From positions 64,001-85,712 of IMG/VR virus record IMGVR_UViG_3300046002_005803: 21,712 bases of DNA; one strand, written 5' to 3'. The notes under the pieces are model-generated. The model was not told where the DNA came from, made no database searches, and saw only the letters and a program-made list of their open reading frames with translations. Positions 1-21,712 of the stretch are shown piece by piece. This DNA comes from a virus. Its lineage: Duplodnaviria > Heunggongvirae > Uroviricota > Caudoviricetes. The stretch's first letter is position 1. Every line of letters starts with the position of its first letter. The translations under genes and the position numbers were made by a program.

Positions 1-1855
1 CTTTGAAGTATTCTTTCTTTTCAGCATCGGTCATCAGGCGAATTTTTTCTTTGACACGAATTACTGATGCTGGCATAGCACCTTCTGCTATATTTTTATC
101 TTGTAACCGTTTTTCTGCACGATTCAATCCAACACTTCTCATTGAAAATTTATGACCTGCTTTATTTGCAGATTTTGGGTCATTGTCTCTTATACCTTTA
201 CCAATAGTGGTAAATTGTTTATCTTGATCTTTCTCCGCTTTGTCATAGTAAGAAGTAACAGTGTCTCTATTCAATTCATCTAACTGGCCTTCTGACACAC
301 CTTGCTCCGGAGGTATAAAGTCTTCCAAATCCATACTAGAAAATCCTATAAAATCGTTTTGACTTCCGTGTGCCGCATTTTGTTTAATTTCTTGTACATA
401 CCGATCGGCACCTTCTGACAGATCACCGGCATCAAGTCCATCAATTGGATACATTACATATTGTTTATCTCCACGATGAAACGACACTGCATAGGAGTTA
501 CTGTCGGCCACGGCATAAATTTCAATAATGTATTTTCCGTCGTCGCTTTCAAAGTCTTCCTGAAAGAAAAATCTATCTCCCTGACCGTCTTTACGCTCAG
601 GTGGTGCTAACTCGTTCAATCCTTTCGAGCCTTTCGCCACACCTTGCTCATTAAATCTTGTATCATGTTTCATTGCAAGTGCATCATTTGTCCGCGGATC
701 GTCAATGAACTTTAATTCGTAATCAGGATGCTTCATTATCTGTTGATTGATATCATATGCTTTAGTGTGATGCTGCTGAGCCTTTTCTTTGTTACCTCTC
801 TTTAGATATGTTCTTGACAAGTAAGTGTGATGTTGATATTTTGATTTCAAATCATCTAATGATTCATTAAAGCCTTCCGCCACACCTTGCTCTGTATGAC
901 TTAAAATATTATTTTTAGGAACACGATATTTTGCCACAGTCTTTTCGGTGTTTCTTGGGCTTGGATCAACTGATTTAACAATAAGATGCCCGTCTTTCCA
1001 ACCAACTATGGTGCCTTCAATTTCAGGATAATGATTGCTGTGATACCAAGTAATCTTATCACCGGGATCGTAACCTTCCGCCACATCTTTCTCTGGTTCT
1101 GGTTTCTTTCTGGGACTATCTAACCAAGGATACTTGGAGCCTTCTGACACACCTTTCTCTGGTTCTGTTGGTTTGGGGTTGGGGTTCTTTCTGGGATTAT
1201 CTAACCAAGGATACTTGGAGCCTTCCTCCACATCTTTTGGTGTTACTCTATCGATACCTTTTTCTCTCCGTGAAATCATGCGTTGAGCAATGTCTTTATA
1301 TTCACCTTTTTTAGCATCTGGGGTAAGTCCTTTAACTTGTGCTTTTGCTTTTTCTAAATAACTTGCTTTAGTAGCATCACTAACCTCCGCGACACCTTGC
1401 ATCTCTTGGCTGCTGATTAGATAATCCATAACACTAACCATCATGCTTTTTGCTGCGCCAATCTTCTCTGATACCCACTCTGGGAATTCAGATTGAACAG
1501 ATAATCTCTCGTCTAAATCACTGGCAGCACGGGCGATAGTGTGTAAACTGTTCTTTAATGTGTGGCCTTCATGTTCACCTTGATCTAAATCATGTTTAAC
1601 AAATCCGGTTCTTTTTAATCTGCCTTGTCCAGGAACAACAATTAAGTCTTGTTCTGAAAGATCATCTTCAGTGACTTTGCTTTCTACAATGCTATTAGCG
1701 TAAGGACCTTTCTTTTTAGATTTGCCCTTTATTAATTGTTGTACTGGTTTTAGTCCACGAACATTAGTATTTTCGCGGGTTTGAGTCATCATAGGCTGTG
1801 CTACGGTGGCAACCGATCCTGCTGTTGTATTTTCTACTATTTGATTAAATCTCAT
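1..1855 (-). CDS. Modular, probably head-internal (capsid cargo) polyprotein, >618 aa, runs off the left window edge; absent from the ORF track
   Basis: Hand translation from ATG at 1855 (MRFNQIVENTTAGSVATVAQPMM...) is open to position 1 (...MTDAEKKEYFK). It lies 23 nt below a TAAATA box. It is built of short domains separated by V-x-E-G linkers (MQGVAEV, KDVEEG, KGVSEG, KDVAEG, EQGVAEG, EQGVAKG, EQGVSEG, KNIAEG). The ORF is secure; the function is inferred. Confidence 0.85.
   Translation of the reverse strand, partial: MRFNQIVENTTAGSVATVAQPMMTQTRENTNVRGLKPVQQLIKGKSKKKGPYANSIVESKVTEDDLSEQDLIVVPGQGRLKRTGFVKHDLDQGEHEGHTLKNSLHTIARAASDLDERLSVQSEFPEWVSEKIGAAKSMMVSVMDYLISSQEMQGVAEVSDATKASYLEKAKAQVKGLTPDAKKGEYKDIAQRMISRREKGIDRVTPKDVEEGSKYPWLDNPRKNPNPKPTEPEKGVSEGSKYPWLDSPRKKPEPEKDVAEGYDPGDKITWYHSNHYPEIEGTIVGWKDGHLIVKSVDPSPRNTEKTVAKYRVPKNNILSHTEQGVAEGFNESLDDLKSKYQHHTYLSRTYLKRGNKEKAQQHHTKAYDINQQIMKHPDYELKFIDDPRTNDALAMKHDTRFNEQGVAKGSKGLNELAPPERKDGQGDRFFFQEDFESDDGKYIIEIYAVADSNSYAVSFHRGDKQYVMYPIDGLDAGDLSEGADRYVQEIKQNAAHGSQNDFIGFSSMDLEDFIPPEQGVSEGQLDELNRDTVTSYYDKAEKDQDKQFTTIGKGIRDNDPKSANKAGHKFSMRSVGLNRAEKRLQDKNIAEGAMPASVIRVKEKIRLMTDAEKKEYFK
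287..1402 (-). repeat. Dispersed in-frame 18-21 nt linker repeat, consensus GAGCAAGGTGTG(G/T)C(G/A)GAAGGC (EQGV[A/S]EG)
   Basis: Near-identical 21-mers at 872-892, 629-649 and 287-307. Partial copies at 1139-1156, 1073-1090, 1220-1237 and 1382-1402. All are in the same reading frame. Confidence 0.9.
1079..1225 (-). repeat. Imperfect tandem duplication (81 nt + 66 nt) encoding EGSKYPWLD[N/S]PRK...EPEK[G/D]V[S/A]
   Basis: 41-nt copies at 1104-1144 and 1185-1225 differ at one base. 14-nt copies at 1088-1101 and 1154-1167 are identical. Confidence 0.95.
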
Positions 1856-1878
1856 GCTGGTTTCCCAAAGTTATAGAG

Positions 1879-1886
1879 TATTTATC
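1879..1886 (-). promoter_or_regulatory. T4-like late promoter (GATAAATA)
   Basis: TAAATA at 1879-1884 is intergenic, 23 nt above the ATG at 1855. It is part of a 17-bp sequence repeated exactly at 8404-8420. Confidence 0.75.
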
Positions 1887-1907
1887 AAAATACCATAATA
1901 TGGAAAC

Positions 1908-3233
1908 TTAAGAGATTTTTCCGTTTGTAGGGGCAGTTTTTGGTACACCGCTTCTTTTTATTTTACCTAACCCTAGTCTCGTAGAGTTGTCCTGAATGCT
2001 ATACGGATTCACATCCACGGTTAGTGCGGTCTTAAATCGTGGATCATTTTTTTCTGACTCGGAAGGAATGTAACCACTTGCTTCACTTATTCCACCACGA
2101 TATTGATTGTCTTTACGCCCACCGTATGGATTTATTGCTGAAGTCTTTTCACTGGCAAATTGCATAGTGTAATTTTCACCGACATTATATGTAGGATCAA
2201 CTTTCTGTCTAGGCATACCTTTAGGTTGTTTTGGATCAACTGGATCAATATCTGTTGTTGTTAATCCAGTCTTTTTTAGTGCATCAATATACTTATGTTC
2301 TTCATCTTCACTTCCAAACGCCAGTATGGTACTAGGTGGTCCTTTACCAAAATCATGCTTTCCTAATCCTTTAAGATTGCTAATATGTTGACCTAACTTA
2401 TACCAATCATATACATCACTAACATCTACTTTAACAGTACCTGCGGGCATCGTTGGTTTAAACTCTGGTCCAGGAGGAGGACCATTTGGATCATAATCTT
2501 CGTCTGTGACATTACGATACATAGTTTCAAACGATAACTTCTCACTATGTAACTTGTTTCTTAAATCATACAACTTTGTAATATATCCCTGGCTACGCAA
2601 CATCTTAAATGCTAAATTCTCAGGTGAAAATTCACCCCCTTTATCTAACCCTGCTTGTCTATATCTTTTGATTGTATCTAATATATGTTTTACTCTGCTG
2701 TACTTTCTTGATTTGAGGGCAATCTCCATTACAGCTAATAACTTTTCATACTTACTTTTAGTGGCAGTTTGGTCAAAATCACTTCTACGCTTAGTGGGTA
2801 TTCTTATCCACTGGTCATTAATTATACTATATTCACCTAAACTTACTACAGGTTCTCTACTGTCTTGTACATACAATTCTACTGGAATTTTATGAATTGT
2901 TATATCATGGGAATCATTGTAAATTGTTTTCTTTGCATTGAATAACTCTTTATATACTTCATCTATAGGCAAATTGCCCATGTCTACTAATATATGCAAA
3001 TCTAAATCACTGTGCTTTGTGTAACTAAATGCAGCATTACTGCCTGATATGGTGATGTCTTTTACATCTAAATCATGTACCCCTAATTCCGATAAAAAGT
3101 CTTGTGCTATCTTTATAAGTTGTTCTCTAACTTCTGACCGTAGTTTAGTACCGTTCCATAACTTTGGATTAAGTTTGTCGTGGAATGTAACTGCATCACT
3201 TAGTTTAAAACTGTTTAATTCTTTTAGGTTCAT
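1908..3233 (-). CDS. Pol-beta-superfamily nucleotidyltransferase with C-terminal accessory modules
   Basis: ISGSN...SDLDLHI matches the hG[GS]x(n)DhD signature (GS 3039-3044, DLD 3000-3008). A third acidic strand (VELYVQD) and a helical region follow. The last ~200 aa are unrelated short segments separated by NVTDE, NVGE and GISE. Confidence 0.75.
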   Translation of the reverse strand: MNLKELNSFKLSDAVTFHDKLNPKLWNGTKLRSEVREQLIKIAQDFLSELGVHDLDVKDITISGSNAAFSYTKHSDLDLHILVDMGNLPIDEVYKELFNAKKTIYNDSHDITIHKIPVELYVQDSREPVVSLGEYSIINDQWIRIPTKRRSDFDQTATKSKYEKLLAVMEIALKSRKYSRVKHILDTIKRYRQAGLDKGGEFSPENLAFKMLRSQGYITKLYDLRNKLHSEKLSFETMYRNVTDEDYDPNGPPPGPEFKPTMPAGTVKVDVSDVYDWYKLGQHISNLKGLGKHDFGKGPPSTILAFGSEDEEHKYIDALKKTGLTTTDIDPVDPKQPKGMPRQKVDPTYNVGENYTMQFASEKTSAINPYGGRKDNQYRGGISEASGYIPSESEKNDPRFKTALTVDVNPYSIQDNSTRLGLGKIKRSGVPKTAPTNGKIS

Positions 3234-3237
3234 TAGT

Positions 3238-3245
3238 TATTTATC
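3238..3245 (-). promoter_or_regulatory. T4-like late promoter (GATAAATA)
   Basis: Abuts the terminator T-tract and lies 4 nt above the ATG at 3233. Confidence 0.7.
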
Positions 3246-3269
3246 AAAAAAAAGCCCCTTTCGGGGCCT
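3246..3269 (-). terminator. Intrinsic terminator GCCCC-GAAA-GGGGC followed by T8
   Basis: Hairpin at 3254-3267 with a GNRA loop and 8 T at 3246-3253 (minus strand), just after the glycosyltransferase stop at 3272. Confidence 0.9.
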
Positions 3270-3271
3270 TC

Positions 3272-4201
3272 TTATGCTGCTTTAATTGATTTGACTTCGT
3301 TGCCGTCTTTGTCAACTAGTTTCAATCCCAGACTTTGTTGTCTTTCCATGAACATTGGTCCAACTGTGTTAATTAGATGTTCTTGATTTTCCTGACAGAA
3401 CACATAACTACCTGAATGACGCAATAGAACACGCTTATCCACCCAAATCTTACCACCGATATCCCGCCAGTTTTCACAGAAAGTCCAATCTTCGCTATAG
3501 TAACGATTCTGACGCACCGCAGTGTCAAAATATGTTTTCAAGTGTTGATCATACTTTGGATCTAATCCAATGTCATTCTTGTATTGCTTGACTGCTGGAT
3601 GAGATTTCAATTTCTCAAATACATGTTTCTTCATTAGTAAGAAGCCAGTGCCTGCTTTAGATACTTCTTGTAATCCGTCTGTTCCTTCTTCAGCACCGTC
3701 AAATCCGTTAACTACCCACTTGATAGGCATAGTCTTCATGGGATACAATCCACCGATAACATCTACATCCCGATTTAACAATACCAACAAATGCCATGGT
3801 TCCCAACCAATGTCAGCATCAACAAAGAATAAGTGTGTTGCGTCAGGCATGTCTAAGAACTTAGCAGTTAGTGTATTACGGGCACGACTGATTAGTGATT
3901 CGTTGACCATTGTTTCCAATGTCCAGTCAATGTTTAATTGACGGGCGGTGTTAGCCCACTTGATGAAACTCATAAATGTTGATTCAGTCAACATACCTCC
4001 ATAGCAAGGCATAGAAATATGCACTTTGGTTGTACGCAGAAAGTCTACATTAACTTGTACTTGTCCTGCAGCGGGTGCTTCAGCAGGAGCATCTGCTGCT
4101 TTTTCTGCTTGTTCCTCTGCTGCTTGTGCAGCAATTTCTTGTACCATTTCTACTGGTACTGATTTTTCTTCTGCTGCTTCTTTGGGTTTTCTTGTTGCCA
4201 T
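3272..4201 (-). CDS. GT-A fold (GT2-like) glycosyltransferase with an Ala/Glu-rich N-terminal extension
   Basis: VHISMPCY first strand, SLISRARN, HLFFVDAD (DxD motif), VIGGLYP, GTGFLLM and SEDW acceptor-site motif. SD GAGGA upstream. Confidence 0.85.
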   Translation of the reverse strand: MATRKPKEAAEEKSVPVEMVQEIAAQAAEEQAEKAADAPAEAPAAGQVQVNVDFLRTTKVHISMPCYGGMLTESTFMSFIKWANTARQLNIDWTLETMVNESLISRARNTLTAKFLDMPDATHLFFVDADIGWEPWHLLVLLNRDVDVIGGLYPMKTMPIKWVVNGFDGAEEGTDGLQEVSKAGTGFLLMKKHVFEKLKSHPAVKQYKNDIGLDPKYDQHLKTYFDTAVRQNRYYSEDWTFCENWRDIGGKIWVDKRVLLRHSGSYVFCQENQEHLINTVGPMFMERQQSLGLKLVDKDGNEVKSIKAA

Positions 4202-4215
4202 AAGGTCCTCTTAAA

Positions 4216-4235
4216 TGATGTAATTATTTACATCA
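4216..4235 (-). promoter_or_regulatory. Late promoter (GTAAATA, 4225-4231) embedded in an 8-bp inverted repeat TGATGTAA-N4-TTACATCA
   Basis: The repeat is read directly from the sequence. The box is 23 nt above the ATG at 4201. Confidence 0.6.
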
Positions 4236-4257
4236 GGCAGAGGGGTACGAAATATTT

Positions 4258-7200
4258 TTATTTTTCGTCTAGATAATCAAATTTAGGAGCTTGCGGACGA
4301 CCATAATCTTGTTCACGTTTTTTCATCCGTTCTTGATCTCTTGCTGCTCTTAGTTTGGCAATAGGTGCACCTTTGATTAAGGCGTTTGCCATATGAGCCA
4401 TCACCTCTTCTTCTTCTATAGGTTCAATGGTAGCACCCATCTCATCTAGATGTTGTTTTGCTTCTAACAATTGATTGTATATTTTAACTTTCTGAATAGG
4501 AGTAGCATACTCAAGCATTGGCTTAATCTTTTTAATATACTCTTTAATAGCTTGCGGTTGATTGTTTGAATATTTTGCAGTAGTATCCATTAAATGCTTT
4601 ATCCACGCTACTCCTAGCTTTTGTGAATCAAATGCCTGCATCCAAACGTTTAATTTGTCTTGTTCACTTGCATTAGGATTTTTTAAGATATCACGCAATT
4701 GAGTAAAACTTATTCCAGTTCCACCTTTTTCAGGATCACGCTCTGTACCAATTGTTTGAAATTCAACTTGATTTTGTGTCCCACCATACTTGGCTAATGC
4801 AACTGGATCTTTCATGCGCTTTTCTAAACTATTTAACCACGACTCTGTACTGTCTTTTCTATCCGCACCTACTACAACTATAATTTTATTGTATTTACTA
4901 TTAGCCGGAAGAACAAGTTCTTTTTCAATCTTCTTCATTGCAGTTCCGCCTGCATCCCAAACTTGAATGTTGTTTGCATATTGTGGATACAACTTCTGCA
5001 ATGTTTTAACTTTGTCTGCTGGTGGAATAGGATCATCTGGACCAACAACTGGACTTACATATATGAATGGTACTCCACCCACTTGTTTTGCTATAGCAAT
5101 TGTTTCATCAATTAACTGTTCATGTCCTTTATGACCCACAAATGAACCATAAGTGATTACTGCGGTGGTTGTGCGATTTCCACCTTCAGTTGGCTTCTTG
5201 TTCATGGCTTGTTTGTCAGCCATCTTTTGCTGCATGTCAGGACTTGTTACTTTAGCAAGAGTACCGCTTGGCATATTAATAACAAGACCTTCAATCATAT
5301 CACCAAGTTGATCTTTCCCTGGTATAGGACTGTTAATAATCACCTTGCTTAATGCTTGTCTTGCAGCAGATAATATTGCTTTTGCTTTTTGTTTGTCAGG
5401 TGAATCCCCTCTCTGAGACACCGCATTCAATAATGCTGCTGAGTTCTTTACGATAGGATTAACAATTTTACTAACATCAATGCCTTTATGGCTCAATGTA
5501 TTATTAATCATTTTGATATCAGGGGTGCTATCTTTAATTAATGCTTCTTTAATCTCATCAGCATCAGGACTTTGTTCACCCGTACTGTATTGCTTAACAG
5601 TAATTGGAACAAGAGTCATTACCTTACCTAATTTCTTAGGATCATATGGGATGTTAACAAACTTAAAACCACCACTATCTTGTTGTGCCATTGGATTGAA
5701 TAACATTTCAGCATTGACAATTGTATCAGGTGGAATATCTTTCATAAATTTAGCATTAACAATTATACTTAATACTTTATCATAATTTTGTGTTCTTGTC
5801 AGTTGCTCATCAGATTGACCTTGACTTCTTCCATACTTCTCAAAATCACCAATGTTGGCTTTAGTCATGGGAGTTTCAACTCTACTAGTCATAAAGAATG
5901 GTTCACCATTTTGTGTTCTGCCAAATCTTATGCCAGCACCATCTACTTTCAAGTTAATAGGAACATTTGCAAAATTGCCACCATCTTGTGCTATCTCTTT
6001 ACAAAAATTGATAAAATCTGCATCCTTCATCTCAGTAGATGAACCAGGATTGTATATATGTTGAATACCCTTACGCTTATAGCTAGGAACTGCTTCGGCT
6101 AATGTATTCTTTGCCATTGATTTTACAACATCGGCATCAGCTCCTGCTTTTTCTTCAGCACCAGCTGATGTATATTTGAATGATTTACGGTATGCAGCAA
6201 GTAGTTGGTCTAATTCAGCGGACTTAGATAGTTTTAATGTGTCTAGTAAGGTGTTGATCGCTACCATTTTCTCTGCAATATCTTTATCAGGGTTATTTTT
6301 GTACATACCCTGTGCACCTGGCCCTATTGTCTTTTGCAAGAACCCCTGCATTACTTGTTCTTTTTCTTCAGGACTCATCAAAGAATTCATTACTTGTAAT
6401 AAGCCAGTGAATGACCAGAATTGTTTTTGCAATGCTTTTGCTTGTTTAGGATTTAATCGTTGGTCTAAAATCGTTGAAAAGATTTGTCCAATGTCTTGAT
6501 TATATCCTGATGTAGGTGCTTCCCGCATTACAGGTAAACCTTTACTAACTAACGGTTTTCCATTATCATCTAATACCGGTTCATACTTTGCTCGTAGTCC
6601 GCCACCTTCTTTGCTAGATACTGCAAAAGAATACATGTTATCTGTGGTAGGAACATCTTGTTCTTGTCTTAATTTACCTCTACCAACCAATTTTCGTAAT
6701 ATGAAGTCTTTGCGAGTTAGTGCTGTAAATGCTTGTATCAACCATTTATGGAATACACCTTTAACTCCTGCTTGCAAATCCTCCCATGCGCTACTATGAC
6801 TAAATCTAGCCCAATCAGTTGGATTGTCTTTTTCAAATTCTACAAATTCAAAATCAATCTGTACTTTAACAGGTGGGTCTTGCAATTCAAACAATCCAGA
6901 GAATTGTTCATTGCCTCTTTGAAATCCTAAAAATGTCGCAGCACCTATTTGTTTGTTAGTGTATGCTGTCAAGAATTGTTGTAAGTTAGGTTCTTTTGTT
7001 TTGTCAACCATGGTGTCAATATCACCAACAGTTGGTTTCTTTTCTGTAAATACCTCATCAGAGATACCCTTAACATTAAAGAAATGCAATGAACTTCCAC
7101 TTAAGAACTTACCACTTGTTAAGAGTTCATTACTCCATAATCCTTGCTTATACATTTTAAAATAAGCAGAATTAATTGCGTAAAGTAGTTCATTTAATTT

Positions 7201-7323
7201 AGGAACCATGTAACTACGCTTAGTTACCTTTAAATCTAAATGCTGTGCTTCTTTTCCGTTAATAGATAGATTGCCACCTTCGTCTAGGTGTGTACGACCT
7301 TCAAGTAGGGCACTGATTTTCAT
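4258..7323 (-). CDS. Three-domain fusion: Pol-beta-type NTase + ATP-dependent ligase/capping-type adenylation domain + HIGH-class (cytidylyl/NMN adenylyltransferase-like) NTase
   Basis: Domain 1: LSGSS (7093-7098)...GDIDTMVD (7015-7026)...VQIDF. Domain 2: NLKVDGAGIR (KxDG, 5938-5949), NAEML, EGLVI (5278-5292), LAKV. Domain 3: TAVITYG..HKGH (5122-5133), IIVVVGADR, GISFTQLR (4693-4713). Confidence 0.75.
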   Translation of the reverse strand: MKISALLEGRTHLDEGGNLSINGKEAQHLDLKVTKRSYMVPKLNELLYAINSAYFKMYKQGLWSNELLTSGKFLSGSSLHFFNVKGISDEVFTEKKPTVGDIDTMVDKTKEPNLQQFLTAYTNKQIGAATFLGFQRGNEQFSGLFELQDPPVKVQIDFEFVEFEKDNPTDWARFSHSSAWEDLQAGVKGVFHKWLIQAFTALTRKDFILRKLVGRGKLRQEQDVPTTDNMYSFAVSSKEGGGLRAKYEPVLDDNGKPLVSKGLPVMREAPTSGYNQDIGQIFSTILDQRLNPKQAKALQKQFWSFTGLLQVMNSLMSPEEKEQVMQGFLQKTIGPGAQGMYKNNPDKDIAEKMVAINTLLDTLKLSKSAELDQLLAAYRKSFKYTSAGAEEKAGADADVVKSMAKNTLAEAVPSYKRKGIQHIYNPGSSTEMKDADFINFCKEIAQDGGNFANVPINLKVDGAGIRFGRTQNGEPFFMTSRVETPMTKANIGDFEKYGRSQGQSDEQLTRTQNYDKVLSIIVNAKFMKDIPPDTIVNAEMLFNPMAQQDSGGFKFVNIPYDPKKLGKVMTLVPITVKQYSTGEQSPDADEIKEALIKDSTPDIKMINNTLSHKGIDVSKIVNPIVKNSAALLNAVSQRGDSPDKQKAKAILSAARQALSKVIINSPIPGKDQLGDMIEGLVINMPSGTLAKVTSPDMQQKMADKQAMNKKPTEGGNRTTTAVITYGSFVGHKGHEQLIDETIAIAKQVGGVPFIYVSPVVGPDDPIPPADKVKTLQKLYPQYANNIQVWDAGGTAMKKIEKELVLPANSKYNKIIVVVGADRKDSTESWLNSLEKRMKDPVALAKYGGTQNQVEFQTIGTERDPEKGGTGISFTQLRDILKNPNASEQDKLNVWMQAFDSQKLGVAWIKHLMDTTAKYSNNQPQAIKEYIKKIKPMLEYATPIQKVKIYNQLLEAKQHLDEMGATIEPIEEEEVMAHMANALIKGAPIAKLRAARDQERMKKREQDYGRPQAPKFDYLDEK

Positions 7324-7853
7324 TATTTACCCGGTGGGTTATATGTTTGTTCGTATTCTACTTTAGCAATACGATAGTAGTTATCACCGTCTTTGACTAG
7401 GTAATCCCCTGGCTTTAATACCATTTGCTCACCCCATGACGCAGTAAATGTGATTGGTTGTTGACCAGTATACAATGCTACCATTCTAGGACCCTGTTCG
7501 GGCACAACAACTTCACCTAGTTTACCTTGATATAATTTAGGAAATTTTGCTGACTTAACAACATAATTTTCTCTGCTTGGGCCAGACATAATTATATCAT
7601 TTGGTTCAGCAACATTTTGTGTTTCTTTACCATCACTAGTAATAGTAACAACTGGCATTTGTTGTGTTGCTACAGTATATGTCATTGCTGGCATCTTACC
7701 TGGCATACCACCATCTACATATTTGTATTGTTTTGGTTGCTTATGTGTAGGTAAGAATTCCATACCTGCTGCTATTTGTTGTATGTCAGCAGGGCCACCT
7801 TCTTGTGCCTCATTTATCATATCAATATATTTTCTAAAAAGTGCTGTACTCAT
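7323..7853 (-). CDS. PGDYG-like protein with an internal duplication
   Basis: LKPGDYLV motif. Two homologous halves: TQNVAEPNDIIMSGPSRENYVVKSAKFPKLY and EQMVLKPGDYLVKDGDNYYRIAKVEYEQTY. The stop overlaps the next ATG (TAATG). Confidence 0.6.
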   Translation of the reverse strand: MSTALFRKYIDMINEAQEGGPADIQQIAAGMEFLPTHKQPKQYKYVDGGMPGKMPAMTYTVATQQMPVVTITSDGKETQNVAEPNDIIMSGPSRENYVVKSAKFPKLYQGKLGEVVVPEQGPRMVALYTGQQPITFTASWGEQMVLKPGDYLVKDGDNYYRIAKVEYEQTYNPPGK

Positions 7854-7863
7854 TTTATTTCCT

Positions 7864-8223
7864 TTAATAACTTAGTTTAATGTACCCAACAATACCTTGT
7901 TGGAAGTCTGCTACTTTTGCTCTCATGTAAACAAAGTTACCAGTAACATTAGTATATACATTGGCGTTTGGATTAGCACTTCCATCATACTCATATACAT
8001 CAAACCATTGATTGTCAACTGTCGCTGGATTTGCTAGTGTAGCTTGAATAACGATATTACCAATAATATTAGATACATTAAAGTTAACTGTTTGTAAATC
8101 TCTATTACCCAAGTAATACGCAGCAGCAGGTTGAGCATTCCCTACAACTGTGTAGGGTGCCCCGTTACCTGGATTTTGATAGGTAGTTTGCGGTAATAGA
8201 ATAAGTGTGGTAGATTGACTCAT
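7864..8223 (-). CDS. Conserved hypothetical beta-rich protein, probably virion-associated
   Basis: 119 aa with a beta-sandwich-like pattern (TVNFNV, IVIQATL, WFDV, GNFVYMRAKV), few charged residues, in a late operon. Confidence 0.55.
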   Translation of the reverse strand: MSQSTTLILLPQTTYQNPGNGAPYTVVGNAQPAAAYYLGNRDLQTVNFNVSNIIGNIVIQATLANPATVDNQWFDVYEYDGSANPNANVYTNVTGNFVYMRAKVADFQQGIVGYIKLSY

Positions 8224-8390
8224 TATGCTTTTACCACTTCAACTACTACGCCTCTGCCTACAAGTTCCTGGGCAACTTGCTCCAATGCTTGCTGAACGTC
8301 AGCCCCAACGATATCAGCATTATCTGATTCGCCATCCTTAACAATTTTACTAAAGGTTATTACAACCGATTCTGTTACGATTTTTGCCAT
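8223..8390 (-). CDS. Small 55-aa hypothetical protein (MAKIVTESVVITFSKIVKDGESDNADIVGADVQQALEQVAQELVGRGVVVEVVKA); absent from the ORF track
   Basis: ATG at 8390, 21 nt below a TAAATA box. It fills the gap exactly and has a TAATG overlap with the 119-aa gene. Confidence 0.8.
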   Translation of the reverse strand: MAKIVTESVVITFSKIVKDGESDNADIVGADVQQALEQVAQELVGRGVVVEVVKA

Positions 8391-8411
8391 GAAAAATACC
8401 CCATTATAGAG

Positions 8412-8419
8412 TATTTATC
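8412..8419 (-). promoter_or_regulatory. T4-like late promoter (GATAAATA)
   Basis: Intergenic, heading the 55-119-176-1021 aa operon. Same 17-bp context as 1871-1887. Confidence 0.75.
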
Positions 8420-8422
8420 ATT

Positions 8423-9148
8423 TTAGATAGGTATTATACACTTCTCTAATTTATATCGTTTTCCAAGCATGTCACCATACATTAGCATCAAATAGCTTAG
8501 TGTACTTTCATTATCGTAATCAATAGAATGACTACTATGGGTGTAATTATATCTCCACTTGAAGGGATTAAATAAGGAATACTCTTTTAACCAAGAGATT
8601 AACGATTTACTAGCAACTAAGTCTTGGTTTTTCTTAAGTGTAACAGCTAAATCGTTGATAAAGTTTTTATCCTTAATATGAGCAGATTTTAGATAAATTC
8701 TGTACTTATGCTTTGGCTCATTAACATAGTATTTTATACCTGAAAATTCCTCCACCTGTGCTTCAGTGATTTTAATATCATTACAAACTTCTTTCAATGT
8801 TAGTAACAACTCTAAATCATTACTAAAGATTGCGGCACTATCCTGCTCAATTCTACTGGTCATCTCACCCGTCTTTTTGCGAGTTTTGTGAGTATTACGC
8901 CAATCAACAAATGCACAAAGTCTTTGTAAATTTGGCATAATCTCGGATTTCCTATTGGCGTGAATACGTCTATATCCGATTGCATTCACTCTATTCACCA
9001 ATTCTTCTGGAGTTTTAATATAATAAGTAAAATTCAACCCCGGGATATTTAGTTTAGCACGATATCTATATTTGTTATAAAACTTACTATCCCGATATTC
9101 ATAATAATCAATATCGGGAATGTCTTTAATTGATCTTATCAAGCCCAT
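8423..9148 (-). CDS. Hypothetical protein (241 aa, Tyr/Lys-rich)
   Basis: Long ORF with SD AAGGA, directly downstream of clpA. No motif recognised. Confidence 0.75.
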   Translation of the reverse strand: MGLIRSIKDIPDIDYYEYRDSKFYNKYRYRAKLNIPGLNFTYYIKTPEELVNRVNAIGYRRIHANRKSEIMPNLQRLCAFVDWRNTHKTRKKTGEMTSRIEQDSAAIFSNDLELLLTLKEVCNDIKITEAQVEEFSGIKYYVNEPKHKYRIYLKSAHIKDKNFINDLAVTLKKNQDLVASKSLISWLKEYSLFNPFKWRYNYTHSSHSIDYDNESTLSYLMLMYGDMLGKRYKLEKCIIPI

Positions 9149-9156
9149 TATGTTCC

Positions 9157-11418
9157 TTAGTTAACAATAATTAATCCATTGTCATCAACCATTGCTGTTA
9201 GTTTGTGTGTTACTACAAAATCAATTGCTCCGGCTGACATTACAACATTGATTGTTGCAGATTTAATGCGCTCAAACAAGACTTTCTTACTTAGAGGTAC
9301 CCGAATCAATTCATCAATCTTACGACTTAATGGTCGTGCGCCCATTTTCTTATCATATCCTTGCTCTGCTAAGTATTCTACCACTGGCTCACTTAGATTC
9401 ATTACAATTTCATGTTTGTCTAACAAACTCTTTTTCAAGTCATCGGTAAACTTGATAACAATCTTCTTAATAGCAAGTGTATCCAACTTGTTAAACTTGC
9501 AAATCAAATCAACACGATTACGGAACTCAGGCTTGAAGAATTCTTTCAATGCTTTGTCATCTTCACCGGTCTTTTCTTGTGTGCCAAATCCAATGTTGTT
9601 GCGTTCGCTATCACTAGAACCCAAGTTACTAGTCATAATGATAATACTGTTTTTACAGTTAACTTGCTTGCCATTACTACCGGTAAGATGCCCTTCATCT
9701 AACATCTGTAGAAAGATATTAAAGATTTCTGGATGTGCTTTTTCAACCTCATCAAATAGCATAATACTATGTGGGTTCTTGCTCAAGTCATTAATCAATC
9801 TACCACCCGACACTTGACTATCACCGAATCCAACATAGCCCGGAGGAGGTCCAATCAAACTTGAAACACTATGCTTCTCTGAATACTCACTCATGTCATA
9901 CTTAAGTAGCGGCATATCCAAGTTCTTGCTAAGTAGTTTGGCAAATTCTGTTTTACCAGTTCCAGTAGGGCCTAAGAATAAGAAACTACCTGTTGGTTTA
10001 CTATCATTACCAATACCAGCAAAGTTAACATAAATTCGTTCAAGTACTTTTTGTACAGTTTCATCTTGACCATATAGTTTGTCCTTGATATTTGATTCTA
10101 AATTATGAATCAAATCAAAGTTGTCACCCTTCATCTTGTCAGCAGGGACTCCGGTGAATCGTTCAACTTGATCAAATACAAGGTCTTTGGTAATGATTGC
10201 CCCTTTGTTCTCTGCTACTCGTTGTTTAGCGCAAGCAGCATCAAGTAAATCAATAGATTTGTCTGGGTTCTTTCGGTCATGAATATACCGATCAGCACTT
10301 TCAACTGCTGCTTTGATTGCCTCATCTGTAATTTCAACATTGTGAAAATCATTAAGTCTAGCACTTAATCCATTCAATATACGAATAGTTGTGTCGTGAT
10401 TAGGTTCATCAACTGACACACGATAGAATCTACGCATCAATGCACGGTCCTTTTCAAAACTTTCGTAGTATTCTTCCCAAGTTGTGCTAGCAATAACTTT
10501 AAGAGTACCTTTAGTAATTGCGGGTTTAATCATGTTACTGAAGTCCACTGAACCAGTAGATGAACCCCCTGAACCCTGCATAGTATGTGCCTCGTCAATG
10601 AAAAGGATAGTCTTTTTCTTTGTGTTTAACGCATCCAGTACTGCTTTGACTTTTTCTTCAAAGTCCCCGCGATATTTACTTCCTGCAAGCAATGAGCCAA
10701 TCTCCAAGCTATATATTTGATGATCATGCAAGAATTCAGGTACTTCTTTGTTGATCATCATCTGTGCTAGACCTTCGGCGATTGCTGTTTTACCAACCCC
10801 AGGGTCACCTACCATCAATACATTACTCTTGAATCGTTTAGCAAGTACATTAATGATATCGTCAAGTTCTTTGCCGCGACCAATCATTGGTTCAAGTTTA
10901 CCTTGTGCCGCTAATTGTGTTAAGTTGATGGTATATTCTTCTAGAATTTCGTCGGCTTGATTCTCGGTGAGATTACCCACTTCGTTGTGCTTATAATTTT
11001 TCTGCCAATGTGCTACAAATTCATTTTTGTTGATTCCGTATTTCAACAAGAAATAATGAGCATGACTATTCCCTTCTGCCGCAATGCTAAGATACAAGTC
11101 AATAGTTGTTACTTGCCTACGACCGGTGAATAACACTTGTGTTACAGAACGATTCATAACTCGTTCTAAACTATTTGTTTTACGAGGTACTACTTCATCC
11201 TCTTTGCTTACAATGGCATGTAAACTGTCTAAGTATGCCTTAATCTCTTGATCCATTGTTTCAATATCTGCACCAAAACTATGCAAGCATTTTTTGAATG
11301 CACTGTGATTTATCAAACCAAGAAGTAAATGTTCTACGGTTACATATTGATGTTTTCTTTCTTTAGCATGATGAATCGCTTGTTCAATAATGCTATCAAT
11401 TTCGGGTGAATGGTTCAT
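9157..11418 (-). CDS. clpA: ClpA-type ATP-dependent Clp protease ATP-binding subunit
   Basis: Clp N-domain (VTVEHLLLGL) and two AAA+ modules (GDPGVGKT/FIDEAH and GPTGTGKT/FDEVEKAH). Pore loops GSKYRG and GYVG, an IGF ClpP-docking loop, and no coiled-coil M-domain. Confidence 0.92.
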   Translation of the reverse strand: MNHSPEIDSIIEQAIHHAKERKHQYVTVEHLLLGLINHSAFKKCLHSFGADIETMDQEIKAYLDSLHAIVSKEDEVVPRKTNSLERVMNRSVTQVLFTGRRQVTTIDLYLSIAAEGNSHAHYFLLKYGINKNEFVAHWQKNYKHNEVGNLTENQADEILEEYTINLTQLAAQGKLEPMIGRGKELDDIINVLAKRFKSNVLMVGDPGVGKTAIAEGLAQMMINKEVPEFLHDHQIYSLEIGSLLAGSKYRGDFEEKVKAVLDALNTKKKTILFIDEAHTMQGSGGSSTGSVDFSNMIKPAITKGTLKVIASTTWEEYYESFEKDRALMRRFYRVSVDEPNHDTTIRILNGLSARLNDFHNVEITDEAIKAAVESADRYIHDRKNPDKSIDLLDAACAKQRVAENKGAIITKDLVFDQVERFTGVPADKMKGDNFDLIHNLESNIKDKLYGQDETVQKVLERIYVNFAGIGNDSKPTGSFLFLGPTGTGKTEFAKLLSKNLDMPLLKYDMSEYSEKHSVSSLIGPPPGYVGFGDSQVSGGRLINDLSKNPHSIMLFDEVEKAHPEIFNIFLQMLDEGHLTGSNGKQVNCKNSIIIMTSNLGSSDSERNNIGFGTQEKTGEDDKALKEFFKPEFRNRVDLICKFNKLDTLAIKKIVIKFTDDLKKSLLDKHEIVMNLSEPVVEYLAEQGYDKKMGARPLSRKIDELIRVPLSKKVLFERIKSATINVVMSAGAIDFVVTHKLTAMVDDNGLIIVN

Positions 11419-12230
11419 GCTTGATTCCTTTGTTGTTTATAAGCCGTAATGCTATTGATAACTTGTTCTCCTATTATATCAGGGATGAATGCTTTTAACA
11501 ATATAATTTGGTCACCGTAGCTAGTAGCATTTAGTATAGGCATGCCTTGTCCCGCTAATTTTAATTGAATATAGGGTTGAGTTTTAGGTTTAATTGTTAC
11601 ATCCAGCGTTTTTCCTGATAGAGTAACAAATTCAAAACTTGTGCCAATAATCAAATCTAACACGGAAATTGGATGGTTGCAAATTAAATCATTACCTTGT
11701 CTATCATATTTGAGATGGGGTTCAACCCGAAAATCTACTATTAAACTAGCACCATCTATGACTTTATCTATACGCATTTGATTATCATTTTGAATCCCTT
11801 TAGGAATCTGAATGGTTATGGCATGTACATTCGTGGGTGTTTGTAGTTTTAATATTTGTTCACCGCCGTTATATGCTTGTTCTAATGATATATTTATTGT
11901 TGTTCTAAATAATTGTTGTTGAGGTTGTTGTTGTCTACGTTGTTGACTGAATATGTCAAAAGGATTATTTTGACCAAACATTTGACCAAATATATGTTCA
12001 AACCCTGGGGGTATTCCACCTTGCTGCGGAAATCCTTGTGGCATGGGATTATCATATTGCTGGCGTTTATTTGCATCACTTAATGTTTCATACGCAGCTT
12101 GTGTTTCCTGAAATTTGACTTTATCCCCTCCCTTATCGGGATGATGCTGACTAGCCAATCTTCGCCAGGCCCCTTTGATATCCTCTTGTGAGGCGGTTTT
12201 AGTAACACCTAAAATTTCATAATAATCCAT
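11415..12230 (-). CDS. dnaJ: DnaJ-class co-chaperone (class B/CbpA-like, no zinc finger)
   Basis: MDYYEILGV...HHPDKGGD J-domain, a G/F/Q-rich linker and a C-terminal substrate-binding region (RQGNDL, LAGQGMP, GDQII). No CxxCxGxG repeats. ATGA overlap with clpA. Confidence 0.92.
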   Translation of the reverse strand: MDYYEILGVTKTASQEDIKGAWRRLASQHHPDKGGDKVKFQETQAAYETLSDANKRQQYDNPMPQGFPQQGGIPPGFEHIFGQMFGQNNPFDIFSQQRRQQQPQQQLFRTTINISLEQAYNGGEQILKLQTPTNVHAITIQIPKGIQNDNQMRIDKVIDGASLIVDFRVEPHLKYDRQGNDLICNHPISVLDLIIGTSFEFVTLSGKTLDVTIKPKTQPYIQLKLAGQGMPILNATSYGDQIILLKAFIPDIIGEQVINSITAYKQQRNQA

Positions 12231-12236
12231 CTTATT

Positions 12237-12265
12237 ATTGTAGCAAAATAATCTGCTATTGTCAA
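12237..12265 (-). promoter_or_regulatory. sigma70-type promoter TTGACA-N17-TACAAT with extended -10 (TGn)
   Basis: -35 at 12260-12265 and -10 at 12237-12242, then 6 nt to the dnaJ ATG. Confidence 0.85.
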
Positions 12266-12271
12266 TAGTAG

Positions 12272-12895
12272 TTAGGCTTTATTTTCTAGTTTTTCTTTAG
12301 TTCTGCCGTATGCGGCCACACCCAATACAGCACCCATAGCGATATGGTAAAGACCAGCACCTTGCAGTGTTAGAGGTTGCCATTGCATAGTGACGCTACC
12401 TTTGCTCATTGCTTGTAATAAACTCCATAATATAGGGAATATAACAAAGTCACATGTACAAGTAAGCATATAAACAAATGCCATTAGTGGTCGCCATTTT
12501 TTATTTATGAAATCGTCGTTGGTGTTCTTAATTAAGATACTGGCATCTTGGGCAGCATTTACTCCGGCACCTGTTAATACGGGTTGATTACCCAGACTTA
12601 CATTCATGTTACTTGATCCGATTGATCCCATGTTGCTTGTTGATGCTGGCGAACCGTTGCCCACGGCTGCTGGTGCACCAAACGAACCGGGTAACCCGAA
12701 TCCTCCTGACGAAGGTGTGCTAAATGCTGAAGTACTGCTTGCTGATAAGGTTGTGTTTGGTGTTGTTGTGCCATAACTACTTTCTTGTGGAAATTGAGGT
12801 ATAGTTGGATCTGCTGCTAGTTGAGTATGCTGGTCATCACTTTTTGCTATTGGGGTATCAGTTGTTGCTTTCTTTGCTAATATTGTTGTTGCCAT
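12272..12895 (-). CDS. 3TM holin-like membrane protein (gene-transfer-agent 3TM holin family) with a long low-complexity N-terminus
   Basis: C-terminal NKKWRPLMAFVYMLTCTCDFVIFPILW...WQPLTLQGAGLYHIAMGAVLGVAAYGRTKEKL resembles that family as I recall it. The first ~120 aa are S/T/G/P-rich. Confidence 0.7.
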   Translation of the reverse strand: MATTILAKKATTDTPIAKSDDQHTQLAADPTIPQFPQESSYGTTTPNTTLSASSTSAFSTPSSGGFGLPGSFGAPAAVGNGSPASTSNMGSIGSSNMNVSLGNQPVLTGAGVNAAQDASILIKNTNDDFINKKWRPLMAFVYMLTCTCDFVIFPILWSLLQAMSKGSVTMQWQPLTLQGAGLYHIAMGAVLGVAAYGRTKEKLENKA

Positions 12896-12896
12896 T

Positions 12897-13442
12897 TTAT
12901 AAACCTGCCATTGATATAAATGCTTTTAATTCACTATCCGGTTCACCGTGTAAATTTACTGTGTCTAATCCTGCACGATGACGCATTTCATTTAATTCTT
13001 TTTCATCTTCGTTTTCTTCACGATATTCATGTGGGCTGATAGGTATCAATTCTTTCAATATTTCTGTATCTGCCGAGTAATCTTTTTCATCAATAGTCAC
13101 CTCCCATTCATCCACTGTCATTCCTGTAAGTGTTTCTAAATCATCAAGCAATTCTACAACTCGTTCCGGTATTTTTGTTCTGCGTTTCATTTCAACAAAT
13201 ACTAAATATCTACCAGGGCTTAATTCACCATCACTCAAGCTGGCATCAAGTATCCAGTCATATCCTCGCTCAAACCAATCAACTAAATCATTACCTGCTG
13301 CTTCGCTCTTGACAATAAATGCAAGTGTAACAATATCACTATCCTTGCCCATCTTGGCAGAATATTCATCAATGGATACATTTGGTTCAATTTGATGTTC
13401 CATATCCATATAATCTAAACCTTCATTAATGATTCTTGTCAT
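12897..13442 (-). CDS. Conserved hypothetical acidic protein
   Basis: 181-aa ORF tightly packed in the late operon; N-terminus MTRIINEG. Confidence 0.75.
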   Translation of the reverse strand: MTRIINEGLDYMDMEHQIEPNVSIDEYSAKMGKDSDIVTLAFIVKSEAAGNDLVDWFERGYDWILDASLSDGELSPGRYLVFVEMKRRTKIPERVVELLDDLETLTGMTVDEWEVTIDEKDYSADTEILKELIPISPHEYREENEDEKELNEMRHRAGLDTVNLHGEPDSELKAFISMAGL

Positions 13443-13450
13443 ATTACACC

Positions 13451-14062
13451 TTACATTGGAGGGGCACCAGGAGCTGCCGGAGGTGGCATGCCGCCCATTC
13501 CCATATCAACTGGTTGTTGCGGATTTTCTTCCTCGCCCTCACCATTGTCTTTATCTAAATCTTCATCGTATGAATCATCTAGTTCTTCCAGATCAATTGT
13601 TTGTCCTGCCAAGTCAATAGAACCTTCTTTAATATCGTCCAGCAAGTCTTTGGGAATCTCTATGAAAACAAACCAAACTTGTTTAGGTGCCATCTTTGGA
13701 TATCTTGTCCCTGCAACATAATCTTCGTAATCTTTGACTTCTACTGGAACTTCAATTTTGCTTTTAGCAAATTTAACTTTACATCCAATTGCTACTAATC
13801 GTCTGGCACCTTTTGGATTGGGCATTAGTTTGTATGGCCACATGAATATGCAACTAACTGTATAGCGTTTTATGTCAGGACCTTGAACTAATTCACCTAG
13901 TTCCCAGTTACGGTAGGCGTATAGGTCAGATTCGTCTAGTACTCGTTCAAAGTCCAATAAGGTATTCATTGAACCATCACTAGTAAATATACCTTTTACG
14001 GTGTCTATGATGCTGACATAATCAACACCATTAAAAAAATTGTCTGCGGCTTCGTGCTTCAT
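13451..14062 (-). CDS. Conserved hypothetical protein with an acidic and Met/Gly/Pro-rich tail
   Basis: 203-aa ORF 5 nt below a GATAAATA box. No catalytic motif recognised. Confidence 0.75.
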   Translation of the reverse strand: MKHEAADNFFNGVDYVSIIDTVKGIFTSDGSMNTLLDFERVLDESDLYAYRNWELGELVQGPDIKRYTVSCIFMWPYKLMPNPKGARRLVAIGCKVKFAKSKIEVPVEVKDYEDYVAGTRYPKMAPKQVWFVFIEIPKDLLDDIKEGSIDLAGQTIDLEELDDSYDEDLDKDNGEGEEENPQQPVDMGMGGMPPPAAPGAPPM

Positions 14063-14067
14063 TAATA

Positions 14068-14075
14068 TATTTATC
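14068..14075 (-). promoter_or_regulatory. T4-like late promoter (GATAAATA)
   Basis: In the divergent intergenic region, 5 nt above the ATG at 14062. Confidence 0.65.
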
Positions 14076-14186
14076 TTTTATTGATTAATAGCACTAATAA
14101 GAAATTACAATAGTTGAACCCTTAGCCTTATATTTAGTCTAGAAATTTGTGTTAAAAGTCTACTACATTAGTCTATTTAACCAGTT

Positions 14187-14193
14187 GTAAATA
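14187..14193 (+). promoter_or_regulatory. Candidate late promoter for phoH (GTAAATA)
   Basis: Plus-strand TAAATA 47 nt above the phoH start, in an AT-rich region where chance matches are possible. Confidence 0.4.
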
Positions 14194-14240
14194 ACTATGA
14201 GTATTATGAGAACTCACGCTCTTATAAAGGAGAATTTACA

Positions 14241-15029
14241 TTGAGCAAACGGAAAACTAGTGCTTTACGCACAACGCAAGAAGATTCACGCTATTTAACT
14301 AGCAAAAAACAAACAAATCAAACTTTTTATATGAAAGAATCCAAAACAATAGATTTCTCACAAGCACAAAGAACTACTAGGGTTAATAAAAGACCCGTGC
14401 AGTTGATCCCCAAATCGCTAAATCAAGAAAATTATATTATCGCATTACTAGATGAAAACACAGATATTGTTGTCGTCTCTGGCCCTGCCGGTACTGGAAA
14501 AACATATCTTGCAATCTTGGCAGCAGTTAAAGCACTTCGTGCCGGCGAATGTAAACGAATCGTTCTTACCAGGCCTGCGGTAGCCGTGGAGGATGAGGAT
14601 CATGGATTCTTGCCCGGTGATTTGAATGAGAAACTGGCCCCTTGGGTAAGACCAATGGTGGATATTCTGCATGAGTATTACACGGTGAAGGAGCTTGCGG
14701 AGATGATAGCTGAACAAGTCATTGAATTCTCTCCGTTGGGCTTTATGCGTGGCCGCACATTCAAGGACTCTATCATCATTCTGGATGAGGGCCAAAACAG
14801 TCGTCCAGGCCAGTTAAAAATGTTAATGACCCGGATAGGGTCAGGAAGTAAAATTATCCTGACGGGTGATACCGAGCAGACAGACCAGCGAAAAGAAAAC
14901 AATGGTCTTCTCGATTTAGTCACAAGACTTGGTCAGCACCCTGTCTCCGGTATTGTGTCATGTAAATTTGAAGTAAAAGATGTACAGCGACACCGGATAA
15001 TTGAGCAAGTACTCAAACTGTATAGTTAA
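14241..15029 (+). CDS. phoH: PhoH-family ATPase
   Basis: GPAGTGKT Walker A, RIVLTRP, GFLPG, FMRGRTF, LDEGQN, LMTRIG and GDxxQxD motifs. TTG start with SD AAGGAG. Confidence 0.95.
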   Translation: MSKRKTSALRTTQEDSRYLTSKKQTNQTFYMKESKTIDFSQAQRTTRVNKRPVQLIPKSLNQENYIIALLDENTDIVVVSGPAGTGKTYLAILAAVKALRAGECKRIVLTRPAVAVEDEDHGFLPGDLNEKLAPWVRPMVDILHEYYTVKELAEMIAEQVIEFSPLGFMRGRTFKDSIIILDEGQNSRPGQLKMLMTRIGSGSKIILTGDTEQTDQRKENNGLLDLVTRLGQHPVSGIVSCKFEVKDVQRHRIIEQVLKLYS

Positions 15030-15054
15030 AAAAGAGGGCTTAAGCCCTCTTTTT
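15029..15054. terminator. Bidirectional intrinsic terminator (perfect 26-bp palindrome AAAAAGAGGGCTTAAGCCCTCTTTTT)
   Basis: Lies between the convergent stops of phoH (15029) and the 89-aa gene (15053). Confidence 0.92.
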
Positions 15055-15322
15055 ATTTCTTCTTAACTTCGCTTTCAGTATTATTCTTTTCTAATTGATC
15101 AACTAATGCCGGGTAAATACGCTTATAGTATTCATTTAGTTTATTCCAGTCTGTATCCACAGTCTTTCCTTCAACTACGCATTTTTCAACTTTCTTCTTA
15201 CCAAAATCCATAATGACATTACATGTTTGAATGTCTGCTGGTCGCAAGCGTTTGCTAATAGACACCTGTTCGTCAATTTGGCCATTAGGTTTCCTCAAGA
15301 ATTGGATAAGTAAATATTTCAT
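15053..15322 (-). CDS. Hypothetical protein (89 aa)
   Basis: ATGA-coupled to the clamp-loader gene and ends at the terminator. Confidence 0.75.
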   Translation of the reverse strand: MKYLLIQFLRKPNGQIDEQVSISKRLRPADIQTCNVIMDFGKKKVEKCVVEGKTVDTDWNKLNEYYKRIYPALVDQLEKNNTESEVKKK

Positions 15323-16245
15323 GCCGTCAACTCCACAATTGAGGCCGCTATTGCTATTTCAGGAATCCCTACTAAGGGCAATGTTGCCAAACCATTGCGA
15401 ATGATAATGATACTTGCATCACGCTTTTCTTGTGTCTTTCCCCACAAATCTAAGTTAGAGTAAGCCCAAGTATAAATTTCTTCAACTCGGGTCGGGTACA
15501 ATGCAGTGTACTGCATAAGTTGCTGACGACCCTCAAGAATCTTGCCAGCTTTGAACAATGTAGTTGCTTCTATTAGAAGCTCATGTTCGCTATTACCCTG
15601 TGATTGCGGAGGCAATAGTTTACCGGTGCTTGAATTAACTTGTAGTTGATTCAAACATTTACGCAAGTCTGGGTATGCTACACGAACATAACTGTCCAAT
15701 GTATCTAAATCAAACTCAATACCTTCTGTCAATAAAACAGTTGCTGCCCTTGCTGTATATTCTGTACGATCGGGTTTAGCAATATGAAACTTATGGCAAC
15801 GACTTTCACGCAATGCTGGAATGATTTTGTGTTCATAGTTACAAGTAAGAATAAATCTCACTGTATCAGCATATGCTTCCATATCGTTACGCAATGCTGC
15901 TTGAAACTCTGGGCTAGTGTAATCGGCCTCATCAAGTAGGATTACCTTAAACTTACCGAATGGCATGGTTTGTGCAAATCCATTAATCTTATCACGCACG
16001 ATTGCTACGCCATTTTCACGACTAGCATTGATTTCCATTACATCATAATCTTCCACACCAAGTTCATGGATCAATACTTTAGCAAGAGTAGTCTTACCAG
16101 TACCCGGGTCGCCGCTTAACAATAGATGCGGAATGCTACCATTAGCTATCCAACCTTCTACCTGTTGTTTTTGTCGTTCATCCACAAAAACATAATCTTT
16201 AACAGATTTGGGACGATAACGCTCAACCCAAAGTTGATTTTTCAT
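15319..16245 (-). CDS. Sliding-clamp loader small subunit (RFC-small/T4 gp44-like AAA+ ATPase)
   Basis: LWVERYRP N-terminal box, GDPGTGKT, EINAS, LLDEAD, FILTCN and the SRC arginine-finger motif. Confidence 0.92.
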   Translation of the reverse strand: MKNQLWVERYRPKSVKDYVFVDERQKQQVEGWIANGSIPHLLLSGDPGTGKTTLAKVLIHELGVEDYDVMEINASRENGVAIVRDKINGFAQTMPFGKFKVILLDEADYTSPEFQAALRNDMEAYADTVRFILTCNYEHKIIPALRESRCHKFHIAKPDRTEYTARAATVLLTEGIEFDLDTLDSYVRVAYPDLRKCLNQLQVNSSTGKLLPPQSQGNSEHELLIEATTLFKAGKILEGRQQLMQYTALYPTRVEEIYTWAYSNLDLWGKTQEKRDASIIIIRNGLATLPLVGIPEIAIAASIVELTA

Positions 16246-16526
16246 TTTCTAAGCATCTCAAGTGTTATGATGTGGGCGATACTTTGACCCAAGTCTTGTT
16301 CACTGGGAATGATATGTAATGTGGAATCGCGTTCTTCGGTTCTGTCATTATACGAAACATATTCCATTACATATCCTCCGTTAGCAGAGTAGATAGTAAA
16401 GTTCATTCCATTTCGGTCAAATCTACGCCTTCTAACTGAGCCGACCGTCGATTCTTCCACTCTAGAAGCATTTTCCCAATCTTCACTGGCCCAGTTGTGA
16501 ATCTTTTTCTTAAACCATTTTATCAT
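16242..16526 (-). CDS. Hypothetical protein (94 aa)
   Basis: Overlap-coupled at both ends (TAATG with groES, ATGA with the clamp loader). Confidence 0.7.
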   Translation of the reverse strand: MIKWFKKKIHNWASEDWENASRVEESTVGSVRRRRFDRNGMNFTIYSANGGYVMEYVSYNDRTEERDSTLHIIPSEQDLGQSIAHIITLEMLRK

Positions 16527-16915
16527 TAGTACACCATTTCGCTTAATGTTGAATCCGATACTTCTTCATCTGACATCATTAGTATATCATCAGCGTCAAC
16601 TCTACGCAATGTTTTCTTACCCGTTTCATCTTCTATCTCAATTCCACGAGTCCAGCGTCCATGACTGACACAAACCCATTTACCTTCAACAATGTCAGTA
16701 TCTTTGTTTTCTGAACCCACAGCATATATCTTTCCCCAGCGAGGCCTGATACCTGCACTTTTCATATCATCATTGGGCAATAGAATACCGCCATGTGTAA
16801 TGCGTTGGTCAAAACTCATATCACATACGATAATATGTGCGCCAATTGGGTTGAACTGGCTTTTATTGAATTTATGTGGAGCAAATGCTAATTTTTTTGG
16901 TTCGGTGTGTGTCAT
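16526..16915 (-). CDS. groES: GroES/Cpn10-like co-chaperonin (T4 gp31-like); start revised to ATG 16915 (129 aa)
   Basis: FNPIGAHIIV, a mobile loop THGGILLP, GKIYAVG and RVDADDILM follow the Cpn10 pattern. ATG 16915 lies 1 nt after the upstream stop, whereas the longer track start overlaps the upstream gene. Confidence 0.75.
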   Translation of the reverse strand: MTHTEPKKLAFAPHKFNKSQFNPIGAHIIVCDMSFDQRITHGGILLPNDDMKSAGIRPRWGKIYAVGSENKDTDIVEGKWVCVSHGRWTRGIEIEDETGKKTLRRVDADDILMMSDEEVSDSTLSEMVY

Positions 16916-16916
16916 G

Positions 16917-17288
16917 TTATTTCTTCTTTGTTGCTTTCTTGATTTCTTCTTCTTTGATTTTTTCAATCGCCAAATCATCTTCAATTGATTCATCTAACTC
17001 AAATTCTTCTGGGTGGAGTTCAGCAACGGCTATTTTTGCTGGTGTGGGAACATCCGGTTGTATTCTACTTTGTGGCTTGCTTGCGTTTGCTGAACGATTT
17101 CCCACTGTTTTAGCATAAGCATTGTTTACTTTAGCAGTTGCGGGTTGAATTATTCTACCCATTGAATCAATGGTGTCACCTCGTGCGTTAAGATTTTTGA
17201 CATTCCCCACGGCTCTGACTTTTTCATTTTTTGCTACAATAGCTGACATGTCAACGGTTTTACCCATTGCGGATCTGTATGTGGCCAT
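16917..17288 (-). CDS. Conserved hypothetical protein (123 aa)
   Basis: Strong SD AAGGAG and a TAAATA box 22 nt upstream. Motif YRSAMGKTVDM...RAVGN...NARGD; function not recognised. Confidence 0.75.
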   Translation of the reverse strand: MATYRSAMGKTVDMSAIVAKNEKVRAVGNVKNLNARGDTIDSMGRIIQPATAKVNNAYAKTVGNRSANASKPQSRIQPDVPTPAKIAVAELHPEEFELDESIEDDLAIEKIKEEEIKKATKKK

Positions 17289-17310
17289 TTTATCTCCTTT
17301 TAGTTAGTAA

Positions 17311-17316
17311 TATTTA
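17311..17316 (-). promoter_or_regulatory. Candidate late promoter (TAAATA)
   Basis: Intergenic, 22 nt above the ATG at 17288, matching the spacing seen at other late genes. Confidence 0.55.
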
Positions 17317-17361
17317 ATCTTCTGCTAGTATGCCTTAATTTTTACTCAGTATTCCAATTAC

Positions 17362-17871
17362 TCACCTTAGAAATTCATCAATTGATAATTGGTAAAAAAG
17401 ACTGTTAATTCTGTGAATCCCTATCAAAAACAACACAAAACTAGCCACACTACTACCTCTGCCCACTCCCCAAACTATGTTATTACTACGCATAGTATCA
17501 ACAAGATATTTTAAGTATTGTAGTAATGAAAACATATTCCTATCATGGAATTTTAATAGTTCATCACCTGCTCGTTGCAGTTCTTCTTCGGTTTTGCATT
17601 GAGCTAATACCCATTTAGCAATATCCATTTCATAATATTCTTTGGGCATTTGCCATTGTGATTGATTTTGACTATCAAATTCTTTTACTGATAAATTAGA
17701 TTTAACATACTCTATTAGAACGGGTAAGTTTTCATTTGAAAGAAATATGGTACCCAGAGTTATCTTTTCATCTACCAAACAATCTTTTATAGTGCGGGTA
17801 GAATCACGCATATACAAATCACACAGGTCATTTTCTGTGAGGATTATTTGATCGTATATGTCGGTTCTCAT
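17362..17871 (-). CDS. dnaE: Stand-alone fragment of a family-C DNA polymerase (DnaE/Pol III alpha), ending just before the catalytic aspartates
   Basis: QRAGDEL...LKYLVDTMRSNNIVWGVGRGSSVASFVLFLIGIHRINSLFYQLSIDEFLR parallels the DnaE segment around GPGRGS...YALxITxxDP...FERFL (GRGS at 17452-17463). There is no PDxDxD motif. Confidence 0.85.
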   Translation of the reverse strand: MRTDIYDQIILTENDLCDLYMRDSTRTIKDCLVDEKITLGTIFLSNENLPVLIEYVKSNLSVKEFDSQNQSQWQMPKEYYEMDIAKWVLAQCKTEEELQRAGDELLKFHDRNMFSLLQYLKYLVDTMRSNNIVWGVGRGSSVASFVLFLIGIHRINSLFYQLSIDEFLR

Positions 17872-17877
17872 CTATGT

Positions 17878-17906
17878 ATTTTAACATAGACCAATAGATA
17901 AATCAA
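17878..17906 (-). promoter_or_regulatory. sigma70-type promoter TTGATT-N17-TAAAAT with extended -10 (TGn)
   Basis: -35 at 17901-17906 and -10 at 17878-17883, then 6 nt to the ATG at 17871. Same geometry as the dnaJ promoter. Confidence 0.75.
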
Positions 17907-17909
17907 CAC

Positions 17910-18512
17910 TTATGGTTGTTTATGGTAGTCATTGTTGAAAATAATTTCAGTAGAGGTATGTTCTTTTTGTTCCCAATCCAAACTAACTCCGGCCCAATCA
18001 TTATGATGTTTTATCAATCTAACTATTTTATCTTTTTTATTAGATTTGGATAAATCAGATATAGAAGTGGAAGCACATTCCCACCAGCCCTTGTTACCAA
18101 AAGGGTGATTAGCTACAGTTTCTACATCATAAATAAATTTAACATCATCACTTAATCCAGAAATAAGTGATATATCAGTTATATGTAATTTACCTTCTGT
18201 TATGGCGTTTAGTTTCAACAATAGCAGAATGGTTATGATCTGATCATACGGCTCGTCCGGAAGAGTACAAACTTTGATATCAGCTTGTAGATACTTCTCA
18301 ATCGCTTTTTTTTCTGAATCTTGCACAAAAATACTATTGCCCAAACAGTTATGTAAGAAGTAATGTATCCGGTCCATTGCTATATTTTGTTCTTTAATAG
18401 ATGCTGTATCAACTTCCATGCTCAATGAAAGTTCATATATGTTCATTAAGAACTCCCCTTCAAAATAAACAGCAGCTTGGAATGCAAATTCACGTTCAAT
18501 TCTTGTTGCCAA
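17910..18512 (-). CDS. Hypothetical protein, possibly a degenerate QueD/PTPS-like T-fold
   Basis: 200 aa with a TTG start and SD GAGGG. RIEREFAFQAAV resembles the QueD K.F.F.AAH strand but lacks the His. Confidence 0.6.
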   Translation of the reverse strand: MATRIEREFAFQAAVYFEGEFLMNIYELSLSMEVDTASIKEQNIAMDRIHYFLHNCLGNSIFVQDSEKKAIEKYLQADIKVCTLPDEPYDQIITILLLLKLNAITEGKLHITDISLISGLSDDVKFIYDVETVANHPFGNKGWWECASTSISDLSKSNKKDKIVRLIKHHNDWAGVSLDWEQKEHTSTEIIFNNDYHKQP

Positions 18513-18753
18513 TTTCGCCCTCTTTCTGAATAGAAACTTGATTATGCAGGTTTTGTTTTTTCATTACCTCATCAAGTTTTTTATTTGCTTCGTTGCGATA
18601 ACTTTCAACCACCATTTCAAGTTGATTGATTAGTGGTCTATTACCCATTCGGTGAGCAAAAGTAAGTTTATTCATCAGCCCGGTTAGGGTAGCTTGAATT
18701 TCCTCTAGTGTCTTTTCAGACAGTGTTTTTCTATCTAAGAATGGATGTTCCAT
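18496..18753 (-). CDS. Hypothetical helical protein (85 aa)
   Basis: ATG 5 nt below a TAAATA box; coiled-coil-like pattern; overlaps the next start by 17 nt. Confidence 0.75.
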   Translation of the reverse strand: MEHPFLDRKTLSEKTLEEIQATLTGLMNKLTFAHRMGNRPLINQLEMVVESYRNEANKKLDEVMKKQNLHNQVSIQKEGEIGNKN

Positions 18754-18758
18754 TCAAA

Positions 18759-18764
18759 TATTTA
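18759..18764 (-). promoter_or_regulatory. Candidate late promoter (ATAAATA)
   Basis: Adjoins the upstream stop codon and lies 5 nt above the ATG at 18753. Confidence 0.5.
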
Positions 18765-20036
18765 TTACCACGGCGACAGTACAATTTTTTTCCAAATATC
18801 ATTACCAACATAATAAGTAGCACTAGTTGCTACTATATTTGAAGTTAATGCAACTACTGTTCCCGCCACACCGTTTGTCCTAGATTGACTTACTGTGATA
18901 TTTGGGCTAGCAACAGTTTTGATATAATATACTGTATTAGAAATCAATCCACCCATATTAGCAGTAAAGATAATTGGTGAGTTTACTGCACTAGTTATAC
19001 TTGACAAATTACCCGACAGTGTAATCACATTGCCACTCGAAAATGTGTTTGTTACACTAGTTGCACACGCAGTAGAATTATATGTGTCAGTTGCTATATA
19101 AACGTATGATGTTGGGTTAGCAAGCATTGAAGTACCAGATGCATTTGCTCCAATAGCAATATTAGCACCACCAATAGATGATGACACTGTAAATGTAGTG
19201 CTTGACACTACATTTCTTACATAATATGTTGTGCCCACCACTATATTACCTGCAAGTGAAGTACCGGTGAATACGATTGGCAAATCAGTATAAAGTTGTG
19301 TAGTGTTCCCGGAAGTCGTAAGATACGGGTCTGTATTAGCCCCAGTGATAGTTAATTGATTAACCGAAGAACCAACTGCAATATCTCCGTTTACGTCACC
19401 TTGAAATCCAGTAGGAGGAACAAGACGTTGTTGAATTTGTGTAGACTGAATTGGTCTATTAGTTGCGGAAATAGACAATGTAGTACCACAATCAACTGTA
19501 CTTATTAAATAATTAAGTTGAGTTACCCCATATGGAACAGTGACCGATGTATTTCCATTTATATTTGAATAATTTTCAAGTGTAGTTGCTCCCAATGTTA
19601 CATTTGACGGGAAAGTAATAGTAGAAAGGGTATTAGATATTGATAGATTTAATTGAACATTACTTTGCGTGCCGGCTGGTGCCCAACTACCAAAATTGAT
19701 TGTAGTATTTGCTGCTATTGTTCCATACTGAACATCTGCTAATGAAGTATTTACTAGAACAGTACCTGATAATGCGTTGCCTAAATTATAAGTGGTTGCT
19801 CTGAAACTGCGTGTACTTGCGTTGCTGATAAGCGTGTTGGCCATATCATTGTTAATAGTAGTACCTATTAAAGCCTGCTTAACTACTACTTTATTTTGCA
19901 GGTCAGTTATTTCTGTTCCGGCAGCATTAAGATTGGTTACAATAGATGCAAAATTATCTCTGAATCCTTGACTGTTGTTGTTAACACCCGGGACAGGATA
20001 ATTTACATTAATTGGATTTGTGTTGATTGTACTCAT
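18765..20036 (-). CDS. Tail-fibre/tail-associated structural protein with two related beta-domains
   Basis: T/S/N/V/G/I-rich with almost no charge. N-terminal YPVPGVNNNSQGFRDNF plus a coiled segment, two P-I-[VI]-F-T...G...T-x-Y-Y repeats, and a C-terminal IWKKIVLSPW. Confidence 0.7.
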   Translation of the reverse strand: MSTINTNPINVNYPVPGVNNNSQGFRDNFASIVTNLNAAGTEITDLQNKVVVKQALIGTTINNDMANTLISNASTRSFRATTYNLGNALSGTVLVNTSLADVQYGTIAANTTINFGSWAPAGTQSNVQLNLSISNTLSTITFPSNVTLGATTLENYSNINGNTSVTVPYGVTQLNYLISTVDCGTTLSISATNRPIQSTQIQQRLVPPTGFQGDVNGDIAVGSSVNQLTITGANTDPYLTTSGNTTQLYTDLPIVFTGTSLAGNIVVGTTYYVRNVVSSTTFTVSSSIGGANIAIGANASGTSMLANPTSYVYIATDTYNSTACATSVTNTFSSGNVITLSGNLSSITSAVNSPIIFTANMGGLISNTVYYIKTVASPNITVSQSRTNGVAGTVVALTSNIVATSATYYVGNDIWKKIVLSPW

Positions 20037-20055
20037 TGTTTTATTCCGTTATATA

Positions 20056-20062
20056 TATTTAG
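20056..20062 (-). promoter_or_regulatory. Candidate late promoter (CTAAATA)
   Basis: Overlaps the stop of the upstream gene and lies 19 nt above the ATG at 20036. Confidence 0.5.
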
Positions 20063-21712
20063 TATTGAGTTTCATCTGGTAAAATAGTTGCACGAGGGAA
20101 CAATACAAAGAAATCTTGACTATTGATTGGGTTTGGTACTGGAGTAGCACTAGGTAAACTAGACCATGCAGGTGGATTAAAATCATTTTCCCAATTATAA
20201 GTAGTACTCTTATCTACTGTAAATCTATCTATATTGAAATTAATCTGATTAAGAGTATATGGCCAGTTAGTTTCTATATTCGTTTTAATAGTTTCAGCTT
20301 GGCCTGGTTTTGTATAGCATATTACCCATGCTTGAGTATAGCCCAAAGTACTACCATTTGTTTGTTGACTAGTCATCCATACTGGCAATAGTGTGCTGTT
20401 TAATACTTGTCCCAGGATATCAGCTACTCTATTACGCATGTTAAATAAACTGTTAGGGTATAGCGTTCTAGCATATCCGGAAGTCAAACTAGTAAAGTAT
20501 TGTTGATTTAACAATTCAACATAGCTAGTGAATATATCGGTTACACTTGTGTACCAAGGTCCCAAATGTAAATCAATTGGAGTTGGCCAATATATACTAC
20601 TAGGAACACTAACCCCTTGGGGATTTATCAAATTATCAATTACTTCACTGTATACTACTTCATAAATTATATTATTATTGTTATCTCTTGCAATAGCAGT
20701 TTTTAGCTCACCTAAAGTGATATTTCTCCAGTAATGATTTTGTGTGACTGATGCTATATATTCTTGTAGACCACTTGCATATATACCATATGCATGGTCG
20801 TATATGACATTGGTTGCTTTTCCAAAATTAACATCATCTGATCTGTATAATAATTCAGTAGGTATTAGTGCTTCACTGTCTAACAATGTTCGTAGTATAT
20901 TTCTATCGTTAATGCTAGGGGCCGCTTGAATATATAATATATCAGTAGGTTGCCCATATTCTTGATATACATTTACGGTAAATGTTTTGCTAGATTCTAC
21001 AATAGCAAAGTTTGACGAGTATGCTTGAATTGTAAATGTAAAAGCAGTTTGTTCACCAACATTTAAAAAAGTATTTGTTGGTTGACTAGCTACAATACCT
21101 GTTATTTCACCGCTGGGTAATAATGTTAAATTCGGAGGTAAACTACCTGAAGTTAATCTATACTCTAATGGGGTGTCCGAAACTGCAAGGACTTTTAATA
21201 TGCTAAGAGTGTCGTTATATATTGTACCTAAATCTTGTAGTGTGACCCAAGATATTGTACCAGTGATATCCAAACTTAGATTGAATGCAAAATTAAACAC
21301 CGGAGACACTATTCCAGTATTACCTGCTCTTACTACTTGTGCAGTAAAACTATAGTTATTAATACCCGGTGATGACAAAATAGGAGTTCCTGTTATCCAA
21401 CCTGTGGTAGAATCATGTGCTATTCCCTGCGGCAATCCAGAAACATAATAATTAATATCGTTGCCATCAAACTCATATCCAATTAATTTGAAAGCAAAGT
21501 AGTTATCACTTAAAAATGTACCTAATTGAGCATTCGTTGAAGTTGCTATCGGTGGCAATAAATAATAACCATAATACGGATCACTATCATTTACTGTAAT
21601 TGTCAATGGTCTAGTATTTAATAAAGTGGGCTGTCTTGTGTTAGGTGGGTTTCCAGGACCACCTTGACTTACAGGGGTGTTTTGATTTAAAACTGTAATT
21701 GAATAAGAATTC
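20059..21712 (-). CDS. Large virion structural protein with putative Ig-like domains (baseplate/tail-associated), N-terminally truncated by the window edge
   Basis: The frame stays open from 21606 to the window end (NSYSITVLNQNTPVSQGGPGNPP...), so the TTG start in the track is not the real start. GLPQGIAHDSTTGWITGTP and GSLPPNLTLLPSGEITG are putative-Ig-domain-like. Confidence 0.75.
   Translation of the reverse strand, partial: NSYSITVLNQNTPVSQGGPGNPPNTRQPTLLNTRPLTITVNDSDPYYGYYLLPPIATSTNAQLGTFLSDNYFAFKLIGYEFDGNDINYYVSGLPQGIAHDSTTGWITGTPILSSPGINNYSFTAQVVRAGNTGIVSPVFNFAFNLSLDITGTISWVTLQDLGTIYNDTLSILKVLAVSDTPLEYRLTSGSLPPNLTLLPSGEITGIVASQPTNTFLNVGEQTAFTFTIQAYSSNFAIVESSKTFTVNVYQEYGQPTDILYIQAAPSINDRNILRTLLDSEALIPTELLYRSDDVNFGKATNVIYDHAYGIYASGLQEYIASVTQNHYWRNITLGELKTAIARDNNNNIIYEVVYSEVIDNLINPQGVSVPSSIYWPTPIDLHLGPWYTSVTDIFTSYVELLNQQYFTSLTSGYARTLYPNSLFNMRNRVADILGQVLNSTLLPVWMTSQQTNGSTLGYTQAWVICYTKPGQAETIKTNIETNWPYTLNQINFNIDRFTVDKSTTYNWENDFNPPAWSSLPSATPVPNPINSQDFFVLFPRATILPDETQY

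What the first reader, a model, noticed from the sequence alone, without database searches (positions are those of the whole stretch)
1..1855. Beads-on-a-string cargo polyprotein: ~10 mini-domains joined by head-protease-like V-x-E|G linkers
Seen: an ORF missing from the track, made of 20-110 aa segments each ending in [Q/K]-[G/D/N]-[V/I]-[A/S/E]-E-G. Established: T4 prohead protease gp21 cuts after Glu in hydrophobic-X-E motifs, and T4 internal proteins such as IPI are packaged, injected and can block host restriction (GmrSD). Inference: this is one precursor that is packaged in the prohead and cut into many small injected effectors, possibly an anti-defence cocktail.
Basis: partly seen in the sequence, partly recalled or inferred. 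Interest (0 to 1): 0.85.

Follow-up and report, generated by a model that had tools for sequence, protein, structure and literature searches.

The report
Cassette cargo polyprotein, jumbo phage
A giant T4-related phage strings about a dozen small unrelated protein modules into one late protein; the 18-base in-frame joint between them is where related phages swap modules and it fits the cutting rule of the phage's head protease, so the modules are probably loaded into the capsid and cut apart, though no cut has been observed.

Summary
The ORF lies on the minus strand (window 2-1855) and runs off the window. The full gene has 789 codons and 12 joint-like sites, 10 matching [VIL][ASE]EG against 0.14 expected by chance.

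- **Module shuffling:** About 1,170 metagenomic proteins share a conserved 156-residue N-terminal region followed by the same kinds of modules in other orders.
- **DNA joint:** The joint is conserved as DNA (CAAGGTGTGGCGGAAGGC, rare codons), even in relatives whose other synonymous sites have drifted. DNA breakpoints against a near relative fall on the joints.
- **Peptide rule:** Variants of the joint keep hydrophobic-X-Glu. That matches the L/I-X-E rule of T4 gp21.
- **Head genes:** Relatives carry T4-like head genes in T4 order, including gp21-type protease and gp23-type capsid protein.
- **Tag and promoter:** The ORF starts with a T4 capsid-targeting-like tag (MRFNQIVE) and follows a late-promoter-like GATAAATA.
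- **Structure:** AlphaFold gives small folded beads between disordered joints.

Shuffling at a DNA joint is shown. Packaging and cleavage are inferred. An anti-defence role is untested. The same architecture was already noted by this scan on other DNA. I found no paper describing it.

The parts
2..1855 (-). Polyprotein ORF, residues 1-618 of 789; the remaining 171 codons lie beyond the window's low end (contig 63486-64000)
   Evidence: 1,172 relatives at E<=0.001
1879..1886 (-). GATAAATA, late-promoter-like motif starting 31 nt upstream of the ATG (T4 late promoter is TATAAATA)
   Evidence: The motif is enriched upstream of ORFs: G001 has 21 of 35 copies within 40 nt upstream (p 1e-26) and G000 has 6 of 12. 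Seven of 10 tested G001 genes behind it are structural.
1832..1855 (-). N-terminal tag MRFNQIVE (residues 1-8), resembling the T4 capsid targeting sequence MKTYQEFIAE and ending in I-V-E
   Evidence: T4 CTS from PMC8442874 and PMC9026906
1385..1855 (-). Module A, residues 1-157: conserved N-terminal region. Residues 1-89 are predicted disordered with conserved I-x-E58, V-x-E63 and L-x-E68; residues 90-156 form a helical hairpin.
1385..1402 (-). Joint 1, QGVAEV (residues 152-157), degenerate; breakpoint against L065
1223..1384 (-). Module B, residues 158-211, helical and basic; sits near the C-terminus in relative P0003/L065
1220..1237 (-). Joint 2, KDVEEG (residues 207-212)
1076..1222 (-). Modules C and D, residues 212-238 and 239-260: two copies of the 22-27 aa SKYPWLD..PEK cassette. 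A third copy (K, residues 652-676) lies outside the window. All are predicted disordered.
   Evidence: 79-nt direct repeat family D1
1139..1156 (-). Joint 3, KGVSEG (residues 234-239)
1073..1090 (-). Joint 4, KDVAEG (residues 256-261), core GTGGCGGAAGG
875..1075 (-). Module E, residues 261-327: small SH3-like beta barrel, found at other positions in many other proteins
872..889 (-). Joint 5, QGVAEG (residues 323-328), canonical CAAGGTGTGGCGGAAGGC
632..874 (-). Module F, residues 328-408: helical hairpin, pLDDT about 96
629..646 (-). Joint 6, QGVAKG (residues 404-409): canonical DNA with one G-to-A change that replaces the Glu
290..631 (-). Module G+H, residues 409-522: one acidic fold (four strands plus a helix). 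The DLSEG at window 410-427 lies inside it.
287..304 (-). Joint 8, QGVSEG (residues 518-523); breakpoint against L065
83..289 (-). Module I, residues 523-591 (GQLDEL...), helical and basic; recurs in P0003, P0092 and others
80..97 (-). Joint 9, KNIAEG (residues 587-592): the peptide rule is kept with non-canonical codons
2..82 (-). Start of module J (residues 592-618 of 592-651). Modules K, L and M follow outside the window.

Best explanation
The ORF is a late gene of an uncultured jumbo myovirus of about 340 kb, from the T4-related Rak2/Atu_ph07 group. It encodes a cassette polyprotein. A conserved N-terminal region (a capsid-targeting-like tag, a disordered stretch with several conserved hydrophobic-X-Glu sites, and a helical hairpin) is followed by about ten small autonomous modules of 2.6-12.7 kDa, many of them basic.

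The modules are joined by one in-frame 18-base joint, CAAGGTGTGGCGGAAGGC, which encodes QGVAE|G. The joint does two jobs.

1. As DNA, it is the shared homology at which related phages swap, duplicate and reorder modules. This is shown.
2. As peptide, it is a hydrophobic-X-Glu site for the phage's T4 gp21-type prohead protease. After the tag carries the precursor into the prohead core, the protease would cut the string into separate small internal head proteins or peptides that travel with the DNA. This is inferred by analogy with T4 IPI-III, Alt and the scaffold gp22, and with the multiply cut head proteins of phiKZ.

What the released modules do (DNA packing, host takeover or counter-defence) is unknown.
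For: Shown here:
- **Motif excess:** 10 sites against 0.14 expected by shuffling.
- **Family architecture:** 503 and 1,172 relatives share residues 1-156 at 40-92% identity. The remainder matches piecewise, at different positions in different proteins.
- **Joint conserved as DNA:** Of 53 peptide-defined joints in 34 contigs, 48-51 use GGT GTG GCG GAA, although GTG is 15% of Val codons and GCG 7% of Ala codons.
- **Unrelated flanks:** With at most one mismatch to the 14-base core there are 57 sites with unique flanking sequence, all in frame on the coding strand.
- **Distant relatives:** They keep the joint codons (GGT 17 of 18, GTG 14 of 18, GCG 16 of 18), while four-fold sites at conserved residues of the N-domain are only 0-58% identical.
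- **Breakpoints on joints:** DNA comparison with the 344-kb relative L065 (86-95% identical in shared parts) breaks at residues 153/154, 213, 517 and 652. Each lies on a joint. Module B is relocated.
- **Peptide-level constraint:** In single-position variants of 115 unique QGVAEG joints, P1 Glu has 6 variants. P3 has 14, of which 13 are Met, Leu or Ile. P2 has 30 and P1' has 60. Non-canonical codons still encode NIAEG and KVSEG.
- **Head genes in relatives:** G001-G004 have portal, a 75-aa protein, an acidic protein, an S77 protease, a scaffold and a gp23-type capsid protein in T4 order. The protease matches T4 gp21 (PDB 5JBL) at E 7e-16, starting right after its own VSE|G site.
- **Tag and joint go together:** Five of 7 joint-bearing ORFs have a CTS-like N-terminus, against 13 of 413 other ORFs (Fisher p 1.6e-6).
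- **Late promoter-like motif:** GATAAATA lies upstream, as it does upstream of baseplate, fibre and virion genes.
- **Structure:** AlphaFold gives pTM 0.31, confident small folds, and pLDDT below 50 at 9 of 12 joints.

Established knowledge: gp21 cuts after Glu in L/I-X-E. A 10-residue CTS loads the IPs and foreign proteins into the T4 head. The IPs are diverse except for the CTS (PMC9026906, PMC3012670).
Against: - No virion proteome, transcript or cleavage data exist for this uncultured phage.
- The head genes were found only in relatives, because the window's contig is about 25% of a genome.
- P3 is Val, whereas the T4 rule names Leu or Ile.
- Because the joint is conserved as DNA, part of its peptide conservation could be a by-product.
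- Two sites lie in predicted helices and one lies inside a fold.
- One joint has Lys in place of Glu.
- The ortholog in G001 has few canonical joints.
- The ORF's own tag, MRFNQIVE, is a weaker match to the T4 CTS than the MRATEFIAE-type tags on neighbouring genes.
- No module matches a known effector or anti-defence family.
Confidence: 0.55

Rival explanations
1. The joint is only a recombination and spacer element. The protein stays uncut and acts as one long multi-module protein, either a polyvalent injected protein or a virion-attached string of binding modules. The Glu rule would then reflect linker solubility or DNA constraint rather than a protease.
For: DNA-level conservation and breakpoints on the joints explain why the joint persists without any need for cleavage. 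Polyvalent proteins with 2-15 domains are known to be delivered intact or only partly processed (PMC5512222). One joint has lost its Glu and two lie in helices.
Against: The variant spectrum is asymmetric in the way a hydrophobic-X-Glu protease site predicts, not in the way pure DNA identity would. Sites with non-canonical codons keep the peptide. Joints are almost confined to ORFs with CTS-like tags in a lineage that has a gp21-type protease. The 22-27 aa cassettes are too small to act as domains.
Confidence: 0.27
2. It is a cytoplasmic late protein that is not packaged. It is cut, if at all, by another protease, for example one linked to the phage's Clp-like, DnaJ and GroES-like chaperone set. 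The N-terminal resemblance to the T4 CTS would be coincidental.
For: The tag MRFNQIVE is short and only loosely resembles MKTYQEFIAE. The window encodes a ClpA/B-like AAA+ protein, DnaJ and a GroES-like protein.
Against: Related tags such as MRATEFIAE, MRAKEFITE and MRFTEFISE share EFI-x-E with the T4 CTS and sit on many unrelated ORFs. AAA+ unfoldases have no such site specificity. The promoter motif is shared with structural genes.
Confidence: 0.1
3. The nucleotide conservation of the joint is selected for translation, as a rare-codon or Shine-Dalgarno-like pause that lets each bead fold. Recombination at the joint would be a side effect.
For: The joint uses rare codons (GTG 15%, GCG 7%, GGC 17%) and contains AAGGTG and GGAAGG.
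Against: A pause would be served by any rare codon, yet one exact 18-mer is kept. Rearrangement breakpoints sit on it. No test of pausing was possible.
Confidence: 0.05

Closest known systems
T4 internal head proteins IPI, IPII, IPIII and Alt, with the capsid targeting sequence and gp21 processing
   Same: A short N-terminal tag ends in hydrophobic-X-Glu. The lineage has gp21-, gp22- and gp23-type head genes. The cargo behind a conserved targeting part is diverse and fast-changing. The predicted products are small and often basic.
   Different: There is no sequence homology to any IP or to Alt. Here many cargos sit in one precursor with up to 12 internal sites. A 150-residue conserved region follows the tag. 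The sites are one conserved 18-base DNA element. Nothing has been shown experimentally.
Multiply cleaved inner-body and ejection proteins of phiKZ, 201phi2-1 and SPN3US (S/A-X-E sites; gp175 and gp245 proteases)
   Same: These are giant-phage head proteins cut after Glu at several sites, with long propeptides that carry redundant sites.
   Different: The clade and the protein families are different, and P3 is small (Ser, Ala or Gly) there. Those proteins are not cassette arrays with a repeated DNA joint.
Polyvalent proteins of phages and conjugative elements (Iyer et al. 2017, PMC5512222)
   Same: Many unrelated domains sit in one polypeptide that is thought to be delivered with the DNA. Relatives of this ORF carry HicA, cytidylyltransferase-like, AntA, LysM and HTH modules.
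   Different: Polyvalent proteins are built from recognisable enzymatic domains, often with their own metallopeptidase. Here the modules are tiny and unknown, there is no peptidase domain, and a fixed joint separates them.
Conserved-motif-mediated modular shuffling in T4-type phages (PeSL cassettes, PMC2839356; glycine-rich motifs of gp38 adhesins, PMC3157838)
   Same: Short conserved sequences flank variable segments and are where exchanges occur.
   Different: PeSLs are intergenic promoter and terminator units. The gp38 motifs form one structural core. Here the element is an in-frame linker between independent folds and also resembles a protease site.
MuF-type polymorphic toxins of temperate phages (recalled from memory, not checked here)
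   Same: A conserved head-associated N-terminal part is followed by a variable C-terminal cargo.
   Different: There is no MuF domain (Pfam negative). MuF toxins carry one terminal toxin, not a string of modules.

Membership tests
T4-type CTS-targeted, gp21-processed internal head proteins | N-terminal targeting peptide of about 10 residues ending in L/I-X-Glu | tested here: inconclusive
   MRFNQIVE ends in I-V-E but is a loose match. Clearer tags (MRATEFIAE, MRAIEFINE, MRFNEIISE) sit on other ORFs of the contig. The targeting function was not tested.
T4-type CTS-targeted, gp21-processed internal head proteins | The phage encodes a gp21 (S77) prohead protease with gp22- and gp23-type core and shell | tested here: inconclusive
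   Present in four related contigs, G001-G004 (PF03420, PF07068, T4 gene order; 5JBL E 7e-16). Not found on the window's own contig, which is only about 25% of the genome.
T4-type CTS-targeted, gp21-processed internal head proteins | Protein present in virions and cut after Glu | not testable with these tools
   The phage is uncultured and no proteome is available.
T4-type CTS-targeted, gp21-processed internal head proteins | Sequence homology to IPI, IPII, IPIII or Alt | tested here: not met
   No PHROG or Pfam family matches, and tblastn finds nothing in 50,697 phage records.
Polyvalent proteins (Iyer et al. 2017) | Several domains of disparate known biochemical activity in one polypeptide | tested here: not met
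   No Pfam domain in this ORF. Relatives carry single HicA, CTP_transf_like, AntA, LysM or HTH modules.
Polyvalent proteins (Iyer et al. 2017) | Often an in-built processing peptidase (MPTase) | tested here: not met
   No peptidase family was hit in the ORF or in 94 relatives.
phiKZ-like inner-body and ejection proteins | Homology to the phiKZ or SPN3US inner-body paralog families | tested here: not met
   No PHROG hit. Fold searches gave no meaningful match.
MuF polymorphic toxins | N-terminal MuF (SPP1 gp7-like) domain | tested here: not met
   Pfam negative. The N-terminal model is a disordered stretch plus a helical hairpin.
PeSL-type shuffling cassettes | Intergenic promoter plus stem-loop unit at the breakpoints | tested here: not met
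   The joint is in frame inside genes, and all 57 unique-context sites are coding. Only the role as an exchange point is shared.

The most novel reading that the evidence does not exclude
A community of giant phages shares a plug-and-play cargo system. One 18-base in-frame element is both the universal recombination site that moves small protein cassettes between genes and genomes and the head-protease site that later frees each cassette inside the capsid. Any module dropped behind a capsid-targeting tag then becomes a separately released, injected protein.
Probability: 0.45. Interest if true: 0.85.

Novelty: new variant of a known kind. Interest (0 to 1): 0.72.

Why it matters
If the joints are cut in the prohead, this would be a natural expression, packaging and processing system far more elaborate than that of T4. 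A single gene would deliver a changeable set of ten or more small proteins into the host with the DNA, and the set could be edited by recombination at a fixed 18-base site.

It would explain how abundant uncultured giant phages diversify their early-acting cargo. The scaffold family alone has more than 7,800 metagenomic relatives.

It would also give hundreds of small modules of unknown function a testable context. And it would offer a ready-made design rule (tag, joint, cassette) for loading foreign proteins into phage heads.

Even without cleavage, an in-frame DNA joint that drives shuffling of protein modules across phage genes is an unusual mechanism of protein evolution.

Tried and rejected
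- **Known phage records:** tblastn of the ORF and megablast of 12 kb against 50,697 phage records gave no match.
- **Family libraries:** PHROGs and Pfam gave nothing for the ORF; a sub-threshold SAD_SRA hit was ignored.
- **Fold searches:** Foldseek of the full model against the PDB found nothing at E<=0.001. There was only a weak Pur-alpha-like hint for module G+H and a chromo/SH3-like hint for module E. Against BFVD the rows had TM below 0.1, matching other long disordered proteins, and are meaningless.
- **ESM Atlas:** Module E resembles small SH3-type barrels, some of them free-standing viral proteins. Module G+H was uninformative. All feature scores were under 0.8.
- **Complex prediction:** Complex prediction of the N-terminal region of the G001 ortholog against the G001 scaffold protein returned 'no answer'. 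It is not used either way.
- **Rfam:** No match on window 1-3300.
- **T4 late promoter:** The exact TATAAATA is absent from the window. The variant GATAAATA is the enriched form.
- **Literature:** A search for the peptide GVAEG gave only unrelated papers.
- **Rejected ideas:** Chance or low complexity (shuffles). A 2A-like or intein-like self-processing element (no such motifs). The short plus-strand ORFs at 3-155 and 1134-1286, which are antisense to a conserved gene.
Full report
**1. What is there**

The finding's coordinates hold an ORF on the minus strand, at window 2-1855 with its ATG at 1855-1853. The ORF runs off the low end of the window.

The window is the last 21.7 kb of an 85.7-kb IMG/VR contig that CheckV rates about 25% complete. 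In that contig the gene is 789 codons long, at 63486-65855(-), and is kept as P0002.

The DNA polymerase of the contig is 42-48% identical to those of the 346-490 kb phages Phosso, Atu_ph07, Vibrio phage 2.275.O, XaC1 and RaK2/K64-1. The source is therefore an uncultured jumbo myovirus of that T4-related group. The closest relatives of the ORF sit on contigs of 230-344 kb.

**2.

Twelve joint-like sites are present, named by their P1 residue: 157, 211, 238, 260, 327, 408, 481, 522, 591, 651, 676 and 744. The motif [VIL][ASE]EG occurs 10 times. Shuffles of the protein give a mean of 0.14 and a maximum of 3 in 20,000. The density is 60-fold above the rest of the contig's ORFs.

Only two other ORFs on the contig carry such a site in a comparable linker-like setting.

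Three corrections apply:
- The strand is minus and the ORF is truncated by the window.
- DLSEG at 478-482 sits inside one predicted fold, and relatives inherit residues 403-531 as a single unit.
- The joint at 404-409 reads QGVAKG, because a single G-to-A change replaced the Glu.

**3. A large family with a fixed head and shuffled body**

A word-indexed search found 503 relatives, and an exhaustive HMMER search found 1,172. Nearly all share residues 1-156 at 40-92% identity. The rest matches piecewise.

Residues 256-335, 403-528, 514-594, 586-653 and 716-789 each hit different proteins at different positions. The orders differ: P0003 reads A...I-J-B and P0092 reads F-K-I, whereas this ORF reads A-B-C-D-E-F-GH-I-J-K-L-M. 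QGVAEG recurs throughout these relatives.

Modules recognisable in relatives include DUF6321, cytidylyltransferase-like, AntA, HicA, LysM, DUF5710, DUF3008, an SH3 type, HTH and DUF2188. None is present in this ORF.

**4. The joint is a DNA element**

Among 53 peptide-defined [QKE]GV[AS]EG sites in 34 related contigs, the codons are almost invariant:

| Codon | Use at the joint | Background share for that amino acid |
|---|---|---|
| CAA | 48 of 53 | 79% |
| GGT | 51 of 53 | 52% |
| GTG | 50 of 53 | 15% |
| GCG | 48 of 53 | 7% |
| GAA | 50 of 53 | 79% |
| GGC | 39 of 53 | 17% |

Allowing at most one mismatch to a 14-base core finds 57 sites with unique, unrelated flanks. All are in frame on the coding strand, and none is intergenic or out of frame.

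A control was run on the conserved helices of the N-domain. There, four-fold sites at identical residues are 69-85% identical in near relatives and only 0-58% in distant ones. Yet 18 unique GVAE sites in those distant contigs still use GGT 17 times, GTG 14 times and GCG 16 times.

Within the ORF, the repeat finder recovers the joints as two direct-repeat families. It also recovers a 79-nt cassette in three copies, which are modules C, D and K.

**5. Exchanges happen at the joint**

The region was aligned with the 344-kb relative L065. The two are collinear at 88% from the upstream gene to residue 154. After that, only blocks match: residues 153-213 align to subject residues 396-456, and residues 517-652 align to subject residues 266-401. 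Each block edge lies on a joint.

Protein-level HSP ends also cluster near joints: 51% lie within 8 residues, against 26% expected. This is a cruder measure.

**6. The peptide is also under its own constraint**

Single-position variants of 115 unique QGVAEG joints in 248 family proteins were counted:

| Position | Variants |
|---|---|
| P1 (Glu) | 6 |
| P4 | 9 |
| P3 | 14, of which 13 are Met, Leu or Ile |
| P2 | 30 |
| P5 | 46 |
| P1' | 60 |

This is the pattern hydrophobic-X-Glu. It is not the uniform constraint that DNA identity alone would give. Sites written with other codons keep the rule: AATATAGCAGAAGGT encodes NIAEG and AAAGTTAGTGAAGGT encodes KVSEG.

T4 gp21 cuts after Glu in L/I-X-E. 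The phiKZ and SPN3US proteases cut after S/A-X-E and A-X-E (PMC9026906, PMC5694885).

**7. Context for a head-protease reading**

The own contig lacks head genes, but four related contigs have them. They carry Gp23 (PF07068, E about 1e-99) and Peptidase_S77 (PF03420, E about 1e-29).

In G001 the gene order is portal, a 75-aa protein, an acidic 273-aa protein, protease, a 366-aa coiled-coil protein, then the major capsid protein. This is the T4 order 20-67-68-21-22-23.

The protease matches T4 gp21 (PDB 5JBL) at E 7e-16, and the match begins at Gly24, directly after its own VSE|G site. The capsid protein has LLEG, LLEG and LLAE|S in its first 44 residues. The scaffold has an invariant LVAEG, although its alignment is shallow. 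These four contigs are close to one another, so they count as one observation.

**8. Tag and timing**

The ORF starts MRFNQIVE. Other ORFs of the contig start MRATEFIAE, MRAIEFINE, MRFNEIISE, MNFKELLE and MKPSDFLTE. G001 adds MRAKEFITE, MRASEFLTE, MRATEFITE, MRFTEFISE and MRTNEFLAE.

The T4 capsid targeting sequence is MKTYQEFIAE. In T4, its first 10 residues suffice for head loading, residues 4 and 7 matter for targeting, and residues 8 and 10 matter for processing (PMC8442874; PMC9026906).

Five of 7 joint-bearing ORFs in G000 and G001 have such a tag, against 13 of 413 others (Fisher p 1.6e-6). The pattern was defined after seeing the data, so this p-value is indicative only.

GATAAATA starts 31 nt upstream of the ATG. 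In G001, 21 of 35 copies lie within 40 nt upstream of ORFs (p 1e-26). Seven of 10 such genes tested are baseplate, fibre or virion proteins. This fits a T4-like late promoter, whose consensus TATAAATA I give from my own knowledge.

**9. Structure**

With a 94-sequence alignment, residues 1-89 are predicted disordered despite strong conservation. Residues 90-156 form a confident helical hairpin. The disordered part holds conserved I-x-E58, V-x-E63 and L-x-E68, and E68 is invariant. This resembles the multi-site propeptides described for giant phages (PMC9026906).

The full-length model has pTM 0.31, with confident small folds:
- E is a beta barrel.
- F is a helical hairpin.
- G+H is a sheet plus a helix.
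- J is helical.
- L/M is helical.

These folds are separated by stretches with pLDDT below 50, and those stretches contain 9 of the 12 joints.

Predicted products are 2.6-12.7 kDa. Nine of the 11 cargo pieces that follow the N-terminal region have pI above 8.

**10. Mechanism**

Shown:
- The gene is a cassette array.
- The 18-base joint is conserved as DNA beyond neutral expectation.
- Rearrangement breakpoints coincide with it.

Inferred:
- The tag and N-terminal region take the precursor into the prohead core.
- The gp21-type protease cuts after each joint Glu.
- The pieces stay with the DNA and enter the host.

Speculative: counter-defence roles.

I put about 0.9 on the shuffling joint and about 0.55 on packaging plus cleavage.

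**11. Comparison and novelty**

The ORF works like T4's CTS and IP system, and like the multiply cut head proteins of phiKZ-type phages. Its evolution resembles PeSL- or gp38-type motif-mediated shuffling (PMC2839356, PMC3157838). In concept it is near the polyvalent proteins (PMC5512222). It is not a sequence member of any of these.

I found no paper describing the joint.

Earlier notes of this scan describe the same architecture on other DNA, and one describes this same stretch. I re-derived their claims independently. I added the synonymous-site control, the breakpoint map, the variant spectrum, the promoter test and the structure models.

Noticed in passing
contig G000: 44448-45344(+), 60514-61890(-), 41606-42796(+), 42793-44448(+), 62333-63484(-); all outside the window: Several unrelated ORFs start with T4-CTS-like tags: MRATEFIAE, MRAIEFINE, MRFNEIISE, MNFKELLE and MKPSDFLTE. 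The 458-aa ORF carries a C-terminal endolysin/chitinase-like domain (phrog_181), so a wall-degrading enzyme may also be head-loaded.
   Followed up: partly
window 1908-3233 (-): A 441-aa protein with a nucleotidyltransferase-type GS...DxD N-terminal half (phrog_36119) and a long unstructured-looking tail. In relatives the tail is extended by QGVAE-joined modules, whereas here the joint is degenerate (NVGENYTMQFASEK). The order of this gene, the polyprotein and the MKPSDFLTE gene is conserved.
   Followed up: partly
window 1879-1886 (-) and many sites in G000 and G001: GATAAATA 10-35 nt upstream of start codons is strongly enriched and sits in front of baseplate, fibre and virion genes. It is probably this clade's late promoter, one base off T4's TATAAATA. 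The exact T4 form is absent from the window.
   Followed up: yes
window 9157-11418 (-), 11415-12230 (-), 16526-16993 (-): A phage-encoded chaperone set: a 753-aa two-AAA+ ClpA/B-like protein (phrog_4871), a full DnaJ (J domain plus C-terminal domain) and a GroES/gp31-like co-chaperonin.
   Followed up: no
window 4258-7323 (-): A 1021-aa protein with a cytidylyltransferase-like region (residues about 700-887; phrog_3041 and phrog_395). Cytidylyltransferase-like modules also appear in two relatives of the polyprotein.
   Followed up: no
window 14241-15029 (+): A PhoH-like gene, the only clearly coding plus-strand gene in the window.
   Followed up: no
window 629-646 (-): One joint keeps 17 of 18 canonical bases but has GAA changed to AAA (Glu to Lys). 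If the joints are cut after Glu, modules F and G+H would stay fused in this phage.
   Followed up: partly
contig G000 61890-62330 (-); L064, L065: A Dps/ferritin-like DNA-binding protein gene (phrog_3636; PF00210 in relatives) follows the tagged cargo genes in several contigs.
   Followed up: no
window 20059-21711 (-): A large ORF, open at the window end, with a He_PIG Ig-like domain (PF05345, E 4e-6). It may be a virion surface protein.
   Followed up: no
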